Below, piece after piece: positions 1 through 64,000 of a DNA stretch of 64,000 nucleotides. The stretch covers positions 33,064-97,063 of the forward strand of contig JAQTPI010000003.1 in the NCBI GenBank assembly GCA_028748975.1, read 5' to 3'. Source of the stretch: Patescibacteria group bacterium. Lineage in GTDB: Bacteria; Patescibacteriota; Patescibacteriia; UBA2196. Positions within the stretch are counted from its first letter, which is position 1, and the number at the start of each line of letters is the position of its first letter. A program made the position numbers and the translations under genes. The notes beneath the pieces were generated by a model. That model was not told the origin of the DNA and did no database searches. It worked only from the letters and a program-made list of their open reading frames with translations.

Positions 1-44
1 TTATATTTTGTTTTTATGTTTTAATGCTTTAATGTTTTAATGCT

Positions 45-1325
45 TTACAAATGTTCATAATCGCGCATGACCAGCTGCGAATCAATCTGGCGCACGGTTT
101 CCAAAACCACTGACACGACGATCAAAAGCGAGGCGCCGGAAATGGCCATGGTGGAAATGCCGGTTAAGGGTTTCATGATTAAGGGCAAAATGGCAACCGC
201 GCCCAAAAACAAAGCGCCAGCGAGCATGATACGATTGGAAACCTTGGCCAAATAGTCCGCGGTTTGCGGACCTGGACGGAGTCCCGGCACAAAACCGCCT
301 TGCTTTTGCAAATTTTCCGCGATTTGGTGCGGATGGAAAATGACGGCAGTATAGAAATAGGTAAAGCCGAAAACCATTAAGAAATAAATTATGCCGTAAA
401 AATATTGATTATTGAAAAGGTCAATGATGAATTGCGAAGCGGTGCGCAAAAAAGTGGAACCGGAGTGCAAAAACATCTGGCCGATTAATGGCGGAAACAT
501 GACAATGGCCACGGCAAAGATAATTGGAATCATGCCGGTCTGATTGACTTTCAAGGGCAGGTGCGTGTCAAAACCGCCATACATTTTATTGCCGCGCACG
601 CGCTTGGCATAGGAAACAGGAATATTGCGCTGGCCTTCAGTAATGAAAACCACGGCCGCGACCACCAAAACCGCCATAACCGCGTAAGCCAAAAGATTAA
701 AAACTTTGTCAACGGAAAAAGTCAAAAGAGTGCGCTGGAGCGAAGTCGGAATATTGGCCACGATGCCGACCAAAATTAAAAGCGAGATGCCATTGCCGAC
801 TTTCTTTTCGGTAATCAATTCGCCAACCCACATCAAAAACAAAGTGCCGCCGGTCAAAATTATCATCATGGAAATAAATTCACCGGAGGAAAGATTGCCG
901 ATAATGCCGCGGCCGGATTGCTGGAGCAGGCGAATCATACTGAAACCCTGAAGCAGGGCCAGAGGAATGGTTAAAAGACGGGTGTATTGATTCATTTTTT
1001 TCTGACCCGACTCCCCTTCTTTCATCATTTCTTCCAGTGACGGAATAATCATGGCCAAAAGCTGTAAAATAATGGAGGCGGTGATGTAGGGACCGACACC
1101 AAGCGCCACCAAAGAAAAATTTTCCATGGCGCCGCCGGAAAAAACATTCAAAAGGCCAAGTACCTGGCTGGAGCCGAAAAACTGGCGGAGAGCGTTGACA
1201 TCAACGCCGGGCATTGGGATATGAGCCGCGATTCTCGCCACAATCAAAAGCCCGAGCACAAAAAGAATGCTGCGGCGCAGGTCATGGTCTTTCCAAATTT
1301 GGTGTAATTTCTCTGTAAACTTCAT
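45..1325 (-). CDS. secY: Preprotein translocase subunit SecY
   Basis: 426-aa 10-TM protein with a typical SecY N-terminus (…GGAMENFSLVALGVGPYITASII…). It is the last gene of the spc cluster. Confidence 0.9.
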   Translation of the reverse strand: MKFTEKLHQIWKDHDLRRSILFVLGLLIVARIAAHIPMPGVDVNALRQFFGSSQVLGLLNVFSGGAMENFSLVALGVGPYITASIILQLLAMIIPSLEEMMKEGESGQKKMNQYTRLLTIPLALLQGFSMIRLLQQSGRGIIGNLSSGEFISMMIILTGGTLFLMWVGELITEKKVGNGISLLILVGIVANIPTSLQRTLLTFSVDKVFNLLAYAVMAVLVVAAVVFITEGQRNIPVSYAKRVRGNKMYGGFDTHLPLKVNQTGMIPIIFAVAIVMFPPLIGQMFLHSGSTFLRTASQFIIDLFNNQYFYGIIYFLMVFGFTYFYTAVIFHPHQIAENLQKQGGFVPGLRPGPQTADYLAKVSNRIMLAGALFLGAVAILPLIMKPLTGISTMAISGASLLIVVSVVLETVRQIDSQLVMRDYEHL

Positions 1326-1435
1326 ATGGTTTGTTTAACACGCGAATATATATGCGAATATTTGCGAATGTGTTTGCGAATATTCGCAAAGTTATTCGCA
1401 TCAATTCGCACCGCTATTCGTATGCGCCCCCGTCC

Positions 1436-1464
1436 TTGACAGAATTTTTTGGAGGTGATAGAAT
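1436..1464 (+). promoter_or_regulatory. Near-consensus sigma70 promoter (TTGACA-17-TAGAAT) for the small ORF at 1516
   Basis: TTGACA at 1436-1441, a 17-bp spacer, TAGAAT at 1459-1464. A GAGGAGG Shine-Dalgarno lies 8 nt before the ATG. Confidence 0.6.
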
Positions 1465-1515
1465 GGAGATGGTAGTAAATCACTCACAATACAACCGATA
1501 AACGAGGAGGTAAAA

Positions 1516-1725
1516 ATGTTTCTTCAACTCATTCTCCCTGGTGGTAATGGAAATGAAAAATTGAAAGTGTTAAATGACTTCGAAAAATATAAAAAAATAC
1601 AGGTGATATTTGCGCGTGACGCTTTTAGCAACCGCATACCTGACATTATTGTTGATTCGGAGAAAATTGAAAGATTTCCGGGTGATAAAAATTTTTTCTA
1701 CATTCAAAAGAAAGAACGGGGTTAG
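1516..1725 (+). CDS. Hypothetical 69-aa protein (antisense cassette 1)
   Basis: ORF with a strong SD (acgaGGAGGtaaaaATG), its own promoter and a downstream hairpin plus T-run. No recognisable family. Confidence 0.45.
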   Translation: MFLQLILPGGNGNEKLKVLNDFEKYKKIQVIFARDAFSNRIPDIIVDSEKIERFPGDKNFFYIQKKERG

Positions 1726-1746
1726 ACATCTAAAGAAAATTATCAT

Positions 1747-1776
1747 GGCAGGCCCGCTGGTCTGCCTTTTTTCTTT
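1747..1776 (+). terminator. Rho-independent terminator (ggcag…ctgcc + T-run) followed by the TTTGTCAAAAAA motif
   Basis: Stem GGCAG / CTGCC followed by TTTTTTCTTTGTCAAAAAA. Confidence 0.5.
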
Positions 1777-1956
1777 GTCAAAAAACTGGAACGCGACTAC
1801 CACAACCACCCCGGTCCGACGTGATGTCGGACCACCCCTCCTTCGAAAGGAGGGGATAACGACGCTATCCTCCCCTTTCGAAGGGGAGGTGCCCCGACAG
1901 CAGTCGAGGGCGGAGGGGTTGTAATAAATTTATTAGATTATTAAATTATCAGATTA

Positions 1957-2391
1957 TTATTTTATCGTCCCGCCGGCTTTCTCAATCGCCTCTTTAGCGG
2001 AAGCTGATACCGCACAATTAGTAAGATTTAATTTTATTTTAATTTCACCTTTGCCTAAAATCTTCACGCTAAATCTGCTGGTGGCGACCATTCTTTTCTT
2101 TAATAAAATTTCCGGAGTCACCACCTCGCCATCTTTAAAATGATGGGTGAGGTCGCGCAAATTCACAATCGCCGGTTTTTTGTACATGGATTTAAAACCG
2201 CGCAACTTGGGAGTCTGCTCCATTAACTGGCGCATACCCAGGCGCTTCAAATTATGGCGGCCGCCGGATCTGGCGCGCTGCCCTTTTTGGCCCTTGCCCG
2301 AATAGTTGCCGCGTTTGCCGCCACGGCCAATGCGGACTTTTTTAGTCCGTGAACCGCGAGCGGATTTAATTGTGTGAAGAGAGAGGGTCAT
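1957..2391 (-). CDS. rplO: Ribosomal protein L15
   Basis: …RIGRGGKRGNYSGKGQKGQRARSGG… is the characteristic L15 motif. Its position follows S5, so L30 is absent. Confidence 0.9.
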   Translation of the reverse strand: MTLSLHTIKSARGSRTKKVRIGRGGKRGNYSGKGQKGQRARSGGRHNLKRLGMRQLMEQTPKLRGFKSMYKKPAIVNLRDLTHHFKDGEVVTPEILLKKRMVATSRFSVKILGKGEIKIKLNLTNCAVSASAKEAIEKAGGTIK

Positions 2392-2493
2392 AAATGATCT
2401 ACAAATTTACGAATCCTACGAATATACGAATAGTTACATAATTTTTGCGCTTCATTCGTACATTCGTTTTATTCGTACATTCGTAGCTATAAT

Positions 2494-2985
2494 TTATTTA
2501 TTTTTACGTTCATTAGACTTATTCAATATCTTCAGCGCCTCGTAGGTGCAGGTGGTATAATTGATTTTATTTTTACTGGTGCTGACCATTTTGCCAACCA
2601 CGTCTTGCAGGCCCGACATGTCCAACATGATGCGCACGGGACCGCCGGCTTTGATGCCGGTGCCGGACGGAGCCGGTTTCAAAAGAATTTTGGCAGCGCC
2701 GAATTTATGCAAAATCGGATGCGGCACAGTGCGTTTAAAATTCAAAGTAATTAAGCTTTTTTTGGCCTGGTCCATGGCTTTGGACATGGCGAGCGCCACG
2801 TCTTTGCCTTTGGCCACGCCAAAACCAACCCGGCCTTTTTTATCGCCAATGACAATTAAGGCGCGAAAACTCATTCTTTTGCCGCCGCCGGTGACACGCG
2901 TCACGCGCGCCAAATCCACCGTCTTTTGGTCAAATTCCGGTTTCTCGCGTTCTGGTCTGTGTTTAAAATCTCTTTTTGGTTTCAT
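2494..2985 (-). CDS. rpsE: Ribosomal protein S5
   Basis: …VTRVTGGGKRMSFRALIVIGDKKGRVGFGVAKGKDV… matches the S5 dsRBD and C-terminal domain. Confidence 0.9.
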   Translation of the reverse strand: MKPKRDFKHRPEREKPEFDQKTVDLARVTRVTGGGKRMSFRALIVIGDKKGRVGFGVAKGKDVALAMSKAMDQAKKSLITLNFKRTVPHPILHKFGAAKILLKPAPSGTGIKAGGPVRIMLDMSGLQDVVGKMVSTSKNKINYTTCTYEALKILNKSNERKNK

Positions 2986-3148
2986 AATATAGCGTTTCCC
3001 CGCCTTCGTTCTCTTGAGTCCTTTAGCACTCCGGCGGGTAAACTCTTGTTATTTTTACTATCTTTCTTTATAAATTACTTATTCCTAAATCAGGAGCCTG
3101 TCCGCCGGAGCGATAATGGGACGCTTAGGAGCGCAGGCGGACAAAAGA
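2986..3148. repeat. 160-bp structured repeat, copy 1 (second copy at 58034-58190)
   Basis: gtttccccgccttcgttctct…cggcgggtaaac…tccgccggagcg…tgggacgcttaggagcgcaggcgga is shared almost verbatim with 58034-58190. Confidence 0.7.
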
Positions 3149-3502
3149 TTAAAACTTAAGTCCCCCTTCTCTCGCCCCTTCGGCCAGTGCTTTAATTATA
3201 CCATGATATTTAAAACGGCCGCGATCAAAGACACATTCTTTAATTTTCTTTTCCAAAGCCAGTTTGGCAATTTGACCGCCAACTTCTTTGGCATTCTCAA
3301 TTTTTTTACCTTTTAATTTGGCATCATTGGCGCTCGCTATGGTGATTTGCTTTTCATCATTAATTAATTGGGCGCTGACATGCTTCAAGCTTTTGAAAAC
3401 AGACAATCGGGGTTTTTTGGCGGTGCCCAAAAACTTGGCGCGCACCCGGGCCGCCCGTCTCATTATTTTTATTTGTTTGGCTTTTTGTATGTTTGTCTTC
3501 AT
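3149..3502 (-). CDS. rplR: Ribosomal protein L18
   Basis: MKTNIQKAKQ…ARVRAKF…PRLSVFKSLKHVSAQLINDEK…. The start is trimmed to the internal ATG at 3500-3502, because the longer ORF runs into the repeat element. Confidence 0.85.
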   Translation of the reverse strand: MKTNIQKAKQIKIMRRAARVRAKFLGTAKKPRLSVFKSLKHVSAQLINDEKQITIASANDAKLKGKKIENAKEVGGQIAKLALEKKIKECVFDRGRFKYHGIIKALAEGAREGGLKF

Positions 3503-3646
3503 ATAGGTAAACAGATTTTCACAGATAGAGCACGGATTTTCACAGATGCACAGATTAGCTCGCCTCAATTCTCTTGATTAAAGGGATAAATAAATCTGTG
3601 TATTTGTGTTAATCTGTCTAATATCTGTGTCTATTTGTTTTGGTTA
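3503..3646. repeat. Intergenic word-palindrome, CACAGAT/ATCTGTG family
   Basis: ttttcacagatagagcacggattttcacagatgcacagat…atctgtgtatttgtgttaatctgtctaatatctgtgtc. Left and right arms are reverse complements built from the word cacagat. Confidence 0.8.
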
Positions 3647-4192
3647 TTACGCCGCGGCTGTTTTCGCTTTCTTGCCGGCTTTAATCTTAATTATTTCACC
3701 CAAATATCTGATGCCTTTGCCTTTGTAAGGTTCTGGTTTTTTAACGCGCTTAATTTGCGCGGCTGTTTCACCGACTAAAAATTTATCATTACCTTCAATA
3801 GTGATGACATTTTTATCAACGGAAATTTTGATGCCGTCGGGAATAGGAAATTTGACTTCATGAGAATAACCCACCGCCAGCATTAAATTTTTACCGGAGA
3901 CGGAGGCGCGATAACCGACGCCGTTGATTTCCAGCTCTTTTTTAAAACCAACAGTCACGCCCAAAATCATGTTGTTCACCAGCTGGCGCATGGTGCCCCA
4001 AAGCGCACTCACGTATTTTTCTTCTTGAAGAACCACCATATTTATTTCTTTGTCCTTGAGTTCCAAACCGATGGCGGGATGAAGTTTCAGAGTCAATTCG
4101 CCTTTGGGTCCTTTGACCATAACCAAACCAGCCTCGACTTTCACTTCGACTTTGTCCGGAATTTGAATTATTTTTTTACCTACTCTGCTCAT
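3647..4192 (-). CDS. rplF: Ribosomal protein L6
   Basis: MSRVGKKIIQIPDKVEVKV…GPKGEL… is the typical L6 two-domain sequence. Confidence 0.9.
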   Translation of the reverse strand: MSRVGKKIIQIPDKVEVKVEAGLVMVKGPKGELTLKLHPAIGLELKDKEINMVVLQEEKYVSALWGTMRQLVNNMILGVTVGFKKELEINGVGYRASVSGKNLMLAVGYSHEVKFPIPDGIKISVDKNVITIEGNDKFLVGETAAQIKRVKKPEPYKGKGIRYLGEIIKIKAGKKAKTAAA

Positions 4193-4342
4193 AAATATTA
4201 TTTAAGCTCCAAGCTCCAAATTCCAAGCTCCAAATAAATCTCAAATTCCAATAATCAAAATTCAAAATTACGACGGTTTGGAATTTGAAATTTGTTATTT
4301 GGAACTTATTTGGAAATTGGGAATTGGTTATTGGAAATTTTT
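4193..4342. repeat. Intergenic word-palindrome, CCAAG/TTGG family
   Basis: caaattccaagctccaaataaatctcaaattccaataat…atttggaacttatttggaaattgggaattggttattggaaatt. Confidence 0.8.
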
Positions 4343-4771
4343 CTAATATATCTCACAAACCACTTCCCCGCCCAAACCTTTTTTGCGAGCCTCATTATCA
4401 GTCATTAAACCTTGGGAGGTGGAAATGATGGCCATGCCCCAACCATTCAAAACTTTAGGCAGTTTATCTTTAGCGGCATAAACGCGCTTGCCGGGCTTAC
4501 TGACTCTTTGAATGCTCTTAATTTTACCTTCACCATCAGCATCATAAATTAGCCCCAATTTAAGCTGTTCAAATTTAATTCCACTTTCTTTGCTTTTTTT
4601 AATCTTAAGATCTGGTTTGATGATGGACACTTCTTTCACCCAGTTTTCGCGCTCCAAAACCTTTAAGACAGCCAATTTTAATTTTGAATACGGCAAAACC
4701 ACTTCAGCTTTTTTGACCAGCTGGGCGTTTCTGATTCTTGTTAACATGTCGGAAATTGGATCAGTATGCAT
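4343..4771 (-). CDS. rpsH: Ribosomal protein S8
   Basis: MHTDPISDMLTRIRNAQLVKK… is the canonical S8 N-terminus. The start is placed at the internal Met, since 9 upstream codons lie in repeat DNA. Confidence 0.85.
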   Translation of the reverse strand: MHTDPISDMLTRIRNAQLVKKAEVVLPYSKLKLAVLKVLERENWVKEVSIIKPDLKIKKSKESGIKFEQLKLGLIYDADGEGKIKSIQRVSKPGKRVYAAKDKLPKVLNGWGMAIISTSQGLMTDNEARKKGLGGEVVCEIY

Positions 4772-4910
4772 AATATTCTTTAAAGCACCAAATTTCAAAT
4801 TCCAAATAACAAACGGTTGGCGCGGAGCGCCAATTGTTTAGAATTTAGAATTTGGTGCTTGGAATTTGTTTGTATTTTGTAATTTGTTATTTGTAATTTA
4901 CTATTTTAGT

Positions 4911-5096
4911 TTACCAACTTGATTTGGTTACTCCCGGCAACTCATTGCGATTAGCTAACTCACGAAAACAGATGCGGCACATATTGAAATCGCGCATGTA
5001 GCCGCGATTGCGGCCGCAACGCCAACAGCGCCTCACTTTGCGAGTGCTGAATTTTGGTTTTCTTTTAGATTTAGCAATTTGAGCTTGAGTGGCCAT
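4911..5096 (-). CDS. rpsN: Ribosomal protein S14, type Z (zinc-binding)
   Basis: [48 protein letters not shown]: 61 aa with a CxxC…CxxC pattern. The longer ORF N-terminus lies in a GC-hairpin element. Confidence 0.9.
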
Positions 5097-5254
5097 AGAT
5101 TTATTTTTATATGTAACCTGCCCTGAGGAGCGGGAGCGACGAAGGGCCCCCTGCGAACCTGGGTAAGTTATATTTTGCAAGTTTTACCCGCTTGCTACGG
5201 GGTCCTTCGTCCTCCTTACCCGCTGGCAAGTCGTCCTCAGGACAGGCTAATAAT
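5097..5254. repeat. GC-rich palindromic element (cctgaggag…cgacgaagg / ccttcgtc…cctcagg)
   Basis: A long inverted repeat, ccctgaggagcgggagcgacgaagggcc…ggtccttcgtcctccttacccgctggcaagtcgtcctcaggacagg. Related copies are at 20310-20345 and 25000-25050. Confidence 0.75.
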
Positions 5255-5794
5255 TTACTTCTGAAACGGAAACCCTAATAATTTAAATAATTCTAATCCT
5301 TCTTCTTTATTTTTAGCATTGGTTGTCAAGACAACTTCCAGGCCATGAATACTTTCCACTTCATCCGGATTAATTTCGCCAAAAACCAAATGTTCTTTAA
5401 AACCAATGGTTAAATTACCGGTCTTATCAATGGATTTGGGAGAAAGTCCGCGAAAATCGCGCACGCGCGGCAAGGCCACGCCAATCAATTTATCAACAAA
5501 ATCAAACATGCGGCCGCGGCGCAAAGTGACCTTGGCGCCGACCACTTGATTTTCTCTGATCTTAAAAGCGGAAATGGCCTTTTTGGCTTTGGTCAAAATT
5601 GGCCTCTGGCCAGAAATTCTAACCAGGGTGCGCTCAATTAAAGCTTGAAACTTATCATCACGCTTGGCAGCGGAAATTCCCACATTCAAAGTCACCTTCA
5701 AAAGTTTCGGCACCGCCAAATCATTGGTGTAGCCGAACTTTTCCTTCAAGGCCGGGATTATTTCTTTAAGATATTTTTGCTTGAGTCTGTTCAT
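5255..5794 (-). CDS. rplE: Ribosomal protein L5
   Basis: MNRLKQKYLKEIIPAL…PKLLKVTLNVG…RGLSPKSID… is typical L5. Confidence 0.9.
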   Translation of the reverse strand: MNRLKQKYLKEIIPALKEKFGYTNDLAVPKLLKVTLNVGISAAKRDDKFQALIERTLVRISGQRPILTKAKKAISAFKIRENQVVGAKVTLRRGRMFDFVDKLIGVALPRVRDFRGLSPKSIDKTGNLTIGFKEHLVFGEINPDEVESIHGLEVVLTTNAKNKEEGLELFKLLGFPFQK

Positions 5795-5930
5795 AAATTG
5801 AGATCTACGAATTTACGAATCCCGAGTACTCGGGACGAATATACAAATAGTCACATAATTTTTGCGCTTCATTCGTACATTCGTTTTATTCGTAAATTTG
5901 TAGTTCTACTTTTATTTACTTAGCTTATTA
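5795..5930. repeat. Intergenic word-palindrome, CGAAT/ATTCG family
   Basis: ctacgaatttacgaatcccgagtactcgggacgaatatac…cattcgtacattcgttttattcgtaaatttgtag. A near-identical copy is at 2397-2490. Confidence 0.8.
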
Positions 5931-6266
5931 TTATATTACAGCACTACATTTTTTACATATGCGCTGTTTTTTCTCACGAGTCAGTTCAGATTTTTCGGCA
6001 TTAATTTGAAAACCAATTCTGGTTGCTTTGCCACATTTGGGGCAAACCAGCATGACATTTGTGGCGTCCATCAGAGCCGGAAACATGATGCGCTGGCCTT
6101 TTTCGCGGTCGCGGCGCGGGCGCAGATGCTTATAGCGCAGATTCAAACCTTCCACCGTCACCATCAAGCGATCCTCATCTTTTTTAACCACCTGCAAAAC
6201 CCGGCCGCTTTTGCCGCGGTCTTTGCCTTTGATTATTTTGACGGTGTCATTCTTTCTAATATTCAT
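5931..6266 (-). CDS. rplX: Ribosomal protein L24 with a Cys4 zinc-ribbon in the C-terminal half
   Basis: N-terminal KOW motif (KNDTVKIIKGKDRGKSGRVL). The C-terminal part carries CPKCGK…CKKC at positions that are usually D/T in L24. Confidence 0.8.
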   Translation of the reverse strand: MNIRKNDTVKIIKGKDRGKSGRVLQVVKKDEDRLMVTVEGLNLRYKHLRPRRDREKGQRIMFPALMDATNVMLVCPKCGKATRIGFQINAEKSELTREKKQRICKKCSAVI

Positions 6267-6381
6267 AATTTTATAATAATGTTTTCATCTGCGAATTTTT
6301 ACGAATTTTGTGCGAATTTTGCGAACAGATCGTTCTGTGCCTATTCGCATAATTCGCAGGTAATTCGCTACTAATTCGCAT

Positions 6382-6753
6382 TTACAAAACTTCTGGTGCG
6401 AGTGAAATTATTTTATTAAACCCGGCGGCGCGCAGTTCTCTGGCTACTGGGCCAAAGATACGTGTGGCTTTCGGTTCTTTGGTTTTTGGGTCAATAATAA
6501 CGCCGGCGTTGTCATCAAAACGAATATAGATGCCGTTTTTACGGCGGATTTCTTTTCTGGTACGGACAATTACCACTTTAACCAAATCGCCTTTTTTGAC
6601 CGCGGTGTGCGGCTGGGCATCTTTGATGGTGCAGTAAACAATGTCACCAATGCTGGCAAAACGCCGACGATAGCCCGCGCCAACCTTAATTACCTGAAGC
6701 CGTTTGGCTCCGGAATTATCAGCAACATTGATTTGAGAGGCAAGTTGAATCAT
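6382..6753 (-). CDS. rplN: Ribosomal protein L14
   Basis: [24 protein letters not shown]… is the canonical L14 start. The 17 upstream codons of the ORF are translated repeat DNA. Confidence 0.9.
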
Positions 6754-6899
6754 AAATAATTTAAAGCACCAAGCTCCAAGCACCAATTTCCAAACAAATT
6801 TCAAATTTCAATAATTAAAATTTCAAACACGACGGTTTAGGATTTGGAATTTGATATTTTGAATTTGTTTGTTATTTGATGCTTGTTATTTGGAATTTA

Positions 6900-7148
6900 T
6901 TATTGCACCGTCTTCCATCTCTTATCTTTTGATAGCGGCCGGCATTCTATGAAAGTTACTTTATCGCCGACTTTGTGTTCGTTCTTTTCATCATGAACTT
7001 TATATTTTTTGCTGACGGTGTAGCGTTTGAGGTAGCGCGGATGGATTTTAGTATTTTCAACCTTAACCACGATGGTTTTGTCCATCTTATCAGAAACTAC
7101 CGTGCCGGTAAAGGTTCTTTTGATTTTATTATTATTTTCTTTTTCCAT
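6900..7148 (-). CDS. rpsQ: Ribosomal protein S17
   Basis: …RTFTGTVVSDKMDKTIVVKVE…HPRYLKRY…KYKVHDEKNE. Confidence 0.9.
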   Translation of the reverse strand: MEKENNNKIKRTFTGTVVSDKMDKTIVVKVENTKIHPRYLKRYTVSKKYKVHDEKNEHKVGDKVTFIECRPLSKDKRWKTVQ

Positions 7149-7155
7149 ATTATTA

Positions 7156-7341
7156 TTATTTTATGGTTTTAAGTAAAGTAGAAATTTGCGCAATATTTTT
7201 CTTGGCAAAACGAAGTTCACGGATATTTTTAAGTTGGCGCTGAGCCACCTTAAAATTAAGCTCGCGTAATTTCTCCTGCTCGTTTTTTAACAGGGTTTTT
7301 AATTCGTTTTCAGATTTTATTTTTAATTCTTTAATTTTCAT
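7156..7341 (-). CDS. rpmC: Ribosomal protein L29
   Basis: 61-aa helical protein, MKIKELKIKSENELKTLLKNEQEKL…, located between L16 and S17. Confidence 0.85.
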   Translation of the reverse strand: MKIKELKIKSENELKTLLKNEQEKLRELNFKVAQRQLKNIRELRFAKKNIAQISTLLKTIK

Positions 7342-7431
7342 ATAATACGCTAATTAATTTGCGAATTTTTGCGAATGTGTTTGCGAATATTCGCATAGTT
7401 ATTCGCAAACATTCGCATATTTATTCGGGTG

Positions 7432-7845
7432 CTACCTCTTCACCACCTTATTTTTGACCGGCAACTTATGGCCGGCAAAAATTAAACCCTCTTTAGCAGA
7501 CTTTTCATCCACACCGGAAATTTCAAACATGACTGTGCCGGGTTTCACAAAAACAGCATAATGATCAACCATACCCTTGCCTTTACCCATTTTTGTTTCG
7601 CTGCCATGAAGAGTAATTGGCTTATCAGGAAAAATTCTAGTCCAGACCTTACCACCCTTTCTGATATAGCGCACCAGCACGCGACGCGCGGCTTCAATTT
7701 GGCGGGAAGTGATGCGACTGCCTTCGGTAGATTTCAAGCCAAATTCGCCAAAATTAACCTCGCGGCAGCGCGTGTTGAAAACACCACCAGATTCACCGGC
7801 CGATTTGTGCCATTTTCTGTGTTTTACTTTTTTAGGTGATAACAT
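7432..7845 (-). CDS. rplP: Ribosomal protein L16
   Basis: MLSPKKVKHRKWHK…GEFGLKSTEGSRITSRQIEAARR… is the L16 signature. Confidence 0.9.
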   Translation of the reverse strand: MLSPKKVKHRKWHKSAGESGGVFNTRCREVNFGEFGLKSTEGSRITSRQIEAARRVLVRYIRKGGKVWTRIFPDKPITLHGSETKMGKGKGMVDHYAVFVKPGTVMFEISGVDEKSAKEGLIFAGHKLPVKNKVVKR

Positions 7846-7989
7846 ACAAATAAACAAATTTTCACAGATAGAGCGCGGATTCTCACAGATACACAGATTG
7901 TCTCACCCCACTTCTCTTAATTAGGGGGATGAATAAATCTGTGTATCTGTGTTGATCTGTCTGGTATCTGTGTCTATTTGTTTTGTTTT

Positions 7990-8661
7990 TTATTTTTTCT
8001 TCTCCTCTACTTTGCCAAAATATTCGCCTTTATAAATCCAGACTTTGATGCCGATGATGCCATAGGAAGTTTCGGCGGTGGTGCGGGAATAATCAATATC
8101 GGAGCGCAAGGTGTGCAAAGGCATCTTGCCTTGCGACAACATCTCCCGCCGCGCGATTTCCGCGCCATCCAAGCGGCCGCTAATTGTCACCTTCACGCCC
8201 TGGGCCCCCGCTTTCATCATCGCTTCAATATTTCTTTTCATGGCGCGCCGAAATGGAATTCTTTTTTCCAATTCATTGGCAATGTTTTTAGCGACAATCA
8301 TGGCAGAAAGCTGCGGCTGGGTTACTTCTTTAATGCCGATATTAATGTTTATTCCTTTGGCTACTTTGCCTTTTAAAATATTTTTAACAATATGATTTTT
8401 GACATCTTCCACGCCCGCGCCGCCCTTGCCAATGATGACACCGGGACGAGAAGAAAAAATAGTGATTTTCATGTTATCGCGCGCGCGTTCAATTTCCACG
8501 TGGTCCAAACCGGCTTCATGAAGTTTTTTCATGATATAGCGGCGGATTTTGACATCCTGCTCGGCTTTGGCGGCGTATTCGCGACCCGAAGCAAACCACT
8601 TGGAATTCCAAGAAGTTGACTGTCCGATGCGAAATATTTTTGGATTAACTTTGTGACCCAT
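7990..8661 (-). CDS. rpsC: Ribosomal protein S3
   Basis: MGHKVNPKIFRIG…SKWFA… contains the KH domain. The start is trimmed to the canonical MGHK. Confidence 0.9.
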   Translation of the reverse strand: MGHKVNPKIFRIGQSTSWNSKWFASGREYAAKAEQDVKIRRYIMKKLHEAGLDHVEIERARDNMKITIFSSRPGVIIGKGGAGVEDVKNHIVKNILKGKVAKGININIGIKEVTQPQLSAMIVAKNIANELEKRIPFRRAMKRNIEAMMKAGAQGVKVTISGRLDGAEIARREMLSQGKMPLHTLRSDIDYSRTTAETSYGIIGIKVWIYKGEYFGKVEEKKK

Positions 8662-8803
8662 AATAATATAAAACAAATTTTCACAGATAGAGCGCGGATT
8701 TTCACAGATACACAGATTGTTTCACCTTTATACTTCTCTATTAGAGATAAATAAATCTGTGTATCTGTGTTGATCTGTCTGGTATCTGTGTCTATTTGTT
8801 TGG

Positions 8804-9415
8804 TTAAACAGATTTCCGTCTAAATACCCTTTTTAATATTCCACCCTTGCTTTTTTTTCTGATCTTATCAAGGTGTTGTTTTTCGCGGTGCTTGCCTTCC
8901 ATGCGGATGTCTTCAATGTCTGGCTTATGTTCTTCCCCGGTAGTTGCTTCTTTCCCTTCCGAGTGAACGTTTTCTTCCACTTCTTCTTTGACCAATTTTT
9001 TAGCTTCATCCCAATCTTTAACTACTACTACGTCGTCCCCTTTTTCTTGTTTTTCCTTTTTTTCTTTTTTAACTTCTGTCACGGTTTTATCTTCCAAAAT
9101 TAAAGTGACATGAGTGGTAAATTTATGGATGGGGGTGGCGCGGCCCTGGGCGCGCGGCATCCAGCGTTTTAAAACAGAGCCCTTGTCAGCGCGAAATTCG
9201 GAAATTTCCAGATTTTCTTTTTTCAATTTAAAGTTGTTTTCCGCGTTGGCCACGGCGCTTTTTAATAATTTCAAAAGAGGCAAAGCTGATTTTTTCGGCA
9301 TAAACTGCAATTGTTCCATGGCTTTACTAACTGGCATTTTTTTAACAGCTTCAAGCACGACCCGGACTTTGCGGGGAGAGATGCGGAGATAATTAATTTT
9401 GGCTTGAATCTTCAT
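8804..9415 (-). CDS. rplV: Ribosomal protein L22 with a ~90-aa K/E-rich C-terminal extension
   Basis: MKIQAKINYLRISPRKVRVV…TTHVTLIL is the L22 core. It is followed by EDKTVTEVKKEKKEKQEKGDD… as a charged tail. Confidence 0.85.
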   Translation of the reverse strand: MKIQAKINYLRISPRKVRVVLEAVKKMPVSKAMEQLQFMPKKSALPLLKLLKSAVANAENNFKLKKENLEISEFRADKGSVLKRWMPRAQGRATPIHKFTTHVTLILEDKTVTEVKKEKKEKQEKGDDVVVVKDWDEAKKLVKEEVEENVHSEGKEATTGEEHKPDIEDIRMEGKHREKQHLDKIRKKSKGGILKRVFRRKSV

Positions 9416-9558
9416 AGAGATAAACAAATTTTCACAGATAGAGCGCGGATTTTCACAGATACACAGATTGTTTCACCTTTATACTTCTCTATTAGAGATA
9501 AATAAATCTGTGTATCTGTGTTGATCTGTCTGGTATCTGTGTCTATCTGTTTTGATTA

Positions 9559-9897
9559 TTATTTTTTCGCTGCTGGAGCAACCGGTGCTGCAGGTGTAGT
9601 AGCGGCCGAAGCAACAGCGCCTTGTTCAATTTCTTTCTGCATCTTGCCACCATGACGCACGAATTTTCTGGTCGGCGCGAATTCGCCAAGCTTATGGCCC
9701 ACCATATTTTCTACTACCGAGACGGTTAAGTGTGTCTTGCCATTATGCACGCCGAAAACAAAACCTACCATAGCCGGCGTAATGGTGCAAGCGCGCGACC
9801 AGGTCTTGATGACGGTTTTGTCGCCAATTCTAAGCTTGCCGACTTTTTTCAGTAAGCGTTCATCAACATATGGGCCTTTTTTAAGTGATCTACTCAT
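9559..9897 (-). CDS. rpsS: Ribosomal protein S19 with an Ala/Pro-rich tail
   Basis: [19 protein letters not shown]…[13 protein letters not shown]…, then …[15 protein letters not shown]. Confidence 0.9.
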
Positions 9898-9995
9898 AAT
9901 TTTATGCGAATTCTTGCGAATTTTGTGCGAATTTTGCGAACAGATAGTTTGGAGCTATTCGCATAATTCGCAGATAATTCGCTAATAATTCGTAT

Positions 9996-10826
9996 TTATT
10001 TCTTCCTTCTCTGCAAAATTAATTTATCCGTCCATTTCTTTTTTCTGGTCTGCACGCCCATGGCGTGTTTGCCCCAAAGGGTTTTGGCGTAAGGCATGCC
10101 GATCGGGTGTTTGCCTTCACCGCCGCCGTGTGGATGGTCCACCGGGTTCATGGCTTTACCGCGAACTGTCGGCTTGATGCCCATGTGGCGCTTGCGGCCG
10201 GCTTTACCCACGCGCACCAGCTTCGCTTCCAGATTGGAAACCTGGCCGATGCTCGCGAGACACTCTTTTCTGACTAAACGAATTTCACTGGAAGGCATTT
10301 TCAATTGCGCGTAATCACCTTCCATATTTTGTAAAATTAATCCGGTGCCGGCGCTGCGCGCGACTTTGCCGCCGCGAAGCGGTTCTAGTTCTATATTATA
10401 CACCATTTCACCTTGCATGACATATTGGAGCGGCAGGCGATTGCCTTTCTTCATATCAATTTTATTTTGGGAAGAAACAATTTTATCGCCGATTTTGGCG
10501 CCGTCCCAAGCCAAGATATAACTTTTCTCGCCGTCTTCATATTTAACGAGGGCGATTCTGGCATTTCGATTGGGATCATATTCAATAGCGATGACTTCAG
10601 CTGGAATATCAAATCTGGTTTGTTTGAAATCAACAAGACGATACATTTTTCTGGTACCGCCGCCGCGATGGCGCACGGTAATTTGCCCGGTGTTGTTGCG
10701 GCCAGAATGTTTCTTGGAAACCACGATTAAATTCTTCTCGGCCTTCTTTTTGGTCAAATCCAAAGAAGAGACCACGGTGGTGTGGCGTCGTCCGGAAGTT
10801 GTTGGTTTGTAGTATTTTATAGCCAT
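9996..10826 (-). CDS. rplB: Ribosomal protein L2
   Basis: MAIKYYKPTTSGRRHTTVV… and …HPHGGGEGK… are typical of L2. Confidence 0.9.
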   Translation of the reverse strand: MAIKYYKPTTSGRRHTTVVSSLDLTKKKAEKNLIVVSKKHSGRNNTGQITVRHRGGGTRKMYRLVDFKQTRFDIPAEVIAIEYDPNRNARIALVKYEDGEKSYILAWDGAKIGDKIVSSQNKIDMKKGNRLPLQYVMQGEMVYNIELEPLRGGKVARSAGTGLILQNMEGDYAQLKMPSSEIRLVRKECLASIGQVSNLEAKLVRVGKAGRKRHMGIKPTVRGKAMNPVDHPHGGGEGKHPIGMPYAKTLWGKHAMGVQTRKKKWTDKLILQRRKK

Positions 10827-10970
10827 AGAAAATAAACAAATTTTCACAGATAGAGCACGGATTTTCACAGATACACAGATCGGCTCACCATGATTTTCTC
10901 ACTACCAGAGAGATGAGCAAATCTGTGCATCTGTGTTAATCTGTTTTACATCTGTGTAAATCTGTCTTGC

Positions 10971-11402
10971 TTACACTCCCTCATAGATCGATATTTTATC
11001 ACCCATTTTTAATGTCACCACTGCTTTCTTCCAATTTTTCAGGTGTCCCACGGAACGGCCGGAACGGCTGGTTTTGCCTTTGACATTAACTATATTAATT
11101 TTAAGCGGTTTGACATTATAAGCGTGTTCAATGGCTTTTCTGACTTCGGATTTATTGGTGCGCGGCGAGACCTCAAAAAGATATTTGTTTTCCGCGCCGA
11201 TTAGAGCGCCTTTTTCCGTAACGAGCGGACGAATCAAAATTTGGTGCGCCATCAGATGGCCATATTTTTTTTCATGCTTATCTTTTTGTTCGCGATTGGC
11301 AATCACGCCAACTTTTTCTTCCTTTTTTTTATCAACTTCAACCACGCCTGCCGCGGCAGATTGCTTTTCTTCCTTTTTAGGTTTTTTGCTGAAAATGCTC
11401 AT
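10971..11402 (-). CDS. rplW: Ribosomal protein L23 with a K/E-rich N-terminal extension
   Basis: …HQILIRPLVTEKGALIGAENKYLFEVSPRTNKSEVRKAIEHAYNVKPLKINIV…. Confidence 0.85.
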   Translation of the reverse strand: MSIFSKKPKKEEKQSAAAGVVEVDKKKEEKVGVIANREQKDKHEKKYGHLMAHQILIRPLVTEKGALIGAENKYLFEVSPRTNKSEVRKAIEHAYNVKPLKINIVNVKGKTSRSGRSVGHLKNWKKAVVTLKMGDKISIYEGV

Positions 11403-11558
11403 AGAAACAGGTTTTCACAGATTTATTACAGATTTTCACAGATACACAGATAAGGCGATCTCATCCCCCTCTCCTTAATAAGGAGAGGGTTGGGGTGAGG
11501 TCGTAATATCTGTGTTTCTGTGTACTATCTGTCTGGCATCTGTGTCTATTTGTTTATT

Positions 11559-12305
11559 TTAATTTTTTAAATAAGTTTTCTCAATTACCGGCAAAGCTTC
11601 TTCGGAAATAATAATATTTTTATATTTAAGCAAATCCACCACATTCAAACTGTCAGCGGTAGTTATTTTCACGCCCGCCAGATTGCGGCCGGCGCGGAAA
11701 GTGTTTTTGTCCGATTTCGGAAGCACTACAAGTATAGATAATTTATATCTCTTAATATCAAATTTATTTCCAGTTTCCAGTTTCTGATCACTGGTTTCTG
11801 ATTTCTGATTTCCGGTTTCTGTTTTTTTGCTCTTTTTTATTTCTTTTAAAATCAAGATATTTTTGAAATTCTTCACTACCCCAACAAACTCTTTCGTCTT
11901 CCCTTCGGCCAAACTTAATTTATCAACCAAAAACATTAAACCATTATTAACTTTATCCGAAAGGCACATAAAGAGCGCTTTGGTTTTCATTTTCTTATTA
12001 ACTTTTTGGCTGAAATTCCGGTTACTGCGCGGGCCAAAAGTTACGCCGCCGCCTTTCCAAAGCGGAGAGCGGATGGAGCCATGGCGGGCGCGGCCGGTGC
12101 CTTTTTGTTTCCATGGTTTTCTGCCGCCGCCTCTGACTTCGCCTTTGGTTTTGGTGTGAGCAATCGCCACGCGAGCATTTGCCATTTGCGCCACCATCAC
12201 CTGGTGCACCACGCTTTCTTTTACTGCCACGCCAAACATTGCCGGATTCAATTCCGTTTCTTTAACTTTTTCAGCTTGTAAATTATAGACTGGTAACTTT
12301 TCCAT
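11559..12305 (-). CDS. rplD: Ribosomal protein L4 carrying a repeat-encoded insertion
   Basis: …GGGRKPWKQKGTGRARHGSIRSPLWKGGGVTFGP… is the L4 signature. The insert KKSKKTETGNQKSETSDQKLETGN is encoded by a gtttccagtttctgat… word repeat at ~11745-11830. Confidence 0.85.
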   Translation of the reverse strand: MEKLPVYNLQAEKVKETELNPAMFGVAVKESVVHQVMVAQMANARVAIAHTKTKGEVRGGGRKPWKQKGTGRARHGSIRSPLWKGGGVTFGPRSNRNFSQKVNKKMKTKALFMCLSDKVNNGLMFLVDKLSLAEGKTKEFVGVVKNFKNILILKEIKKSKKTETGNQKSETSDQKLETGNKFDIKRYKLSILVVLPKSDKNTFRAGRNLAGVKITTADSLNVVDLLKYKNIIISEEALPVIEKTYLKN

Positions 12306-12382
12306 AGATATTTTAGAAATTTGTTTTTATCGCGAGTTTACGCGACTGACTACGCTACTTTACGCGACACAGAAATTGATGC

Positions 12383-12411
12383 TTGACATAAATATTTTAA
12401 TTTGCTATACT
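12383..12411 (+). promoter_or_regulatory. Consensus sigma70 promoter (TTGACA-17-TATACT) antisense to the S10 operon
   Basis: TTGACA at 12383-12388, a 17-bp spacer, TATACT at 12406-12411. It is followed by AAAAGGAGAAAcc-ATG at 12466. Confidence 0.65.
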
Positions 12412-12465
12412 TGAATTACAAATAGTTTAGTTTAATTTGGGCTAACTCACACAAAAGGAGAAACC

Positions 12466-12693
12466 ATGAAAAAAAAGTATGCGAGGGTGTGTATTGTTTC
12501 TGTCGTACTCCCACTAATTGGTTTTTTGGGATTACTTCTGCTTCCTAAACAATCCACTATCACCACCACACCAAATGTTCTTGCTGCCATCTCTTTAGTT
12601 CTGATTGGACTTGGCGGCGGAATGTTTATTGGCGCTTACACTATGAACCCAATTCGCAGCATAGTCAAATTAATGATGAAGAAAAAAAGTTAA
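12466..12693 (+). CDS. Hypothetical 75-aa two-TM membrane protein (antisense cassette between rplD and rplC)
   Basis: Strong SD and promoter. Two hydrophobic helices (IVSVVLPLIGFLGLLLL and LAAISLVLIGLGGGMFIGAY). The terminator follows. Confidence 0.5.
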   Translation: MKKKYARVCIVSVVLPLIGFLGLLLLPKQSTITTTPNVLAAISLVLIGLGGGMFIGAYTMNPIRSIVKLMMKKKS

Positions 12694-12708
12694 ATGTTTC
12701 TATCTATA

Positions 12709-12734
12709 GGCAGATCACTAATCTGCCTTTTTTA
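12709..12734 (+). terminator. Rho-independent terminator
   Basis: ggcagatcactaatctgcc followed by TTTTTTATTTGCC. Confidence 0.55.
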
Positions 12735-12790
12735 TTTGCCAAATTTTGAAATGAGTTTTATTTTTATTACTCCTATTACTTTTAATACTT

Positions 12791-13588
12791 TTATTCCTGT
12801 TTTGTTTCTACTGGCGCTTCCACTTTTTCTTCCACGATCGGTGTTTCTTTTTTTTCTTCTACAGCCGGCACTGTTTCCTGTTTTCCGCTTTCCGATTTCT
12901 GATTTTCGGCTTCCTTGTCTCTTGTCTCTTGTCTCTTGTCGCTAATTTTCAACTCTCCTTCCCCCACAATTTCCACCAGCCCGCTTCTGGCTCCCGGCAC
13001 CGCGCCTTTGATATAGAGCAAATTATTTTCCAAATCAACTTTGACAATTTCCACATTTTTCACCGAGACCTGCTCATCGCCCATGTGGCCGGCCATTCTG
13101 CGTCCTTTGACCACGTGCTGGACGCCGCCGGCGCCGATGGAACCGGGCATTCTTTCCTGATCTTTATGGCCGTGGCTGGCCGGGTGGCCATGAAAATGAT
13201 GGCGGCGCACCACGCCCTGAAAGCCCTTGCCTTTGGAAGTGCCGGTAACTTTCACTTCATCGCCGACATTAAATGTTTCCGCGGTAATAATATTACCAAC
13301 TTCAATTCCCTGATTTCCGATTTCTGATTTCTGATTACTTTTATTTTTATCCCGAAATTCTCTTGAAAATCTAAAACTACCCAAGCTACCAAAATGTCCC
13401 TTTAATGCTTTAGAATTACTTTTTTTTTCGCCAAAACCAATCTGAACGGATTCATAGCCGTCTTGATCTTTTGACTTGACTTGCGTCACAACGCAGGGGC
13501 CGGCTTTGACAATTGTCGCCGGAACCACATTGCCCGCTTCGTCAAAAAGCTGAGTCATTTCAATTTTCTGGCCGAGGATGTATTTCAT
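12791..13588 (-). CDS. rplC: Ribosomal protein L3 with an internal repeat-encoded insert and an acidic C-terminal tail
   Basis: MKYILGQKIEMTQLFDEAGNVVPATIV… and …GKGFQGVVRRHHFHGHPASHG… are L3 motifs. NQKSEIGNQGIEVG and KRQETRDKEAENQKSESGKQE come from the ttctgatttc word repeat. Confidence 0.85.
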   Translation of the reverse strand: MKYILGQKIEMTQLFDEAGNVVPATIVKAGPCVVTQVKSKDQDGYESVQIGFGEKKSNSKALKGHFGSLGSFRFSREFRDKNKSNQKSEIGNQGIEVGNIITAETFNVGDEVKVTGTSKGKGFQGVVRRHHFHGHPASHGHKDQERMPGSIGAGGVQHVVKGRRMAGHMGDEQVSVKNVEIVKVDLENNLLYIKGAVPGARSGLVEIVGEGELKISDKRQETRDKEAENQKSESGKQETVPAVEEKKETPIVEEKVEAPVETKQE

Positions 13589-13740
13589 AGAGAAAACAGA
13601 TTTTCACAGATAGAGCACAAATTTTCACAGATACACAGATTTATTTTTCTTGTCATCCCCGTGCAAGCGGGGATCTAGAAATCTGTGTTTATTTGTGTAT
13701 CTGTGTGCTATCTGTTTTACATCTGTGGAGATCTGTTTTA
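13589..13740. repeat. Intergenic word-palindrome, CACAGAT family, with a GC hairpin core
   Basis: gattttcacagatagagcacaaattttcacagatacacagat…gtcatccccgtgcaagcggggatctag…atctgtgtgctatctgttttacatctgtggagatctg. Confidence 0.8.
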
Positions 13741-13954
13741 ATAAACAAAAACTGGTTCTTTCGAAACCAGCTCAAAACATTATCCAAACCTGCCAAAATT
13801 ACGACACCTAAATGTCGTGAATCTTACGGTTTAATTTTTAGATAATTTTCTAAACTGGTTTTCTTTGATCGCCAAAATGGTAATTACGAACTGTTCCTGC
13901 CTAATTAGCGGGCATCATTCGCGTTTACTTGGCAATAAGTTATCAAAAATAAAA

Positions 13955-14113
13955 TTATTTTTCGGTTTCTTCTTGTTTTTTATCTTGTTCGCCGCTTTCT
14001 TTACTACCAAAGGCTTTTTTTAGAGATTTAGAAAGTTTCTCTACTCCTTTGTTTAACATCTCTTCTGTTTTCTTACTACCTCGTTCAATTGCTTGTTGTG
14101 GGTTAAAATTCAT
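13955..14113 (-). CDS. Possible 52-aa hydrophilic micro-protein (MNFNPQQAIERGSKKTEEMLNKGVEKLSKSLKKAFGSKESGEQDKKQEETEK)
   Basis: Below the ORF-track size cut-off and found by hand translation. It sits in the 640-bp gap between rpsJ and rplC. No SD is obvious. Confidence 0.25.
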   Translation of the reverse strand: MNFNPQQAIERGSKKTEEMLNKGVEKLSKSLKKAFGSKESGEQDKKQEETEK

Positions 14114-14232
14114 AAAATATTTATTTTCTGGATTCCCTTTCTCAAGGGAATGACAGAAATTAAAATTTATTTACTGACGAGATCCCTCGGCTCCTAACTT
14201 CCCTATAAGGCCGCTCGGGATAAACTACCAAA

Positions 14233-14589
14233 CTACATTTTTATTTCTATATCAACACCTGACGGCAAATTCAAACTGGACAATTCTTCAATGGTTTTCG
14301 GGCGCGGATTGAAAATGTCAATCAAACGCTTATGCGTGCGGATTTCAAACTGCTCGCGAGCGTTTTTGTGGACAAAGGTGGAACGATTGACGGTATATTT
14401 GTCTTTTTCCGTGGGCAATGGCACCGGACCCTTGACGGTCGCTTGGGTGCGCAGGGCATTATCAATAATCGTGCGGCAGGCGTGGTCAATCAGCTTGTGA
14501 TCAAAAGAACGAACTTTGATTCTTAAGCGATGTTCCAGGGGCGCTTCCACTTTATCGGTATTTTCTTTTTTTGAAATTTTGTCAGACAT
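14233..14589 (-). CDS. rpsJ: Ribosomal protein S10
   Basis: …HRLRIKVRSFDHKLIDHACRTIIDNALRTQATVKGPVPLPTEK… is typical S10, with a short N-terminal extension. Confidence 0.9.
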   Translation of the reverse strand: MSDKISKKENTDKVEAPLEHRLRIKVRSFDHKLIDHACRTIIDNALRTQATVKGPVPLPTEKDKYTVNRSTFVHKNAREQFEIRTHKRLIDIFNPRPKTIEELSSLNLPSGVDIEIKM

Positions 14590-14599
14590 TTCTCTTTTT

Positions 14600-14760
14600 T
14601 TAAATTTTTAAGCTACGAATTTGTGTCGTTATCCCCTCCTTTCGAAGGAGGGGTGGCCGATAGCAATCGGTCGGGGTGGTTGTAATTTGTATTTTTTACA
14701 ACCCCTCTGCCCTCGACTGCTGTCGGGGCACCTCCCCTTCGAAAGGGGAGGATAACCACT
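14600..14760. repeat. Composite GC-rich palindromic element (CCCCTCCTTTCGAAGGAGGGG + GCCGATAGCAATCGG + …CCCCTTCGAAAGGGGAGG). Family copies are at 1795-1920, 17030-17170, 51705-51830 and 29560-29640.
   Basis: Perfect ttcgaa-centred palindromes, paired across a tggttgtaa…ttacaacc spacer. Confidence 0.8.
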
Positions 14761-14815
14761 TTTAGACACGCTTCAGTCCCCCGCCAAAGCGAGGAACTGC
14801 TTGTTTGTCTAAAAA

Positions 14816-16018
14816 TTACTTAATTATCTTCGTCACTGAACCAGCTCCCACGGTGTGGCCGCCTTCGCGGATGGCGAATTTGCCTTTTTCCTCCAAAGCG
14901 ACTGGGTGAATCAAAACAACTTTGATGGCTACGGTGTCGCCCGGCATCACCATTTCGGTGCCTTCTGGCAAAATGACTTCGCCAGTGACATCGGTGGTGC
15001 GGATATAAAATTGCGGCTTATAACCCTTCATAAAAGGAGTATGTCGGCCGCCTTCATCTTTGCTTAAAATGTAAACCTGGGCGTCAAATTCGGTATGCGG
15101 AGTGATGGAACCGGGTTTGGCAATGACTTGTCCGCGCATAACATCTTCTTTTTTGGTGCCGCGGATTAAAATTCCGGCGTTGTCGCCAGCTTGGCCTTTG
15201 TCCAAAGATTTCTTAAACATTTCAATGCCGGTGACCACGGTTTTTTGAGTGTCTTTCAAACCGACAATTTCCACTTCGTCATTTAAATTGACAATGCCGC
15301 GTTCAATTCTGCCAGTAACAACGGTGCCACGGCCTTCAATGGAGAAGACGTCTTCAATCGGCATCAGAAACGGCTTGTCAGTGTCGCGCACCGGAGTCGG
15401 CACATATTCATCAACTTTATTCATTAATTCCAAAACAGCTTTGTAGTTGGGATCTTCTTTATTACCGGCATTGGCCGCTTCCAAGGCTTTGAGAGCGGAA
15501 CCTTTGATAATTGGGGTGTCTTTGCCTGGAAATTCATATTTGGTAAGTAAATCGCGGACTTCTTCTTCCACCAAATTCACTAATTCCGGATCATCAACCT
15601 GATCGGTTTTATTCAAGAAAACAACAATGGCTGGCACACCCACTTGGCGGGCAAGCAAGATGTGTTCGCGGGTTTGAGGCATCGGGCCGTCAGCAGCGGA
15701 CACGACCAAAATCGCACCGTCCATCTGGGCGGCGCCGGTAATCATGTTCTTGATGTAGTCAGCGTGGCCGGGACAGTCAACGTGCGCGTAATGGCGCTTT
15801 TTGGTTTGATATTCCACGTGAGCGGTCGCAATGGTAATGCCGCGGGATTTGGATTCCGGAGCTTTATCCAGTTTTTCAATGTCGGCCTTGTCAGCTTTAT
15901 CGCCTTCGGCGTTAAGCACAGACAAAATAGCCGCGGTCAAGGTTGTCTTGCCGTGGTCGACGTGACCGATGGTACCGATGTTGACATGCGGTAAGGATCT
16001 GTCAAATTGTTCTGCCAT
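14816..16018 (-). CDS. tuf: Elongation factor Tu
   Basis: [22 protein letters not shown] and NKTD GTPase motifs in a 400-aa protein. Confidence 0.95.
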
Positions 16019-16124
16019 ATTTATTTTTTCACATTAGCAACACCCCTCTTATTTTAGCGGAGGTTTTGTGACCAGTTGCTAAAAATTAACTTTTATTGTT
16101 TAATATAGATTTTATACCCATTAC

Positions 16125-16160
16125 AGAGATCAGAGATAATTATAGACGATTATCAAAAGT
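16125..16160 (-). promoter_or_regulatory. Consensus promoter for tuf (TTGACA-17-TATAAT on the minus strand)
   Basis: The minus strand reads tTTGACAcacttttgataatcgtcTATAATtatc upstream of the tuf start. Confidence 0.55.
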
Positions 16161-16249
16161 GTGTCAAATTTAACCGGTAATCAGTAACTAGTAATCAGTA
16201 ATCAGGGTTTTACGACCCAGGTTTCTGATTTCTAATTTCTGCTTTCCTT

Positions 16250-16996
16250 TTATTCAATCGGTTCCACCAAAAATTCATCCACGTCTTTTTTTTCATCTTT
16301 TACTTCCCCATTCTCCGCGTCAGCTTCAATTATTGGCAAATCTTTATTTACTTCGGCTGGTTTTTCCGCTTCATAATTAACGTCGCCGACAGTTGTTTCA
16401 TTTAGCCACTCATCGTCCAGGGGTTCATCGTCTACTGGAAAAACCGATTCATCCGCTGTGATTGTTTTTTCTTTAAAAACATCGGGTAGATCTTTTTCCT
16501 CGTCCATCTTTAAATCTTTGTCCATAAAATCTTCTGGCCATTTGGGCGGAGTCCAACTTGCCTCGCCAAAAGGCGGGTTTTCATCATCATCGTCATCATC
16601 AGCCAAGGGGTCAAAAGTTTTTTTGCCGAAAATATCTTCCTCGCGATCGCCAAACAAATCTCGGTCATGATTAAAATCATGATTAAAATCAGTATTATTA
16701 TCAAACGGCAGACGCGGCATAAAATCTTCACCTAAATCACGGGGCGAGAAAAAATCCATGTCGGTGCCGAGTCCGATTTCGCGCTGGGCCTGTTTCCACA
16801 AAGAAATTTCGCGGTTGACGCGGTTTAAAATTTCTTCCTCGGTCATGCCGGCGTAATCGGTTTGGTCCGAAACCATTTCTTCATATTTTTCAAGTGGCAC
16901 AATGGCAAATGGTTCGCCAAATTCCGGCACGACAATCATCTTGTCGCCGGTGCGCTTGGCCAGGTCTATGATTTTTTCAAGTTGAGGGGAAAACAT
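16250..16996 (-). CDS. Highly acidic (D/E-rich) hypothetical protein between fusA and tuf
   Basis: 248 aa with DDDDDDENPPFGE and many DxxxD runs. No family recognised. Its location inside the str operon is atypical. Confidence 0.5.
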   Translation of the reverse strand: MFSPQLEKIIDLAKRTGDKMIVVPEFGEPFAIVPLEKYEEMVSDQTDYAGMTEEEILNRVNREISLWKQAQREIGLGTDMDFFSPRDLGEDFMPRLPFDNNTDFNHDFNHDRDLFGDREEDIFGKKTFDPLADDDDDDENPPFGEASWTPPKWPEDFMDKDLKMDEEKDLPDVFKEKTITADESVFPVDDEPLDDEWLNETTVGDVNYEAEKPAEVNKDLPIIEADAENGEVKDEKKDVDEFLVEPIE

Positions 16997-17230
16997 AATT
17001 CAAGTAAATGTCATTCCGAGTCCCGCATTTGCGGGGCGAGAAATCTCGTCGCTATCCTCCCCTTTCGAAGGGGAGGTGTCCCGCAGCAGCGGAACGGAGG
17101 GGTTGTAAAATATTCTACCACAACCACCCTGCTCGCTCTCGCTCGCACCCCTCCTTCGAAAGGAGGGGATAACGATTTTATTTTCTGTATTTATTATAGA
17201 ATTCCTATAAAAGAAGTCAAATAGAAATTC

Positions 17231-17259
17231 TTGACAAAATTTTATAGATTTGCTACAAT
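17231..17259 (+). promoter_or_regulatory. Consensus promoter TTGACA-17-TACAAT
   Basis: ttgacaaaattttatagatttgctacaat, then ataGGAGGatgcagccATG. Confidence 0.6.
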
Positions 17260-17315
17260 AGAAGTAATGGTCTAAACAAGATTAGATTTCTCATAATAAA
17301 TAGGAGGATGCAGCC

Positions 17316-17582
17316 ATGGCAAAGGAAAACGAAGTTTATATTATACAGAGGGGAATTAATCTTGAGGTGGCAGTTCCGGAAAAATATGCCTGGAATTTTA
17401 TGGAAAATTTCCGTCATGTATTTCCGCAAAAGAATTATCCAGAGAGCAGTATTTATTTAAAAGCATGCGAATCTGGTTATGTCATCAAAATAAGAATTCT
17501 CGATAAAGAAGAAAAAATTCTTAAATCTTTTCTGCGAGAATTCTGTGCGGAACGAAATCTTTCTTTTTATAAAACCAAATAA
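17316..17582 (+). CDS. Hypothetical 88-aa protein (antisense cassette)
   Basis: Strong SD and promoter. The terminator at ~17599-17630 (cggttcttaaccg + T-run) is followed by ATTTGTAAAAAAA. Confidence 0.45.
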   Translation: MAKENEVYIIQRGINLEVAVPEKYAWNFMENFRHVFPQKNYPESSIYLKACESGYVIKIRILDKEEKILKSFLREFCAERNLSFYKTK

Positions 17583-17648
17583 TCCAATTGCTTAATGTGG
17601 CCTTCGGTTCTTAACCGGAGGCTTTTTTTATTTGTAAAAAAATGAATC

Positions 17649-17676
17649 TTGACAAAATTTGTGGGTTTGCTAAAAT
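17649..17676 (+). promoter_or_regulatory. Near-consensus promoter TTGACA-16-TAAAAT
   Basis: ttgacaaaatttgtgggtttgctaaaat, then aaaaGGAGGaaaacttATG. Confidence 0.55.
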
Positions 17677-17738
17677 TTAGGCGTGGTTCTTTTGCTCACA
17701 ATAAATGACTAAAAAATCAGAAAAAAGGAGGAAAACTT

Positions 17739-18071
17739 ATGTCACAGCGGGCAGATTATGCGCAACAGCGGGCAGATTATGCACAGATGAGGGCAAAACT
17801 CAATGCCTTGGACACAACCGATCCGGTTTCCTGTACTATGAACATGTTAGGTATTATCAAAAGAACTCTTGAAGAAAAAGGGCCCATAATGGGTCTTCAT
17901 GACATGTTTGATTTTACACTTCAGGAAGCGGAACTGATTATAAAAGAAGCGGATGAATCCAAAGTCGGTCACGACAAAATGAAAAAAATACGGCTTGAGC
18001 TGCAAGAATATCGAAAAATCCTCAACGAATTGGATAGGGAAAGGGCTGTTCTCGAAGCTATTTTTAATTGA
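17739..18071 (+). CDS. Hypothetical 110-aa protein with a duplicated QRADYAQ N-terminal heptad and a coiled-coil C-terminus (antisense cassette)
   Basis: Strong SD. The terminator ccgtatggcacgccatgcgg + T-run at 18100-18127 is followed by ATTTGTCAAAAAA. Confidence 0.45.
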   Translation: MSQRADYAQQRADYAQMRAKLNALDTTDPVSCTMNMLGIIKRTLEEKGPIMGLHDMFDFTLQEAELIIKEADESKVGHDKMKKIRLELQEYRKILNELDRERAVLEAIFN

Positions 18072-18209
18072 GGTATTTTCCTCAACATCAAGGTCAGAAC
18101 CGTATGGCACGCCATGCGGTTTTTTATTTGTCAAAAAACTTTTACTTTTATTACTTCTATTACTTTTAATGCTTTTATTACTTATTCCCTATTCCCTAAT
18201 CCCTAATCA

Positions 18210-20300
18210 CTATTTTTTATCAACTAGTCCCTTCTTTTCAAGAATCTTCTCCACCACCATTTGCGGGGCGGGCTGATAATGCGAAAATTCCATGGTGAAA
18301 GAAGCGCGGCCTTGGGAGAGGGAGCGCACGGCGGTGGCGTAGCCAAACATGGAGGCCAGCGGCACTTCGCCATCAATAACTTTCATTTTGGCGCGGTCTT
18401 TCATTTCATGAATGACGGCACGGCGAGAGTTCAAATCGCCAATCACATCGCCCATATTTATTTCCGGCGTAACCACTTCAATTTTCATAATCGGCTCCAG
18501 TAAAACCGGCTTGGCGCGTCTGGCAGCTTCTTTAAAACCCAAAATACCCGCCATTTTAAACGCGGCTTCGGAAGAGTCAACTTCGTGGTAGGAACCATAA
18601 AACACGGCCACGGAAACATCCACCATGGGGTAGCCGGCGACGACGCCATTGCTCATGGCTTCAATCACGCCTTTTTCAATGGCCGGAATATATTCTTTGG
18701 GAATGATGCCGCCTTTGATTTCATCAATAAATTCAAAACCAGCGCCACGTTCGCGCGGAGAGACGCGCAATTCGCAGTGGCCATATTGGCCGCGGCCGCC
18801 GGACTGCTTGATATATTTGCCTTCGCCCTCAGCGGTGGCGGAAATTGTTTCTTTGTACGCCACCTGCGGGGCGCCGACATTGCATTCCACTTTAAATTCG
18901 CGTTTCATGCGCTCCACCATGACGTCAAGGTGAAGTTCGCCCATACCGGCGACAATTGTTTCCAAAGTTTCTTCGTCAGTGTGCGCTTTGAAAGTCGGAT
19001 CTTCTTTCATTAATTTTTGCAAAGCCATGCCCATTCTTTCCTGATCGCCTTTGGTTTTCGGCTCAATGGCAATCTGAATGACGGGGTCGGCAAATTTTAT
19101 TTTTTCCAAAATAATCGGGTGGTTTTCATCGCACATAGTGTCGCCGGTATTGGTGTCTTTCAGACCGACGGCCGCGGCGATTTCCCCGGAATAAACTTCA
19201 CTGACATCTTCTCTTTTATTGGCGTGCATGCGGACGATTCTGCCCAAACGTTCTTTTTGGCCATTAGAAGAATTCAAAACATAACTGCCGGCGGAAAGCG
19301 TGCCAGAATAAACGCGGAAAAAAGTTAAAGTGCCGACAAAGGGGTCGCTCGCAACCTTAAAAGCCAGCGCGGCAAAAGGCGCCGCGTCATCGGCCTTGCA
19401 TTCAATTCTTTTTTCTTCATTGCCCGGTTCAAAACCAGTAATGGGTGGCACGTCCAAAGGCGAGGGCAAATATTCCACGACGGCGTCCAACATTAATTGC
19501 ACGCCCTGATTGCTTAAAGCGTCGCCGCAGATGACGGGATAAAATTCACATTTGATAACCGCGGCGCGAATAGCGGCTTTGGCTTCGGAGACGGAAATTT
19601 CATGGCCGTTTAAAAATTTATCGGATAATTTATCATCGGTTTCCGCCACTTTTTCCATTAAAATTTCGCGGTATTTTTTGACATCTTCTTTCATTGTTTC
19701 GGGAATCGGAATTTCTACCACCTCCTCGCCGTTTTGTCCTTCAAATTTGTAGGCCTTTTCCGTGAGCAAATCAATAATTCCTTCAAAAGCGCTGTCCATG
19801 CCAATCGGGAGTTGGGCGGCCACGGCTTTGTCGCTCAATCTTTCTTTAATGGAATTCAAAGACATGTAAAAATCCGCGCCCAATTTTTTCATTTTATTGA
19901 TGTAACAAATGCGCGGGACGCCATATTTTTCCGCCTGATGCCAGACGGTTTCCGATTGCGGTTCCACGCCTTGAGAGCCATCGAAAACAGCCACGGCGCC
20001 GTCAAGGACGCGCAAAGATCTTTCCACTTCCACGGTGAAATCCACATGGCCAGGAGTATCAATAATATTAATGCGGTGGTCTTTCCAAAAACAAGTGGTA
20101 GCGGCGGAAGTGATCGTGATGCCGCGCTCTTTTTCCTGATCCATCCAGTCCATTTCAGCCGCGCCTTCGTGCACCTCGCCGATTTTGTGTTTTTTGCCGG
20201 TGTAAAACAAAATCCGCTCGGTAGTGGTCGTCTTACCGGCGTCAATGTGGGCCATGATGCCAATGTTTCTGGTGTTTTCGAGGGAATATTCTCGGGGCAT
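18210..20300 (-). CDS. fusA: Elongation factor G
   Basis: [26 protein letters not shown] and full EF-G domains. The start is trimmed to [14 protein letters not shown] because the ORF N-terminus runs into a GC-hairpin. Confidence 0.93.
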
Positions 20301-20635
20301 AGTTTTGATGGTGTCATCCTGAGGAGCGAGAGCGACGAAGGATCTCGTAATAAAAGTATCCGTCATCCCGAGGCCCGATAGCAATCGGGCCGATGGGATC
20401 TTGTAGCTATTGCCAGGATTTTAATTTTTAATTTCTAATTTCCAGTTTCCTAAAAAACCAAAAATCAGAAATCATTTATAATCATACACTAATTTTAAGA
20501 GAAAATAAAGGGGGGTCAAGGTACGGCCCCCTTTTTGCATACGATAAATATTTGTTTGTTTTTATCGCTTGAGAACTTGGAACTTAAGGGAAAGGGAGGC
20601 CGAGTTGGGGCCCTCTCTTTTGTGTCTAACAAATT

Positions 20636-20950
20636 TTATTTTTTATCCACAAATCCCAAAAATCTTGATGTAAAAAAACGAAATTCAAAACAAGAAAGCA
20701 TATTTTTTCCACGGCCCTCAACAATAAATAATGTCTTTTCGTCATGACTTCTGTTCGGTGCCCTGATACCCGTAACCAACATGATACCGCTTTCTCCGGA
20801 AGCTACACCACCGAAACGAACCTTTCTACCAACCCAGCTTTGTGCCATTTCAAAAAGTTTTTTGCGGGTCAAATCCCAATCAAAAAACTTTTCTTTTCTT
20901 TTACGGATAACGGCCAACAATTCATTTAAAATCCTTTCCACTACGCCCAA
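20636..20950 (-). CDS. Hypothetical 104-aa protein in a ~0.9-kb insertion between rpsG and fusA
   Basis: ORF only. No motif recognised. It is flanked by GC hairpins. Confidence 0.3.
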   Translation of the reverse strand: MGVVERILNELLAVIRKRKEKFFDWDLTRKKLFEMAQSWVGRKVRFGGVASGESGIMLVTGIRAPNRSHDEKTLFIVEGRGKNMLSCFEFRFFTSRFLGFVDKK

Positions 20951-21212
20951 TTCTCTGTACCCGGTTTCAATACTTATAAAAATTTCTTCAAAACTGCGAC
21001 CTTTTTCAGCATAAAGCCGAATGTCGTTGTTGTCTTGTTTCGTTTTTTCCTCCTTGCCCCGAGTTTATTGCGGGGGCTGTGTTTGGTTGTAATTTTTTTA
21101 TCATTCCCACGCAAGTGAAAATCCAATTTTCTGGATTCCCGCCTGCGCGGGAATGACATGGTTGCGGCTATTCGCAAATTTATTCGCAAACATTCGCAAA
21201 CATATTCGCGTG

Positions 21213-21686
21213 CTACCCGAAACGCGCAAAGTGCGCGAAGGCTTTGTTGGCGTCGGCCATGCGGTGCACGTCTTCTTTCTTTTTGACAGCCGGGCCTTCG
21301 CCTTTGGCCGAGTCCATTAAAACACTGGCTAATTTTTCCGCCATGGGCTTGCCTTTTATTTTTCTTGACGCATCCAAAATCCAGCGAGTGGCGAGTGTCA
21401 AACGGCGTTCGTCACGCACTGGAAACGGCACCTGATAGTTGGCGCCGCCGACGCGTTTGCCGCGAACTTCCACCGATGGCCCAACTTTTTTCATGGCCTG
21501 GTCAAAAGTTTGCAAAGGGTCTTTTTGGGTTTTTTCTTTAATAATAGCAAAAGCGCCATAGACGATTTTTTGCGCCACAGTTTTTTTGCCGCGTTGCATA
21601 ATATAATTGATGAACTTACCGATGTCCGCGCGGTTATATTTCGGATCGGGATTGATTTTTCTTTTAGGAGCTGGTTTGCCACGCAT
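21213..21686 (-). CDS. rpsG: Ribosomal protein S7
   Basis: MRGKPAPKRKINPDPKYN…KKTVAQKIVYGAF… is typical S7. Confidence 0.9.
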   Translation of the reverse strand: MRGKPAPKRKINPDPKYNRADIGKFINYIMQRGKKTVAQKIVYGAFAIIKEKTQKDPLQTFDQAMKKVGPSVEVRGKRVGGANYQVPFPVRDERRLTLATRWILDASRKIKGKPMAEKLASVLMDSAKGEGPAVKKKEDVHRMADANKAFAHFARFG

Positions 21687-21804
21687 ATTATTTCAGAACT
21701 CAAAACTCAATTAACAAAACTCAAGACGGCCGTTTCCTTAATTCTTACTTTTAAATTCTTAATTCTCTTCCTTGTTTTTTGTTTATTGTGTTTTGTGTTT
21801 TTAT

Positions 21805-22224
21805 TTATTTTTTCCCTCGTTTAGTGCCATAAAGCGACCGCCCGCGCTTTCTGTTTTCCACACCCACGGTGTCGTATCGGCCGCGGACGATGTGATAACG
21901 GACGCCGGGCAAATCTTTCACACGGCCGCCGCGAATCATGACGATGGAGTGTTCCTGCAAATTATGGCCTTCGCCCGGAATGTAGGCGGTAACTTCTTCA
22001 CCGTTGGACAATCTGACTCTGGCCACTTTGCGCAAAGCCGAGTTTGGTTTTTTGGGAGTTCTGGTGGTAACTTTGGTGCAGACGCCGCGCTTAAAAGGGC
22101 TGCCTTTGGGCAATTCGCTTTTTTGTCTTTTGATTACATCCAAAACCGAAGACAAAGCCGGAGTCTTGGACTTGGCTTTTTTTGATTTTCTCGGTCGTTT
22201 GATGAGCTGATTAATTGTTGGCAT
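21805..22224 (-). CDS. rpsL: Ribosomal protein S12
   Basis: [16 protein letters not shown]…[16 protein letters not shown]…. It is the first gene of the str operon. Confidence 0.9.
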
Positions 22225-22329
22225 AACTTGTGTTTTCTCCCCTCCTTTTCAAGAGGGGGTCCGCCAGCTGGCGGAGGGGTGGTTATTTATTTCGCCGATA
22301 GGCGCATATTATTACTTAATCCATTATAC

Positions 22330-22358
22330 CTATATAAAAAAATCTTGTCAAATGAAAT
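22330..22358 (-). promoter_or_regulatory. Consensus promoter for the rpsL operon, preceded by a terminator hairpin
   Basis: The minus strand reads gcagggcctaaaaaccctgc-TTTTTTATTTCAT-TTGACA-agatttttttatatagg-TATAAT. Confidence 0.6.
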
Positions 22359-22401
22359 AAAAAAGCAGGGTTTTTAGGCCCTGCGGAGATTGGTGTATTT
22401 T

Positions 22402-22875
22402 TTATAGTTCCAGTGAAATTTTTTCAATTTCTTGGAACAACACGAGCGCCTTGACTTCCGGTTCTTTAATTGGCGGCGCGACCTCAAAAACTTTTACTTC
22501 CACCTGTTTTGCTTCTTCCACTTCATCTTTATATACCCCCGGGTAAATTCTTGCTCGATGACATAAACTCAAACAACGATAAGATTCATAACTACCCCAA
22601 TCAAAAGAAAATTTGATACCCAAATCTTCCATTTTTTCATTAATCGGTGTGGGGTGTCCGGAACTTACCATTTGATGAACGGTATATCCAACTTCAATTT
22701 CCCGATCTTTAGAAACCGTGCTGATAAACACCAGTTTAACACCCTTGGTTAAATTTTCTGAATTTTCCAAAACAAATAGCATGGCCTTCTTGCCAAAATC
22801 GCTCACGTATTTTTGGTTGGACGAAATGATAATTTTCCTCAATTCCGCCATTTGCTCCACGGTTGCCGGTTTCAC
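22402..22875 (-). CDS. Hypothetical protein, paralog 1 of a tandem pair (probable GTG start overlapping the upstream stop)
   Basis: VKPATVEQMAELRKIIISS…GKKAMLFVLENSEN… shares ordered similarity with the upstream gene. GTG/TGA overlap suggests translational coupling. Confidence 0.5.
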   Translation of the reverse strand: MKPATVEQMAELRKIIISSNQKYVSDFGKKAMLFVLENSENLTKGVKLVFISTVSKDREIEVGYTVHQMVSSGHPTPINEKMEDLGIKFSFDWGSYESYRCLSLCHRARIYPGVYKDEVEEAKQVEVKVFEVAPPIKEPEVKALVLFQEIEKISLEL

Positions 22876-23297
22876 CCCTTTCCTCCTTTTTTGGTTTTTG
22901 ATTGACATAAGGAAATTTTTTGAATATCAGCCGGCTTTGCTTCTAAGATCATCTCTTTGGAGACGCTATAAGAACCACTATAAAAGGATTTCTTACTGAT
23001 AAGCGCGCAAAAATAGTGATTGGGAATTCCACCACCCCTATCAAAACGTAAGTTAATTTTCATTCGCTCCGAAAAACGATCCAGGTTTATACTTCTCCGA
23101 CTACTACATATATCGTGAATTGTGCGAGCACCTTCTCGCCCCAACTTTGATCTCAAATATAAAACCACTTCTCTTGTTCCTTGTTTTGAATGTTCCAACA
23201 AATAAAGCATAACTTTCTTACCAAGCTCCGTACCCTGCGGCGCTTCTATAATTTTTTGGCGCAAGGCTACCATTTGCACTGTGGTCAGCGGCTTCAT
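22872..23297 (-). CDS. Hypothetical protein, paralog 2 of a tandem pair
   Basis: MKPLTTVQMVALRQKIIEAPQGTELGKKVMLYLLEHSKQGT… is preceded by AAAAGGAGG and by the hairpin-TTTTTTATTTCATTTGACA module. Confidence 0.5.
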   Translation of the reverse strand: MKPLTTVQMVALRQKIIEAPQGTELGKKVMLYLLEHSKQGTREVVLYLRSKLGREGARTIHDICSSRRSINLDRFSERMKINLRFDRGGGIPNHYFCALISKKSFYSGSYSVSKEMILEAKPADIQKISLCQSKTKKGGKG

Positions 23298-23454
23298 TTT
23301 TTTTCTTTGCACTCTTCCTCCTTTTATCGCCTGTGGCGATTGAGTTATGAAAAAACGTTTTCTTCTTATTTCTAACCTAGCATGAATAAAAAATCATGTC
23401 AAATGAAATAAAAAACCGGCGGAAGCTGGTTCCAGGCCGGTTCGGTATGTGGAG

Positions 23455-23718
23455 TCAAATGCCGCCAAGGTGTTTTCCTATTTTTTTTGGCGGTATGCCA
23501 AAATTTTGGAAAAAAGTAAGGGCTTCTCTTTTTATCTTTCTTTCTTCTTCAACTGAAAGAGTGGCTTTTCCTTTCTCTTCTTTAGCTGAAAGGGGTTCAG
23601 GAGGATAATCAGCACCCTCGTCCTCATAATAGCCGTCGGTAAAGACACCTACTTCTCCCAAAATTCTGGTTTGCAAAAGAAAGCTTAAAAAATTGTTTTT
23701 GAGCCGTCGCCAACACAT
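23455..23718 (-). CDS. Hypothetical 87-aa protein
   Basis: ORF only. Confidence 0.3.
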   Translation of the reverse strand: MCWRRLKNNFLSFLLQTRILGEVGVFTDGYYEDEGADYPPEPLSAKEEKGKATLSVEEERKIKREALTFFQNFGIPPKKIGKHLGGI

Positions 23719-23786
23719 GTGACCTCCTGGTTTGATTTATTTTGTTTATGAATTAAAACTATCAAAAATAAAGTTATTTGTCAAAA

Positions 23787-24404
23787 TTAAACACTTAGCA
23801 ACAAATGATAAACCCAGTACACAATCGGCGTGAGGATTTGAAAACCGAAGAAAAGAAAAATTATTAAAATTATGAAACCGCTGCGTTCCAGCTGTGCCTG
23901 AAAATGGCGGGTGGAGGCGGGCAAAAGCGCGAAAAGAATTTTGGAGCCGTCCAGGGGCGGAATCGGCACCAAATTAAAAATTGCCAAAAGCACATTGGCA
24001 AAAACGATAATTGACAGGAGTTGAAAAAAGGCCGCGGACAAAAAAGTGAATGATAAAATTTTGATAAGCAAAGAAAAAATAATGGCCAAAATTAAATTGG
24101 AGGCTGGACCGGCAAGCGCCACCATGGCCGGGCCAAAGCGACGGCTAGAAAGATTATAAGGATTATAGGGCACGGGTTTGGCATAGGCAAACATAAAATT
24201 TCCGCCGGAAACAAAAAGCAAAAACAAAGGCAGAAGAATCGTGCCATAAATATCAATGTGGGCCAGCGGATTCAAAGTCAGCCGGCCGGCGTGTCTGGCG
24301 GTCGGATCGCCGAGTTTGTCCGCCACCAAACCGTGCGCGTATTCGTGCACGATGGAGGAAGGAATAATAATGAGAAAATAGAATAGAAGTTGAATGATAT
24401 TCAT
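23787..24404 (-). CDS. Site-2 protease family (peptidase M50) membrane metalloprotease
   Basis: HEYAHG (HExxH) in TM1 and NLVPIPPLDGSK (the LDG motif) in a polytopic membrane protein. Confidence 0.8.
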   Translation of the reverse strand: MNIIQLLFYFLIIIPSSIVHEYAHGLVADKLGDPTARHAGRLTLNPLAHIDIYGTILLPLFLLFVSGGNFMFAYAKPVPYNPYNLSSRRFGPAMVALAGPASNLILAIIFSLLIKILSFTFLSAAFFQLLSIIVFANVLLAIFNLVPIPPLDGSKILFALLPASTRHFQAQLERSGFIILIIFLFFGFQILTPIVYWVYHLLLSV

Positions 24405-24578
24405 AAATCCCTATTTACGTCATTCCGAGGTCCGATAGCAATCGGACCGATGGAATCTTTAATCGCAAAGATCCCATCGCTCAAAGCGACCATAGAGGTC
24501 GCTCGGGATGACGACATTTTTAAAATTTGACACCAAATTAATAAACTGCTACTATTATGGTAATTAAAATAAAATATT

Positions 24579-24767
24579 ATGAAAACTCTAGCTAGAACCT
24601 GCGATATTTGCGGACGCGGATATTTGCGCGGACACCAGGTTTCGCACTCCAACATCAAAACCATCAAACGCCAAATGGTCAATTTACAGACCAAAACTAT
24701 CAATGGCGTCAGAAAGAAAATCTGCGCCAAGTGTTTGCGCACAATGAAAAAGAAAATAATGGAATAA
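24579..24767 (+). CDS. rpmB: Ribosomal protein L28 (zinc-binding form)
   Basis: MKTLARTCDICGRGYLRGHQVSHSNIKTIKRQMVNLQ…ICAKCLR is L28 with CxxC…CxxC. Confidence 0.85.
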   Translation: MKTLARTCDICGRGYLRGHQVSHSNIKTIKRQMVNLQTKTINGVRKKICAKCLRTMKKKIME

Positions 24768-24866
24768 TCTGTCATTCCGGGCCTGACCCGGAATCCACTC
24801 CTTAAATATTATATCAAAAACACTGGCAAATTGCCAGTGTTTTTTATTTTATTAAATTTATTTTTA

Positions 24867-24937
24867 TCGGGCTGCCGGGAATTGAACCCGGGTTACATGC
24901 ACCCCATGCATGCGTAATACCGTTATACCACAGCCCG
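24867..24937 (-). tRNA. tRNA-Pro (anticodon GGG)
   Basis: The reverse complement folds into a cloverleaf with a 7-bp acceptor CGGGCUG/CAGCCCG, an anticodon stem CATGC/GCATG, the loop AUGGGGU and a T-arm CCGGG-UUCAAUU-CCCGG. No CCA is encoded. Confidence 0.75.
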
Positions 24938-25410
24938 AGAAAATTATTTTTGGTCTTCCCTTATTACTTATTACTAGTTACTTATTACCCATTATATTAA
25001 CACGAGATCCTTCGTCCTCTCCGCCAGCTGGCGGATCGTCCTCAGGATGACACTCTTTTGGAGAACAAAAAGGGGTTATTAGGCAGCTTAATCTAATTCC
25101 CTAAAAGTCAGATGAACCGCGCCGATGACAGTGTGTTTTTCTTACTGCCAAAGACGAACTGAATTCTTGGCCTAAAAACCAACACGGAGTCGGTTTTCGG
25201 CTAATTTCAGCCAAAACGGCCTCGGGAATCCTTGACCGCAAACCCACGGGCTGGCGATATGCAGATTCCACAATTTGCTGTTGTAGAAATTAGAAAACTG
25301 GCCTGTAACCCCAAGGTCATTATAGCATATTAGCATAGAGCATAAAAACATAAAAATACAAATCATACCTCTCTCCTTTTATAAATAAAAAAGGCGAGAT
25401 TATTTCTCGC

Positions 25411-25832
25411 CTAAGTTTTCTTGTGGGGGTAACGTTTTTTAAGGATTGGCATTATGGTTTCTGATAGTGAAAACGGCTTTTTTACAAAAATATTCATAAT
25501 GGTTGGGCGTGCGATATCTGGAGCGTCATAGCCAGAGATGATGATAATAAAAATTTCCGGGAAACGTTCTCTTAGTTTGATAGCCATGTCTTTCCCATCA
25601 CACCCCCCCCTAAATCAATTATGGCGGTGTCGATATTTTGTAAATTATTTTTTTGCAAATCAAGTATGAGTTGATCAGGATCATTATAGGAAATAAATGG
25701 GATGTCGCATTCTTCTAGCATCATTTCTAAGTAACTACGAACGCCATATTCATCTTCTAAAATTAAAACCATTTTATCCTCCTTCATGAATTGTAAACTT
25801 AAAAGATAATATACTAAATAATAACAAGCCAC
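25411..25832 (-). pseudogene. CheY-like single-domain response regulator interrupted by a frameshift in a C8/G8 homopolymer
   Basis: Upstream frame: MVLILEDEYGVRSYLEMMLEECDIPFISYNDPDQLILDLQKNNLQNIDTAIIDLGGG…. The shifted frame continues …DMAIKLRERFPEIFIIIISGYDAPDIARPTIMNIFVKKPFSLSETIMPILKK, with the frame change in the run ccccccccc at 25603-25610. Confidence 0.6.
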
Positions 25833-25942
25833 AAAATTTTGTCAAGTTTAATAATTTTATTTTATAAAAGTATAAGAATAAAAAAATAAAACCCCCAATT
25901 AAAAACTGGGGGTCAAAGAACGATGTAGGGATGTTAAAATGA

Positions 25943-26122
25943 TTACTTGGCGCCTCTGATTGCCTGGCAGATGGCGTCGACAATAACCAAAATAAAAATC
26001 AGGCCGCACAGAATAGTAAGAAAAATCCAGATAACCTCGTTTGAGTGGTATTTAATAGGTGTGGCAAAAAGCGCCGTTAAAATGGCAAAAATCAACCCGA
26101 GAATCGCATGATAGAGCAGCAT
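25943..26122 (-). CDS. Small (59-aa) two-TM membrane protein, tandem paralog A
   Basis: MLLYHAILGLIFAILTALFATPIKYHSNEVIWIFLTILCGLIFILVIVDAICQAIRGAK. The RBS is GGAGGAAAAAAGATG. Confidence 0.5.
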   Translation of the reverse strand: MLLYHAILGLIFAILTALFATPIKYHSNEVIWIFLTILCGLIFILVIVDAICQAIRGAK

Positions 26123-26141
26123 CTTTTTTCCTCCTTTGTTA

Positions 26142-26315
26142 TTAATTGCGTCTGATTGCCTGGCAGATTCCTTCGACAATAACTGCAACAAAAAGAAGGC
26201 CACATACGATAATAAGAAAAACCCAGGTAGGACTTGGGCTGGCTTTCATAAATGCGCCACATATCGCTATGAAAGTGGCTAAAATAATCGCAGCAACCCA
26301 ACAAATACCGCCCAT
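26142..26315 (-). CDS. Small (57-aa) two-TM membrane protein, tandem paralog B
   Basis: MGGICWVAAIILATFIAICGAFMKASPSPTWVFLIIVCGLLFVAVIVEGICQAIRRN, found by hand translation. It has the same RBS and a conserved C-terminus. A promoter TTGACA-16-TATAAT lies at ~26355-26385 on the minus strand. Confidence 0.5.
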   Translation of the reverse strand: MGGICWVAAIILATFIAICGAFMKASPSPTWVFLIIVCGLLFVAVIVEGICQAIRRN

Positions 26316-26845
26316 CTTTTTTCCTCCTTTTTATGTGTGTTTTAGCTCTATTTTTGAGCTAATACTTATATTATAGCAAATCTATATTTTTTGTCAAACC
26401 CCTATTCCCTATAACCACTCTGCTTTGAAAAGAAAGAGATAATAAAAAGCCGCCGGTTTGTTGTGTGTTCCGGCGGCGAATGTTGGTCTGGACGGCAAAG
26501 CTTTTGGCCTTGCCGCCCAGCCAGCTGCCAGCTTGGGATCGCCTCACTGACAACTATTGAATGGATTTAAAAATTAAAGCCGGTCCGAAGGATTTCGGAC
26601 CGGCTGATTTTTATGTAATTTTTACTCTGGTGTTGATGTTTACATAAAATTCAAAGCCGGTCCGTTTAAAAGGACAACCAAAACCAAAACGACCACCAAG
26701 GTTAAAACCGGCAGAGAATTTAATTTATTATTGGTCAAAAGACTTTTCCACATATTCTTATTCATATTAACATTTTAGCATATTAGCATTGAAACATTCA
26801 AGCCGCTGTGCTAAAAAGCTAAAATGCTAACATGCTAAAATGATT

Positions 26846-27439
26846 TTATTTCAGCAAATCCAAATCATAAAGAATTTTTTCCACAATTAAATCATATTTC
26901 AAAATTTCCTCTTCCTTAAACCAAATTTTAATTTCCCGCTCGGCTTCTTCCTTTGTCTCCGAAGAGTGGATAATATTCCTAACCGAACGCATGTCGGCAT
27001 CAGCCAAATGATAGGAATCCACGGTAAAATCGCCACGAATGGTACCAACATCAGAAGTTAAAGGTTCAGTGCCGCCGACGAGTTTGCGCACAATGTCGCA
27101 GACACTGTTGCCCTGCCAAATCATCGCCGCCACTGGCCCCGAAGTGATGAAATCCACCAGCACTTTTTGTTTTTCTTGGCCATATTCAATGGGAGTTTTT
27201 TCAATTGGTTTGCCGGCCAATTTTTTTTCTTCAATGGCGCGCTTGCCTACTTTTTCAAACCAAACATCATCTTTTTTGTAATGTTCAAAGGCCTGCTCAC
27301 GCGTGGCAAAAACCAATTTCAAAGCCGCGAGTTTCAAACCCACTCGTTCAAAACGGCCGATGATTTCACCAATGAGTCCGCGCTGGACGCCATCGGGCTT
27401 GATTAAAATTAAAGCTCTGTCACGTTTGGATTGCGGCAT
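26846..27439 (-). CDS. ndk: Nucleoside diphosphate kinase with a C-terminal extension
   Basis: …ALILIKPDGVQRGLIGEIIGRFE… and …NIIHSSETKEEAEREIKIWF… (active-site His). Confidence 0.85.
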   Translation of the reverse strand: MPQSKRDRALILIKPDGVQRGLIGEIIGRFERVGLKLAALKLVFATREQAFEHYKKDDVWFEKVGKRAIEEKKLAGKPIEKTPIEYGQEKQKVLVDFITSGPVAAMIWQGNSVCDIVRKLVGGTEPLTSDVGTIRGDFTVDSYHLADADMRSVRNIIHSSETKEEAEREIKIWFKEEEILKYDLIVEKILYDLDLLK

Positions 27440-27539
27440 AAATGTTTTATTTACTTTACTTTCATTCTAGCACTTGAATAAAAACTGTCAAATAAAAAGG
27501 CGCCATTGTTTGCAACAAAGGCGCCAAAAAGTGTCTGCT

Positions 27540-28150
27540 CCGTTAGGCCGAACGAAAAAGTCCGGTCCTAAGGAGGTAGCGTTTCCGCATCAAACCCTCC
27601 TTTAGGAATTTGGCGACGAACGCGAATTGCACGAAATGGAGAGGGCAACCCGCCGTACCGTTTAGGCAGTCGTCACGAGCTTCTGGGCTTGTGCACCACC
27701 AGGTTGGTCACGGCGGGCAAGATAGAGTTTGTACCGAGCATTCACTCGGGTTTTGGCACCCGACAGAAGCCAAAAACTGGCGGGCCAGGTGCCAACATAG
27801 ACAAACCCTATTAACCTCTCCATGGAATGGGTTTGTGGGTTGACTGACCGAATGACGTGATCAGGCCGCCAAAGTGAATGGCGACGTGTCTCCCGTAGGG
27901 CTGCACTGTTGCCTACCCGCTACGCGGAAAAGGCGACGATTCAGCGCCAACTCCCTTTTGCCGGTTCAGTCCGAACTTCGGCCGCAAACCGCAATGGTCG
28001 CGCGGCGGGCCGCTACACAAACTCACCCCAATTTTAACGGCCCGTAAGTCCGACAATGTGCCGCTCATTCCGAGTTAGGTCATCACACTGCCAGAGCCGG
28101 TATCATCATACCGAACGCCTACGGGCCGATCTTTAAATGTACCAGCGATA
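27540..28150. ncRNA. Candidate large structured ncRNA (unclassified). A GC-rich noncoding segment.
   Basis: ~600 nt at ~55% GC with no credible ORF. On the minus strand it is bracketed by a TTGACA-N18-TATAAT promoter (28165-28196) and a hairpin plus T-run terminator (27485-27530). It contains rRNA-like and RNase-P-like short motifs (GGTCCTAAGG-AGGTAGCG, TGCACGAAATGG, GAAAAAGTCCGG). Confidence 0.4.
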
Positions 28151-28225
28151 AAAATCGCGTATTTTCATTATATATCAAGTTGATCTTTGCTGTCAAGCGA
28201 TGTTTTAGAGATTAGAGAAGAGAGA

Positions 28226-29083
28226 TTAGTGATTAGTTAATTGATTACTCTTCTCTATTCTCTCTTCTCTATTCACTATGACGTTCCCATCCAAATCCGT
28301 CCGTTTTATTATGACCTTCGCGCGCTCCAGATGATTTAGGGTGCGGGGCGAAGGATGGCCGAAAGAATTTTCACCGACACAAATGACGGCGGTTTGGGGC
28401 GAGACGATTTCTAAAAATTTTACATCGGTGGAAAAACGCGAGCCGTGGTGGCCGACTTTCAAAATATCGCTTTGCAAATTATGGCCGTATTTTTTAATTA
28501 ATTCTTTTTCGACATCAAAACCGGCATCGCCCATCATTAAAAATTTCTGATTCAAGAAATCAATTTGCGCCACGACAGAAGTATTGTTTAAATCATCACT
28601 GACTTTGCCGGCCAAATTTTCCAAAGGATAAAGAATTTCTATTTTGATATCACCGACTTCTTCAATTTCACCAGCAACGGCAATTTCCACTGGAATTTCC
28701 TGTTCTTTGATTATTTTTAAAAATTCCAAATACTGCGGGGCGGTGTGAGAAATGCCGGTCATAATTATTTTTTTGACAGTATATCTTTTTAAAATTTCCA
28801 CTAAACCAGTAATGTGGTCGGAATGAGGATGGGTTAAAATTATTAAATCCAAATCGCGCTCCCAAAATGGCATGAATTTTCCAAGCTGGGTTTGCACGGT
28901 GTTGTCCGGCCCGCCGTCAATTAAAATCGTTTCGCCCTTCCCTGTTCTGAAAAAGATGCTGTCGCCCTGACCGACATTTAAAAATACTGCCCGATCGGTT
29001 TGGAAATAATTTACATAAAAAATTGCACCAACAATTGCGGCAATGACAGCCAAAACTATAATTATTATTTTGATTCTTGACAT
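28226..29083 (-). CDS. ComEC/Rec2-related metallo-beta-lactamase-domain protein (C-terminal half of a split ComEC)
   Basis: THPHSDHITG, GDAG and VGHHGS MBL motifs after an N-terminal TM anchor. Confidence 0.8.
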   Translation of the reverse strand: MSRIKIIIIVLAVIAAIVGAIFYVNYFQTDRAVFLNVGQGDSIFFRTGKGETILIDGGPDNTVQTQLGKFMPFWERDLDLIILTHPHSDHITGLVEILKRYTVKKIIMTGISHTAPQYLEFLKIIKEQEIPVEIAVAGEIEEVGDIKIEILYPLENLAGKVSDDLNNTSVVAQIDFLNQKFLMMGDAGFDVEKELIKKYGHNLQSDILKVGHHGSRFSTDVKFLEIVSPQTAVICVGENSFGHPSPRTLNHLERAKVIIKRTDLDGNVIVNREERIEKSNQLTNH

Positions 29084-29105
29084 AGAAATTAAATTGCGCT
29101 AAAAT
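29077..29105 (+). promoter_or_regulatory. Consensus promoter TTGACA-17-TAAAAT overlapping the start codon of the divergent MBL gene
   Basis: ttgacatagaaattaaattgcgctaaaat. The ATG of the minus-strand gene (29081-29083) lies inside the -35 box. Confidence 0.55.
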
Positions 29106-29159
29106 GGAAGCAATAGCTCAAACAGGGCTAAATCACAAAACAGAAAAAGGAGGGAAACG

Positions 29160-29495
29160 ATGAGGGGTGTTCTCGTAGTAAATGCTGACACTTTGAGTAG
29201 CCAAAAAATATTCAAAAAAGTGCTCAACGCCTTTAGTGGAACAACGGTTGTCAATAGTAAAACTTTGGCCCTGGAAGAAATCAAAAAAAGGAATTATGAC
29301 GCTGTCATTATCGGGGGAATAGTCCTTTTTTGTTCTAACAATTTTGAACTCGCTCTGGAAATATTCAAAAACACTAGCAAACATCCCCTGGTTTTTATTG
29401 AAACCAAAAACGCCGGTTTAGTGCGAATTCCTTGGGAAAAATTGGAAAACAACATTCAAGACGAAGAATTAATACGCTTGATAAAAGAATCATAA
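29160..29495 (+). CDS. Hypothetical 111-aa protein, possibly a degenerate receiver-like fold (antisense cassette splitting comEC)
   Basis: Strong SD (aaaaGGAGGgaaacgATG). YDAVIIGG and ETKNAG resemble a receiver fold loosely. The terminator gccaccatgaacacctctggtggc + T-run is followed by ATTTGTCAAAAAA. Confidence 0.45.
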   Translation: MRGVLVVNADTLSSQKIFKKVLNAFSGTTVVNSKTLALEEIKKRNYDAVIIGGIVLFCSNNFELALEIFKNTSKHPLVFIETKNAGLVRIPWEKLENNIQDEELIRLIKES

Positions 29496-29512
29496 TTATT
29501 CCCCTCATCCCC

Positions 29513-29545
29513 GCCACCATGAACACCTCTGGTGGCCTTTTTTAT
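29513..29545 (+). terminator. Rho-independent terminator with the TTTTTTATTTGTCAAAAAA tail
   Basis: gccaccat…ggtggc stem followed by a T-run. Confidence 0.55.
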
Positions 29546-29663
29546 TTGTCAAAAAAGCGCTGACGCTACAACCACCCCACTCGCCTCTCGGCTCGCACCC
29601 CTCCTTCGAAAGGAGGGGATGAATGCGTCACCCCTTATTACTTATTACAGGATTATACTTTGT

Positions 29664-31160
29664 TTACTCTTCCAAAATAATTCTTTTTCTTATTATATAG
29701 TATATCATCCCCATCACGGCGTAAGAAACCAAAACCCACAGAAAATTAAAATTATTAACAGGCAGATGGCTGAAAGGAATTTTGGAACACCACTCGGAAA
29801 TGTAAATTACATAATTGGCGGATAAATAGACCGGCGCGGAAAAAAGAAAAATCAAAGGCGCGCCAAGGCCGAGGCCGGCCATGATGATAAAAATAAAACC
29901 AGCCACCATTAAAATTTCCACGGCGGGCACGGCCAAAATTAAAACATTGGTTAGGGGCGCAATCAATGAAACTGTTTGAAAGCGCCAAACAGTCAAAGGC
30001 CAAGTGATAATTTGCGCCGCGAGGGTCATCGCGAGCACGCTGCGTAAATCTTTGTTTTTAAAAATTCGATGAAACAGATGGGAAAAATATGGAGAAATAT
30101 AGACCAGCCCAAAGACAGCTAAAAAAGAAAGCTGAAAACCAATATCGCCAAGGAGCAAGCGCGGGTCCAAAAGCAAAAGAAAAACCGCGGCGGCTACCAC
30201 GGCGCGGCCGGCACTGCCCAATCTTCCCTCTTTTTGGGCAAAGGCCATAATCAAGCCCATCAGGGCCGAACGGATGGCCGGGGCATTGAAACTGATTAAA
30301 AAAAGATACAAAACCAAAATGGCCACGATAAAGTTGAAAGATTTTTGGCGCGACAGGCCCAAAAATAAAAATAACTGAAAAATTAAAGCGGAAAGCAGAG
30401 CGATATGGGTGCCGGAGATGGAAATGATGTGGATGACGCCGGAGTTGGAAAAATAATTATTCAATTCTTCCGTCAATTCGGCGCGTTCGCCTAAAATCAT
30501 GGCCAAATTCAAGGCCGAAGTGGGTGAAGACAAAAATTTATTGGCGCGAGCAGCCAGGGTTTTTCTTAAACTACTGAAAAAGTAAGAAATTTTATCCGGC
30601 CAGTTTTTATTTTGATTCGGTTCCAATTTTTTCAATTCCGGATAATAGCAAACTCGATAAACTCCGCGATCGGCCAAATAACCAGCATAGTTAAAATTAT
30701 CAATTTGTTGCGGAATTTTTAAATCACAATTAACTTGAATTTGGTCGCCAGCACCAAAAATCGGGTAGAGCGCGGCATTAACCAAAATTTTATCAGAAAA
30801 AAAATCATTATCATTTTTTATTTTGCCAATAATTAATTTTTGCGTGTCATTTTTAATTTGTGGTTCTTCCGCCACCACGCCGGTAAAAAAAGTTCTGGCT
30901 TCCGGCCAAAAAGCCGTGGAATTGGCAGCGGGTCGTGTGAAATTAAAACGCCAGAGGCCGAGAACTGCGCCAGTGAGAATTAAAAAAAATATAGCTGGTT
31001 TAGGCCGCCGGAAAATTTGAAATAAAAAAAAGAACGCCAAAGCGCTCGCTAAAAAAATCAAATAAAGTAAAAAATTATCAATAGCCATTAATTTTCCCAG
31101 AGCAACACCAGCGATGAAAGAAAGGCAAAAAAATAAAAAAATATTGGCCGACCTTAACAT
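29664..31160 (-). CDS. comEC: ComEC/Rec2 membrane domain (DUF4131 + competence domain); N-terminal half of a split ComEC
   Basis: Polytopic protein with …VIHIISISGTHIALLSALIF… as the competence-domain signature. The start is trimmed to MLRSANIF because upstream codons are repeat DNA. Confidence 0.75.
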   Translation of the reverse strand: MLRSANIFLFFCLSFIAGVALGKLMAIDNFLLYLIFLASALAFFFLFQIFRRPKPAIFFLILTGAVLGLWRFNFTRPAANSTAFWPEARTFFTGVVAEEPQIKNDTQKLIIGKIKNDNDFFSDKILVNAALYPIFGAGDQIQVNCDLKIPQQIDNFNYAGYLADRGVYRVCYYPELKKLEPNQNKNWPDKISYFFSSLRKTLAARANKFLSSPTSALNLAMILGERAELTEELNNYFSNSGVIHIISISGTHIALLSALIFQLFLFLGLSRQKSFNFIVAILVLYLFLISFNAPAIRSALMGLIMAFAQKEGRLGSAGRAVVAAAVFLLLLDPRLLLGDIGFQLSFLAVFGLVYISPYFSHLFHRIFKNKDLRSVLAMTLAAQIITWPLTVWRFQTVSLIAPLTNVLILAVPAVEILMVAGFIFIIMAGLGLGAPLIFLFSAPVYLSANYVIYISEWCSKIPFSHLPVNNFNFLWVLVSYAVMGMIYYIIRKRIILEE

Positions 31161-31317
31161 AAAATTCCAAGCTCCAAGCACTAAATTACAAACAAATTCC
31201 AAGCACCAAATCCTAAATCATAAATTGTTGGCGCGCCAGGCCAATTATTTGGAATTTAGAATCTATGATTTTGGATTTTTTTAGGATTTGGAATTTGGAA
31301 TTTAGAATTTAAAATCT
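31161..31317. repeat. Intergenic word-palindrome, CCAAG/TTGG family
   Basis: aaattccaagctccaagcactaaattacaaacaaattccaagcaccaaat…atttggaatttagaatctatgattttggatttttttaggatttggaatttggaattt. Confidence 0.8.
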
Positions 31318-31548
31318 TTAGCGATTAAGATAGACTCCATCCAGACATTTTTGATAAGCCGAGGTTTTTTGCAATTCCGAATAAATTTTACAATGACGGC
31401 TCATGAGGGCCAGATGTTGACTGTTGACATAATCAAAAACGCCAGTGGAAGAAAGAAACACCAAGATGCAAAAAACCAAAGCCAAAACAATGATGGCCAA
31501 ATAGAAAAAAGCTAGGATAAAAATTGGTGCCTCTACTTTTCCCAGCAT
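31318..31548 (-). CDS. Hypothetical small membrane protein
   Basis: 76 aa with one long hydrophobic segment, directly downstream of the ferredoxin gene. Confidence 0.35.
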   Translation of the reverse strand: MLGKVEAPIFILAFFYLAIIVLALVFCILVFLSSTGVFDYVNSQHLALMSRHCKIYSELQKTSAYQKCLDGVYLNR

Positions 31549-31565
31549 ATTTTTTAATTATTTTA

Positions 31566-31739
31566 TTACTTAGAGATGGCGCCAAAAGCACAAGAAGCCA
31601 CCACTTCGTCGTGGTTGCAGCTGGCACACTCGGCATCAATTACCTCGGCTTTGCCAGCTTCATTCATTTTGATGCAGGCCGGGTACATGGCCGCACAGGT
31701 GCCGCAGCCTTGGCATTTTTCTTGGTCGATGATGATCAT
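31566..31739 (-). CDS. 4Fe-4S ferredoxin
   Basis: MIIIDQEKCQGCGTCAAMYPACIKMNEAG…CASCN…C has a CxxCxxC…CP motif plus a second cluster. The start is trimmed out of the repeat. Confidence 0.75.
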   Translation of the reverse strand: MIIIDQEKCQGCGTCAAMYPACIKMNEAGKAEVIDAECASCNHDEVVASCAFGAISK

Positions 31740-31835
31740 AAAACATATTTTCACAGATAGAGCGCAGATTTTCACAGATACACAGATCTGTGTATCTGTG
31801 TATATCTGTTTTGCATCTGTGTGGATCTGTTTTGT

Positions 31836-32138
31836 TTATCTTTTATCTTTAGTTTTTCTCAACCGTATCACCAATTTGTCCAGCGCCAGATCAAAAGCTT
31901 CGGCAACGGTGTGGTCGTCTTCAAAGGCCAAAATTTTTTCTTGAGGAGCGCCAAGGTGAATTTCCACTTTGAAGGCCTCTTTTTTGACAAATTTTTCCAC
32001 ACGGATTTCCAAGTTGGAATTGGCAAAATCATCCGCCGACATGAGATTTTCCAAGCGATTGATTTTTTTATCCAGATAATCTTCCAGAAATTTTTTATCT
32101 CTGGGGTCCACATTTTTATAGGAAAATTGGATGTGCAT
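31836..32138 (-). CDS. hpf: Ribosome hibernation promoting factor / RaiA (S30EA family)
   Basis: MHIQFSYKNVDPRDKKFLEDYLDKKINRLEN…IRVEKFVKK…FKVEIHLG…. An extended -10 (TGtgaTATAAT) lies upstream. Confidence 0.8.
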   Translation of the reverse strand: MHIQFSYKNVDPRDKKFLEDYLDKKINRLENLMSADDFANSNLEIRVEKFVKKEAFKVEIHLGAPQEKILAFEDDHTVAEAFDLALDKLVIRLRKTKDKR

Positions 32139-32223
32139 ATTTTTATTATTAATAATTTTATTATATCACAATAAGTAGAATAAACAAAAACACCCCGCCG
32201 ATTGGCGGAGTATTTTTAGTGCC

Positions 32224-32406
32224 TTATTTATTGGCCATGATGCGAAACATGGTGGTGCCGCATTTCGGGCAAACACCTTTCATCGCATTGCGGGTTTTTC
32301 CACCTTTGGCTTTAAAGGTGGTTTCCTTGGCATCTTTCATCTCTCTTTTGGCCTTACATTTGACGCAATATGCTTCCATATATTTTAAACCTTCTTTTAG
32401 CGCCAA
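32224..32406 (-). CDS. Small zinc-ribbon protein
   Basis: CVKCK…CPKCG with two CxxC pairs in 60 aa. Confidence 0.5.
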   Translation of the reverse strand: MALKEGLKYMEAYCVKCKAKREMKDAKETTFKAKGGKTRNAMKGVCPKCGTTMFRIMANK

Positions 32407-32566
32407 TTGGCGTATAAATGGCTTAAAAGGGCGTTTAGAGGCATTCTAGACGCCGGTTTACACCGTTTTTACGGCTAATTTAACGCTAAAGTTATTTAAT
32501 AAAAGAGCTTGTTTTAACCTACTCCTGCTTTAATTATAGCGCATTTTGGATTATTTGTAAAATGGG

Positions 32567-33049
32567 TTACTCCTCCGCACAGTCTTCCATCATATTGGCC
32601 GGGAAATTATACTGGCGTAAAAGCGCGCAGGCAATGTTGCCGTTGCCGTCAAAAACGATCTGCCAGGCGTCATTTACTTTGGCCGCCAGAAAATTTCCGC
32701 CCTCAACCGCTTCACCAGTGCCAAACTTCACTCCCCCGCGCGCGTGAGTTTCGGTGGCAAGAGAAACTGTCACTTTTATGTCCTCAATTTTCTTCTGATA
32801 TTTATCCGCGAAAGCCTGGCGCAAATCATTAGTTAATTTTTCATCGCAAACTTCTTCCCAAATGCGCAAACATTTATTTTTAAGCGCGCACCAAGAATAG
32901 CCGGCAGAGCCGAGGCAGCCATGTTCGTCTTTATCACCACCGATAATCTGATTATTACCAGTGCTATTGTTGATAATAACCTTGCCGCAGGCGGTTAAAA
33001 CCAGACCAACAATTAAAACGAAAAGCAGTAAAAGAAAAAATTTTTTCAT
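32567..33049 (-). CDS. Putative lipoprotein
   Basis: The signal peptide ends in a lipobox (LVLTAC). The mature part is Cys-rich and soluble. Confidence 0.5.
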   Translation of the reverse strand: MKKFFLLLLFVLIVGLVLTACGKVIINNSTGNNQIIGGDKDEHGCLGSAGYSWCALKNKCLRIWEEVCDEKLTNDLRQAFADKYQKKIEDIKVTVSLATETHARGGVKFGTGEAVEGGNFLAAKVNDAWQIVFDGNGNIACALLRQYNFPANMMEDCAEE

Positions 33050-33080
33050 AGGTTTTTTGGTTTATTAGTTTATTAGTTTA

Positions 33081-35849
33081 TTAATTTATTAGTTCGTTGG
33101 TTTGTTTATTATTAAAAATCCATTTGACCAATTCAATTAGACCCATAATGACAAAACTCATGGCCACGACATAGAGCCAGTGGAAAAAATTCAGGGGCAC
33201 GGTGCGAAAAATTATCTGAAACGGCGCCAGATAAACAGCCAGAAGCTGCAAAATAAAACCAGCGATAACCCCGGCCAGTAGAGTTTTATTTTTCAGCCAG
33301 GAGACGCGCCAAAAAGGCAGGCGCGACTGGCGAATGCTAAAAATATAAAACAAAGTATTGACGCCCAAAAGAGCAAAAGAGATGGTGTTGGCCAGAATGA
33401 AGTTTTCTGCCCGGCCCTGCCAAAAAATATAAAAAGTAAAAAGAATTAAAACGGCGCTGACCAAGCTGATTAAAAAAATTAGGGTTTTGTTCTGGCGGTC
33501 CAAAATTTCCATCTTTTTATATTTTTTATCCATCAAGTTTTCGGTTTCGCTGTCGCGGGCCAAAGCCAAGGCTGGAAAGATGTCGTCAATCATGTTGACC
33601 CAAATTATCTGTGAAGCCAAAACTGGCATGGGCCAGCCCAAAAGCAAAGCCCCGATAATTATGAAAACTTCGGAAAAAGAATCGGAAAGAAAATAGAGGA
33701 CAACTTTTTTGATGTTGGCAAAAATGACGCGACCTTCGTGCACGGCGGCGGCAATATTTTGGAAATTATTATTGAGAAGAATGATATCGGAAGCTTCTTT
33801 GGCCACATCATTGCCGGTGCCGAGAGAAATGCCGATGTTGGCCTGTTTTAAGGCCGGAGCATCATTAATGCCGTCGCCGGTCATGGCGGTCACCGCGCCG
33901 TTTTCCTGCCAGGCCTGAACGATTTTTAATTTTTGTTCCGGCGTGGTGCGCGCGTAAATTTGAATATCTTTGACCACTTTCTTAAATTCCGTTGGCGACA
34001 TTTCTTCCAATTCATCCCCTTCCAGAATATTTTTTCCAGCGGTGCCCAAACCGATTTCCCGGCCGATAATTTCAGCGGTAAACCGATTATCGCCGGTAAT
34101 CATGATGGTCTTAATACCGGCCTCCCCAATGAGACGAATTGTTTCTTTGGCCTCCACTCTCACGGGATCTTTGATGCCGATCAAGCCGGCAAAAACAAAA
34201 TTGGTATAAATGTCCGGCAGGGCAGCCCGGGTTTTTGGCTCGCCACTGGCGGCGGCGTAACTATTATGATCGGAAATAGCCAAAAGAGATGGCTGAACCT
34301 CTTTATAGGCTAGGGCCAGAACGCGGAGTCCTTCTTTGGAAAGAATTTCATATTGCCGAATGATTTTTTCACGGCGGAGAGCATCAAGCTCTTCCGCGCG
34401 CTTATGTTTGTAATTATAAAAATGATTGGCAAATAATAAAACTTTCTCTGGCGCGCCTTTGAGATAGATGACATTATGATGGCTGTCGCCCTGATGAAGC
34501 GTCATCATAAATTTTTGGCGGGAATCAAAAAGGACTTCGTCCAGGCGGGGAAATTTTTTTTCTAAGTCATTTTTATAAAGCCCCAATTCCGCGCCGGAAA
34601 GAAGCAAAGCACGGTCAGTTAAGTTGCCGGCAAAAAACAGCTCGGGCAAGGGTTCGCCTTTTTTCATGGTGCGGGCATCATTACATAAAACTCCGATGTG
34701 CATTAAAAATAAAGTTGTTTCCATGGCGGCGGGCGCCAAACTGCCCACCCCATCAAAAATTTCCTGGCTGATTTCATCGGAAACCACTTTGACTACCCGC
34801 ATATTGCCTTCAGTGATGGTGCCGGTTTTATCAACGCAAATGACATCGGTGGAGCCCAGAACTTCGGCTGCCAAAAGTTTTTTGACTAAAGCTCCTTTTT
34901 TCAAAATTTTCTGCATGCCGAGGGCCAAAATGACGGTGGCCAAAATTGCCAACCCTTCGGGAATGGCGGAAACGGCGATAGCGACAGACAAAGTGAGCAT
35001 CTCCACCGGGGCATAGCCAAAAATCAAACCAAATAAAAAAACCAGCACGGCCAAAACCAAAACCAGCCGGGTCAAAAAAATCGCCAGACGATCCATTTTT
35101 TTCTGTAAGGATGTTTTTTCCGCGCCTAAATTGGAGATTAATTCCTGAAGACGGCCAAATTCGGTGCGCGAGCCGGTTTCCACCACCACGCCAAAGGTAT
35201 TTCCTTCCACTGCCAAAGTGCCGAGATAAGCCATGTTTTGGCGATCGGCCAAGACAGTTTCTTTTGGCACCGGGTGGGTGGTTTTTGGGCTTGGTTCAGA
35301 TTCGCCGGTTAAAACCGCTTCATTAATTTTGAGCTGATGAATTTTGAAAAGGCGCAGATCCGCCGGAACTTTGTCACCCGCGCCCAAAACCACAATATCG
35401 CCTGGCACCAAATCGGCGCCATCAATTATTTTTTCTTCACCGCCCCGAAAAACGCGCGCGTGAGTGATAGCAACTTTTTGCAAAGCTTTAAGGGTATTGG
35501 CGGTTTTTCTTTCTTGCCAGGCGCCGAAAAAAATATTAACTAAAATTCCGGCCAAAATTACGCCAGCGTCAATGTAATCGCCCAAAAAGACGCTGATTAG
35601 GCAGGCGCCAATTAAAACCAGCATCAAAACCGACCGAGCTTGGCGAAAAATGACGGCCAAAAAAGAATCTTCCTTTTTCGCCGGCAAAACATTAAAATCA
35701 TATTGCTTTTGCCGTTTGATAACTTCTTCTGTTTTTAAACCCATTTCCGAAGTGTCCAGATGCTGCCAGACATCTTCCAATTTGTAAGACCACCATTTAG
35801 TTAAGACTCTTTCCGGGCGCGGTGATTGGTGTTTTTTAAATAAAGACAT
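33081..35849 (-). CDS. P-type cation-transporting ATPase (P2/MgtA-like)
   Basis: DKTGTIT phosphorylation motif, TGDN and GDGINDAPALKQANIGI in a 10-TM protein of 922 aa. Confidence 0.9.
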   Translation of the reverse strand: MSLFKKHQSPRPERVLTKWWSYKLEDVWQHLDTSEMGLKTEEVIKRQKQYDFNVLPAKKEDSFLAVIFRQARSVLMLVLIGACLISVFLGDYIDAGVILAGILVNIFFGAWQERKTANTLKALQKVAITHARVFRGGEEKIIDGADLVPGDIVVLGAGDKVPADLRLFKIHQLKINEAVLTGESEPSPKTTHPVPKETVLADRQNMAYLGTLAVEGNTFGVVVETGSRTEFGRLQELISNLGAEKTSLQKKMDRLAIFLTRLVLVLAVLVFLFGLIFGYAPVEMLTLSVAIAVSAIPEGLAILATVILALGMQKILKKGALVKKLLAAEVLGSTDVICVDKTGTITEGNMRVVKVVSDEISQEIFDGVGSLAPAAMETTLFLMHIGVLCNDARTMKKGEPLPELFFAGNLTDRALLLSGAELGLYKNDLEKKFPRLDEVLFDSRQKFMMTLHQGDSHHNVIYLKGAPEKVLLFANHFYNYKHKRAEELDALRREKIIRQYEILSKEGLRVLALAYKEVQPSLLAISDHNSYAAASGEPKTRAALPDIYTNFVFAGLIGIKDPVRVEAKETIRLIGEAGIKTIMITGDNRFTAEIIGREIGLGTAGKNILEGDELEEMSPTEFKKVVKDIQIYARTTPEQKLKIVQAWQENGAVTAMTGDGINDAPALKQANIGISLGTGNDVAKEASDIILLNNNFQNIAAAVHEGRVIFANIKKVVLYFLSDSFSEVFIIIGALLLGWPMPVLASQIIWVNMIDDIFPALALARDSETENLMDKKYKKMEILDRQNKTLIFLISLVSAVLILFTFYIFWQGRAENFILANTISFALLGVNTLFYIFSIRQSRLPFWRVSWLKNKTLLAGVIAGFILQLLAVYLAPFQIIFRTVPLNFFHWLYVVAMSFVIMGLIELVKWIFNNKQTNELIN

Positions 35850-35850
35850 A

Positions 35851-36609
35851 TTATTTATTTGTTACTTCGGCCACGGCTGCCGTATAGGCGCAATAATCGC
35901 AAGCTTTAGCTGCTGGGGGAATTTTATCGACATCCAGACATTTTTTGGCTGACAATAATGTTTTTTCCACCCAAGCATCGCTACCAGTGTAGGGTACGAG
36001 CGTAATATCAAATTCCAGCTTGGCGTCAAAAGCAGCGCCATCAGTTTTGCCATTGCAATAAACAAAATAGCCCAAATTATTAACTTGAAAACCGTTTTGG
36101 CGGAAAAGCCACTGATAGATTTCCATTTGCCGTTTATAGCCGTCTTGCCAGTCTTTGTTTAATTCCGTGATTTCTTCGTCTTTGCTGGTGGATTTATAAT
36201 CAACGATGATTAGCTCGCCGTTTTTATCCTGCCAGACATCATCAATGGCGCCAAAGACCAAAAAATTGGTCGGCGCGTGGAAAAATTGGATGCCTTTGAA
36301 ATTGTTGCGCCAGTCCTCCAATTTTTGGTGCGGCAGGGGCACCGCTTCCACGCCATATTTTTTCATCAAAGGATGCGCTGTGTTTTTGGCGCGGTGCGAA
36401 TCAAATTCTTTTTTCAAAAGCTTATCCACCGCTGAATTAAGCGCGAAAGGAAAACCCGGCGGCCGGCCCACGCCCAGTCGCCTATCCAAATAAAAACAAC
36501 GCGGGCAAGCCACGAACAAATCAATTTTGGAGCGCGACAATTTAAACAGATCTTTTGAATTAGGATCGTATAAACCTTTAGCGCGTTTGGCAGTGTAATA
36601 TTCGGACAT
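35851..36609 (-). CDS. PD-(D/E)XK nuclease of the Cas4/RecB-like family with Cys clusters
   Basis: CPRC near the N-terminus, IVDYKS (D…E-x-K) in the core and CDYC at the C-terminus. Its stop abuts the ATPase start. Confidence 0.6.
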   Translation of the reverse strand: MSEYYTAKRAKGLYDPNSKDLFKLSRSKIDLFVACPRCFYLDRRLGVGRPPGFPFALNSAVDKLLKKEFDSHRAKNTAHPLMKKYGVEAVPLPHQKLEDWRNNFKGIQFFHAPTNFLVFGAIDDVWQDKNGELIIVDYKSTSKDEEITELNKDWQDGYKRQMEIYQWLFRQNGFQVNNLGYFVYCNGKTDGAAFDAKLEFDITLVPYTGSDAWVEKTLLSAKKCLDVDKIPPAAKACDYCAYTAAVAEVTNK

Positions 36610-36993
36610 AAAAACAGGTTGTCATCCCGAGGCCCGCTCCGCGTTTTATTGAGCGGGTTGAGGTGATCTCGTAGTTAATTTATCTTAATTTTATCATTCC
36701 TTTGATTAAAAAACAAAAAAACGGAAAGCTCGGGGCTTTCCGTTTTAATTTTATCAATATTAATAAAGGGCCAGTTTTACCAGCCGCCGCCACCGCCGCC
36801 ACCGCCGCCGCCGCCGCTCCCTTTGGGAGGAATTTCTGGGTCCGGGGTAGGATCCACACCAAATCTTATTGGCCGCTTATTCATTTTTAAAACCAACATA
36901 TGAGTGTAAATAGATTTTATTTATTTTAATCATTCCCCGACCTTTAACTAGGGATGATTTAGTTTAGAATTTAATTTATTCAAATAGAATACT

Positions 36994-37464
36994 TTAATCG
37001 TCTTCTTTTGACCGAGGCGGCGGCGTGTTTAGAATTTGTTGTTGACTTGCGCTTAAATTAATAGTGGCCCCCAGATCACCCAAATAGTATGCCTGCAAAA
37101 TTGACTCCGCACCACCAGAATGGGAAACACCGGGAGTTCTGTCTTTGGTTAAAAAAGCAGTAGTGCCATCCCGGCCACAAACGCTTAAAATTGTCTGGCT
37201 GCCGCCGGAATGAGAATAAATTAAAGAAGTCAGGTTATAAACCTGGCCGGAAATTATTGACCAGCAATCGGAAGCAGAATTGTGTTTGGCTACTTCCGCC
37301 ATGGTTAAATTAACCGGGCCGATGATGCCAGAATTATTAAGAATGGAATTTTGGCCGCCTAAATTATTTTTCTTTTCAGCCGAAAGCAAGCTGGCGGTAA
37401 TTAAGGCAACAGCCAGCGCCCAAAAAATAAAAAGAAAAACTCCGGTGAGATATTTTGTTTTCAT
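36994..37464 (-). CDS. Secreted cytochrome b5-like heme-binding domain protein
   Basis: Signal peptide, then AEVAKHNSASDCWSIISGQVYNLT…HSGG…CGRDGTTAF, which is the b5 fold signature. Confidence 0.65.
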   Translation of the reverse strand: MKTKYLTGVFLFIFWALAVALITASLLSAEKKNNLGGQNSILNNSGIIGPVNLTMAEVAKHNSASDCWSIISGQVYNLTSLIYSHSGGSQTILSVCGRDGTTAFLTKDRTPGVSHSGGAESILQAYYLGDLGATINLSASQQQILNTPPPRSKEDD

Positions 37465-38759
37465 AAGTTAAAATTTTCACTGATTATTTTTTTAGATTTG
37501 CCGCCCATCTTTTTTAATTGTCCTCTGATGGCTTGCATCATGCCGACCGGACCGCAGATGAGAATGGTGCGCTCGCGCCAATCCGGCACCAATTTTTCAA
37601 TAGCCGCGCCGTTTAAAAATCCGCTGGCTTCAGCGACCCAGACAATTGATTTAAAATTTTTAAAATTATTTTTGGAGTCTGCCAACTCCGAATTAAAAAC
37701 CACCTCGGCCGGTTTATTCCAGCTTTGGATCAAAACAATATCTTTTTCTTTATTTATTTCTTTGGCCAGAGATAAAAATGGGGTCAGGCCGATGCCGCCG
37801 GCAAGCCAAAGTTCGGGCCCGGAAATATTTTTCCCAAAACTGCCAAAAGGCCCTTCCACTAAAACCCTATCGCCGATTTTCAAAACCGCGAGTTTTTTAG
37901 TAAAATCACCGAGTTTTTTTATTACAATCCGCAAATCATTATTTTCTTTTCTCTCCACCAAAGAGAAAGGATGGCTTTCAGTCGGCAGTTCGGGATTATA
38001 GAAAGTAAAAAAGGCAAACTGCCCGCCAGAAATTAACACGGGTTTTCCCAAGGATTGCAGAGTGATATCAAAAAGATCTGGTTGCGGCTGTGTGATTTCT
38101 GAAATGGTGTAGGAAAAGCGCCGGCCGGCTTTTTTGGTCATCTGCAGGCGATAAATTATGCCAACCACGGCCAAAATTCCCAAAAGATAATAATATAGCT
38201 GCAGTGGCAAAAAGGCGGAAACATCGCTGGGCACCAATAAAATGTGGGGGTAAGTCAGGACAAAAACCAAAACCATGAATTTGTGCGAAAAAAGCCAGCG
38301 CTGATAGCTGGGCCGGAAAAAATAGGTCAAAACTAAAAGAAACATCAGGCCAAGCAGCGCCACAATGCCAAATAAAACCGGCAAGTTGTGAAAACTGGGA
38401 ATCAAAAGTTCGGCCGCGGCTTTGAGTGATCGCGAAACAAAGCGATATGCCAGAGCCAAGGGATGAACCAAAAGCAGACAAAAAGCCAAAGTACCCAGCC
38501 AATGGTGCTTGAGATAGACAAAATTCAAACCGGAAAACCAACGTTCCAAAAATTTGGCGCGCGAACTTAAAATAATATTGCCGACCAAAAATGACAGGCC
38601 GACAAGACCGCAAATTTGGCCAAGGCTGCGCCAGATATTAATGGTGGTGGTAAAACGAACCGAAAGCGGGATGGCCAAAATCCAGAGAATAAAAGGAATG
38701 CCGGCTAAAACCAGAAATAAAATTGTCCAGATAAAAAACGATTTGGAAAATATTTTCAT
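37461..38759 (-). CDS. Ferric-reductase/NOX-like membrane flavoprotein (FRE TM domain + FAD/NAD-binding)
   Basis: 6-TM N-terminal part with conserved His. HPFSL (FAD binding) and CGPVGMM (NAD binding) are present. A 4-bp overlap with the b5 gene indicates an operon. Confidence 0.7.
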   Translation of the reverse strand: MKIFSKSFFIWTILFLVLAGIPFILWILAIPLSVRFTTTINIWRSLGQICGLVGLSFLVGNIILSSRAKFLERWFSGLNFVYLKHHWLGTLAFCLLLVHPLALAYRFVSRSLKAAAELLIPSFHNLPVLFGIVALLGLMFLLVLTYFFRPSYQRWLFSHKFMVLVFVLTYPHILLVPSDVSAFLPLQLYYYLLGILAVVGIIYRLQMTKKAGRRFSYTISEITQPQPDLFDITLQSLGKPVLISGGQFAFFTFYNPELPTESHPFSLVERKENNDLRIVIKKLGDFTKKLAVLKIGDRVLVEGPFGSFGKNISGPELWLAGGIGLTPFLSLAKEINKEKDIVLIQSWNKPAEVVFNSELADSKNNFKNFKSIVWVAEASGFLNGAAIEKLVPDWRERTILICGPVGMMQAIRGQLKKMGGKSKKIISENFNL

Positions 38760-38866
38760 GTTTTTATTTTTCGATCAATTGGTTTGTTAGTTTGTCTGTT
38801 TGTCGACTGATCGGTTCATCTGTTTATTGGTTTGCTAGTTTATCAGATTATTAAATTATTAAATTA

Positions 38867-39493
38867 TTATTTTGCTGGTTTATACCCCCATTCCTCCAGA
38901 TTTCCCGCTCTAATTTCCAATTCATCGGCGCGGCGCAAATGGCGGATTTGCGCGCGGGTGAGGATGGAAAAATGTTTAACTTTGACCAAATATTCCGGGA
39001 TATAATCAATTTCCTTTTTGGTCGTCATCCAGCCCAGTTGATCAAATCTTTTTAAATTAACCGGCAAAGAATAACGGCGCAAGCTTTTATTTCCTTTTTT
39101 ATCCAGATATTCATGGAAATAACTCATGGCCAATTCGCGCGGCGAATTATAAATCGGTTCGCGGTAACGCAGAGCCGCGTGATTGGTCTTGGAAATGGCT
39201 CCCCACTTGCCAAATTTCTTAAAAAGCGCCACCACGTGGTCATAATCATTTTTACTGGCGGTTAAATCCAAAAGCAGGGGCGGCCGGCCATTAACCCTAA
39301 GTATCAGCGCCGCCAAAGTTGCGGCCTCAATGCAGTGGCAAATCCGCTTGTCCAAAACTGTCAGGGGCGAATAGCAGGTATCGCCGTGTTTTTCATAATT
39401 AATTTTCATGCCATCTAAAAAATCCTGGATTTTCTCCGGCGTGTCCAGTTTTTTAAAAAGTTTCCATTCCTTTTCCGGCAAAAAATTTTTCAT
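38867..39493 (-). CDS. Hypothetical protein, possibly transglutaminase-like cysteine-protease fold
   Basis: CHCIEAATLAALILRVNGRP resembles a transglutaminase-core Cys motif. It starts 3 bp downstream of the AbrB-like gene. Confidence 0.4.
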   Translation of the reverse strand: MKNFLPEKEWKLFKKLDTPEKIQDFLDGMKINYEKHGDTCYSPLTVLDKRICHCIEAATLAALILRVNGRPPLLLDLTASKNDYDHVVALFKKFGKWGAISKTNHAALRYREPIYNSPRELAMSYFHEYLDKKGNKSLRRYSLPVNLKRFDQLGWMTTKKEIDYIPEYLVKVKHFSILTRAQIRHLRRADELEIRAGNLEEWGYKPAK

Positions 39494-39496
39494 AAT

Positions 39497-39682
39497 TTAT
39501 TTTTTTACTTTTTTCTTCCAGTCTTTAATGATTAATTGCCGGCCATGGCGTGATACTGTTACTTTCTGCTTTTCCTTCCATCCGAATTCTTTAATAAGTT
39601 CTAAGGGCAAACTAACAACATAGCTGTGGCCGCTTTTCATAATTTTTCTGATATTTTCTTGGGTTAATTTTCGTCGGGACAT
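39497..39682 (-). CDS. AbrB/MazE/SpoVT-type swapped-hairpin DNA-binding protein (antitoxin-like)
   Basis: 61 aa. …SGHSYVVSLPLELIKEFGWKEKQKVTV… is typical of the looped-hinge-helix fold. Confidence 0.6.
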   Translation of the reverse strand: MSRRKLTQENIRKIMKSGHSYVVSLPLELIKEFGWKEKQKVTVSRHGRQLIIKDWKKKVKK

Positions 39683-39727
39683 ATTTTTTGATATTATTTT
39701 ATGTCATGATTATAATCATGACAGGAT

Positions 39728-40129
39728 TTATTTGCTCCAATTTAAAATTGTAATTGTTAATTGTAAAACCGTGGCAAAACAAACCCAAAGTAAATATGGT
39801 AAATTAATAAAACTTACCCATTTGGCAAAAGGAAAAATGGCTAGAAGCGCCCAAATTAAAGTCCCCAAAACCAAAAAAATATCAATGGCCGCGAGCAGGT
39901 TGTTTTGTAACCCGAATTGCAGGGGCGTAAAGAGCATATTAAAAATAATATTTAAGATAAATGGCAAAAGCACTAAAAAAGAAATCCGGCCTTTGAAAAA
40001 TAAAAAACCGACGTAGCCAAAAGAAGCAATAATGATGGCATAGAGCGCGATCCAAACCGGGCCAAAAAGCCAGGCCGGCGGCGCCCAAGTCGGTTTGATT
40101 AAAGTTTGATACCAAAGGGCAGTAGGCAT
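39728..40129 (-). CDS. tspO: TspO/MBR tryptophan-rich sensory protein
   Basis: W…KPxWAPPAWLFGPVWIALY is the family signature, in a 5-TM protein of 133 aa. Confidence 0.8.
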   Translation of the reverse strand: MPTALWYQTLIKPTWAPPAWLFGPVWIALYAIIIASFGYVGFLFFKGRISFLVLLPFILNIIFNMLFTPLQFGLQNNLLAAIDIFLVLGTLIWALLAIFPFAKWVSFINLPYLLWVCFATVLQLTITILNWSK

Positions 40130-40147
40130 ATATTTTTTTAATTAAAT

Positions 40148-40447
40148 TTATTCGTTCCCTTTTTGCGTGATTTCTTCAACTTCCTCTTCTTTAAAAAAAT
40201 CGGCCAAAATCTCTACTTCCTCATAATGTTTTTTTAAATCCTCTAATTCATCTCTTAATTTTTCAATTATTTCCGGATCACCTTCCTCTTCTAACAATTT
40301 TTCTGTTTCCTCAATCATAACTTTCAATCCCTCAACACTATAAACGGCATCATCATTACATTGTTTCATTTCTTCCGGATTTAATATTTTTATCTTGGGT
40401 TCTTTTTCCTTAGATTCTTTTTTTTTCGGCACCCACGCCAAAAACAC
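40148..40447 (-). CDS. Hypothetical acidic protein
   Basis: ORF only. E/K-rich. Confidence 0.35.
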   Translation of the reverse strand: MFLAWVPKKKESKEKEPKIKILNPEEMKQCNDDAVYSVEGLKVMIEETEKLLEEEGDPEIIEKLRDELEDLKKHYEEVEILADFFKEEEVEEITQKGNE

Positions 40448-40500
40448 TTCTCAATTTATCAAACCTAGGTGATTCAAATGGATTTCTCATATAATTTAGA

Positions 40501-40719
40501 TTATAATTTTTCAATTTCTTTTAAATCCTTGTCAGGCAGATACAACATTAAAAGTCCTACAACTATGCCAACGACGGCGGTCCAAAGATGGCTATTACCA
40601 AAAACTATTTTATCAAAGCCGTCCAAAACATACCAAATTCCCCGCCAAATCAAAACCAGGCCCACCACCACAAAAATATCTTTCGCTAACCGCCAAAGAG
40701 TCATAGAATTTTTTTTCAT
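40501..40719 (-). CDS. Small two-TM membrane protein
   Basis: 72 aa with two hydrophobic helices. Confidence 0.4.
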   Translation of the reverse strand: MKKNSMTLWRLAKDIFVVVGLVLIWRGIWYVLDGFDKIVFGNSHLWTAVVGIVVGLLMLYLPDKDLKEIEKL

Positions 40720-40828
40720 AAAATTTTATTTTGTTTAATTAAATAGTTTTTAGTCTGGCGGATATAAGGATAACTTGATTATTAATAACTTTATTTTAGC
40801 ATCTTTCAGATAAAAATAAAATCCGCTC

Positions 40829-41092
40829 CTACTGAATGAGTCGGAGCGGCTGTTTGTTGCGCAGGAAGGGAAAATTTTTGACTTCGGGAAGAAATTCAAA
40901 CTTGGTTTTATTTTCTTGAGTTTCCTCGTCAAAATAATAAAAGAAAGTCCAGCCGGAAAAGAAAAGGTCACCTTCATCATCAACAATTAATTCAAAAAAG
41001 GTGTCTTCATCGGCAAAGAGCCAGGAGCTGACCATGCCATCTTGATATTCCACCGCGCCTAACGGAATTAAACCGTCTTCTTCCCCAGCCAT
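40829..41092 (-). CDS. Hypothetical acidic protein
   Basis: ORF only. Confidence 0.3.
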   Translation of the reverse strand: MAGEEDGLIPLGAVEYQDGMVSSWLFADEDTFFELIVDDEGDLFFSGWTFFYYFDEETQENKTKFEFLPEVKNFPFLRNKQPLRLIQ

Positions 41093-41234
41093 GTTTCCTC
41101 CTGAATGAATTTGATTATTTAAGGAAATAATACTGAATTAATTTTAGCATAATTTAAATAAAAAAGAAAAGAGAGCTGGGTAAGACCATGCTCTCTTTGA
41201 TATTTTTATGATTCAACTCTTTTTTCTTGGTTTG

Positions 41235-41792
41235 TCAGGCACATTTCTTGGCGGCTCGCTGGCGTTTTTGATAATTTTTCTGGGCGGCGATCATTTGGTT
41301 GACTTTGAATACACCCTGCTCATACGCCAATACGAATTTGGCGGTCGGGATGATGTAGTGCTCCCCGTCAATTTCGAAAAACTCCAGCAGGCCCAGGCGC
41401 TCAAGGCGCCGCAAGTCACAGATGTAAAAGAGATATTCCCGACCGGGAGGAGAAGGAAATATTTCCACTGCCGGGCCATCTTCCTCCTTTTCGGTCAATA
41501 CCGGGATAAGGTGAGGAACCTTTTTCCACCACCCCATCTTCTCTGTGCCAAAGAAAAAGCGCTTAACGCTCATGCCGGACCAGTTCGGCAATTTGGCTCT
41601 GATTTGAATATTGGCAAAACGCGTAGCGACAATTTCGGGCTCACATTTGCCAAAATTGAAGAAGTCTGATCCATCACAAATCGGTTCGGAAGTTGCCGGA
41701 CGCGATTTAAAAAAGCGCGTCGGGTGCGTTTCGGGCAGAATCACGAAACCGGTTGTTTCCACCTTTTTCTCTTTCTTTTCTTTGTTTGCCAC
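41235..41792 (-). CDS. Hypothetical protein (GTG start) behind a consensus promoter
   Basis: The minus strand reads TTGACA-acaaattttatatttgc-TATAAT, then the hairpin ttagcccgaatgaggctaa, then AAGGAGGaataagcGTG. Confidence 0.45.
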   Translation of the reverse strand: MANKEKKEKKVETTGFVILPETHPTRFFKSRPATSEPICDGSDFFNFGKCEPEIVATRFANIQIRAKLPNWSGMSVKRFFFGTEKMGWWKKVPHLIPVLTEKEEDGPAVEIFPSPPGREYLFYICDLRRLERLGLLEFFEIDGEHYIIPTAKFVLAYEQGVFKVNQMIAAQKNYQKRQRAAKKCA

Positions 41793-41951
41793 GCTTATTC
41801 CTCCTTAAGTTTGGGATTGTTTATTTTTAGCCTCATTCGGGCTAATAATTACATTATAGCAAATATAAAATTTGTTGTCAAGAATGACAAATAAAATAGT
41901 AGGTTTTGGCAAAAAATAAAAATTCCTTCGAAGTTGTTTCGAAGGAATTAT

Positions 41952-42440
41952 TTAAGAAAATGAGGGAAGTTTTTTGGCCAAAACTACTACCACACAAACT
42001 TTTTTCCTGGGCGGCCATTCCAACTGCAAGCCAGCTTGACGGCAGGTCTTTGTTAGATTCACACCCATAGCTTCCGCGTTCATGAGGACGGTATAACCCG
42101 CTGGCGTTCTTTTTTGAATAAAATTACGTAAAACAGCGCGCAAATGACCTTGCCAGTGGCGCGAATTGCGCAGCGCCCGCTCACTCCAAGCTGGATGCTG
42201 TTTTTTTCTTAATTTCAGATAAGCTCCAAAATCAAAAATGACCGCGGCTAAAAATATTTGGGGCTGAAAAATTTTGGAAAAAAATTCCGCTTGCGGCGGG
42301 CAACCAATTTTTTTGCCAAAGTTGGGGCAACCGCGCGGATGCTCGCAGTATGGAACCAGGCACAAACGTGGTATTTTTTTATTAACACTGGCCCTGACTG
42401 GCCCTAAAAAAACCGTTTTCTTTTTGATGGCCGAAAGCAT
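41952..42440 (-). CDS. Hypothetical Cys-rich protein (CxxxxxxCPxxGxxxxCPP)
   Basis: ORF only. A possible metal-binding N-terminus. Confidence 0.35.
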   Translation of the reverse strand: MLSAIKKKTVFLGPVRASVNKKIPRLCLVPYCEHPRGCPNFGKKIGCPPQAEFFSKIFQPQIFLAAVIFDFGAYLKLRKKQHPAWSERALRNSRHWQGHLRAVLRNFIQKRTPAGYTVLMNAEAMGVNLTKTCRQAGLQLEWPPRKKVCVVVVLAKKLPSFS

Positions 42441-42442
42441 GA

Positions 42443-42889
42443 TTAATTCCTCCTAAAACGATTAATTTTGTCATGGTTTTTCAAAATACCATTTAGTTTC
42501 TCGGCTGCCTGATTTTCAAATTCATCAACTAATTTTTGGATTTCCTTTTTCAATTTTTTTATCAATTTGGCATTTTTCTGATAACGAAACAATTCGCCCA
42601 AATTGAATTGGCGCCAAAATCTTCCCTCAAGATAGTCCTGGAGAGCGACGGAGGTGGAGGGGTTTGCCAGCCAGAAATCGCAGGCTCCCGGCCCTAATTT
42701 TTTATCTTTTTTATTACGGAATTCAAAACGAGAATGTCCGTACGCCCGCACAAAAATGACGCCTTTTTTATTCTGAATAACAATTCTATTTAAGCCAATG
42801 ATGGAAGAAAGAGAAATAATTAAACTCTTTCCTGGGCCAACTGAAAAGTCGGTATGCTGGGTGAGACGGTTTTTTTTAGCCATAAACAT
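42443..42889 (-). CDS. Hypothetical protein
   Basis: ORF only. Its end abuts the downstream gene start (42440 to 42443), so the two are probably co-transcribed. Confidence 0.35.
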   Translation of the reverse strand: MFMAKKNRLTQHTDFSVGPGKSLIISLSSIIGLNRIVIQNKKGVIFVRAYGHSRFEFRNKKDKKLGPGACDFWLANPSTSVALQDYLEGRFWRQFNLGELFRYQKNAKLIKKLKKEIQKLVDEFENQAAEKLNGILKNHDKINRFRRN

Positions 42890-43141
42890 CCTCCTGTTGA
42901 TTCGCTATGGAAAGGTTCTATTTTATTTTATATTTCTGCCCAAAACTCGGGGGGTGGAATTCCTTCTCCCCCGTCGCTCGCCGTGCCTGCCGGCACAGGG
43001 CTCGCTTCCTCCTCCGAAGCCCGGGTCATAAAAAATATGAAGCAGTTCATATTTTTTCTGTACCCTTCGAATCCCACTTAATTTAAAAAATATAAATTAC
43101 AAATTAAATAATTATTTTTAAATTTTTAATTCTGCCCAAAG

Positions 43142-43213
43142 CTCGGGGGGTGGGATTCGAACCCACGACCAATTGATTAACAGTCAACTGCTCTACCACT
43201 GAGCTACCCCCGA
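43142..43213 (-). tRNA. tRNA-Asn (anticodon GTT)
   Basis: The reverse complement UCGGGGG…GCUCAGUGGUAGAGC…CUGUUAA…GGGUUCGAAUCCCAC…CCCCCGA G forms a cloverleaf. Confidence 0.8.
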
Positions 43214-43240
43214 GTTCTGGGCAGAAATTATTTTTAAATT

Positions 43241-43582
43241 TTATAAACCGCTAAAATTAACTATTTGTTCCCAGTCAATCAAAAAAACATCATATAATTT
43301 TCTTAAATCTTCAATGGAATAAAAAACGCGGCTATCACTGACGATCCTGACGAGCTTATCAACAATAATTCTGTTTGCCTTTATTTTTTCTCCCTTTATA
43401 ATCATTTCTGGCATTACCGACAATTCTTCTTTTATCAAACCGGGTTCAATTTCTGTGTTTAATTTTTCCAATTCTTCCGCAAATTTTACTTTAGCTAATT
43501 CAATAAATTTAGGGTCCAAAATACTCTTGATTTTCTCCTTATTTTTTTCTCTCATTAATTTTAATTTTTCTTCAAAAGACAT
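43241..43582 (-). CDS. Hypothetical protein
   Basis: ORF only. Confidence 0.3.
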   Translation of the reverse strand: MSFEEKLKLMREKNKEKIKSILDPKFIELAKVKFAEELEKLNTEIEPGLIKEELSVMPEMIIKGEKIKANRIIVDKLVRIVSDSRVFYSIEDLRKLYDVFLIDWEQIVNFSGL

Positions 43583-43585
43583 ATT

Positions 43586-44155
43586 TTATTTTACGGCCGG
43601 TTCGGCAACTTTGTCAATGGAAACTAATTCTACTTCAAAAATCAGGGGGCTGTTTGGCGGAATGACGTTGCCCGCGCCCTGCTCGCCATAAGCCAGATTG
43701 GCAGGAATTAATAATTTTCTTATTTCACCAACCTGCATGCCGATGATTCCCTGATCCCAGCCAGGAATGACTTGGCCCACGCCAATGATTAATTGCAGGG
43801 GCTGCCCGCGGTCGCGGCTGGAATCAAATTTTGTGCCGTTTATTAAAGTTCCAACATAGTGCACGGTGATGGTGTCGCCTGGCTGAACTTTTTGTTCGCC
43901 CGAACCGGGTTTAAGAATCTGCGCCATTAATTCTTTAATTTCAGTGGGTGTTTCTGTTTGGTTGGTGGTATTCATATTGTTTATGTTTGTATTAGTGTTG
44001 GTATTAATATCCTCCACTCCTTTAACCGCGCAGACTTCGGAATTTGTCTGACCTCTTTTTTCTAAACTAACTTGATAGCCCAAAAAGCCCAAAACAAAAT
44101 AGCCGATTAAAAACGCAAGGATTAAAGTGAAAATTATGGTGAGGATGGTTTTCAT
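43586..44155 (-). CDS. FKBP-type peptidyl-prolyl cis-trans isomerase, membrane-anchored
   Basis: …GDTITVHYVGTLINGTKFDSSRDRGQPLQLIIGVGQVIPGWDQGIIGMQVGEIRKLLIP…GAGNVIPPNSPLIFEVEL. The N-terminus is trimmed out of a GC-hairpin element. Confidence 0.8.
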   Translation of the reverse strand: MKTILTIIFTLILAFLIGYFVLGFLGYQVSLEKRGQTNSEVCAVKGVEDINTNTNTNINNMNTTNQTETPTEIKELMAQILKPGSGEQKVQPGDTITVHYVGTLINGTKFDSSRDRGQPLQLIIGVGQVIPGWDQGIIGMQVGEIRKLLIPANLAYGEQGAGNVIPPNSPLIFEVELVSIDKVAEPAVK

Positions 44156-44297
44156 AAACGAAATATGTTCATAGTTGTCATTCCGAGCGGAGCGAGGAAT
44201 CCCTTCGCCTTTCTCATGTGGAAAGTATAAGCGATTTCTCCACTTCGCGCCTCGCCCTCGGGGGCTCGGCGCTTCGGTCGAAATGACAAACAAATAG

Positions 44298-44326
44298 TTG
44301 ACAATAAATTTTTGTTATGCTAAAAT
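44298..44326 (+). promoter_or_regulatory. Consensus promoter TTGACA-17-TAAAAT (identical copy at 46400-46428)
   Basis: ttgacaataaatttttgttatgctaaaatggtaatag is repeated verbatim upstream of the 46480 ORF. Confidence 0.6.
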
Positions 44327-44410
44327 GGTAATAGCTGGTAGAAATAAATCATTTGGGCTTATTTCGAGCCAGAATTCTTTGAACAAATCAAATAAAAAGG
44401 GGGAATAATT

Positions 44411-44842
44411 ATGTGTGATAATAACAAAATTTTCAATTTTGGCGATGGTTCACATGATGCAGCAAAATTTATTCTTGGAGTTTTTGTTTTTTTAATCTTA
44501 CTTAATTTATGGACCGTTTTTCATCATGACCACGGAAACACCGCTATTGCTAGTAAAAACACTGGGATGTGGCAAATCTATGATCTAAACAAAGAATTAC
44601 AAAGTACAAAAACCCGCGCGCTCTGTGTTATTAAACTACGAAAAGAATACTTTCAACTCGCTCAAGAGAACAACTACTATGCGCACGATTATGTTGAATT
44701 ACAAAACGAAGAGAATTTATCACGAGAATATTATGAGAAATTAATACGAAAATATAATCAACTGATGAATATAAACTACAGTCTCTTGGGTAGTAGCCCA
44801 TTGGCGGCTACTCTGCACATCAAAAACGATTTACCTCTATAA
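44411..44842 (+). CDS. Hypothetical 143-aa protein with an N-terminal TM helix (antisense cassette)
   Basis: Its own promoter and RBS (aaaaaGGGGGaataattATG). The terminator cccgtctcg…cgagcggg + T-run at 44849-44882 is followed by ATTTGTCAAAAAA. Confidence 0.45.
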   Translation: MCDNNKIFNFGDGSHDAAKFILGVFVFLILLNLWTVFHHDHGNTAIASKNTGMWQIYDLNKELQSTKTRALCVIKLRKEYFQLAQENNYYAHDYVELQNEENLSREYYEKLIRKYNQLMNINYSLLGSSPLAATLHIKNDLPL

Positions 44843-45063
44843 AACCATCCCGTCTCGGTTCATAATCGAGCGGGCTTTTTTATTTGTCAAAAAATATTTT
44901 CTGAATTTATATGTGCCAAGCGGCTGACCCCCTCCGCCCTGCTGGGCGACTCCCCCTTAGCAAGGGGGAGAGATTTAAACTCCCCTCCTTTATAAGGAGG
45001 GGGTTGGGGGAGGTAAGTCGTCGCCCTTATTACTTATTACTAGTTACTTATTACCCCCTGAGT

Positions 45064-46398
<1,335 letters not shown>

Positions 46399-46399
46399 A

Positions 46400-46428
46400 T
46401 TGACAATAAATTTTTGTTATGCTAAAAT
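46400..46428 (+). promoter_or_regulatory. Consensus promoter, exact copy of 44298-44326
   Basis: Identical 37-bp string. The TTGACA starts 2 nt from the rpoD start codon (46396-46398). Confidence 0.6.
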
Positions 46429-46479
46429 GGTAATAGTAAATTCGCGCGCAAACAATAACAACTCAAAAAAGGAGAAAAG

Positions 46480-46896
46480 ATGAACGCACTTTACTGGGAA
46501 GCTGCGTTGGCCGGGATTCTTTTTGGCACCTATCCTCTTTTTATAAACCGAAGTGGACTTAATGGTAATGTGGCAGCCGGATTTTATTGCCTGATGTGCC
46601 TCGTTGTAATTCTACCACTTGCCTTGCGTAGTATCGACAACGCGGAATTAGCCAAAGCAAATTGGGTTATGGCAATTACTGCTAGCATTATTGGAGCAAT
46701 TGGCACTTTGGCTTTAAACGACTTTTTGTTTAAAACAAAGAGGTCTCCGGAAAAAGCTGCTTCATTATATTTAATAATGTTAATGATTCAGATTTCCGTA
46801 CCGGCCTTTTACAAGTGCATCATTACCCGCCAAGTTTCGCTTGCCAAAATCATTGGTTTTCTTGCCGCTATTTTAGCCGCTTTTCTTTTGCGATAA
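46480..46896 (+). CDS. Hypothetical 4-TM membrane protein (DMT/EamA-like half-transporter) in an antisense cassette between dnaG and rpoD
   Basis: Four hydrophobic helices in 138 aa. The RBS is aaaaaGGAGaaaagATG. A terminator with the TTTTTATTTGTCAAAAAA tail lies at 46915-46941. Confidence 0.45.
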   Translation: MNALYWEAALAGILFGTYPLFINRSGLNGNVAAGFYCLMCLVVILPLALRSIDNAELAKANWVMAITASIIGAIGTLALNDFLFKTKRSPEKAASLYLIMLMIQISVPAFYKCIITRQVSLAKIIGFLAAILAAFLLR

Positions 46897-46957
46897 TTTT
46901 TTCACTCAACTGCTAAAGCCCTTTTTCACTAGGGCTTTTTATTTGTCAAAAAATATT

Positions 46958-48730
46958 TTAGTTTATTTTTGCAAATTCCGAAAGTAGTTGGTTCGCCAAA
47001 TTCATATCACCCGCTTTTTCCGCTAATTTTATTTTTTCCATTAAGTCGGCGCGTTTGCCCGAAGCAATGGTTTGGCGCAAAAATTCAATATCGCCGTCAA
47101 GTTCGTGCGCCAGTTCCCTTTCGCTCATTTCTTCAAACTCGGTTTGGCCTAAAAGATTTAGCGCGTCAAAAAATTCCACTATTTTAGGATTTTTGGCTTC
47201 TTTAATCTCATATTCCAGGGCTTCAAAATTGAGTCCATTGTATTTAGTATAATGGATTACGAGCGTTTTGTAAAATTCCCGGCTCATGTTTTCAAAGTGT
47301 TCTTCGCCCAAAACATTGGCGGCGCGGCCCAAAAAATCAAAACGGCGCATCATCAAGGCCAAGAGGCGCTCGGCAATCATTTCCCGACGGGAAAATTTCT
47401 GCGGAGCAACTTGATTTTGTTTACTCACCGCCATGGGCTTACCCGCCAGTTTATTTTTTATTTTAGCGATTGATTGCGCCAGCATATGCTCATCAATTTT
47501 TATCAATTCAGCCAAAAGTTTGAGATAATGATTTTGCGCGATCGGGTCGGTTAGGCGCGCAATCCAGGGCAGAAGAATTTTAGCCACGATTCGTTTTTGT
47601 TCCAAATTATTCAAATCACGATTAGCCACGGCTTTATCAAAAAAATATTCCATAAAATCATCGGCCTCGGCCACTGCTTTCTGCCAAGCCACGGCATCTT
47701 TTTGCGCCAGTTCATCAGGATCTTTCACACCACTCGGCAAAATTATTACTTTGATATTCATTTCCTCCTGCCAGAGCATTTCAATTCCGCGCACTCCGGC
47801 TGCGGCACCGGCAGCGTCAGCATCAAAACACAAAGCCACGTTTTTACTATAACGTTTGATTAATTTGATCTGGTCAAAAGTCAAAGAAGTGCCGGAAACG
47901 GCCACCACGTTTTTGGTGCCGGCTTGCGCCGTGCCGATGACATCCATGTTGCCTTCCACCAAAATTGCCAAATCATTTTCTTTAATGGCGTTTTTGGCTT
48001 TATCCAAACCATAAACCACTTGGGATTTGTTATAGATTAAAGTTTGCGGGGTATTAATATATTTGGCCGATTCTTTATCATCCATGGCGCGCGCAGTAAA
48101 ACCAACCATATTGCCGTGGTGGTCGGCAATAGGAAACATCAAGCGATGGCGGAATCTTTCATAATACGGCGGCTGGCCGGTATTTTTTGGCACCGTGAGA
48201 CCGGATTGCATAATTTCATTATCGGAAAATCCTTTGCTTTTCAAAAAACCGGAAAGATGAATCCAGGAATTGGGCGCGTAGCCGAGATGAAACTCGGCAA
48301 TTGTTTCCGGGGTGAGATGGCGTTTTTCTATTAAATATTTTAGCGCTACTTCGCCAACGGGCGCGTGGAGTTGATTTTGAAAAAATTCCATGGCGCTGCG
48401 GTGCATGTCCATTAAACGGGTTTTTAGTGTAGTAACTCTAGAATCCTGTTTGACCAATTGCACGCCGGCTTTTTCGGCTAAAATTTTTAGAGCTTCGGGA
48501 AATTCAATTTTTTCCATTTTTTCCAAAAAAGAAAACATGTCGCCGGCTTCGCCGCAGCCAAAACATTTAAAAAACTGCTTTTCTCTGGAGACCATAAAAG
48601 ACGGGGTCTTTTCCGTGTGAAAAGGACAAAGGCCCTTGAAATTGGCGCCGGACTGGCGCAGTGGCACAAATTCGGAAATGATGTCCACAATATCCAGGCG
48701 GGATTTGATTTCGTCAACGTTGGAGAGCAT
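46958..48730 (-). CDS. dnaG: DNA primase DnaG
   Basis: CHC2 zinc finger (CPFHTEKTPSF…CFGCG), Toprim (…EGNMDVI…) and a C-terminal helicase-binding region. Confidence 0.9.
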   Translation of the reverse strand: MLSNVDEIKSRLDIVDIISEFVPLRQSGANFKGLCPFHTEKTPSFMVSREKQFFKCFGCGEAGDMFSFLEKMEKIEFPEALKILAEKAGVQLVKQDSRVTTLKTRLMDMHRSAMEFFQNQLHAPVGEVALKYLIEKRHLTPETIAEFHLGYAPNSWIHLSGFLKSKGFSDNEIMQSGLTVPKNTGQPPYYERFRHRLMFPIADHHGNMVGFTARAMDDKESAKYINTPQTLIYNKSQVVYGLDKAKNAIKENDLAILVEGNMDVIGTAQAGTKNVVAVSGTSLTFDQIKLIKRYSKNVALCFDADAAGAAAGVRGIEMLWQEEMNIKVIILPSGVKDPDELAQKDAVAWQKAVAEADDFMEYFFDKAVANRDLNNLEQKRIVAKILLPWIARLTDPIAQNHYLKLLAELIKIDEHMLAQSIAKIKNKLAGKPMAVSKQNQVAPQKFSRREMIAERLLALMMRRFDFLGRAANVLGEEHFENMSREFYKTLVIHYTKYNGLNFEALEYEIKEAKNPKIVEFFDALNLLGQTEFEEMSERELAHELDGDIEFLRQTIASGKRADLMEKIKLAEKAGDMNLANQLLSEFAKIN

Positions 48731-48911
48731 AAATTAGCCGTTGTCATCCCGAACCCCGCGTAGCGGGGTGATGGGATCTCGTTAAGGATTCCATCGGTCC
48801 GATTATCATCGGACCTCGGAATGACGTATTTAAACGTTTCTTCTACTCCAATTTTACCACCAAAATTTGAAATTGACAACTGCTCGTTTTTGAGATAATA
48901 TTAAGATAATA

Positions 48912-49001
48912 TGGAGAGGTGGCAGAGTGGTCTAACGCGACAGTCTTGAAAACTGTTAGGGATGAAAGTCCCTCGTGAGTTCGAATCTCACCCTCTCCGC
49001 C
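48912..49001 (+). tRNA. tRNA-Ser (anticodon TGA)
   Basis: GGAGAGG acceptor, anticodon loop CUUGAAA, a long variable arm, T-arm GUGAG-UUCGAAU-CUCAC and an encoded CCA. Confidence 0.85.
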
Positions 49002-49027
49002 AAAATCAAAATTAATAAAATAATCTT

Positions 49028-49351
49028 ATGGATTTAATCATCTGCGTTACATTAACTTGGTTTCTAGTGTATACCTTTTCATATTCTCCAAAGGCTCGGG
49101 TTAGAATATTATTAAAGCAAATGTTTAATATTCCTATTAAATTATCTAGAGCAAAAAGAGAAATAGGCGACGAAAATAATTATTTTTATGATATGTGTAA
49201 AAAAGCACTTGATATGAGATACAAAACAATAATTGCTCTGCTTGATTTATATTTTGATCCAGTAAAGGATAAAGGATATATAGAAGAAAAAATAAACTAT
49301 GGCAGAACATTATTAAATAATGCAGAAAATATAATGTTAAATAAAAAATAA
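49028..49351 (+). CDS. Hypothetical protein in an AT-rich island
   Basis: 107 aa with an N-terminal hydrophobic segment. The region is ~28% GC against ~43% for its surroundings. No SD. Confidence 0.4.
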   Translation: MDLIICVTLTWFLVYTFSYSPKARVRILLKQMFNIPIKLSRAKREIGDENNYFYDMCKKALDMRYKTIIALLDLYFDPVKDKGYIEEKINYGRTLLNNAENIMLNKK

Positions 49352-49355
49352 ATTT

Positions 49356-49748
49356 ATGTTAGATAAATTTGATATAGACATGGCCGAATCTAGAAAAGGA
49401 AGGGATAGGTTTCACTGGTACCTTGCTACTCTTTCGGCCGCAACATTAGCGTTAGTTATAAAATTTGTAAGTGAGATAAATCCAATCAATGATCTTGTGT
49501 CGATTTGTTATATAAAAATTTCTTTGTGGTGTCTTGTGGGTACAATAATTTTATCTCCAATAAGAAATTTATTATCTTATGATATAACGAGTTTGATTGC
49601 TCAATATGAGGATACAAAAAACGAAAATTATTGGCAAAGAGCGAAGCAAAAGACGTATATTAGAAATCTGGCCGGCGAATTTTCTATAATACTATATTTA
49701 ACAGCTATTATTATGCTTGTTCTTTCCTGCAATGAACTTTTTTTATAA
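49356..49748 (+). CDS. Hypothetical 3-4-TM membrane protein in an AT-rich island
   Basis: 130 aa. It is 4 bp downstream of the previous ORF. Confidence 0.4.
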   Translation: MLDKFDIDMAESRKGRDRFHWYLATLSAATLALVIKFVSEINPINDLVSICYIKISLWCLVGTIILSPIRNLLSYDITSLIAQYEDTKNENYWQRAKQKTYIRNLAGEFSIILYLTAIIMLVLSCNELFL

Positions 49749-49764
49749 TAATTGTTTTCAAACC

Positions 49765-49855
49765 GGAGAGGTGGCTGAGCGGCTGAAAGCGGCAGGTTGC
49801 TAACCTGTTATATGGCCTTAAAACCATATCGCGAGTTCAAATCTCGCCCTCTCCG
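49765..49855 (+). tRNA. tRNA-Ser (anticodon GCT)
   Basis: GGAGAGG acceptor, anticodon loop UUGCUAA, a long variable arm and T-arm CGAGUUCAAAUCUCG. No CCA is encoded. Confidence 0.8.
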
Positions 49856-49876
49856 TTTTGAATATAAAACTCATCA

Positions 49877-50488
49877 ATGGCTGATTTTTTATTACAATAT
49901 ATCACGCATTTGGTGGCGACCATGGGCTATGGCGGAATCACGGTCTTAATGGCCATGGAAAGCATGATTTTGCCGGTGCCAAGCGAAGCCGTCATGCCAC
50001 TGGCCGGATTTCTTTGGTTTTCGCACCAGATGTCATTTTGGGCCATTGTGCTCTTCTCTACTCTTGGCACCATTATCGGCGCCGGAATTTCCTATGTCAT
50101 GGGTTTTTATGGTGGCCGGCCCTTGGTGCAAAAATACGGAAAATATTTTTTACTCAATAATCATCATTTAGAAGTGACGGAAAAATTTTTTGCCAAACAC
50201 GGCGAAAAAGCGATTTTTTTCAGCCGGTTCATTCCGGTGGTGCGGCATTTAATTTCCATTCCAGCTGGCGTGGGCAAGATGAAAATTTGGAAATTTTGCG
50301 TCTATACTCTTGTCGGCGGCGCCATTTGGAATTCCATCCTCACCATTACCGGCTATCTACTCGGCAGCCGCTGGACGGAAATCAGAAAATTCGGAGAAGT
50401 TATTGATATTATCTTAATTATTTTAATTATCGCGGCGATTATTTATTTGATTTATCGGAAAAAACATAAGAAAATTATAAATGTATGA
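49877..50488 (+). CDS. DedA/SNARE-associated family membrane protein
   Basis: …GYGGITVLMAMESMILPVPSEAVMPLAGFL… and …FSRFIPVVRHLISIPAGVGKM… are DedA signatures. Confidence 0.8.
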   Translation: MADFLLQYITHLVATMGYGGITVLMAMESMILPVPSEAVMPLAGFLWFSHQMSFWAIVLFSTLGTIIGAGISYVMGFYGGRPLVQKYGKYFLLNNHHLEVTEKFFAKHGEKAIFFSRFIPVVRHLISIPAGVGKMKIWKFCVYTLVGGAIWNSILTITGYLLGSRWTEIRKFGEVIDIILIILIIAAIIYLIYRKKHKKIINV

Positions 50489-50841
50489 TGGAACCAAGAC
50501 CTAAAAATATAGAAGAGGATTTGGAAGAAAGCCGATTCAAGGATTTAAAACGCAAATGGGTGGAATTATATAAATTATCACCCCATTCTTTTAGTCATGA
50601 TTCGGAAAAATTTGCGGCAACTTTACGAAAGAATTTCAAAGAGGATAAAGAAAAAGATAAGGATGGCGGAACAGAAAAGGTTTGGGAATTTGAAAAATAT
50701 CGACTTTTTCATCTTTTGGCAGGCAGCACTTATAACAATGATTTTAAAGAATTTGATTTCCCCGGTCACTTGGTGGAAAATTTTATCAACGATGAATACA
50801 AAAAAATGTTTAAAGAAAGAGAAGAAGCTAGTTTTGAATAA
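50485..50841 (+). CDS. Hypothetical charged protein, overlapping the DedA stop (ATGATGG)
   Basis: ORF only. It is followed by the terminator aaccgctttttatagcggttttt. Confidence 0.4.
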   Translation: MMEPRPKNIEEDLEESRFKDLKRKWVELYKLSPHSFSHDSEKFAATLRKNFKEDKEKDKDGGTEKVWEFEKYRLFHLLAGSTYNNDFKEFDFPGHLVENFINDEYKKMFKEREEASFE

Positions 50842-50938
50842 GTAATAATAAAGTTATTAAAAGTATTAAAGTAACCGCTTTTTATAGCGGTTTTTACTTT
50901 TATTACTATTATTGCTTTTAGTGCTGTTATTACTGGGC

Positions 50939-51658
50939 TTACCCTCGCGCTAAACACAGCCCCCAAACTTCACTCGCGCCGGCGGATTTCAAAACTTTGG
51001 CCACGGCAGCCATGGTTTCCGCGGTGGTGACGACATCATCCACTATCAAAATTTTTTTACCTTTGACTGCGCTTATTTCTAAACCAGGCACAAAAGCGCC
51101 GAGCATGTTTTTGGCGCGCGCTTTTTGGTTTTTTCCCACCTGCGTTTTGGTGTTTTTAATCCTTTTGACCGCGCTGGCAAGCACCGGAATTAAAAGGAAT
51201 TCACCAACCGCGCGCCCTAATAATTCGGCCTGATTAAACCCGCGCCAAAGTTCGCGTCGGGAAAAAAGCGGGATTGGCACAATGGCCTCAAAATATCTTT
51301 CGCTAAGGGCCGGCACAAAAAAATTATCCGCTTGCTCTAATTTTTCTATCAATAATTTGCCGAGCGGGGTTTTTAAATCTTGAATGAAATTATATTTGAA
51401 GCGATGAATTATTTTTCTAAGCAATTTATTGCGCCAATCGCCAGCAATAAAGATACCATCTAAACTTGAGCCGCGCCGACATTGATCATGAGTCTGACCG
51501 CGTAGCGCTGGCCGGGAACAAACCGGACAAAAAAATTCCTCTAAAACAGGAATTTTTGACTGGCAGTTTCCACACAGCCAGATTTTATCCCGACCACAGC
51601 CAAGACAGGAAATCGGAAAAAGAAGGTCTAAAATTATCTTTTTTACTCTAGTGAGCAC
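50939..51658 (-). CDS. comFC: ComF-family phosphoribosyltransferase-domain competence protein
   Basis: N-terminal double zinc ribbon (CLGCG…CGNC…CPVC) and a C-terminal PRTase motif (ILIVDDVVTTAETM). Confidence 0.8.
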   Translation of the reverse strand: MLTRVKKIILDLLFPISCLGCGRDKIWLCGNCQSKIPVLEEFFCPVCSRPALRGQTHDQCRRGSSLDGIFIAGDWRNKLLRKIIHRFKYNFIQDLKTPLGKLLIEKLEQADNFFVPALSERYFEAIVPIPLFSRRELWRGFNQAELLGRAVGEFLLIPVLASAVKRIKNTKTQVGKNQKARAKNMLGAFVPGLEISAVKGKKILIVDDVVTTAETMAAVAKVLKSAGASEVWGLCLARG

Positions 51659-51863
51659 AAAATTGTTCTGTTATCCTATTGTTAAATTGCTAAATTGTTG
51701 AATTGTTGCAACCCCTCCGTCCCGCTGCTGCGGGACACCTCCCCTTCGAAAGAGGAGGGTAGCTACGTCGGTATCCCCTCCTTTCGAAGGAGGGGTGGCC
51801 GATAGCAATCGGCCGGGGTGGTTGTTTAACAATTTAACAATGAAACAATTTTAACAATGATTC

Positions 51864-54398
51864 TTATTTTATAATAATTTTTTTATTTTTCACGTCAATT
51901 TTTACTTCTCCATCAAAAATCTTACCCATTAATATTTTCTCAATCAACGGCGCTTCCACCAGATTTTGAATGACCTGGCGAATTTCGCGCGCGCCGGAAG
52001 CCAAAGAAAAACCCTGGCTGGCTAAAAATTTCACGGCGGCGGGAGACCAGCTTAATTTAATTTTTTTATCTTGCAGGCGTTCGGCAATATTTTTCATTTC
52101 CTTCTCCGCGATTTGGGCGGCTACCTTTTCATTAAGAGATTTAAAAACTATAATTTTATCCACTCGATTCAGAAGTTCCGGCCGCATTTCTTTTTTCAAA
52201 ATTTCCATAATTTTGGTTTGAATTTGCTCCTGTTTTTCTTGATCGGTGGCCAGGTTTTTATCAAAACCAAAGGTATTGGCGGAAAAATCTTTTTGGCCAA
52301 GATTGGAAGTCAAAATAATAATGGTATTTTTAAAATTGATAATTTTACCGGTGGCATCGGTCAGATGCCCATCTTCCAAAATTTGGAGTAGCAGGCCAAA
52401 AACCTGCGGGTGAGCTTTTTCCATTTCATCAAAAAGCACCACGGAATAGGGCTGACGGCGCACTGCTTCGGTCAATTTACCTCCTTCTTTAAAGCCCACG
52501 TAGCCCGGCGGCGAACCGATGAGCCGGGAAACATTAAAACCCTCGGCAAATTCAGACATATCAATTCTGATAAGACGTTTATCCGAGCCAAAAACAACTT
52601 CAGCCAAAACTTTGGCAGTTTCGGTCTTGCCAATGCCGGAGGGCCCGGCAAAAATGAAAGAACCGAGCGGCCGATTGGCCGGAGTCAAGCCGGCACGCGA
52701 ACGCTTAATGAAAAAGGAAATTTCTTTTAAAGCTTCGGCCTGGCCAAAAATAAATTGGCCTAATTTTTTCTCCAAATCCAGCAACTCTTTGTCGGTGCCC
52801 GCGGTCAATTCGGTTAAAGGAATTTGTTTTATTTCCGCCACCACGGCAGCAATTTCTCGACCAGTAATTTCACCAAGCCAACCAGTGGCAGCGCCTGATT
52901 GTGCCTGTAGTTGAGCTATTTTTTCCAATGTTTTTTCTTCTTCCGTGCGCCAAATTAAAGCGTCAGAATATTTTTCTGCGCGAATAGCTTTAATTTTTTT
53001 CTCTTCCAAAGCAGTCGTTTTTTCTTCTAACAGACGAATTTGGCGCGCCAAAGGCGACAGACCCATTTTTACTTTCAAGCGCGCGGCTGCTTCGTCTAAT
53101 AAATCGATGGCCTTGTCGGGCAAAAATTTTTCCGGCAGATAACGCACCGAGAGTTTAACGGCCGCGGCAATGGCCTCGTCGCTGATTTTTACCTGATGGT
53201 GTTTTTCATAATTGTTTTTGATGCCTTTTAAAATTTTTTCTGTTTCTTCGGCGGTTGGTTCTGGTATGGAGACGGGCTGAAAGCGCCGCTCCAGTGCCGC
53301 GTCTTCTTCAATGTATTTTTTATAGTCCTCATAAGTGGTAGCGCCAAGACAACGAATTTCACCGCGAGCCAAAGCTGGTTTTAAAATATTTCCCGCGTCC
53401 ATGGCGCCGTTGACGGCGCCGGCGCCGGCGATCATGTGAATTTCATCAATAAAAAGAATGGTGTTGGGACTGCTTTTGATTTCATCAATCACCTGCTTCA
53501 GGCGGCCTTCAAATTCGCCACGCATGACCGTGCCGGCAATCAATAAATTTAAATCCAGAGCGTAAATTTTTTTGTTAAGCAATACATCGGGCACATCGCC
53601 AGCCAGAATTTTTTTGGCCAGACCCTCCACAATGGCGGTCTTGCCCACACCAGCATCACCCAAAAGCACGGGATTATTTTTAGTGCGGCGCGTCAAAATT
53701 TGAATGATGCGCTCAATTTCTTTTTCCCGGCCAATGACCGGATCAATGGTTTCCTGAATTTTGGCATCGGTTAAATTGCGCGCGAAAACATCCAAAATAC
53801 TTTTTTTATTCTGGGGCGGGCGGGTTAATTTTTCTTGCAGTTTGGCGCCGAGACTCTTTTTAATCACCGGCTCGGCGTCGCTTAAGGGCAGTTCATCTTC
53901 CAGGTCTTTCATAAGTTCGTTTAAAGTTGTTTCCAGCTCACCTGAATTAAGATTTAAAGCCGCGGCCGGCAAATTTTCATTGGTGTTTAAGACGGTTTTT
54001 AAATTATCAGCCAGCTGATTGATATTAACTTTATTTTTGATAAAAAACTGGCGCGCGTTTTTATAATCACCAACAACCAAGGCACAAAGCAAATGTTCCG
54101 TACCCACATAATTACTTTCATATTCCGCGGCCCAAGTAATGGTCTGGGGCAAAACTCCGGCTAATTCTTTTTCAAAATCTAAATTTTTTTCCTGATAATT
54201 ATTAGTGATTTCCACCACCGACCCAATTCCCTGCCATTCCAATCCAGAACGAATCAAAACTTCGCGCGCCAAAGAACCCTTTTCCATAATTAAAGAACGA
54301 ATTAAATCTTCCACGGAAATTTCCGCGCGTGAGTTCAAAACGGCCAAGGACTTTGCCCGGCCGAGTACTTGCTCTAAGTGGTTGGTAAATTTGTTCAT
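51864..54398 (-). CDS. clpC: Clp/Hsp100 AAA+ chaperone (ClpC-like, two ATPase domains)
   Basis: Clp_N repeats, Walker [16 protein letters not shown] (D1) and [12 protein letters not shown] (D2), and sensor motifs. 844 aa. Confidence 0.9.
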
Positions 54399-54584
54399 AA
54401 ATTATTTACCTAGTATATCCTGAGGCCCACAGGCCGAAGGATCCTGTGGCCGAAGTGCTGGATAATAAAGTAACAGAGTAACAAAGGGATTTTTAACGGT
54501 TTTAATTATTTTAATATTACCTTCCTGTGTTCGATCGGTGCCCTTCTCCGCCAGCTGGCGGATCAGGGCAGGCTAAAATAAATA

Positions 54585-55289
54585 TTATCTCTCCTGTTCC
54601 ATTATTTTTTCCAATTCATTCATCTGCCCATTCTCCACTCTACTATTTCCAATAAACAGATACGGTGCTTGGTCAATCATTAAATTCTGGCCGTCTTCCA
54701 AATCTTGTCCCCACAATTGTAGCATGTTTTCGTTGGAGAGACAAGTGTCAAAAATTGCCGCGTCCAGACCTATTTTTTTAGCCAGAGAACGCAAAGTGGC
54801 AGCGCTTAGATCATCCTGATTTTTAAACATTAAATCGGCATAATCCAAAAATTTATTTTGCACTCCGGCGCAAAGCGCGGCCAGGCCGGCTTGACGCGCC
54901 GTATCACTGACGGAGGAAGGAAAATTTTTCCAGGCCAAAGTAAAATCCTGTTTTTCTTTTAGAGCCATTAATCTCTGCCAGACATCTTTACTGGCAACAT
55001 CAGTAAAATCGCCAAAAAATATTACCTTGGGATTGCCTGCGCCCACCACCGGCGTGTAGTTTCTGACAAAAGATTGATAATAATCGCCGGCTTTGGTAAT
55101 TAAGGGGTCGTTATTGGTTTGCTCCATTGTCCGCGGCGCGTAAATTTTTTCCGAAACACCGGAAAGAACAAGCTGGCGGGAAAAGAGGAAGTTATAAATT
55201 TGGCCGGAGACAACAAAGAAACCGGCTAGGGCGAAGAAAGAGCCAGCAACCAAAATATAATATATTTTTTTATTCTTTTTCTTCAGCAT
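54585..55289 (-). CDS. DsbA/BdbD-like thioredoxin-fold protein lacking the catalytic CxxC
   Basis: An N-terminal TM anchor. VIFFGDFTDVAS aligns to the VxEFxDYxCPxC position of DsbA-like proteins, but both cysteines are replaced. Confidence 0.55.
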   Translation of the reverse strand: MLKKKNKKIYYILVAGSFFALAGFFVVSGQIYNFLFSRQLVLSGVSEKIYAPRTMEQTNNDPLITKAGDYYQSFVRNYTPVVGAGNPKVIFFGDFTDVASKDVWQRLMALKEKQDFTLAWKNFPSSVSDTARQAGLAALCAGVQNKFLDYADLMFKNQDDLSAATLRSLAKKIGLDAAIFDTCLSNENMLQLWGQDLEDGQNLMIDQAPYLFIGNSRVENGQMNELEKIMEQER

Positions 55290-55417
55290 ACTTTATAAAA
55301 ATTTCTAATTCCTAATTACCAATTCCTAATGAAATGCCAAATGTTAAATGTCCAAAGTTCGGTTTTTGCCTTTGGCAAAAACCGATAGATTGGAAATTAG
55401 AAATTGAAAATTGGAAA
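55290..55417. repeat. Intergenic word-palindrome (ccaattcctaat…/…attggaaatt). A near-identical copy is at 62140-62311.
   Basis: ttctaattcctaattaccaattcctaatgaaatgccaaatgttaaatgtccaaagttcggtttttgcc…ggcaaaaaccgatagattggaaattagaaattgaaaattggaaatt. Confidence 0.8.
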
Positions 55418-56683
55418 TTATTTAAGTCGTATCTTATACATCTTCCCCGTATTCTCATCCCAAAAGAAAAGAGTGGCTTGATCGGCAGAAACTGACAAGC
55501 GGCCGATTTTGAAAATAGCTTGGCCATTTTCGTCAACCGGATCGGCAATTTTTTCTTTGGTGCCAGTGGCCAAATTAAGACGATAGATCGAATCAATTTC
55601 ATTTTTAATAACCTCGGAATAAAGCCCGGCGCCAGTCGGCAAATCGTCCGGCACGGCGCAATAAATTTCATTTTCGCTCGCAAAAACACATTTATCAACC
55701 CAAGTGGAAACATCCAAACTTAAACTGGGACCACCCAGACTGGCAGTCTGGCCGCTGGTAATTTTCAAGGAAGGATTAAAATCATTATCAGCAGTCGCGG
55801 TTTGATAAAGAATTTTCTGTCCAGAAGGCGACCAGAGGCCCTTAAAATTGGTACCCGTCACCTTGAGGGAACGGAAATTTTCGCCAGCCTGACCAATGAA
55901 AAATATTTCAGAAGAATCCAAACCGGTGGCTTTGGCATAAAAAGCAACGACATTACCGTTGGGAGAAAAAGTCGCTTGCACACGATTGCTCTCGGAACCC
56001 AGCGGTTCTATCAACTTGGCACCGGTGCCGTCGGGACGCGAGACTGCCACATAGTTGTTGTCGGGGTTATTGGTTTCGTATTTAAAAGAAATTTTAGATC
56101 CATCGGTGCTGAAAATTGGCTCGACCACGTTTTTGGGCAAGGTAACTTTTTTATTAGTGGCGAAATTATAATAAATTTTTAAATCATCGGGATAGGTGAC
56201 AATGGCAGCCGAAGTATCGGCGGACCAAACCACATCTTTCAGCTGCAAAAATTTTTCTTTGGATAAAAGCGCGCTTGCGCCGTCGGAAGAAATTTTGTAA
56301 AAACGGCTATCATCACGATTATAATAAACCAAATTGCCGCCACTATCAAGAGCCATGCCCAAAATTGATTGTTCATTAACAGCAGTGGCGCTGGTGGCGC
56401 CGCCATTGGCCACGGCGCTCGCGCCACTGAAAGTGTTTTCACCGACACTGGGCGTATTTTCCGGTAATTGCCCGCCAGAACCCAATTCTTGACCGCCAGT
56501 ACCGAGTTCGCTCCCAGGTAATTCGGCGCCAGTTGGCACATAACCCACTTCACCTGGTTGTGGCGCCGGAGTTGATTTAAAAAACATGAAATACATTAAA
56601 ATTACCAAACCCAAACACACCAAAACAAACCCGATAATAAGCAGGATTTTTTTCCAATTAAGTTGGGAGGGGTCAAAATTCAT
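55418..56683 (-). CDS. TolB-like beta-propeller (PD40-repeat) periplasmic protein
   Basis: TM anchor, a G/S-rich linker, then repeated …DGSKI.F… / …SPDGT… / …SPNGN… / …SPSGQ… propeller blades. Confidence 0.65.
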   Translation of the reverse strand: MNFDPSQLNWKKILLIIGFVLVCLGLVILMYFMFFKSTPAPQPGEVGYVPTGAELPGSELGTGGQELGSGGQLPENTPSVGENTFSGASAVANGGATSATAVNEQSILGMALDSGGNLVYYNRDDSRFYKISSDGASALLSKEKFLQLKDVVWSADTSAAIVTYPDDLKIYYNFATNKKVTLPKNVVEPIFSTDGSKISFKYETNNPDNNYVAVSRPDGTGAKLIEPLGSESNRVQATFSPNGNVVAFYAKATGLDSSEIFFIGQAGENFRSLKVTGTNFKGLWSPSGQKILYQTATADNDFNPSLKITSGQTASLGGPSLSLDVSTWVDKCVFASENEIYCAVPDDLPTGAGLYSEVIKNEIDSIYRLNLATGTKEKIADPVDENGQAIFKIGRLSVSADQATLFFWDENTGKMYKIRLK

Positions 56684-56743
56684 AAAAACATTTCAATTAG
56701 TTAGCATAAAAACACTAAAGCATTAAAACAGGAAAATAAATTA

Positions 56744-58033
56744 CTATTTATTACAAACATTGCAATATTGGGCATCGTTCTTTTTCAACCAATCACCGGC
56801 ATCAAATTTACTATAATCATTGCAAGTTGATATTTGAGAACAATCAAGTAAATAATTTTTTTTACCGCTTTCACTTTCAAAAGTAGTGAAATCCCCGTTA
56901 CTTTTCTGGCAACAAATGGTGTTGTCGTCATTGCCATTAATATAAAACGAATCGGAACAATAATCTTTGGGTTTGTCACTACTTCCTTTGTAACACTCGC
57001 CGGCAGCTCCGGCGGTCCAGCAAGAAACTCTTTTTCTGTCTTTGCCGCAAACCGCTATTCGCTCCCATTCGCACTTATCGGTGCTTAGGGCATTAACATC
57101 TTTGGAACAGGAATAGTCAAGAATGCCGCTGGCACGCGCCATGGCTGTGACTTCATTACAGCGCGAAGAACGAACTGATTCATCGGAATTTTTTTCTTGC
57201 GTGGATGCATCAGTGTAGCTTCTACAATACTCTTTTAAATTAATACAAAACGTACCAGTATTTTGGCCGGTATTAACACAATTATCGCCAGAACCACAAC
57301 CGTTTCGGCCAGAACAATAACCCAGGGAATTAAAACCGGCACCGACAAAATAACCGTAAGAATAAATAATGCCGCAACGGTCGGTCCCGCTGGTAATTGT
57401 TTTTTTGGAATTATCCACTACGACAATTTTGTTGCCATTAATGGTTTTATTGACGCTGGTGATGTCTCCGCACCAGGTAGAGTTAACGTTTTCTAATTTG
57501 GTAATATCGGTCACTCCCGGCAGGGTCAAGTTGATTAAACGCGGATTGATGTTGTATAAAATGACATAGGAGGTTAAGGCTAAAATTAAGCCGGCGATGG
57601 CGGCACTGATGGTGCTCTTGGCGTCACTGACTTTGCCAATATTGCCGGAGGCAAAAATCCACTGCAAGCCACCCCACATAATCATCACCACGGCCAAAAT
57701 CGCGATTAAGCCGATGGAAAATTTATAAAACCTGGCCACAAAAATTGGCAGGGAATCAACAGAATGACAAGGACGAGCAACGACTTGCGGACTGCCATTA
57801 TCGCCCATCACAATATAGTTGGGGTCATGATAGGTGCAGGTGGAAGAAAGTCCGGGAATGGGCACCTGAACACGAATTTTGCCTTCAGGCGGGCAGGTAT
57901 CACCGGCGCAGGCGCCGACGGAGGTGTTTTGCGCCGAAGCGTGGCTAGTAAAAAGTAAAACAGCCAAAATCAGATTGGCTAAAAAGAGCAAAATTATAAT
58001 TATAGTAGCGAGAGTGCTGAGTTTTTTGGACAT
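56744..58033 (-). CDS. Cys-rich secreted/membrane protein with an embedded VirB2/TrbC-pilin-like hydrophobic hairpin (T4SS-associated)
   Basis: Signal-anchor, then about 40 Cys. A central pair of hydrophobic helices (FSIGLIAILAVVMIMWGGLQWIF…AAIAGLILALTSYVILY) resembles a conjugative pilin core. It lies upstream of VirB4. Confidence 0.45.
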   Translation of the reverse strand: MSKKLSTLATIIIILLFLANLILAVLLFTSHASAQNTSVGACAGDTCPPEGKIRVQVPIPGLSSTCTYHDPNYIVMGDNGSPQVVARPCHSVDSLPIFVARFYKFSIGLIAILAVVMIMWGGLQWIFASGNIGKVSDAKSTISAAIAGLILALTSYVILYNINPRLINLTLPGVTDITKLENVNSTWCGDITSVNKTINGNKIVVVDNSKKTITSGTDRCGIIYSYGYFVGAGFNSLGYCSGRNGCGSGDNCVNTGQNTGTFCINLKEYCRSYTDASTQEKNSDESVRSSRCNEVTAMARASGILDYSCSKDVNALSTDKCEWERIAVCGKDRKRVSCWTAGAAGECYKGSSDKPKDYCSDSFYINGNDDNTICCQKSNGDFTTFESESGKKNYLLDCSQISTCNDYSKFDAGDWLKKNDAQYCNVCNK

Positions 58034-58190
58034 AAATTATGTTTCCCCGCCTTCGTTCTCTAGAGGTCTTTAACACTTCGGCGGGTAAACTTAGGTTGTT
58101 TTTATTATTATTAAAGATAAAAAAATTAGTAATTTATCCGCCGGAGCGTTCAATGGGACGCTTAGGAGCGCAGGCGGATAAATTATTATA
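58034..58190. repeat. 160-bp structured repeat, copy 2 (see 2986-3148)
   Basis: Near-identical to copy 1, including the gggacgcttaggagcgcaggcgga core. Confidence 0.7.
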
Positions 58191-58704
58191 TTTCGCAAGT
58201 GACGCCGACCCAACCCAAAATCGGCTTAAGAAACCCGAAGTTCTTTACTATTTCACATTTCATGGCTAGGGTAAACAAAACCACAAAAATTACCACGGCA
58301 ATGGCGAGTAGAACACCACCGACTTCAGGGCCAATCAGACCGGCAATCCAAAGAGCTACTTTTTTCCAAGCCGCGCTGGCCACCTTTTTGGCAACTTTTT
58401 TGGTTGCTTCGGCCGCAATTTCTTTTACCGCACCCGTAGCCTGCTCTTTAGCCATTTGCCTCATGTTATCAAGTCTTGTTTTTGTTTCTTGCTGTACATC
58501 TGGCGCCACAGAATCTGATCCTGGCTCTTCATTTTCTGTTTTTCTTCCCAAATTTTCTGGTACTTCTTCTTTTTTTATTTTTTTCAGCTGCCCCATTCTG
58601 TCGGCCACCTCTTGCTGTTCGCCCTCATTCAAATAATTCGGCTCCGTGCTGTACGGCTGCTCGTATAACGGAAATGGCTGATAATTTTCTTCTTGATCAG
58701 GCAT
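58186..58704 (-). CDS. Hypothetical membrane-anchored protein (T4SS locus)
   Basis: Q/E-rich N-terminal part and a C-terminal TM helix. The start is trimmed to MPDQEENYQ. Confidence 0.4.
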   Translation of the reverse strand: MPDQEENYQPFPLYEQPYSTEPNYLNEGEQQEVADRMGQLKKIKKEEVPENLGRKTENEEPGSDSVAPDVQQETKTRLDNMRQMAKEQATGAVKEIAAEATKKVAKKVASAAWKKVALWIAGLIGPEVGGVLLAIAVVIFVVLFTLAMKCEIVKNFGFLKPILGWVGVTCEI

Positions 58705-58720
58705 AAAATTAAAATTTATT

Positions 58721-59320
58721 CTACTGCCAGCGCGCCTCATCCACTTGCCACAAACCCGCTTCTTTAACAAAACTAATTAAAATATCTTGATAATAAACCT
58801 TGCTATTAACTTCGCTGCCAACTGATTCCTGGCGTTGGGTGGAAACCAAAACCTCGGCGGAAGTAGCGTCTAAATTTTTAATTTCCGTATTTAAAGCTTT
58901 GGTGGTTAAACCATAATAGACTGTGGCGGGGGCACTACCAGCCACGACTAAGGAATCAACCCAATTTTGCATCCGCTCCGTCATGAGCATTTTTAAATCC
59001 AGCAAATTTTCAAAATTGGACTGGCTGGAATAGGAACCAAATCTTTCGGCAAAAGCGGCGGCGGTTTTAATAAGAAAACCGCGGGTTTTTTCCTCCTCGG
59101 TCGGGGCAATTAGGGGCACTGATTCTGGTTCGGGGGCCGGTTCGGTTACTGCCGGTACTTCGGGGGTATTGGTGGTGACTTGGCCGGTATCCGGCGGCAA
59201 AATTACCGTATTAATATTTTCATCAACTTTTTGCTTCATGATCAAAAAAATCGCGAGAGTAATCACTCCCAGTAAAATAATTATGGCGATAATGGTAAAA
59301 ATGGTTCGGCCGCGAGGCAT
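58721..59320 (-). CDS. Hypothetical N-terminally anchored protein (T4SS locus)
   Basis: TM helix, a Pro/Thr/Glu-rich linker and a globular C-terminal domain. Confidence 0.4.
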   Translation of the reverse strand: MPRGRTIFTIIAIIILLGVITLAIFLIMKQKVDENINTVILPPDTGQVTTNTPEVPAVTEPAPEPESVPLIAPTEEEKTRGFLIKTAAAFAERFGSYSSQSNFENLLDLKMLMTERMQNWVDSLVVAGSAPATVYYGLTTKALNTEIKNLDATSAEVLVSTQRQESVGSEVNSKVYYQDILISFVKEAGLWQVDEARWQ

Positions 59321-59440
59321 AAATAATGTAAAAATTAAAAATCAAAATGTAAAATGACAAATTAAAATGTAAAATTTATTATCTTCGTGCCGCGGAGCGG
59401 CACTCCATAATTTTGATTTTTGATATTTGATTTTTGATTT
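59321..59440. repeat. Intergenic word-palindrome, AATGTAAAAT/ATTTTGATTTTTG family, with a GC hairpin core. Similar copies are at 61331-61449 and 62789-62885.
   Basis: aaaatcaaaatgtaaaatgacaaattaaaatgtaaaat…gtgccgcggagcggcac…attttgatttttgatatttgatttttgattttt. Confidence 0.8.
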
Positions 59441-61330
59441 TTATTGTTCCGTCCCCATGCTTTCTTCAAACTCCTTTTTGGCTTGCTCAATTTCCAAAAT
59501 TTGGCGCGGGTCGGAAGTGATAATTTGGTCTTCGGTGTAGGAAGCGACGATTTTGATGGCCGCGTGTTTGGCGCCGGCAAAGAAAATCCCCTCGCCCACG
59601 CCGGACTCAAGCAATAAATATTTTTCACCCTGGGTGAGACGGAAGGTTTTGGCAACGAGGTCAATCGCAGCGGGCGCCTGTTTCATCAATAATTGCAGGG
59701 CGCAGTTATTCAAAATTGACTGGCCATAGGGCGAAGTTAAAAAGTCATTGACGTCCTGAGTGATGGTGGTGATACCGAGGTAATATTTGCGGCAGCGCTT
59801 GACCAGAGCAAAAATAAATTTGGCCGAATCTTCATGCATCATCAGCCACCAGGCCTCATCAATAATCAACATTCTCTTTTTCAATTTAGAGCGGACTTTG
59901 TTCCAAATATAGTTAATGATGGTGTAGATGGCCATGGGGCGCAGCTCATCTTCCAAATCGCGCACGGAAAAAACTACCAATTGATTTTCCACGTCCACAT
60001 TGGTCGGATAATTCAAAAGTCCGGCAAAAGTGCCATTGGTGTATTTATCCAGTTTGCGCGCCAACTCTTCTCCACCGACCATGTTGGCCAAGACTTCCTG
60101 CAAATCGGACATGATGGGAAACTGAATGCCATCCTTGGTTAAATCCGTATCAGGCGTGATGTCGCGTTTAGCATAGGTTTCCAAAAGCGCGCGATCCAAA
60201 ATTGAATCTTCGGCGTGGGTTAGTGTCCCAAGCATGATGCGCAACAAACCTTTGACGGTGATGACCGCGGAGCGAATGATGTCGGCGGAACGGGTTTCTT
60301 CATCGGTGGGTTTGGGCAAATCAAAAGGATTAATTTTGGAATCGGAATTCAGGGAAATATTGACATAGGTGCCACCCACAGCTTCGGACAGATATTGATA
60401 TTCGCGTTCAGGGTCAATGACCATAACATCAGTGCCCATCATCATGCTTCTTAACACCTCCAATTTCACGGCATAACTTTTACCGGCACCGGAAGTGGCG
60501 AAAACAGCGGAGTTAGCGTTTTGCAGGGAAAAGCGGTCAAATAAAATCAAGGAATTATTGTGGCGATTGATGCCATAGAGAATGCCGGAGTCGGAGGAAA
60601 GTTCAGAAGAAACAAAAGGAAAAGAAGAAGCACAGGGCGAGGTCTGCATATTGAAGCCGACGGCCAATTCATCGTTGGCTAAAGGCAGGGTGGAATTAAA
60701 ACCTTGTTCACTTTGCCAATAGGCGCGGCGGGTGTAAACCATTTTGGAGCCAATGATGCTTTCAATTTTTTCGGTTAAGGTGTTTAAATCTTTCAGAGTG
60801 TCGGCATACATGGTGATATACAAACCAAAATGAAAAAAGTGTTCCAGTCCTTGGGTGAGGTCGTCGCGCAATTGTTCAATATCTTGGAGAGCAGTTTGAG
60901 TTTGTGGGTCGCGCGGCGCGCCTTTTTCCGAGTCGCCGGCCAGCTGCGCTTCCAAAACACCAACCTTATTGCGCAATTGTTTCAAAATTATTTTGGCATC
61001 CATGGGATAAAAATACATGGCAATATCCATGGTGGCGGAGAAATCAATAATCGGCTCAAACCAGCCCACATCAACATAGCGGGGATAGGTAGTCACAAAA
61101 ATGGTGCGCGCAATTTTACCGCCGACCATCAAATGGTCAGGTGACACCTGAAAAACAGAGGGGGAAAGCAAATCAATGACCGAAGCGGCGCCGGCGCGAT
61201 AGGCCTGTTCGGCGAGCAAAAGCTCGCGTTCTGTTTCCAGGCGCGTTTCCAGAGCTTTCTGTTTTTCCGCCGCGGTGGCTTCCGGCGGCAGATTTATGTC
61301 TTGAATTGTGGGTAATTTTTTACCGAACAT
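59441..61330 (-). CDS. VirB4/TraC/TrbE-family conjugal-transfer ATPase (C-terminal ATPase module)
   Basis: Walker A ATSGAGKSYAV, Walker B MLIIDEAWW and the characteristic VirB4 C-terminal domain. 629 aa. Confidence 0.75.
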   Translation of the reverse strand: MFGKKLPTIQDINLPPEATAAEKQKALETRLETERELLLAEQAYRAGAASVIDLLSPSVFQVSPDHLMVGGKIARTIFVTTYPRYVDVGWFEPIIDFSATMDIAMYFYPMDAKIILKQLRNKVGVLEAQLAGDSEKGAPRDPQTQTALQDIEQLRDDLTQGLEHFFHFGLYITMYADTLKDLNTLTEKIESIIGSKMVYTRRAYWQSEQGFNSTLPLANDELAVGFNMQTSPCASSFPFVSSELSSDSGILYGINRHNNSLILFDRFSLQNANSAVFATSGAGKSYAVKLEVLRSMMMGTDVMVIDPEREYQYLSEAVGGTYVNISLNSDSKINPFDLPKPTDEETRSADIIRSAVITVKGLLRIMLGTLTHAEDSILDRALLETYAKRDITPDTDLTKDGIQFPIMSDLQEVLANMVGGEELARKLDKYTNGTFAGLLNYPTNVDVENQLVVFSVRDLEDELRPMAIYTIINYIWNKVRSKLKKRMLIIDEAWWLMMHEDSAKFIFALVKRCRKYYLGITTITQDVNDFLTSPYGQSILNNCALQLLMKQAPAAIDLVAKTFRLTQGEKYLLLESGVGEGIFFAGAKHAAIKIVASYTEDQIITSDPRQILEIEQAKKEFEESMGTEQ

Positions 61331-61449
61331 AAAAAATGTAAAGTGTAAAAATCAAAATGTAAAATGACAATGTAAAATGTAAAATTTATTATCTTCATGC
61401 CGCGAGAGCGGCATACTATAATTTTAATTTTTGATTTTTAAATTTTTAT

Positions 61450-62127
61450 TTACTGTTCCACCTGCACTTCGCCCAAACTTGCCAGTTTCTGCTGATTATA
61501 GATATCTAAATTATAAGTATTATAAAATAATTCAATCAGGGCTTGGGTGTCCAGTTGCACCGCCGAAATACTCATACTGGAGAGTCCGGAAACCACGCGA
61601 TTGACGCGGGTGTCGATTTGCTTGCGGTAATCGGAAAATATTTTTTCATTCAAGCGAATGGCGGAAACAGGAGAGAGGGCGCCGGTTAAACGGCGGAAAA
61701 AATTTTCTTTATTTCCTCCACCGGGCACATAGGGCACCACCAGATAGAATTTTTTAGACATGATGTCGCCCAGCTCCACCAATTCTTTAATATAATTGAC
61801 GTATTCGGCGGTTTGCAGGCGCAGAAGTTCATTGGTTTGGGTTTTTTGTTTCTCCGCCACATCAGCGATATATTTATCAATATTCAGCTTGCGCGACTGA
61901 ACAACAATCTGCAGAGGAAAATCAATAAAATTTAAAAAGTTAATATAGGCGGAAACAATCGCCTGCTGTTCTTCGGTTGATTTCAAAGAAAAATTAATGG
62001 AAGACGCCAAAAGCACGGCGCGAATGGAGCCATCTTTCAAAATTACTAAGTCCGAGCGAATTTCCGCGATATCCAGATAGCGCTGGACCGAGGGCAGAGT
62101 GGGTTTTTTCTGTATCTCTTTTCCCAT
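61450..62127 (-). CDS. Hypothetical protein, probably the detached N-terminal domain of VirB4 or an associated subunit
   Basis: 225 aa, immediately upstream of the ATPase gene. The position suggests a split VirB4. Confidence 0.35.
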   Translation of the reverse strand: MGKEIQKKPTLPSVQRYLDIAEIRSDLVILKDGSIRAVLLASSINFSLKSTEEQQAIVSAYINFLNFIDFPLQIVVQSRKLNIDKYIADVAEKQKTQTNELLRLQTAEYVNYIKELVELGDIMSKKFYLVVPYVPGGGNKENFFRRLTGALSPVSAIRLNEKIFSDYRKQIDTRVNRVVSGLSSMSISAVQLDTQALIELFYNTYNLDIYNQQKLASLGEVQVEQ

Positions 62128-62311
62128 ATTGTTTATTTTAGTTTATCCCGAGTAAGCTGATAAATTTTACTATTAAATTTCTAATTCCTAATTACCAATT
62201 TCTAATGAAATGCCAAATGTTAAATGTCCAAAGTTCGGTTTTTGCCGGAGGCAAAAACCGACAGATTGGAAATTGGAAATTGGAAATTGGAAATTAGAAA
62301 TTGGAAATTAA

Positions 62312-62788
62312 TTATTCTCCCTTATACATCCCGCCCGTATCCACCACGAGCGCCAGTTCCGCCAGACGTGAGGAAGAAAGCGGTTCTTTAGTAATTTTCG
62401 GCGCCACTATTTTTTTCTCACCCATTTTTTTTCTTTCCATTTCAAATTTTAATTCTTCCATGGTGACGTTGCGATTCCAGACGCGCAGGCGCGGACGGCG
62501 CAAACTTTGAATGACATTTAAAAGAAAAAGATGAAAGGATTGGCCGTTGATTTTGATAAAAGCGATCACTAAAGCCGGAGCCGCGACAAAAAACAAACTG
62601 CCAAAAAACCAACCCAAAGAAGCCACGCGAAAAATTATCATCTCAATTACGCCCGCCACCACCACAATGATAAATTGCCGCACGGTAATTTTACCCAAAA
62701 TGCGGCTTTCTTCTTCAATGAATTGGGGAACGATGAATCTGCCATCCATAAAAATGTAAAGATTAAAAATCAAAATGTAAAATGACAA
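62312..62788 (-). CDS. VirB3/PrgI-like small membrane protein
   Basis: Two adjacent TM helices (IIVVVAGVIEMIIFRVASLGWFFGSLFFVAAPALVIAF), then a basic tail. It sits just upstream of the VirB4 genes. Confidence 0.4.
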   Translation of the reverse strand: MSFYILIFNLYIFMDGRFIVPQFIEEESRILGKITVRQFIIVVVAGVIEMIIFRVASLGWFFGSLFFVAAPALVIAFIKINGQSFHLFLLNVIQSLRRPRLRVWNRNVTMEELKFEMERKKMGEKKIVAPKITKEPLSSSRLAELALVVDTGGMYKGE

Positions 62789-62885
62789 TGTAAAATATAA
62801 AATTTATCTAATCTTTGTGCCCCGACAAGCGGAGCGTGGTCGGGGCACACCATAATTTTGATTTTTGATATTTGATTTTTGATTT

Positions 62886-63983
62886 TTAGTAGTTCAGCTG
62901 CTCATTCAAATCTCCAATCGCTTGAAATTCATCCCAAGTCAACCCGCTAGGTTTGTTTTTTAAAATTCCTTCAATCGGCAAGCTTTTAATTAAACTTTCT
63001 TCACCCACATTAACATAGAGCTGATAAAGCGGTGAGGATTTCCAAGCGGCAATGCCTTTGGCGCGTTCTTCCAAAGAAACATTGGCCAGCGCCATAATTT
63101 TTTCATAGAGCTTATTAACGCTTTCTTTGGGACTGCGACCCAGCGCGCGGAATTCTTTCAAATCCATATTCAGCAATTCTTCCACCGGCCCCATCACCCG
63201 CCGCTCTCTTTGCTCTTTCAATAAATAACTTTGATAATTAAAATCCTCGCGATTATCAGTGACTTGTTGTCTATTATTTATCGTCGGTCGTAAATCTTCG
63301 GTCGTCGGTTTTGTTGATTGTTGGTTGTTAGTTGTTGGTTGTCGATTTCCCGCTTTTATCGCCGCCACAATCTTCTGCAATTGCGGATTATCAATATCCT
63401 CCGGCCCCGCAGCCAGTTCTTCTTTCCATTTCGGTATTTTTTCTGCTAGCGGTTGCCTATTATAAGCCATTTCCTGATTTCCGATTTCTAATTTCTGATT
63501 TCCAGTTCCTGATTTAATATATTCCTCCGGCTTCTCCTGCCATTTTATTTTTTCTTTTTCTATTATTTTAATAATTTTATCCGCGGAGGCCAGGGTGATG
63601 GACAAACCGCCGCTGTCTGTTTTTTTCATCAAAGAATCCTTGGTGTCCACCAAAGAACGAATGTCGCGCAGGCGGGAAGCCACAATTTTTGACAAACGCG
63701 CTAAATCTTCGGGTGAAGCGATGTTAATTTCCGGCACTGTGTCTTTAATTTGCCGCGCGATTTTGGCCGCGCCCAAATTTATTGACTGTTCTTTTTTTTC
63801 CCGTTCGGTTATTAAATTATTGTCCTTAAATTCTTTTGCTTCTTCTTCGTCTTTGACATCAAAATAGAAAGCCGGCGCGGAAACTTTTTTGGGTAGCTCC
63901 GTCCCCCTCTCCTTACCAAGGAGAGGTCCGTCAGCTGGCGGAGGGGTGGGGTTTATTATACTCGTGCCGCCAGCGGGCGGCAC
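62886..63983 (-). CDS. Hypothetical T4SS-locus protein with repeat-encoded low-complexity inserts. The 5' end is uncertain and may extend past the window.
   Basis: The ORF begins with GTG inside a GC-hairpin element. It contains KSGTGNQKLEIGNQE and QPTTNNQQSTKPTT runs encoded by word repeats. Confidence 0.35.
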   Translation of the reverse strand: MPPAGGTSIINPTPPPADGPLLGKERGTELPKKVSAPAFYFDVKDEEEAKEFKDNNLITEREKKEQSINLGAAKIARQIKDTVPEINIASPEDLARLSKIVASRLRDIRSLVDTKDSLMKKTDSGGLSITLASADKIIKIIEKEKIKWQEKPEEYIKSGTGNQKLEIGNQEMAYNRQPLAEKIPKWKEELAAGPEDIDNPQLQKIVAAIKAGNRQPTTNNQQSTKPTTEDLRPTINNRQQVTDNREDFNYQSYLLKEQRERRVMGPVEELLNMDLKEFRALGRSPKESVNKLYEKIMALANVSLEERAKGIAAWKSSPLYQLYVNVGEESLIKSLPIEGILKNKPSGLTWDEFQAIGDLNEQLNY

Positions 63984-64000
63984 ACCAAAATCTTGTGTTT

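What the first reader, a model, noticed from the sequence alone, without database searches (positions are those of the whole stretch)
22402..23297. Translationally coupled tandem paralog pair at the head of the str operon region
Two adjacent minus-strand genes (about 141 aa and 157 aa) are recognisably homologous to each other (…KP.T..QM..LR.KII…G…GKK.ML..LE.S…). The second appears to start at a GTG that overlaps the first gene's TGA (GTGA), and the GGAGG sits inside the upstream coding sequence.

Each copy has its own hairpin-TTTTTTATTTCATTTGACA promoter module. They sit where rpoB/rpoC would be expected upstream of rpsL. No family is recognised.
Basis: seen in the sequence. Interest (0 to 1): 0.55.

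Follow-up and report, generated by a model that had tools for sequence, protein, structure and literature searches.

The report
Coupled paralog pair, undescribed Patescibacteria family
Two small overlapping genes upstream of rpsL in a Patescibacteria genome are real diverged duplicates from a small, unnamed protein family found so far only in Patescibacteria; the arrangement is an ordinary tandem duplication, and what the proteins do is unknown.

Summary
The core observation holds. Gene A (22872-23312, minus strand, 146 aa) and gene B (22402-22875, minus strand, 157 aa) are paralogs (BLASTP E 4e-15, 32% identity). B starts at a GTG inside GTGA, overlapping A's stop, with GGAGG 6 nt upstream inside A.

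Two details are wrong. The two hairpin/TTTTTTATTTCATTTGACA modules bracket the pair: one lies upstream of A, the other downstream of B, where it is the rpsL promoter. In relatives, the normal upstream neighbour of rpsL is an M50 peptidase gene, not rpoBC. The pair sits in a variable insertion slot.

Both proteins belong to an unnamed family with about 100 clusters at 50% identity. Every named member is from Patescibacteria. Pfam, NCBIfam, PHROGs, PADLOC and PDB sequences give no match. AlphaFold2 models B confidently (pLDDT 93), but Foldseek finds no neighbour in PDB or BFVD.

Related genomes carry one copy behind the same promoter and leader. A's last 11 codons derive from that leader, a scar of tandem duplication. 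Other members fuse two or three copies in one chain with an 11-residue linker.

Best reading: a bicistronic accessory operon whose products probably pair. A is very basic (pI 10.2) and B acidic (pI 5.7). Interest is modest.

The parts
23787..24404 (-). M50-family peptidase gene, the conserved upstream neighbour of rpsL in relatives
   Evidence: Pfam Peptidase_M50, E 1.7e-17. M50 is followed by rpsL on the same strand in 37 Patescibacteria species genomes, median gap 152 nt.
23455..23718 (-). 87-aa ORF of unknown function, with its own Shine-Dalgarno sequence. It is another occupant of the slot.
   Evidence: AGGAGG lies before the ATG. The C-terminal 28 residues (..FFxxxGIPPxKIGxxxG) match an ORF on L001 that lies directly upstream of rpsL (E 2e-7). 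No Pfam, PHROGs, NCBIfam or PADLOC hit.
23410..23440 (-). Intrinsic terminator of the 87-aa ORF: CCGGC...GCCGG hairpin plus T6
   Evidence: RNA fold -15.2 kcal/mol, z -3.4; 0 of 200 shuffles fold as well.
23388..23415 (-). Copy 1 of the 28-nt module (T-tract, ATTTCAT, -35 TTGACA at 23402-23397, start of spacer). With a weak -10 TAGGTT at 23379-23374 it forms the promoter of A-B.
   Evidence: Direct repeat, 27/28 identical to 22337-22364. Only two exact copies of the 19-mer occur in 64 kb; expected 0.3. The promoter and the leader downstream of it are orthologous to those of the single-copy genes on L001 and L012.
23313..23373 (-). 5' leader of A with GGAGG at 23321-23317
   Evidence: Aligns with the leaders upstream of the single-copy homologs on L001 and L012.
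22872..23312 (-). Gene A (NCBI PHT40_01690), 146 aa, pI 10.2, the divergent paralog
   Evidence: ORF. NCBI name. 88.6 bits against the leave-out family profile and pI/charge. It has lost conserved residues: S19A, L42G, T76I, G86K in B numbering.
22875..22907 (-). The last 11 codons of A (CQSKTKKGGKG). They derive from the ancestral 5' leader, contain B's GGAGG (22886-22882), and are the scar of the duplication.
   Evidence: Aligns with CAATCAA..AAACCAA..AAAGGAGG......GTGAAACCGGCAACCG of the L001 and L012 leaders. Relatives end 1-3 residues after the conserved ..I..ISL motif.
22872..22875 (-). GTGA start/stop overlap, preceded by a run of G (22878-22875)
   Evidence: Read directly from the sequence.
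22402..22875 (-). Gene B (NCBI PHT40_01685), 157 aa, pI 5.7, the canonical paralog
   Evidence: ORF. 60-61% identical to the L001 homolog P0003. dN/dS 0.46 against it. 95.1 bits against the leave-out profile. Keeps all the most conserved family residues. AlphaFold2 pLDDT 93.
22359..22384 (-). Intrinsic terminator of the A-B operon: GCAGGG...CCCTGC hairpin plus T6
   Evidence: Terminator scan. Fold -11.2 kcal/mol, z -3.8.
22323..22364 (-). Copy 2 of the 28-nt module (22337-22364) within the rpsL promoter: TTGACA 22351-22346, 17-nt spacer, TATAAT 22328-22323
   Evidence: 12 of 12 consensus match. Repeat.
21805..22224 (-). rpsL (ribosomal protein S12), first gene of the str operon
   Evidence: ORF translation. 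86% identical to the rpsL gene on L001, which is annotated Ribosom_S12_S23.

Best explanation
A and B form a self-contained bicistronic operon: promoter at 23374-23402, then A, B, and a terminator at 22359-22384. They encode two diverged copies of an undescribed ~140-residue alpha/beta domain family known so far only from Patescibacteria.

The pair arose by tandem duplication of a single-copy gene. In related genomes that gene sits in the variable slot between the M50 peptidase gene and rpsL, behind the same promoter and leader. The duplicated unit included about 30 nt of the leader with its Shine-Dalgarno sequence. The upstream copy now reads through that former leader, adding 11 residues, and stops on the TGA that overlaps the downstream copy's GTG. 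B is therefore probably translated by ribosomes that have just finished A.

B keeps the conserved polar residues of the family (Q8, K29, H67, S71, T76). A has lost several conserved positions and has become very basic (net charge about +18, against about -3 for B).

Most likely the two proteins pair as a heterodimer. That would be the two-gene equivalent of family members that carry two or three copies of the domain in one chain.

**Shown:** paralogy, the overlap, the transcription-unit boundaries, family membership, the duplication scar, the synteny, and the existence of fused relatives.

**Inferred:** translational coupling in vivo, heterodimer formation, and any biochemical role. The biochemical function is unknown. 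The patchy distribution and fast evolution point to an accessory role rather than a core one.
For: - **Paralogy:** E 4e-15.
- **Start of B:** GTGA overlap with GGAGG 6 nt upstream. The same start and Shine-Dalgarno spacing occur on L001, with an in-frame stop upstream.
- **Transcription unit:** no promoter-like or terminator-like site on the coding strand between A and B; a terminator and a perfect promoter lie between B and rpsL.
- **Family:** 105 cluster representatives at E <= 1e-3. The named ones come from Parcubacteria-group, Kuenenbacteria, Falkowbacteria and Doudnabacteria MAGs.
- **Membership:** the leave-out profile scores B at 95.1 bits and A at 88.6 bits.
- **Single-copy relatives behind the same promoter and leader:** L001 and L012.
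- **Relative directly upstream of rpsL:** L014.
- **Duplication scar:** A's tail aligns with that leader.
- **Fused relatives:** P0007 has two full domains joined as ..INAVSLEG-CEKKNELAKEE-IKPITDDQM. P0004 has three copies; P0009, P0010 and P0014 have two.
- **Charge:** pI 10.2 for A and 5.7 for B.
- **Conserved residues:** all kept in B, partly lost in A.
- **Selection on B:** dN/dS 0.46.
- **Slot:** M50 to rpsL adjacency is the common state, and the slot is variable.
Against: - No direct evidence of expression, coupling or interaction.
- A has no ortholog in any collection searched, so selection on A cannot be measured.
- In a neighbour-joining tree A never groups with B (0 of 200 bootstraps) and sits at the base of the str-locus clade. 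The duplication is therefore either old, with A lost elsewhere, or A diverged fast. The order of events is not settled.
- Most family members are single genes, so a heteromer is not a family requirement.
Confidence: 0.7

Rival explanations
1. A-B is really one two-domain gene, like P0007. The split would come from an assembly error in the G run, a recent frameshift mutation, or a -1 ribosomal slip on G GGG UGA that makes a fused protein alongside free A.
For: Fused two- and three-domain relatives exist, and the P0007 linker is 11 residues, the same length as A's tail. B's frame is -1 relative to A. The glycine tRNA on GGG could re-pair on the preceding GGG of the four-G run, and the next codon would then be GTG AAA CCG (read).
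Against: The Shine-Dalgarno-to-GTG arrangement is the same one that starts the single-copy genes on L001 and L012. The tail is a leader remnant, not a conserved linker. There is no X XXY YYZ slippery heptamer. NCBI annotates two genes. A GTGA overlap is a standard stop/start junction.
Confidence: 0.08
2. A is a decaying duplicate with no function of its own, and only B matters.
For: A has lost four of the most conserved family positions. It has no ortholog and carries a non-homologous tail.
Against: The 146-codon frame is intact. A scores 88.6 bits against a profile built only from distant members, as well as the other str-locus members do. Its branch is no longer than the branches of its relatives, and it sits at the base of the clade, which implies long retention. 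It holds the promoter-proximal position that feeds B.
Confidence: 0.1
3. The pair is a mobile or recombination-shuffled cassette bounded by the 28-nt direct repeats. These would be att-like sites or substrates for homologous recombination.
For: A 27/28 direct repeat brackets exactly the pair. On L014 a 41-nt repeat (35/41), with a different sequence, brackets the single family gene next to rpsL. On L001 each small gene in the slot is preceded by a similar module, and the gene order differs from the window. The slot content differs between relatives.
Against: No integrase or transposase is present. The repeats coincide with the terminator T-tract, the -35 box and the spacer, all of which are functionally constrained. 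TTGACAnnATTTTT is generally enriched in the window, 7 matches against 2.7 expected. The family has no match in phage, plasmid or viral collections.
Confidence: 0.1
4. The pair is a two-gene addiction or defence module of the toxin-antitoxin type.
For: Two small overlapping genes, one basic and one acidic, with a patchy distribution, in a variable slot.
Against: The two proteins are paralogs of each other. Most relatives are single genes or fused repeats. There are no Pfam or PADLOC matches.
Confidence: 0.02

Closest known systems
Unnamed hypothetical proteins of Patescibacteria carrying the same domain, for example MFH0780213.1 (Parcubacteria group, 586 aa, three copies), NQT49909.1 (Kuenenbacteria, 431 aa, two copies), MBI5076936.1 (Falkowbacteria, 279 aa) and MFA4880352.1 (Doudnabacteria)
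   Same: They share the ~140-residue domain, with consensus T..Q..AL...I..S.D...F.KK...WLL..S..LTK.V...G.HDM.S....T.L...MG....F..H.G...G.T.W...YD..A....I..I.L.
   Different: Those proteins carry the copies in one chain, often after an unrelated ~140-residue N-terminal domain (hhalign probability 0.5%). They sit in other contexts, such as between recJ and lepA. Here there are two separate overlapping genes next to rpsL.
Co-transcribed tandem paralogs that form 1:1 heterodimers, for example EsxA/EsxB (ESAT-6/CFP-10). This comparison is from general knowledge and was not tested here.
   Same: Small adjacent paralogous genes in one operon, and the expectation of equimolar synthesis and pairing.
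   Different: There is no sequence or fold relation and no secretion-system context. Pairing of A and B is inferred, not shown.
Winged helix-turn-helix regulators (MarR, PadR, RTP, STIV F93)
   Same: The order of secondary-structure elements in the core (helix, strand, helix, helix, strand, strand; residues 26-106 of B) is what a winged helix would give. Several such proteins appear among the weak Foldseek matches.
   Different: None of these matches is significant: E >= 1, probability <= 0.07, TM <= 0.25. No HTH family hit appears in Pfam. This is a lead only.
Type II toxin-antitoxin operons
   Same: Two small overlapping genes with opposite net charge.
   Different: The partners here are homologous to each other, and the family occurs mostly as single genes. 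No toxin-antitoxin or defence family match was found.

Membership tests
   B has all of them. A keeps Q, L, I, K, T, V, H and S71, but has A, G, I and K at S19, L42, T76 and G86.
   B ends EIEKISLEL. A has DIQKISL followed by an extra 11-residue tail.
str operon (co-transcription with rpsL-rpsG-fusA) | No terminator or separate promoter between the gene and rpsL | tested here: not met
   A hairpin of -11.2 kcal/mol with T6, then TTGACA-17-TATAAT (12 of 12), lie between B and rpsL.
Type II toxin-antitoxin module | Two unrelated partners belonging to known toxin and antitoxin families | tested here: not met
   The partners are paralogs. No Pfam or PADLOC hits.
Winged helix-turn-helix DNA-binding proteins | Significant sequence or structure match to a wHTH family | tested here: inconclusive
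Programmed -1 frameshift genes (dnaX type) | X XXY YYZ slippery heptamer in the zero frame with a stimulator | tested here: not met
   Only a single-codon G GGG site lies next to the stop; no tandem slippery heptamer (sequence).
Phage, plasmid or mobile-element gene | Homologs in phage, plasmid or viral collections, or adjacent recombinase genes | tested here: not met
   No match in IMG/VR, INPHARED or PLSDB. PHROGs gives nothing better than E 0.083. No recombinase ORF nearby.

The most novel reading that the evidence does not exclude
The domain is a previously unseen fold that works as a dimeric nucleic-acid-binding regulator specific to Patescibacteria. The A/B heterodimer would recognise the 28-nt module shared by its own promoter and the rpsL promoter, tying its expression to that of the str operon. 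The twin-promoter architecture recurs on L014 with a different sequence, which could mean co-evolution of protein and site.
Probability: 0.05. Interest if true: 0.65.

Novelty: new variant of a known kind. Interest (0 to 1): 0.33.

Why it matters
Patescibacteria genomes are small, and much of their lineage-specific gene content is unannotated. Meheust et al. 2019 (PMC6744442) note that families enriched in Parcubacteria are primarily hypothetical proteins.

This pair gives a clean, datable example of how such a family grows. The steps are a tandem duplication that carries the leader along, read-through into the old leader, start/stop overlap, asymmetric divergence, and fusion into multi-domain proteins in other lineages.

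The family also gives a confident structure model with no detectable neighbour, which makes it a reasonable target for structural genomics.

The M50-rpsL slot, with duplicated copies of the rpsL promoter around inserted genes, is a small but reusable observation about where accessory genes land in these genomes.

None of this overturns anything, and the value is mainly descriptive until a function is found.

Tried and rejected
- **Family libraries.** Pfam, NCBIfam, PHROGs and PADLOC on A, B and relatives gave only noise: DUF1378 E 0.24, AH_C E 0.012, an endolysin PHROG E 0.083, a glycosylhydrolase NCBIfam at 15.7 bits against a 175-bit cut-off.
- **PDB sequence search with the family profile.** It returned only designed helical repeats at E about 1.
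- **First AlphaFold2 run.** With 3 sequences it was useless (pLDDT 43.6). The 93-sequence run was good.
- **Collection scans for family loci.** GTDB genomes, JGI metagenomes (twice) and IMG/VR returned nothing. One alignment was too diverse to search with.
- **Alternative ATG start for B at 22908.** It would give an N-terminus resembling A's, but it was rejected. It has no Shine-Dalgarno sequence, the L001 homolog has a stop upstream of its GTG, and the resemblance is just the translated AAAAAGGAGG.
- **N-terminal domain of the long family members.** It is not a hidden extra copy of the domain (hhalign probability 0.5%). Its apparent PCNA match (E 1e-4) comes from summing three weak hits on a triple-fused PCNA chain; native PCNA gives E 1.2.
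- **Gene upstream of P0011 on L009.** It is not a detectable paralog.
- **Link between the L002 context and window 25400-26300.** Not supported.
- **Rfam.** It finds only four tRNAs in the window and no RNA element in the locus.

Full report
**What is in the sequence**

On the minus strand the order is:
- M50 peptidase gene (23787-24404; Pfam E 1.7e-17)
- an 87-aa ORF (23455-23718)
- gene A (22872-23312)
- gene B (22402-22875)
- rpsL (21805-22224), then rpsG and fusA

NCBI annotates A and B as hypothetical proteins PHT40_01690 and PHT40_01685 of a 'Patescibacteria group bacterium' MAG.

A and B are homologous: BLASTP E 4e-15, 32% identity over 137 residues. B's GTG (22875-22873) and A's TGA (22874-22872) form GTGA, and GGAGG (22886-22882) lies 6 nt upstream, inside A.

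An alternative ATG for B at 22908 has no Shine-Dalgarno sequence. The closest homolog (P0003 on L001, 60-61% identity) starts at the same GTG AAA CCG GCA ACC, with AAGGAGG 6 nt upstream and an in-frame TAA five codons before it.

**Transcription signals**

Its 19-nt core occurs exactly twice in the 64 kb, against 0.3 expected.

- One copy lies upstream of A. It follows the terminator of the 87-aa ORF (-15.2 kcal/mol, z -3.4) and supplies TTGACA, followed by a weak -10 TAGGTT.
- The other copy lies downstream of B. It follows a second terminator (-11.2 kcal/mol, z -3.8) and forms a perfect TTGACA-17-TATAAT promoter for rpsL.

The scan found no promoter-like or terminator-like site on the coding strand between A and B. 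A-B is thus its own two-gene unit. The modules bracket the pair rather than serving one gene each.

**The family**

Word-indexed searches found almost nothing: A matched only itself, and B matched itself plus one JGI protein.

An exhaustive HMMER search with a profile of A, B and P0003 found 105 cluster representatives at E <= 1e-3, 11 of them at E <= 1e-10. Most are 125-165 aa. All members that carry a name come from Patescibacteria MAGs: Parcubacteria group, Kuenenbacteria, Falkowbacteria and Doudnabacteria.

Nothing was found in:
- Pfam, NCBIfam, PHROGs or PADLOC
- PDB sequences
- IMG/VR viral contigs (close-relative patterns), or phage and plasmid records queried with one member each

A profile built without A, B and their five closest relatives still scores B at 95.1 bits and A at 88.6 bits. 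Both are therefore true members, and neither looks like a wreck. In the window only A and B match the family.

**Structure**

With the 93-sequence alignment, AlphaFold2 gives B a mean pLDDT of 93 and pTM of 0.89. The model is an alpha/beta domain with the element order H H E H H E E h H E H.

**Origin of the pair**

Three related contigs place a single family gene in the same neighbourhood:
- **L012:** L28 gene, M50 peptidase gene, then P0008, where the contig ends.
- **L014:** M50 gene, four other genes, P0006, then rpsL and rpsG.
- **L001:** promoter, P0003, two small genes, then rpsL and rpsG.

The promoter and the ~60-nt leader upstream of A align along their length with those upstream of P0003 and P0008.

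The last 11 codons of A (CQSKTKKGGKG, 22875-22907) align with the 3' part of that same leader: CAATCAA..AAACCAA..AAAGGAGG......GTG. Relatives end one to three residues after the conserved ..I..ISL motif, which A also has as DIQKISL.

This is the scar of a tandem duplication whose unit included the leader's ribosome-binding region. The upstream copy now reads through it to the TGA that overlaps the downstream start.

The timing is unclear. The six str-locus members form a clade with 93% bootstrap support and B groups with P0003 at 93%, but A never groups with B and sits at the base of the clade. Either the duplication is old and A was lost elsewhere, or A diverged fast. A has no ortholog in any collection searched.

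**Divergence of the copies**

B keeps every one of the most conserved family positions. A has replaced four of them: S19A, L42G, T76I and G86K. A is the most basic member in the alignment (pI 10.19, net charge about +18). B is acidic (pI 5.71, about -3), and the family median pI is 6.5. B compared with P0003 gives dN/dS 0.46, while rpsL is 86% identical between the same two genomes. The family evolves fast but is under constraint.

**Why a heterodimer is the best guess**

Several members carry two or three copies of the domain in one chain: P0007 and P0079 have two; P0009, P0010 and P0014 have two after an unrelated N-terminal domain; P0004 has three.

In P0007 the junction reads ..INAVSLEG-CEKKNELAKEE-IKPITDDQM... 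In the window the equivalent stretch is ..IQKISL-CQSKTKKGGKG(stop)/V-KPATVEQM... The A-B pair is one frameshift away from that architecture.

Fused homologs, start/stop overlap and opposite charge together make pairing of A and B the most economical reading. None of this is direct evidence, and I could not run a complex prediction.

**Genomic setting**

In 37 Patescibacteria species genomes the M50 gene is followed by rpsL on the same strand. The median gap is 152 nt; 24 genomes have under 300 nt and 10 have 600 nt or more. The window's gap is 1562 nt.

None of the expanded slots in those genomes holds a family member. The three closest genomes (L018-L020) carry a ~190-aa ORF with a DLGCGTG motif there. 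The L019 ORF matches methyltransferase domains (Methyltransf_25, E 7e-7).

The slot is therefore a recurrent insertion site, the family is patchy, and rpoBC is not the expected neighbour in this lineage. Elsewhere the family sits among unrelated housekeeping genes: recJ and lepA, rmuC and uvrA, tmk and nusG. Context gives no function.

**The twin promoter**

On L014 a different 41-nt sequence (35/41 identical) brackets the single family gene, and its second copy is the rpsL promoter. On L001 each small gene of the slot is preceded by a variant of the window's module. The gene order also differs: the 87-aa-like ORF lies between the family gene and rpsL on L001, but upstream of A-B in the window.

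Genes inserted here seem to carry, or acquire, a copy of the local rpsL promoter core. Three explanations remain open:
- promoter duplication at insertion
- recombination between modules
- selection for the same strong promoter

Part of the motif (TTGACAnnATTTTT) is generally enriched in the window, with 7 matches against 2.7 expected.

**Verdict**

The promoter description and the rpoBC framing need correction. What is there is an ordinary evolutionary product, a tandem duplicate with start/stop overlap. The family it belongs to is undescribed, known only from Patescibacteria, and confidently foldable without a detectable structural neighbour. Function is unknown. A heterodimeric accessory protein, possibly binding nucleic acid through the basic subunit, is my best guess with low confidence in the biochemical part.

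Noticed in passing
window 22225-23786; loci L018-L085: The M50 peptidase to rpsL adjacency is widespread in Patescibacteria (37 genomes, median gap 152 nt). About a quarter of genomes have 0.6-4.3 kb inserted there with differing content. L018-L020 carry a ~190-aa ORF with a DLGCGTG motif; the L019 ORF matches methyltransferase domains in Pfam.
   Followed up: partly
L014 5284-5324 and 5969-6009; L001 1-31, 619-642, 1404-1434, 1856-1886: Copies of the local rpsL promoter core flank each small gene inserted upstream of rpsL. The module sequence differs between genomes but is similar within a genome. This could be concerted evolution or promoter duplication at insertion.
   Followed up: partly
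window 23455-23718 (-); L001 1369-1815: A small ORF with a conserved C-terminal motif FFxxxGIPPxKIGxxxG (E 2e-7 between the two) and no family match. Its position relative to the A/B family gene differs between the two genomes.
   Followed up: partly
window 25943-26203 (-) and 26142-26315 (-): A second tandem paralog pair: two small predicted membrane proteins sharing ..W.FL.I.CGL.F..VIV..ICQAIR (BLASTP E 4e-12, 60% identity over 30 residues). The ORFs overlap as listed.
   Followed up: partly
window 25411-25832 (-): Two short ORFs in different frames, when joined, cover a whole response-regulator receiver domain (Pfam Response_reg positions 1-105 of 111, E 1.3e-4, below the curated cut-off). 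This is probably a frameshifted or degenerate receiver gene.
   Followed up: partly
window 20385-21212: The spacer between rpsG and fusA is unusually long, about 0.9 kb counted to fusA's likely ATG near 20300. It contains a 104-aa ORF (20636-20950) with no family match, a GTCATTCCCGCGCAGGCGGGAATCCAG palindromic repeat near 21130-21157, short tandem repeats (21168-21209) and several GC-rich hairpins.
   Followed up: no
L001 2466-2560; window 21737-21806: The rpsL-rpsG spacer carries short A/C-rich tandem repeats in both genomes: a roughly 33-nt unit repeated on L001, and 7-nt units in the window.
   Followed up: no
L015 6001-7195; L009 5587-6519: Elsewhere, a family member (P0021) overlaps by 8 nt a downstream SAM-methyltransferase gene. 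Another (P0011) follows, after 21 nt, a 159-aa gene with a sub-threshold RNA polymerase alpha-CTD-like hit (E 4e-4).
   Followed up: no
L006 8001-9761, L007 8001-9296, L016 6001-6840: The long multi-domain family members share an unrelated ~140-residue N-terminal domain. They keep a conserved position between recJ/RNase H and lepA in Parcubacteria-group, Kuenenbacteria and Falkowbacteria genomes.
   Followed up: partly

What the first reader, a model, noticed from the sequence alone, without database searches (positions are those of the whole stretch)
27440..28225. About 600-nt GC-rich noncoding segment with its own promoter and terminator: candidate large structured RNA
Between ndk and the comEC-MBL gene lies a ~780-bp gene-free region. 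Its core (~27540-28150) is about 55% GC in a ~42% GC context, has no ORF with coding character, and is rich in stem-forming complements.

On the minus strand it is bracketed by cTTGACAgcaaagatcaacttgataTATAATg (about 28165-28196) and by the terminator ggcgcctttgttgcaaacaatggcgcc followed by TTTTTATTTGACAG (27485-27530). The terminator tail doubles as the -35 of the ndk promoter.

Short stretches resemble universal RNA motifs: ggtcctaaggaggtagcg and tgcacgaaatgg (23S-like), and gaaaaagtccgg with a later ccggtat (RNase P P4-like). I could not fit a complete RNase P, tmRNA, SRP or 6S architecture by eye. It may be a divergent RNase P RNA (many CPR RNase P RNAs are atypical) or a novel RNA.
Basis: partly seen in the sequence, partly recalled or inferred. 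Interest (0 to 1): 0.8.

Follow-up and report, generated by a model that had tools for sequence, protein, structure and literature searches.

The report
New large structured RNA in Patescibacteria
The gap between the comEC-MBL gene and ndk holds a separately transcribed, roughly 670-nt non-coding RNA whose folding is kept by compensatory mutations in two related metagenome contigs; it matches no described RNA family and is not RNase P, so it looks like a new, narrowly distributed large bacterial RNA of unknown function.

Summary
Window 27440-28225 is a 786-bp gene-free gap, 55-57% GC against 42% for the window. On the minus strand it has a perfect TTGACA-18-TATAAT promoter and a strong intrinsic terminator.

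Searches of Pfam and of 5.8 billion predicted proteins found no protein homology in any frame. Rfam 15 gave no relevant match at E<=10, in the window or in the two homologues.

Two relatives carry a homologue at the same place, just after the MBL gene and behind the same promoter. L132 matches by nhmmer at E~1e-25. L131 matches the covariance model at E 3e-4.

On a hand-curated window/L132 alignment, 54 proposed pairs are 98% paired. Ten carry changes on both sides, against 0-2 when the partners are slid. L131 raises this to 13.

The RNA has two domains with a conserved core and variable periphery. It diverges faster than the neighbouring MBL gene. It is missing from this site in other close relatives and in an outgroup.

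The RNase P reading fails: the cited motifs lie on the antisense strand and are not conserved in position.

Verdict: a real, previously undescribed large structured RNA family with three known members and unknown function.

The parts
28167..28196 (-). Sigma-70 promoter of the RNA gene: -35 TTGACA (28196-28191), 18-nt spacer, -10 TATAAT (28172-28167). The predicted start is near 28160.
   Evidence: It scores 12 of 12. The same TTGACA-N18-(T/G)ATAAT arrangement directly follows the MBL stop codon in L131 and L132. The start site is inferred, not mapped.
27494..28160 (-). Predicted RNA gene, about 667 nt, from the predicted start to the end of the terminator U-tract.
   Evidence: It is bounded by the promoter and the terminator. 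No coding signal was found. The structure is conserved in homologues.
28145..28158 (-). Short 5' stem-loop GCGAU-UUUU-AUCGC. The sequence UUUUUAUCG(C/G)UGG is conserved in L132.
   Evidence: The sequence is conserved but the pairing is not kept in L132, so this is a conserved 5' sequence rather than a proven helix.
28036..28141 (-). Insertion specific to the window lineage, holding a long branched hairpin (28127-28039, GGCCCGUAGG...CUUACGGGCC).
   Evidence: It is absent from L132 in the alignment and is predicted as a closed hairpin in both the MFE and the centroid fold. It counts as a variable peripheral element.
27824..28029 (-). 5' domain, closed by the long-range helix P1 (28029-28016 with 27837-27824). 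It contains P2 (28011-27980, loop CGACCAU) and P3 (27971-27967 with 27846-27842). It also contains the conserved strand CAAAAGG (27960-27954), P4 (27948-27932) and P5 (27927-27917). Further on are the conserved CAGCCCUACGGGAG (27903-27890) and the long hairpin P7 (27885-27865, loop AUUCACUUU 27879-27871).
   Evidence: nhmmer gives E 4e-26 and 9e-25 to L132. In the proposed structure, 98% of cells are paired and 10 pairs have changes on both sides, against 0-2 in the slid controls. L131 matches model R1 at positions 75-209 with E 3e-4, giving 13 pairs with double changes. Coordinates were checked.
27796..27821 (-). Most conserved stretch shared with L132: GGAGAGGUU(A/G)AUAG(G/U)GUUUGUCUAUG. It includes the 5' strand of P8.
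   Evidence: 24 of 26 positions are identical between the window and L132.
27636..27823 (-). 3' domain, closed by P8 (AUGGAGAGG 27823-27815 with CCUCUCCAU 27644-27636). It has two arms: a long helix enclosing P9 (27793-27755) and a small hairpin, and P10 (27718-27648, GCCCGCCGU...ACGGCGGGU).
   Evidence: The MFE equals the centroid, with z -6.8 from 200 shuffles. L131:1036-1245 folds on its own to the same topology, z -6.2. In L131, P8 reads CCGGAGAG/CUCUCCGG, which gives two double changes, and CCCGCC/ACGGCGGG is retained (read). P9 shows three double changes against L132. Caveat: the single-sequence model R2 did not detect the L131 domain.
27526..27635 (-). 3' tail. It includes the hairpin CUAAAGGAGG...CCUCCUUAG (27605-27568) and a 15-codon ORF (27590-27543, MRKRYLLRTGLFRSA) behind a perfect Shine-Dalgarno sequence.
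   Evidence: The tail is not conserved in L131, so the ORF is probably fortuitous.
27494..27525 (-). Intrinsic terminator: GGCGCCUUUGUU-GCA-AACAAUGGCGCC, then UUUUU.
   Evidence: Read. L131 ends its RNA with an analogous hairpin plus U6 (GACGUAAUCG...CGAUUACGUC UUUUUU).
27464..27491 (-). Separate ndk promoter (TTGACA, 16 nt, TG-TAGAAT), starting right after the terminator U-tract.
   Evidence: It scores 11 of 12 with an extended -10 TG. It is not part of the RNA but marks the RNA as a separate transcription unit.

Best explanation
Window ~28160-27494 (minus strand) is a stand-alone gene for a ~670-nt structured non-coding RNA. It belongs to a small, previously undescribed family found so far in three closely related Patescibacteria lineages.

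Shown:
- A consensus sigma-70 promoter sits directly after the MBL stop codon in all three lineages, and a strong intrinsic terminator closes the unit.
- The transcript carries no protein signal.
- It folds into two domains. The 5' domain is closed by a long-range helix. The 3' domain is closed by GGAGAG/CUCUCC.
- The helices are maintained by compensatory substitutions, while peripheral hairpins are gained, lost or resized.
- Several single-stranded or loop sequences stay fixed: CGACCAU, CAAAAGG, CCCUACGGGAG, AUUCAC and GGUURAUAGKGUUUGUCUAUG.

Inferred:
- The RNA is abundant, because the promoter is a perfect consensus.
- It acts in trans through its folded core. It could be a scaffold for a protein partner, a self-assembling RNA particle or a ribozyme, in the manner of the ornate large RNAs OLE, ROOL and GOLLD.
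- The invariant loops and joining strands would then be tertiary contacts or binding sites.
- It is an accessory RNA rather than a housekeeping one. It evolves fast, is patchily present, and sits at a spot where relatives carry quite different insertions.

Its actual biochemical function is not determined here.
For: - Transcription unit: a 12/12 promoter, conserved in position and sequence in L131 and L132. Terminators are present in the window and in L131.
- Non-coding: no ORF over 77 aa, no Pfam hit in six frames, and no hit at E<=10 among 5.8 billion proteins. Window/L132 indel lengths are 1, 1, 1, 1, 1, 1, 2, 3, 4, 16 and 19 nt, nearly all not multiples of three.
- Homology: nhmmer E 4e-26 and 9e-25 to L132. 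Model R1 hits L131:844-961 on the right strand and in the right place, at E 3e-4 in 45 kb with filters off and 4.5e-5.
- Structure, window vs L132: RNAalifold on the plain MAFFT alignment gives 15 of 63 pairs with double changes. The curated alignment gives 54 pairs, 98.1% paired, with 10 double changes, 3 one-sided changes and 2 breaks. Slid controls give 33-45% paired and 0-2 double changes, and 0 of 500 shuffles reach the observed values.
- Structure with L131: 13 pairs have double changes, and every one of the 19 pairs covered by L131 is paired.
- 3' domain: the window and L131 fold independently to the same topology, with z -6.8 and -6.2.
- Strand: the promoter and terminator are on the minus strand. 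The minus strand folds 31 kcal/mol better than the plus strand. Five of 108 cells are G-U pairs, which would be A-C mismatches on the other strand.
- Not a known family: Rfam 15 finds nothing at gathering thresholds and nothing relevant at E<=10 for any of the three sequences.
Against: - Only three sequences are known. One is truncated (L132) and one is very divergent (L131).
- The curated alignment and the structure were derived from the same sequences, and the L131 row was fitted to the model. The counts therefore lean towards the structure, and no R-scape-type statistic is possible.
- The single-sequence model of the 3' domain did not recover L131. Homology of that domain rests on collinearity, two short shared helices and matching MFE topologies.
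- Folding z-scores alone are not distinctive here. Several palindrome-rich intergenic spots in the window reach z -5 to -9.
- There are no expression data.
- No homologue turned up in 80 other Patescibacteria ndk loci, the outgroup loci, viral contigs, phage records or plasmid records. The one 18-mer metagenome scan gave only chance matches.
- Nothing found here indicates what the RNA does.
Confidence: 0.72

Rival explanations
1. It is a highly divergent RNase P RNA. Patescibacteria are known to carry atypical forms that standard models miss.
For: PMC8172020 reports that 10 of 35 circularised CPR genomes needed sub-threshold Infernal scores to find RNase P RNA, and that helices can be extended or missing. 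The window has no RNase P hit anywhere. A GAAAAAGUCCGG string exists in the region.
Against: - That string is on the antisense strand relative to the promoter and terminator. Its required CCGGAC partner is absent (read from the sequence).
- No AAAGUCC or ACAGAA occurs on the RNA-sense strand in any of the three homologues. On the antisense strand, the AAAGUCC of L131 sits at a non-homologous position and L132 has none.
- No RNase P model scores at E<=10 in any of the three sequences.
- The 5' and 3' ends do not pair.
- The RNA is barely alignable between genomes whose MBL genes are 78% identical in DNA. It is absent from this site in other close relatives. Neither fits an essential, slowly evolving RNA.
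Confidence: 0.03
2. It is the RNA part, or a remnant, of a mobile or defence-type element: for example an ORF-less intron, the guide RNA of a lost nuclease or recombinase, a retron-like RNA, or a phage-derived RNA like many ROOL/GOLLD copies. On this reading it landed in an insertion hot spot.
For: - The MBL-ndk gap is variable. Relatives carry a 12.6-kb pilus and two-component cluster, a Pif1 helicase or a DUF3800 gene.
- The outgroup has MBL followed by ndk with only a small peptide gene between them.
- Presence of the RNA is patchy and its sequence evolves fast.
Against: - No partner gene (reverse transcriptase, nuclease, transposase or integrase) lies next to it in any of the three loci; the neighbours are housekeeping genes.
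- No flanking repeats were found.
- No intron, HEARO, retron or ribozyme model matches.
- There is no match in phage records, plasmids or viral contigs.
- The promoter position directly after the MBL stop codon is shared with the outgroup's small-peptide gene, which suggests local evolution rather than an imported cassette.
Confidence: 0.12
3. It is a cis-acting part of a neighbouring mRNA, either a very long structured 3' UTR of the MBL gene or a 5' leader or attenuator that controls ndk.
For: The RNA has the same orientation as both neighbours. ndk follows it directly in the window and in L131. Read-through of the terminator would run into ndk.
Against: - It has its own conserved consensus promoter and its own strong terminator.
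- ndk has a separate promoter after that terminator, in the window and apparently in L131 (TTGACA-18-TAAAAT, read).
- ndk in close relatives and in the outgroup does without it.
- At 670 nt with two closed domains it is far larger than known leaders.
Confidence: 0.06
4. It is not a functional RNA: GC-rich foreign or decayed DNA, or a pseudogene, that happens to fold well.
For: Its GC content differs from the host. The family is tiny. Other intergenic palindromes in this genome fold just as strongly by z-score.
Against: - There is no protein similarity in any frame.
- The promoter is conserved in three lineages.
- Substitutions in helices are overwhelmingly pair-preserving: 13 of 15 varying pairs stay paired and 10 of those are double changes. 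Neutral decay does not produce this.
- Paired columns differ less than unpaired ones, 23% against 35%.
Confidence: 0.04

Closest known systems
OLE, ROOL and GOLLD: the 'ornate large' bacterial non-coding RNAs (Rfam RF01071, RF03087, RF01998; cryo-EM in PMC12286853)
   Same: - Size class of about 600-800 nt.
- A stand-alone gene with its own promoter and terminator.
- Multi-domain architecture, with a conserved core of joining strands and loops and variable peripheral hairpins.
- GC-rich relative to the genome.
- Function not evident from the gene neighbourhood.
   Different: - No sequence or structure match to any of these models at E<=10.
- The host phylum is different (Patescibacteria).
- No OapA-like partner gene as for OLE, and no phage or tRNA context as for ROOL and GOLLD.
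- Only three members, in one narrow lineage, and fast-evolving.
- Whether it forms homo-oligomers is untested.
Bacterial RNase P RNA (RF00010/RF00011), including the divergent CPR forms described in PMC8172020
   Same: It is a large, GC-rich, two-domain RNA in a reduced genome, in a phylum where RNase P RNA is often missed by standard models.
   Different: - No P4 pseudoknot and no conserved GGAAAGUCC or ACAGAA...CCGGCUUA elements on the transcribed strand.
- The 5' and 3' ends are not paired.
- At about 670-750 nt it is nearly twice the usual length.
- It evolves faster than the neighbouring protein gene and is absent from the site in close relatives.
HEARO / omega RNAs and other guide RNAs of mobile-element nucleases (RF02033)
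   Same: A long structured RNA with patchy distribution at a variable genomic spot.
   Different: No adjacent IscB, TnpB or recombinase gene, no transposon ends, and no model match.

Membership tests
RNase P RNA (bacterial type A/B) | Match to the Rfam covariance models RF00010/RF00011. | tested here: not met
   There is no hit at gathering thresholds in the window. There is none at E<=10 in window 27300-28400 or in L131 and L132. Caveat: E<=10 across 4227 families may hide hits of only a few bits, the range used in PMC8172020.
RNase P RNA (bacterial type A/B) | P4 long-range helix formed by the conserved GGAAAGUCC strand near the 5' end and the ACAGAA..CCGGCUUA strand near the 3' end, on the transcribed strand. 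| tested here: not met
No AAAGUCC, GGAAAG or ACAGAA occurs on the sense strand of any of the three RNAs. Antisense occurrences are at non-homologous positions and are absent from L132.
RNase P RNA (bacterial type A/B) | Housekeeping behaviour: one copy per genome and slow evolution among close relatives. | tested here: not met
   The RNA core is about 73-80% identical to L132 and not alignable by nhmmer to L131. The MBL gene DNA is 83% and 78% identical in the same comparisons. The RNA is absent from the syntenic site in L088, L091, L092 and L093. Whether those genomes carry it elsewhere could not be tested.
RNase P RNA (bacterial type A/B) | Cleaves pre-tRNA 5' leaders. | not testable with these tools
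   This needs a biochemical assay.
tmRNA | tRNA-like domain with a tag-peptide reading frame, or a match to the Rfam tmRNA models. | tested here: not met
   ARAGORN finds no tmRNA in the window and there is no Rfam hit. No GGUUCGA or UUCGAAU T-arm string occurs in any of the three RNAs.
SRP RNA / 6S RNA | Match to the Rfam models. SRP RNA has the domain IV hairpin; 6S RNA is a rod of about 180 nt with a central bubble. | tested here: not met
   There is no hit at E<=10. The size and branched two-domain fold are incompatible with either.
Group I / group II introns | Match to the intron models (Intron_gpI, Intron_gpII domain V-VI, group-II-D1D4), and interruption of a host gene. | tested here: not met
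   There are no hits. The element has its own promoter and terminator and lies between genes, not within one.
OLE / ROOL / GOLLD / HEARO / raiA large RNAs | Match to the family covariance model. | tested here: not met
   There are no hits at E<=10 in any of the three homologues.
OLE / ROOL / GOLLD class (works like, not member of) | A large stand-alone RNA with a covariation-supported multi-domain fold, a conserved core and a variable periphery. | tested here: met
   The window-specific 106-nt insertion is absent from L132.
OLE / ROOL / GOLLD class (works like, not member of) | Forms RNA-only homo-oligomers or a defined RNP. | not testable with these tools
   This needs cryo-EM, native gels or pull-downs.

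The most novel reading that the evidence does not exclude
This is the founding member of a new class of large (~670-750 nt), two-domain, fast-evolving structured RNAs specific to a Patescibacteria lineage. The RNA would be strongly expressed from a consensus promoter and act as a ribozyme, a self-assembling RNA particle or an RNP scaffold. Its activity would be unlike any described RNA, perhaps tied to the episymbiotic lifestyle or to nucleic-acid uptake, given its fixed place beside comEC.
Probability: 0.55. Interest if true: 0.75.

Novelty: categorically new. Interest (0 to 1): 0.66.

Why it matters
New classes of large structured bacterial RNAs are rare. Each earlier one (RNase P, group II introns, OLE, GOLLD, ROOL, HEARO/omega RNA, raiA) turned out to hide unusual biochemistry or architecture.

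Patescibacteria have tiny genomes under strong reduction. Keeping a ~670-nt, GC-rich, strongly promoted non-coding gene there implies a real function.

The family offers a compact, testable object:
- three natural variants with a defined conserved core;
- clear helices supported by compensatory changes;
- invariant loops that can be mutated.

It is limited by its very narrow known distribution and by the lack of any functional clue.

Tried and rejected
- **Rfam.** The whole window at gathering thresholds, then 27300-28400 and L131/L132 at E<=10, gave only tRNAs and chance miRNA or snoRNA hits on the AT-rich palindrome.
- **ARAGORN.** No tmRNA.
- **Protein coding.** Negative in every test: ORF list, six-frame Pfam scan, six-frame concatenate against 5.8 billion proteins and tblastn of all open frames against every fetched locus. 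The last two also tested whether the region is a decayed piece of the gene cluster that relatives carry at this site. The outgroup's small hydrophobic peptide has no counterpart in the RNA.
- **Synteny search through ndk.** The 80 genome loci, and the closest ndk relatives P0002-P0005, have no homologue.
- **Synteny search through MBL.** This succeeded only for P0124 and P0127. P0122, P0123, P0125, P0126 and the outgroup P0131 lack the RNA at the site.
- **Phage and plasmid BLAST.** No match.
- **Exact-pattern scans.** Five scans of viral contigs found nothing. One 18-mer metagenome scan was chosen before any homologue was known, and all 32 hits were chance.
- **Other GC-rich ORF-free stretches in the fetched Patescibacteria loci.** These were tRNA clusters or hairpins, not relatives.
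- **Single-sequence model of the 3' domain (R2).** It failed to detect L131.
- **Folding z-score scan of the window.** Not discriminating on its own.
- **Literature.** No description of such an RNA was found.
Full report
**1. The observation**

The region is as described. ndk ends at 27439 and the MBL-fold (ComEC C-terminal domain) gene starts at 28226, both on the minus strand. That leaves 786 bp with no ORF longer than 77 aa. GC is 0.55-0.60 across 27500-28100 against 0.42 for the window, and this is the longest GC-rich stretch in the 64 kb.

On the minus strand there is a perfect sigma-70 promoter: TTGACA 28196-28191, 18 nt, TATAAT 28172-28167, scoring 12 of 12. There is also a strong hairpin, GGCGCCUUUGUU-GCA-AACAAUGGCGCC (27525-27499), followed by UUUUU. 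The ndk promoter (TTGACA-16-TAGAAT, 27491-27464) begins right after the U-tract. The unit is therefore about 667 nt, roughly 28160 to 27494.

The minus strand folds to -283 kcal/mol (z -6.9) and the plus strand to -252 (z -3.5).

**2. It is not coding and not a described RNA**

Six-frame translations have no Pfam hit. A concatenate of all six frames found nothing at E<=10 among 5.8 billion predicted proteins. tblastn of every open frame against all fetched loci found nothing.

Rfam 15 finds only four tRNAs in the window at gathering thresholds. At E<=10 on 27300-28400 the only hits are chance miRNA-type matches to an AT-rich palindrome at 28206-28278, plus two weak snoRNA-type matches. No RNase P, tmRNA, SRP, 6S, intron, OLE, ROOL, GOLLD, HEARO or raiA model matches. 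ARAGORN finds no tmRNA.

**3. Finding relatives**

The organism is a Patescibacteria (CPR) MAG, going by the source names of the identical NDK and MBL proteins.

The first searches were negative:
- The RNA is not next to ndk in 80 other Patescibacteria genomes.
- It is not next to ndk in the closest ndk relatives.
- It has no match in phage or plasmid records.
- It has no match in viral contigs.
- An 18-mer metagenome scan, chosen before any homologue was known, gave only chance hits.

Walking through the closest MBL proteins was decisive. Two short JGI contigs keep the arrangement of MBL followed by a GC-rich gap.
- **L132** (MBL 82% identical) carries a clear homologue. nhmmer gives E 4e-26 and 9e-25, with about 70-80% identity over window 28035-27790. 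The contig ends inside the RNA.
- **L131** (MBL 77% identical) has MBL, a 912-bp gap at 50-57% GC, then ndk: the same synteny as the window.

All three have TTGACA-N18-(T/G)ATAAT directly after the MBL stop codon.

**4. Conserved structure**

RNAalifold on the plain MAFFT alignment of the window and L132 gives 63 pairs, 15 of them with changes on both sides.

I then curated the alignment by hand, using N as a gap placeholder so that MAFFT kept the register. I proposed eight helices, 54 pairs in all. The results were as follows:
- 98.1% of cells are standard pairs.
- 10 pairs have changes on both sides, 3 have changes on one side, and 2 cells are unpaired.
- None of 500 shuffles reaches the observed values.
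- Sliding the 3' partners by 1-3 columns drops pairing to 33-45% and double changes to 0-2.

The clearest cases are these:
- The long-range helix P1: window GGGGUGAGUUUGUG/CACAAACCCAUUCC against L132 GGAGAUUGGUUUGCG/CGCAAACCGUCUCC, with three double changes across a span of about 190 nt.
- P9: GGCACC/GGUGCC against GGCGGA/UCCGCC, with three double changes.
- The long P7 hairpin, which carries an invariant loop AUUCACUUU.

A covariance model built from this alignment (R1) finds L131:844-961, on the right strand and in the right place. The E-value is 3e-4 in a 45-kb search with filters off and 4.5e-5 in a smaller search. It aligns CGACAAAAGG, the CCCG-NAAG-CGGG hairpin, CCCU(U)ACGGGAG and the P7 hairpin. 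With L131 added, 13 pairs show double changes and all 19 pairs covered by L131 are paired. That row was fitted to the model, so it leans towards the structure.

R1 finds nothing else in about 1 Mb of Patescibacteria loci or in the outgroup loci.

**5. The 3' domain**

The window segment 27823-27636 folds with MFE equal to centroid and z -6.8. A closing helix, AUGGAGAGG/CCUCUCCAU, holds two arms. L131:1036-1245 folds on its own to the same topology, z -6.2.

Reading the L131 sequence:
- The closing helix is CCGGAGAG/CUCUCCGG, which makes two double changes against the window.
- The second arm is closed by the same CCCGCC/ACGGCGGG.
- That arm sits a few nucleotides before the CUCUCC strand in both RNAs.

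A model built from the window sequence alone (R2) did not recover this L131 domain. Homology of the 3' domain is therefore inferred from collinearity, these two shared helices and the matching folds, not from a score.

**6. Strand and coding checks on the alignment**

- Indels between the window and L132 are almost all not multiples of three: 1, 1, 1, 1, 1, 1, 2, 3, 4, 16 and 19 nt.
- Paired columns differ less than unpaired ones, 23% against 35%.
- Five of 108 cells are G-U pairs, which would be A-C mismatches on the other strand.

**7. Evolutionary behaviour**

MBL gene DNA is 82.8% identical between the window and L132, and 78.2% between the window and L131. The RNA is only about 73-80% identical to L132 in its core. 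It carries a 106-nt insertion (28141-28036) that L132 lacks. It is not alignable to L131 by nhmmer. So it evolves faster than the neighbouring gene while keeping its helices.

Other close relatives have something else after MBL:
- a response regulator and a 12.6-kb pilus and two-component cluster (L088/L081);
- a Pif1 helicase (L092);
- a DUF3800 gene (L093);
- AT-rich sequence with small ORFs (L091).

An outgroup clade has ComEC, MBL, a small hydrophobic-peptide gene behind a promoter in the same position, then NDK, with no RNA. The RNA is therefore an accessory, lineage-restricted gene at a variable site. The surrounding genes are otherwise housekeeping: S7, EF-G, ComEC and a P-type ATPase.

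**8. RNase P**

Patescibacteria do carry divergent RNase P RNAs that need sub-threshold searches (PMC8172020), so the idea deserved a test. It fails on several counts:
- The GAAAAAGUCCGG and CCGGUAU strings are on the antisense strand. They can form only 4-5 pairs, and no CCGGAC partner exists (read from the sequence).
- The sense strands of all three RNAs lack AAAGUCC, GGAAAG and ACAGAA.
- The antisense AAAGUCC of L131 is at a non-homologous position, and L132 has none.
- No RNase P model scores at E<=10 in any of the three sequences.
- Fast divergence and patchy presence do not fit an essential RNA.

I could not check whether the MAG has a normal RNase P RNA elsewhere.

**9. What it most likely is**

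It is a stand-alone, probably abundant, trans-acting structured RNA with a conserved two-domain core and variable periphery. It belongs to no described family.

By analogy only, it works like the ornate large RNAs OLE, ROOL and GOLLD. Its folded core would act as a scaffold, a self-assembling particle or a catalyst, and the invariant unpaired sequences would serve as tertiary contacts or binding sites. That functional part is inference.

Controls that temper the claim:
- Only three sequences are known.
- The alignment is curated and partly fitted to the model.
- No expression data exist.
- Folding z-scores are not distinctive in this genome, where several palindromic intergenic spots reach z -5 to -9.

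**10. Verdict**

The 'large structured RNA' reading is supported by compensatory changes in homologues. The RNase P reading is rejected. The RNA is new relative to Rfam 15 and to the literature I could search.

Interest is moderately high. New large RNA classes are rare, and this one sits in a reduced genome. Against that, the known family is tiny and there is no functional lead.

Noticed in passing
window 28206-28278: An AT-rich imperfect palindrome (32-nt arms, 81% complementary, built from AGAGATTAG-like units) overlaps the 3' end of the MBL gene. It supplies a 12-aa C-terminal tail (…EERIEKSNQLTNH) that the 271-274-aa relatives lack. It also caused all the spurious miRNA hits in Rfam. L091 has a different AT-rich palindrome at the same spot.
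   Followed up: partly
window 8671-8801, 9422-9552, 13606-13715, 31740-31833; also 1802-1922, 14625-14759, 17049-17175; 1343-1420 and 7347-7430: Several families of long (30-60 nt arms) imperfect intergenic palindromes recur in the window. Examples are TTTCACAGATAGAGCGCGGATTTTCACAGATACACAGAT, CCCCTCCTTCGAAAGGAGGGG and GCGAATATTTGCGAATG. They give folding z-scores of -5 to -9 in a 200-nt scan. They look like REP- or terminator-like repeat families. They were not examined further.
   Followed up: no
L088 5823-10822 and L081 1-5000 (one JGI contig); L092 928-2550; L093 5907-6781; L133 4865-5180: The MBL-ndk junction is an insertion hot spot among close relatives. It holds a 12.6-kb type IV pilus and two-component cluster, a Pif1-family helicase, a DUF3800 gene or the RNA gene. 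An outgroup has only a 46-aa hydrophobic peptide gene (MAVRLVGGFGVVVTAIVTVAAIYDSFGWKGGIIVTLITLFVALKSD) behind a promoter placed like the RNA's.
   Followed up: partly
window 27543-27602 (minus strand): Inside the RNA's 3' tail, a perfect Shine-Dalgarno sequence (AAGGAGG, 27602-27596) lies 5 nt before an AUG. The AUG opens a 15-codon ORF (MRKRYLLRTGLFRSA, 27590-27543). The Shine-Dalgarno sequence is paired with ACCUCCUUAG, which reads like the 3' end of 16S rRNA. The tail is not conserved in L131, so this is probably chance.
   Followed up: partly
L131 1550-2152: The ndk next to the L131 RNA is only 55% identical in protein to the window's ndk, while the MBL genes on the other side are 77% identical. 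This suggests recombination or gene replacement across this junction.
   Followed up: no
window 29160-29495 (+), between the two comEC parts: comEC is split into a DUF4131+Competence gene (29664-31202) and a separate MBL gene (28226-29083). A 111-aa ORF with no Pfam hit lies on the opposite strand between them. L093 has a weak response-regulator-like ORF in the same place.
   Followed up: no
L026 10225-10315: A tRNA-like sequence (GGAGAGGTGCCAGAGTGG...GGTTCGAATCCCTCCCTCTCCGCCA, with a long variable arm) in a GC-rich gap of a Paceibacterota locus was not reported by the Rfam gathering search of that locus.
   Followed up: no

Follow-up and report, generated by a model that had tools for sequence, protein, structure and literature searches.

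A CPR-C4-family cysteine protease gene behind a small AbrB-type regulator gene and an operator-like palindrome in a Patescibacteria genome

The human vasohibins, VASH1 and VASH2, are tubulin tyrosine carboxypeptidases and belong to the transglutaminase-like cysteine proteases. To our knowledge, tubulin is absent from bacteria. A remote vasohibin-like fold has been described for CPR-C4, a highly conserved protein of CPR bacteria that forms a homodimer (Cornish et al., 2022, J Biol Chem 298:101919; PMC9108980). Its PDB entries are 7OB6, 7OB7, and 7PJO. CPR-C4 and the vasohibins have the same non-canonical catalytic triad, which in CPR-C4 consists of Cys61, His93, and the backbone carbonyl of Leu115, and the protein was active as a protease on labelled casein in a BODIPY-casein assay (PMC9108980). 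Vasohibins depend on a small partner, SVBP; the CPR-C4 homodimer is self-sufficient, and its pocket has the opposite charge (PMC9108980). CPR-C4 also has a tri-aspartate zinc site, D83, D92, and D182, which is not required in the family; a residue is aligned at position 182 in fewer than half of the members (PMC9108980). When over-produced by itself in E. coli, the protein yielded more than 10 mg/L (PMC9108980). The published gene is transcribed divergently from its neighbors and has no adjoining AbrB-type gene, and its position gave the authors no clue to the function of the protein (PMC9108980).

Two further groups of described proteins resemble the locus reported here. Members of the AbrB/MazE/SpoVT superfamily have the PF04014 domain, whose beta-beta-alpha-beta-beta monomers pair into a swapped-hairpin dimer. 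They bind specific DNA sequences, typically repeats close to their own promoter, and those that are autoregulated have a palindromic or repeated site upstream of their own gene. MazE and VapB are 75-85 aa long and have C-terminal toxin-neutralizing extensions. The controller (C) proteins of restriction-modification systems are proteins of the Xre-type helix-turn-helix fold, encoded upstream of a restriction endonuclease gene and associated with C-boxes. They are small, autoregulated DNA-binding proteins with repeats upstream and a co-transcribed cargo.

The window, which is the whole stretch of 64,000 nucleotides that was analyzed, contains two adjoining genes on the minus strand, for proteins of 61 aa and 208 aa. 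The stop codon of the first is separated from the start codon of the second by 3 nt (TAA-ATT-ATG), in agreement with the preliminary description. The features of the locus are given below.

39702..39723, no strand: perfect 22-bp palindrome, TGTCATGATTA followed by TAATCATGACA, a putative operator, 20 nt upstream of the ATG of the 61-aa gene
39696..39724, minus strand: weak, putative promoter-like element, CTGTCA-17 nt-TAAAAT, embracing the palindrome, with 9 of 12 consensus matches
39497..39682, minus strand: gene for an AbrB/MazE/SpoVT-type DNA-binding protein, 61 aa, from the Pfam PF04014 match
38867..39493, minus strand: gene for a CPR-C4-family (vasohibin-like, transglutaminase-like) cysteine protease, 208 aa, from phmmer against the PDB
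38836..38866, minus strand: conserved 3' segment past the protease stop codon, from the alignment of the window with the DNA of its closest relative (L007); the end of the two-gene unit common to both

Upstream of the 61-aa gene lies a TspO gene (39728-40129), and downstream of the protease gene lies a ferric-reductase/NOX-like gene (37461-38759); both had been described correctly before. Genes for a cytochrome-b5-like protein, a PD-(D/E)XK protein, and a P-type ATPase are present beyond the NOX-like gene. No paralogue of either gene of the pair was found within the window. Both genes are under purifying selection, with dN/dS values against L007 of 0.06 for the 61-aa gene and 0.11 for the 208-aa gene.

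The sequence places the 208-aa protein in the CPR-C4 family, a published family with a solved structure, as an ordinary member. Its residues 4-203 matched CPR-C4 (7ob6_A) in a phmmer search of the PDB with E = 3.5e-54 and 187 bits. The homology runs over the full length, the two proteins are of similar length, and both are of CPR/Patescibacteria origin. The preliminary description had stated that no known toxin family was recognizable in this protein. That remains the case for toxins, but the protein itself is recognizable as a CPR-C4 family member through the PDB match. An identical protein, PHT40_01810, is held by NCBI as a "hypothetical protein" of a Patescibacteria group bacterium MAG. A scan with NCBIfam and PADLOC models gave no match to the 208-aa protein, and all Pfam matches were sub-threshold: Transglut_core (E = 0.017), DUF553 (E = 0.025), and Vasohibin (E = 0.15). 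Each of these is a transglutaminase-like cysteine protease family, and the similarity in sequence to the vasohibins is not significant.

The cysteine motif that had been likened to those of transglutaminases and cysteine proteases is borne out by the alignment with CPR-C4. The motif, CHCIEAATLAALILR, occupies residues 52-66, and the second cysteine of its "CHC" is Cys54, which aligns with the cysteine of "AHC" in CPR-C4, the catalytic Cys61. The codons of the putative triad, as located by the alignment, are as follows.

39332..39334, minus strand: Cys54, the predicted catalytic nucleophile, equivalent to Cys61 of CPR-C4
39236..39238, minus strand: His86, equivalent to His93 of CPR-C4
39170..39172, minus strand: Leu108, equivalent to Leu115 of CPR-C4, which supplies its backbone carbonyl as the third element of the triad

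All three residues are invariant among 18 diverse homologues. Two of the three zinc-binding aspartates are also present and invariant (D76 and D85). Unlike in CPR-C4, the third position, that of D182, is aligned with a valine, Val170. The 208-aa protein is predicted to form homodimers and to act as a vasohibin-like cysteine protease by means of a Cys-His-Leu(carbonyl) triad. The family to which it belongs is large. There are 6,793 homologues among 90%-identity clusters; at 50% identity the number of clusters is 1,200, and most of these consist of a single domain and are 200-220 aa long. The family spans many CPR phyla and DPANN archaea at 49-75% identity. CPR-C4 is among the most conserved CPR/DPANN-specific proteins.

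The gene in front of the protease gene likely codes for a transcription factor of the AbrB type that stands alone; within the AbrB/MazE/SpoVT superfamily it is a minimal member. The earlier reading of this protein as AbrB/MazE-like was upheld by a profile search, in which residues 15-56 matched PF04014 (MazE_antitoxin, AbrB/MazE/SpoVT domain) with E = 8.6e-7; the score of 29.3 bits exceeds the gathering cutoff, which is 24.7 bits. The NCBI name of the identical protein, AbrB/MazE/SpoVT family DNA-binding protein, agrees. The domain fills about residues 12-57 of the 61 and is preceded by an invariant basic N-terminus, MSRRK. The protein ends in a Lys-rich tail (KVKK), which is shorter by about 3-4 residues in L007 and in every other relative. 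MazE, VapB, SpoVT, and AbrB carry a C-terminal toxin-binding or sensor domain, whereas the 61-aa protein and its relatives (55-62 aa) are almost purely a DNA-binding domain plus the basic MSRRK arm. Scans with NCBIfam and PADLOC gave only sub-threshold antitoxin-like matches ("doc_partner" and VapB models). An AF2 model, which was built from 5 sequences and is of low confidence (pLDDT 61), has the beta-beta-alpha-beta-beta order of the superfamily. The top Foldseek matches of this model were MazE, VapB, AbrB-N, and pSSVx C68, all non-significant with E > 0.1. The model and the fold search were used as consistency evidence only.

The palindrome upstream of the 61-aa gene is possibly the site at which its product acts. 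A 20-bp core, GTCATGATTATAATCATGAC (39703-39722), is identical in L007 despite a different upstream gene. The left arm is kept in another locus (L001), and in a further one (L005) the region upstream of the small gene contains TCATGATTTAAATCATGA plus a third half-site. Altogether, four lineages that differ in their flanking genes retain the palindrome or its half-sites upstream of the small gene. The promoter-like element that embraces the palindrome is less certain. Matches to the consensus in this AT-rich stretch are no commoner than in shuffles, and so the promoter is put forward by inference only.

Close relatives of the locus indicate how the two genes may have come together. In L007, the small protein is 91% identical (as it is in L008), the protease is 85% identical, and the protease gene again begins 3 nt downstream with the same TAA-ATT-ATG junction. 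The gene order there is DUF3800, GmrSD/HNH, palindrome, small gene, protease, and PD-(D/E)XK. The DNA homology between the window and L007 starts exactly at the palindrome, continues through both genes, and extends about 30 nt past the protease stop codon. It breaks at the NOX/cytochrome-b5 module of the window, and the PD-(D/E)XK gene beyond is common to both. This module lies downstream of the protease gene in the window and upstream of it in L170, and it is absent in L007 and in L169. In L169 (protease 88% identical), the protease gene is followed by PD-(D/E)XK and P-ATPase genes, and the contig ends inside the protease gene. In L170 (protease 83% identical), the C-terminus of the cytochrome-b5 protein is encoded 22 nt upstream of the protease gene and there is no small gene. 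Homologues of the protease at 73-75% identity have a radical-SAM gene or a gene for an unknown 109-aa protein upstream. Since the arrangement varies even among such close relatives, the pairing of the small gene with the protease gene is, by gene order, a recent and lineage-restricted one.

We think it fairly probable that a regulator cassette was placed upstream of a CPR-C4-family gene and now drives or gates its transcription. A cassette of operator, promoter, and AbrB-type autoregulator would have been inserted in front of the conserved protease gene. The 61-aa protein would bind the palindrome GTCATGATTATAATCATGAC as a dimer or tetramer and would probably repress its own promoter. The protease would most likely be co-transcribed with the regulator, and so come under its self-limiting control. 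As the junction is 3 nt long and contains no terminator, co-transcription is expected, and with it gating of the protease by the regulator. The preliminary description had also offered a "regulated effector pair"; this is plausible in the sense of transcriptional coupling only. In L007 the two genes are inherited as a unit.

A second explanation, that the adjacency is incidental, appears somewhat unlikely to us, but it accounts for a number of the observations. The AbrB-type regulator would then have its targets elsewhere, and the protease gene would be read through as part of a minus-strand operon extending from TspO to the P-type ATPase. In its favor, a second near-perfect copy of the putative operator lies elsewhere in the window (16665-16694). 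No terminator was found between TspO and the 61-aa gene, and transcription entering from upstream could therefore extend over both genes independently of the palindrome. The surroundings of the protease gene have been rearranged among close relatives, as the NOX/cytochrome-b5 module illustrates, and in many cases a relative of the small gene either stands alone or converges with its neighbor (the downstream gene is on the opposite strand in 21 of 67 cases and on the same strand in 46). A point against the cassette explanation is that the adjacency was found in two sampled lineages only, the window and L007/L008, and any selective value is therefore conjectural. Against incidental adjacency, the block of operator, regulator, and protease is kept as a unit in L007, together with the 3-nt junction, while the upstream genes differ. 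Moreover, with no terminator between the two genes, transcripts that start at the promoter of the small gene must include the protease.

In surveys of both families, the two genes were not otherwise found together. A word-indexed search of 5.8 billion proteins with the 61-aa protein yielded five relatives only. Apart from the L007/L008 protein, these include two solitary ones at 70% and 60% identity, of which one is encoded before mreC and the other has arginase on one side and a convergent PPIase gene on the other. A scan of metagenomes supplied a further 80 loci with relatives of the small protein (40-62% identity), and in none of the 80 was a CPR-C4 homologue present within 2.5 kb. The protease side is similar. 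With an HMM of the 61-aa protein run on all ORFs, the small gene was adjacent to CPR-C4 in 0 of 80 sampled loci. Two matches that resembled the small gene were set aside as weak and non-adjacent, and thus not a conserved partner: one in L030, about 1.6 kb upstream of CPR-C4 (E = 7e-6), and one in L020, downstream of CPR-C4 (E = 0.004).

The protease gene does not appear to have any constant partner. Its upstream neighbors in the 80 loci vary in size, strand, and spacing. No Pfam family was found upstream in more than 3 of 77; the recurrent ones are ArsP permease, FtsZ, RNase III, and methylase. All-against-all clustering of the neighbors likewise gave no cluster present in more than 4 of the 80 loci. 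FtsZ adjoins CPR-C4 in four DPANN loci only, and because these share other synteny they represent roughly one event. Housekeeping-type genes, among them those for FtsZ, RNase III, Obg, tRNA methyltransferase, and PBPs, are found near it elsewhere.

The preliminary description had proposed a toxin-antitoxin pair. Such a pair would be a new type II system in which the protease is the toxin, neutralized by direct binding of an autoregulating AbrB-type antitoxin. The layout is indeed the canonical one: a palindrome precedes a small AbrB/MazE-family gene, which is tightly joined to the larger gene behind it. The 61-aa protein also has its weak, sub-threshold likeness to the "doc_partner" and VapB models, and in L007 the defence-type genes GmrSD/HNH and DUF3800 adjoin the pair. 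However, the partners do not co-occur in either direction: the protease is without the small gene in all 80 sampled loci and in L170, and relatives of the small protein are without CPR-C4 nearby in all 80 metagenome loci. The AbrB domain occupies nearly the whole of the 61-aa protein and leaves no neutralizing segment, and the 3 residues that end the protein are deleted in L007. No Pfam, NCBIfam, or PADLOC toxin or defence model matches the protease, and its crystallized homologue, CPR-C4, could be over-produced in E. coli on its own (PMC9108980). The protease family is broad and slowly evolving, and not a patchy, fast-evolving addiction gene. It is essentially the kind of housekeeping family, large and strongly conserved in CPR and DPANN, that the preliminary description had named as speaking against its proposal. 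A toxin-antitoxin pair is therefore very improbable here.

Equally little probability is given to a defence or abortive-infection module, in which an AbrB-type repressor would keep a protease effector silent until phage attack. The support for it is circumstantial: relatives of the small gene often precede restriction or defence-type genes, and restriction genes adjoin it in L007 and L001. Against it, the protease family is broadly conserved and slowly evolving with housekeeping-like neighbors elsewhere, PADLOC has no match for the protease, only a minority of the partners are of a defence type (2-3 of 58 are methylases), and neither family was found on the viral contigs scanned.

The genes that follow the relatives of the small gene are varied. 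No downstream family recurs more than twice among 58 loci. Tightly coupled cargo includes DpnI, an HNH nuclease, T5orf172, GNAT, HicB-like proteins, DUF218, a class-II aminoacyl-tRNA synthetase, a glycosyltransferase, and several unknowns. Other restriction or defence-type genes that occur after the relatives are TaqI, DNA methylases, Abi_C, AAA_21, and DUF4238. The small-protein family was considered as a regulator of defence genes and this was rejected, as PADLOC finds only DNA methylases, in 2-3 of the 58 downstream partners, which is too few.

Repeats are present in 67% of 58 unique upstream regions of the small-protein family, compared with 9.8% of shuffles. To be counted, a repeat had to be either direct, with a length of 8 nt or more and a spacing of 9-14 nt, or inverted, with arms of 7 nt or more. 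The repeated motif varies with lineage (TCATGA, TTACGTAA, TACGTAC, TTCAGTA, and others), and this variation suggests that the protein and its upstream site may co-evolve. The pattern is that which would be expected of a self-regulating DNA-binding protein co-evolving with its site.

These observations allow a broader reading, which we regard as unlikely and offer as speculation. The AbrB-type proteins of 55-62 aa with the pattern MSRRK...GWKEKQK could be portable controller cassettes found CPR-wide, an AbrB-fold functional analogue of the C proteins. Each would bring a lineage-specific operator array and a self-limiting switch over whichever gene lies downstream, be it for a nuclease, a methylase, an acetyltransferase, or CPR-C4. 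The likeness to C proteins would lie in the small autoregulated DNA-binding protein, the upstream repeats, and the co-transcribed cargo, of which autoregulation and co-transcription are inferred in the present case. The differences are in fold, Xre-type helix-turn-helix in C proteins and AbrB in the 61-aa protein, and in cargo, a restriction enzyme in the one case and a protease in the window. Only a minority of the relatives of the small protein are linked to restriction-modification genes (DpnI, TaqI-like, HNH).

The CPR-C4 protease family and the AbrB/MazE/SpoVT superfamily are both known already, and nothing categorically new is present at this locus. What is new is that CPR-C4 appears to have been captured behind a regulator in one lineage, in contrast to the published CPR-C4 locus, which has no small regulator gene 3 nt upstream of the protease. 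Also new is that CPR genomes encode a family of very small AbrB-type proteins with putative lineage-specific operator arrays. The pair does not belong in catalogues of toxin-antitoxin or defence systems. For the study of transcription-factor and operator co-evolution in unculturable organisms, the small regulators and the upstream repeats that co-vary with them offer a candidate set. A lineage in which the protease seems to stand under an AbrB-type regulator with a defined candidate operator offers a way to ask when the protease is expressed. If the small proteins are portable controllers, the capture of CPR-C4 by one of them would imply that unregulated expression of the protease is costly, and it would provide a first handle on when CPR cells deploy it.

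A near-perfect second copy of the putative operator that precedes the small AbrB-type gene was found in the window by sequence match, inside a coding ORF and near a repeated intergenic element.
14625-14762 and 17048-17179: intergenic GC-rich element of ~135 nt, two copies
16250-16996, minus strand: ORF of 248 aa, very acidic
16665-16694: second copy of the putative operator, TCATGATTAAAATCATGATTAAAATCAGTA
This site carries the 18-bp operator core with one mismatch, and a third half-site is present at a spacing of 12 nt. There are three overlapping matches in the window, against 0.04 expected. By eye, the site is identical at ~30 of 32 positions to the operator array that precedes the relative of the small gene in locus L005. 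The peptide that the acidic ORF encodes at this point is DFNHDFNHD. The site could be a genuine second binding site, or else a chance product of the coding tandem repeat. The ORF itself has no Pfam match; its N-terminus has a Phd/YefM-like look by eye.

The acidic ORF and the EF-Tu gene are flanked by the two copies of the ~135-nt element. Each copy consists of two perfect hairpins (e.g., CCCCTCCTTTCGAAGGAGGGG) with 67 nt between them, and the hairpin arms are 82-100% complementary both within and between copies. No Rfam family matches the element, which looks like a REP/MITE-like structured repeat. Two tRNA genes in the window match Rfam RF00005.
24867-24937, minus strand: tRNA gene, 59 bits
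43142-43213, minus strand: tRNA gene, 77 bits
Read along the gene strand, the latter is ~3.5 kb ahead of where the small gene starts.

The genes for a NOX-like ferric reductase and a cytochrome b5 act like a movable two-gene module.
Window 36994-38759: NOX-like and cytochrome-b5 genes
L170 3-110: cytochrome-b5 gene
In the window, the module sits between the protease and a PD-(D/E)XK gene. It is missing from that position in L007, the closest relative with small gene and protease paired, and in L169, which encodes a close protease relative. In L170, another such locus, the protease is directly preceded by the module's cytochrome-b5 gene. With TspO, these genes form a cluster whose products are membrane proteins related to haem or porphyrin, an unusual find in a CPR genome.

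Relatives of the small gene were also found with nuclease, acetyltransferase or restriction-type neighbours.
L001 319-3522; L007 1022-2125; L107 2685-3089; L120 2680-3282; L123 2649-3263; L139 1929-2741: small AbrB-type gene relatives with such neighbours
Genes for DpnI, an HNH nuclease, T5orf172, and a GNAT acetyltransferase each lie directly downstream of, or are overlapped by, a small AbrB-type relative. Further relatives adjoin restriction genes of the Eco57I/MmeI and GmrSD/HNH types. Real controller-cargo or toxin-antitoxin-like modules could be among these pairs.

Four loci with CPR-C4 homologues, all from Woesearchaeota/Nanoarchaeota, have an FtsZ gene nearby.
L036, L045, L070, L077, about 1800-2950 in each: FtsZ gene, same strand, first or second gene upstream (-1 or -2) from the CPR-C4 homologue
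This is intriguing because tubulin, which is homologous to FtsZ, has its C-terminus trimmed by vasohibins, human carboxypeptidases with a remote fold likeness to CPR-C4. The four loci are probably not independent events, since L045 and L070 have downstream neighbour clusters in common. Among the loci with CPR-C4 homologues (L009-L088), those of DPANN archaea (Woesearchaeota, Pacearchaeota, and Nanoarchaeota) encode proteins with 50-60% identity to the window's bacterial protease. Such identity is unusually high across domains and suggests either horizontal transfer between two ultra-small episymbiont groups or a very constrained common function.

Follow-up and report, generated by a model that had tools for sequence, protein, structure and literature searches.

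An apparent fast-turnover cargo slot between two tandem tRNA-Ser genes of a Patescibacteria chromosome

Islands of accessory genes beside tRNA genes are known products of integrative elements, as exemplified by the tycheposon islands of Prochlorococcus, whose targets include tRNA-Ser(tga) (bioRxiv 10.1101/2020.12.28.424599), and by the tRNA genomic islands, or tDNA islands, of the Islander type (PMC4383910). Such islands are the closest known kind of the arrangement described here, in which two small genes occupy the spacer between tandem tRNA-Ser genes of a Patescibacteria group bacterium. Our literature searches returned papers on tRNA islands and tRNA introns, none of which describes this slot. 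As in the tycheposon and Islander cases, a streamlined genome carries compositionally odd, variable cargo next to a tRNA gene, this cargo is absent from relatives, its content differs between close relatives, and tRNA genes of the same lineage are accompanied by partial tRNA copies or integrase-bearing elements (loci L001, L009 and L016/17, and the tRNA-Asn gene of the window). Unlike those islands, the slot measures 0.76 kb and holds two genes rather than kilobases of DNA, and it carries no integrase, replication module or att repeat. Moreover, its cargo lies between tandem tRNAs, fills the spacer exactly, is always co-oriented and is apparently promoterless.

Three other systems offer partial parallels. 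In the Escherichia coli operons thrU-tyrU-glyT-thrT-tufB and tyrT-tpr, tRNAs and protein genes are transcribed together and tRNA processing sets the protein messages free, as is predicted here. Those protein genes are conserved residents, whereas in the present operon the resident is dedA and what lies between the tRNAs can be exchanged. Phage tRNA clusters are interspersed with small ORFs and morons, and thus resemble the slot in having short orphan ORFs packed between tRNA genes, but the slot is chromosomal (its neighbors are dnaG, rpoD, dedA and comF) and we found no phage homologues. Finally, integron gene cassettes might be likened to the slot cargos in that promoterless units would be swapped at a fixed site behind a resident upstream promoter. 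The borders of the slot are nevertheless tRNA genes, making this likeness an analogy only, and no conspicuous imperfect inverted repeat of the attC type is seen at the 3′ ends of the two ORFs.

The window, which is the whole stretch of 64,000 nucleotides that we analyzed, contains the following features at this locus:

45064-46398, minus strand: rpoD, left flank
46958-48730, minus strand: dnaG, left flank
48873-48901, plus strand: predicted sigma-70-type promoter, TTGACA-17 nt-TAATAT, the best site in the region (10/12)
48913-49002, plus strand: tRNA-Ser(UGA) with encoded CCA (ARAGORN), left border of the slot
48913-48999: Rfam RF00005 match for tRNA-Ser(UGA), 55.7 bits
49003-49763, plus strand: insert (slot cargo), 761 bp, 27.5% GC
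49028-49351, plus strand: ORF1, 107 aa
49356-49748, plus strand: ORF2, 130 aa
49752-49867, plus strand: leader-trailer inverted repeat of tRNA-Ser(GCU), arms 49752-49771 and 49848-49867
49764-49856, plus strand: tRNA-Ser(GCU) (ARAGORN), right border of the slot
49765-49855: Rfam tRNA match for tRNA-Ser(GCU), 58.9 bits
49877-50488, plus strand: dedA (VTT domain; Pfam VTT_dom, 4.8e-23)

The tRNA-Ser pair of the original prediction is thus recovered by both ARAGORN and Rfam, although its predicted coordinates were off by 1 nt, and an Rfam search of 48.5-50.1 kb found nothing besides the two tRNAs. The two predicted ORFs of 107 and 130 aa, separated by 4 nt and the second of them multi-TM, were confirmed, and the genes are exact database matches to the locus tags PHT40_01895 and PHT40_01900. 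On the right, dedA begins 21 nt past the end of tRNA-Ser(GCU) and is followed by a conserved 118-aa ORF and comF; dedA is also kept in lineage L009.

The claim that this island of about 28% GC departs from its neighborhood was borne out, since no other stretch of 761 bp in the 64 kb has a GC content as low as the insert, which lies about 3.9 sd under the mean of 42.0% (sd 3.8%). The GC content at third codon positions is likewise low, at 19% for ORF1 and 26% for ORF2 versus 46-50% for dnaG and dedA. Low GC alone is nevertheless a weak sign of foreign origin, because the resident 118-aa ORF at 50485-50841 (plus strand; no family match) has about 30% GC and yet is conserved, being kept in L009 as the C-terminal half of a 215-aa protein and in L010 as 98 aa. 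Both ORFs are indeed without a Shine-Dalgarno motif, as had been noticed, but this is not distinctive: the motif is missing from 39 of the 41 other window genes checked, and the A/T-rich start context of ORF1 and ORF2 (..ATTT ATG) is the same as in other window genes. The lack of Shine-Dalgarno motifs is thus a genome-wide habit and no sign of foreign origin.

The slot was compared among seven lineages (the window and six relatives), all of them metagenome assemblies from one family-level clade; the loci of the relatives were reached via DnaG homologues. The same two tRNA-Ser genes adjoin dnaG in all six related lineages, with slot contents as follows:

Window, DnaG 100%: slot of 761 bp, ORF1 and ORF2
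L009, DnaG 89% identical to the window: slot of 605 bp, 170-aa AAA_33/KTI12/Zeta-toxin-like kinase
L010, DnaG 81-84% (84% global): slot of 663 bp, MazG-like protein of 118 aa and a 96-aa ORF
L011/12/13/27, DnaG 60%: slot of 38 bp, empty
L014/15, DnaG 57%: slot of 522 bp, NUDIX gene
L016-18, DnaG 57%: slot of 24 bp, empty
L020, DnaG 55-56%: slot of 931 bp, 266-aa ORF, unknown

The five occupied lineages therefore hold five unrelated cargos of about 0.5-0.9 kb and one or two genes each, which share no similarity with one another. All are co-oriented with the tRNAs, leave nearly no non-coding DNA in the spacer, and have a GC content of 26-30% in hosts of 31-42%. No DNA similarity was found between the window insert and the same slot in the relatives. 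Homology between the window and L009 ends at tRNA-Ser(UGA) and restarts 10 nt before tRNA-Ser(GCU). L014/15 and L016-18 have DnaG proteins that are 91% identical, yet one slot is filled and the other is empty. L014 shares the first 18 nt of the spacer (AGTAATGTGAAAA..TATAT) with L016, its sister with an empty slot, and in L014 the NUDIX ORF comes right after them, a precise insertion of little more than the ORF. A further search of metagenomes with a tRNA-Ser(UGA) pattern returned the contig of L009 itself and one additional contig with an empty slot, and a scan of GTDB genomes with DnaG gave only matches of 33-34%, which are of no use for synteny.

Because slot contents differ between sisters whose DnaG proteins are 89% and 91% identical, the insert is not ancestral. 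The check that had been proposed supports the insertion: relatives exist in which the two tRNA-Ser genes are adjacent without an insert, 24-38 bp apart (L011/L012/L013/L027 and L016-18), and in none of the relatives do the same two genes, at similar GC, sit between these tRNAs. As judged from these sequences, the site is a fast-turnover slot whose contents appear to change faster than DnaG diverges by 10%.

The tRNA-Ser(UGA) of the window is 95% identical to those of L009 and L011, all differences falling in two acceptor-stem pairs where they are compensated, and its tRNA-Ser(GCU) is 99% identical to the L009 copy. In L014 (4822-4910) and L016 (1383-1469), the bodies of tRNA-Ser(UGA) are 68% identical, the flanks are identical and DnaG is 91% identical, such that a replacement of the tRNA gene itself seems to separate the two. 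In L009 an extra 146-aa ORF (4712-5152, minus strand) separates the conserved promoter from tRNA-Ser(UGA). It encodes a DGAHRHEA (ParB-like) motif and shows that this operon has a second position for cargo.

The order promoter, tRNA-Ser(UGA), slot, tRNA-Ser(GCU), dedA suggests an operon. In each of the seven lineages tRNA-Ser(UGA) is preceded by a conserved sequence of the form AAATTGACAA-N17-TATAAT-like, and the promoter at 48873-48901 presumably drives the whole tRNA-cargo-tRNA-dedA unit. A pattern search found no plus-strand terminator between the tRNAs, the ORFs and dedA. The close placement of dedA after tRNA-Ser(GCU) indicates that a transcription unit shared with downstream protein genes is normal for these tRNAs. 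Weaker promoter-like sites at 49078-49107 and 49661-49690, within the insert, speak against a promoterless cargo. On either side of tRNA-Ser(GCU), leader and trailer form an inverted repeat with arms of 20 nt (85% complementary) that lengthen the acceptor stem by about 13 bp, and L009 carries the same repeat as a perfect 24-nt version with a matching extra C/G; this repeat may be a processing helix. We therefore envision, on the basis of sequence features, that the cargo has no promoter of its own and would be transcribed by read-through from the conserved tRNA promoter, that RNase P and 3′-end processing would excise the flanking tRNAs and thereby free a bicistronic ORF1-ORF2 mRNA, and that translation would proceed in the SD-independent manner usual for this genome. 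The products would be a membrane-anchored helical protein (ORF1) and a protein with three transmembrane segments (ORF2), acting as independent accessory proteins.

Some other repeated sequences of the window are worth recording. A GC-rich imperfect hairpin at 48743-48828 (GTCATCCCGA...CCCCGCGTAGCGGGG...TCGGAATGAC), which separates dnaG from the tRNA promoter, is also present in L009 and has no Rfam match, and GGGATGAC/GGAATGAC motifs resembling it precede the genes that end at 16996, 24404 and 36609. Identical copies of the 22-nt sequence TCCGCGCTCTATCTGTGAAAAT lie at 8677-8698 and 9428-9449, upstream of two adjacent genes, and the related ATCTGTGAAAA lies upstream of others, including the genes ending at 11402 and 13588; the 22-nt sequence is a repeated regulatory or mobile motif.

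Neither protein had been assigned to a recognized family, and this assessment stands. No significant match to ORF1 or ORF2 was obtained in Pfam or NCBIfam, none in PADLOC at E ≤ 1 and none in PHROGs (best E = 0.01), and a PDB sequence search with both profiles yielded only a designed coiled coil. For ORF1, a search of 5.8 billion protein clusters gave only two homologues, P0003 (67% identity) and P0004 (61%), making a family of three members. Relative to these two homologues its dN/dS is 0.17 and 0.08 (Nei-Gojobori), values that identify ORF1 as a real gene under purifying selection. ORF1 has one short N-terminal hydrophobic helix that falls below the Kyte-Doolittle threshold of 1.6, and its AlphaFold2 model (pLDDT 78.8) has helices at residues 2-18, 21-46, 51-75 and 82-104. 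It is thus predicted to be a membrane-anchored three-helix-bundle protein, and fold searches returned generic helical bundles only.

The genomic contexts of the ORF1 homologues are informative. P0003 is located in L001-L005 as cargo of an integrative element (L001 1788-9310, also in L002-L005) that encodes a large serine recombinase, the end of whose gene overlaps tRNA-Trp. This element also carries a rolling-circle Rep, a MazG-like fragment, the Shedu protein SduA (PADLOC, 2.7e-68) and about ten small ORFs; the ORF1 homologue is one of these, and several encode small membrane proteins. In L001 the element has 29.5% GC versus 35.4% for the adjacent core genes. ORF1 is 79% identical to the element at the nucleotide level over 306 nt, and it is the sole match between the element and the window (tblastx). 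The gene for P0003 lies two genes after Shedu, and that for P0004 precedes a 248-aa ORF unrelated to the partners of the other ORF1 members. In L002, the ORF1 homologue is 4 nt from the gene for a small multi-TM protein, which we considered as a possible relative of ORF2, but a comparison shows the two to be unrelated. The downstream partners of the ORF1 homologues were also compared with each other and are likewise unrelated.

A word-indexed protein search with ORF2 recovered only the query itself, while a full HMMER scan of 1.84 billion representatives gave 15 full-length homologues of 126-146 aa at 23-47% identity. These remote, full-length homologues establish ORF2 as a real gene, which by sequence belongs to a small uncharacterized family of putative 3-TM proteins. 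Hydropathy places three hydrophobic segments at about residues 23-41, 46-73 and 104-130. The family has in common the three transmembrane segments and an ExR...F.W motif, and its conserved residues are R13, F19, L31, F37 and N71 (in an SP.RN motif). None of the 15 family members matches the SLATT models of NCBIfam and Pfam at E ≤ 0.1. The AlphaFold2 model (pLDDT 64.6) is too poor for fold searching. Homologues of ORF2 are found alone in accessory regions, often after tRNAs: one stands third behind tRNA-Gln among a series of genes for small accessory enzymes (L021), one is beside a Bsp6I-type restriction-modification (RM) system and an SLFN_AlbA_2 protein (L022), one lies 171 nt after two tRNA-Ser genes that have duplicated 3′-end and flank repeats (L025), and one follows a NUDIX gene (L028). 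In L025 (1158-1800), the 3′ end of tRNA-Ser(GCU) and about 130 nt of its flank are duplicated around the second tRNA-Ser, just upstream of the ORF2 homologue; ARAGORN reads the anticodon of this second tRNA-Ser as 'act'.

Recombination at tRNA genes is evident in this clade, judging from four observations. In the window, a direct repeat of 47 nt (83% identical; 42916-42962 and 43112-43158, 196 bp apart) consists of the 3′ end and trailer of tRNA-Asn (43141-43213, minus strand), and resembles an att-type scar left behind by an element that had integrated at this gene. In L016/L017 a large serine recombinase abuts tRNA-Asn, in L009 the intact tRNA-Ser(GCU) is surrounded by two fragments of such a gene, 24 nt from its 5′ end and 48 nt from its 3′ end, and L014 and L016 differ in tRNA-Ser(UGA) as described above. 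The L009 fragments (3784-4102) constitute a second tRNA-Ser(GCU) copy without an anticodon arm that flanks the intact tRNA, and may reflect scars of nested integrations, a tiny element that carries a tRNA, or an artefact of assembly.

The surroundings of the window tRNA-Asn gene hold further unusual genes. A 113-aa ORF with 28.7% GC (43241-43582, minus strand) separates tRNA-Asn from an FKBP gene; it matches no Pfam family, the relatives lack a homologue, and L010 has a GIY-YIG gene there. This site is possibly a second tRNA-adjacent cargo slot. Just downstream of tRNA-Asn are two genes (41952-42889, minus strand) for proteins of 148 aa and 162 aa (DUF2284), which among 44 genes checked are the only ones with an AGGAGG Shine-Dalgarno sequence, and these two genes may be foreign.

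Taken together, we consider it probable that this lineage gained the insert by horizontal transfer, as cargo specific to it, and that the slot is a fast-turnover site within a tRNA operon of a Patescibacteria chromosome. The source of the cargo would be the pool of AT-rich mobile and accessory genes in these bacteria, and entry would have been by recombination at or beside the tRNA genes, with no integrase kept. It is possible, if doubtful, that the insert is instead the decayed stump of a tRNA-targeting element with a serine recombinase and a rolling-circle Rep, from which integrase, Rep and att were lost. An ORF1 homologue is indeed the cargo of just such an element abutting tRNA-Trp, serine recombinases abut tRNA-Asn in L016/17, and partial tRNA copies occur in L009 and at the window tRNA-Asn. 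However, the insert retains no partial tRNA and no recombinase or Rep remnant, and ORF1 is all that the element matches in tblastx. The direct repeats of tRNA 3′ ends that might have been anticipated did not materialize at this insert, where no att-like repeat or displaced partial tRNA was found and nothing tRNA-like is repeated apart from the two complete tRNAs. No integrase is present among the insert genes, both of which lack a Pfam match, and tblastn with the L001/L016 serine recombinases, Rep and SduA found nothing in the 64 kb, in a screen confined to these queries. That all five cargos are integrase-free, 0.5-0.9 kb long, compact and co-oriented also argues somewhat against repeated decay, as five independent decays would be unlikely to produce this pattern. 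In an unlikely but more radical scheme, the tandem tRNA-Ser pair would be an integrase-free cassette platform where promoterless single-gene units of the Patescibacteria mobile pool are swapped in and out, the highly conserved tRNA genes serving as portable homology arms; the units would be expressed from the strong tRNA promoter and their mRNA released by RNase P and 3′-end processing. A chimeric metagenome assembly, with a fragment of a lower-GC relative spliced in through the conserved tRNAs, is highly improbable. Near-identical tRNA genes of distant relatives could collapse in an assembly graph and the cargo GC equals that of low-GC relatives, but L009, an independent assembly, also has low-GC cargo in a 42% GC host, both acceptor stems of the window pair perfectly, tRNA-Ser(GCU) with 10 nt of its leader is 97% identical to L009, and any donor would need the same slot anyway. 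Scarcely credible is an ancestral, vertically inherited arrangement or a pair of spurious ORFs in an AT-rich spacer, for which only the intact ORFs speak: the slot is empty or otherwise filled in every relative examined, ORF1 has a dN/dS of 0.08-0.17 and ORF2 has its 15 full-length homologues.

What the cargo does is a separate matter. The original prediction likened the two genes to small membrane-protein pairs serving abortive infection, toxicity or defence, or to phage morons. A single two-gene toxin-antitoxin, abortive-infection or defence system would fit the 4-nt gap and the small membrane character of both proteins, the position of an ORF1 homologue two genes after Shedu, that of an ORF2 homologue beside an RM system and SLFN_AlbA_2, and the 4-nt spacing to a multi-TM gene in L002. 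We regard this as improbable, however, since homologues of the two never co-occur in three ORF1 and five ORF2 contexts (8 in all), the multi-TM neighbor in L002 is unrelated to ORF2 and PADLOC gives no match. The notion of a conserved pair therefore fails, and ORF1 and ORF2 are best seen as two separate cargo genes. The chance that they are phage morons or a prophage remnant is slighter still. Small promoterless genes beside tRNAs are common in phage genomes, but PHROGs offers nothing better than E = 0.01, tblastn against 50,697 phage records gave no match for ORF1 or ORF2, IMG/VR gave no match to ORF1 or ORF2, to the tRNA, or to the cargos of the NUDIX, kinase and MazG types, and the flanking genes are those of a chromosome (dnaG, rpoD, dedA and comF). 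The moron proposal was thus not upheld. Our best guess, held at low confidence, is that ORF1 and ORF2 take part at the cell envelope in conflicts with phages or other mobile elements, for example in exclusion or as membrane effectors. The genes near ORF homologues or in sister slots (Shedu, RM, Schlafen-like, MazG, NUDIX and zeta-like kinase) hint at such conflict, and the hint is circumstantial, as is the abortive-infection, toxin or defence reading in general.

We favor the reading of the insert as acquired cargo, which carries several implications. For annotation, the absence of Shine-Dalgarno motifs and a low GC content need to be judged against the habits of the genome itself. Patescibacteria have tiny genomes in which the gain and loss of accessory genes are little understood, and the tRNA-Ser slot is a compact, well-bounded hotspot that can serve as a marker for strain-level gene flux in this group. 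It yields candidate conflict or accessory genes, namely ORF1, the ORF2 family and the MazG-like, NUDIX and kinase cargos. Moreover, it offers a model in which tRNA genes give foreign genes both a recombination target and signals for expression and processing. If the cassette-platform reading were true, the slot would represent a functional analogue of integrons made from tRNA genes in bacteria with tiny genomes.
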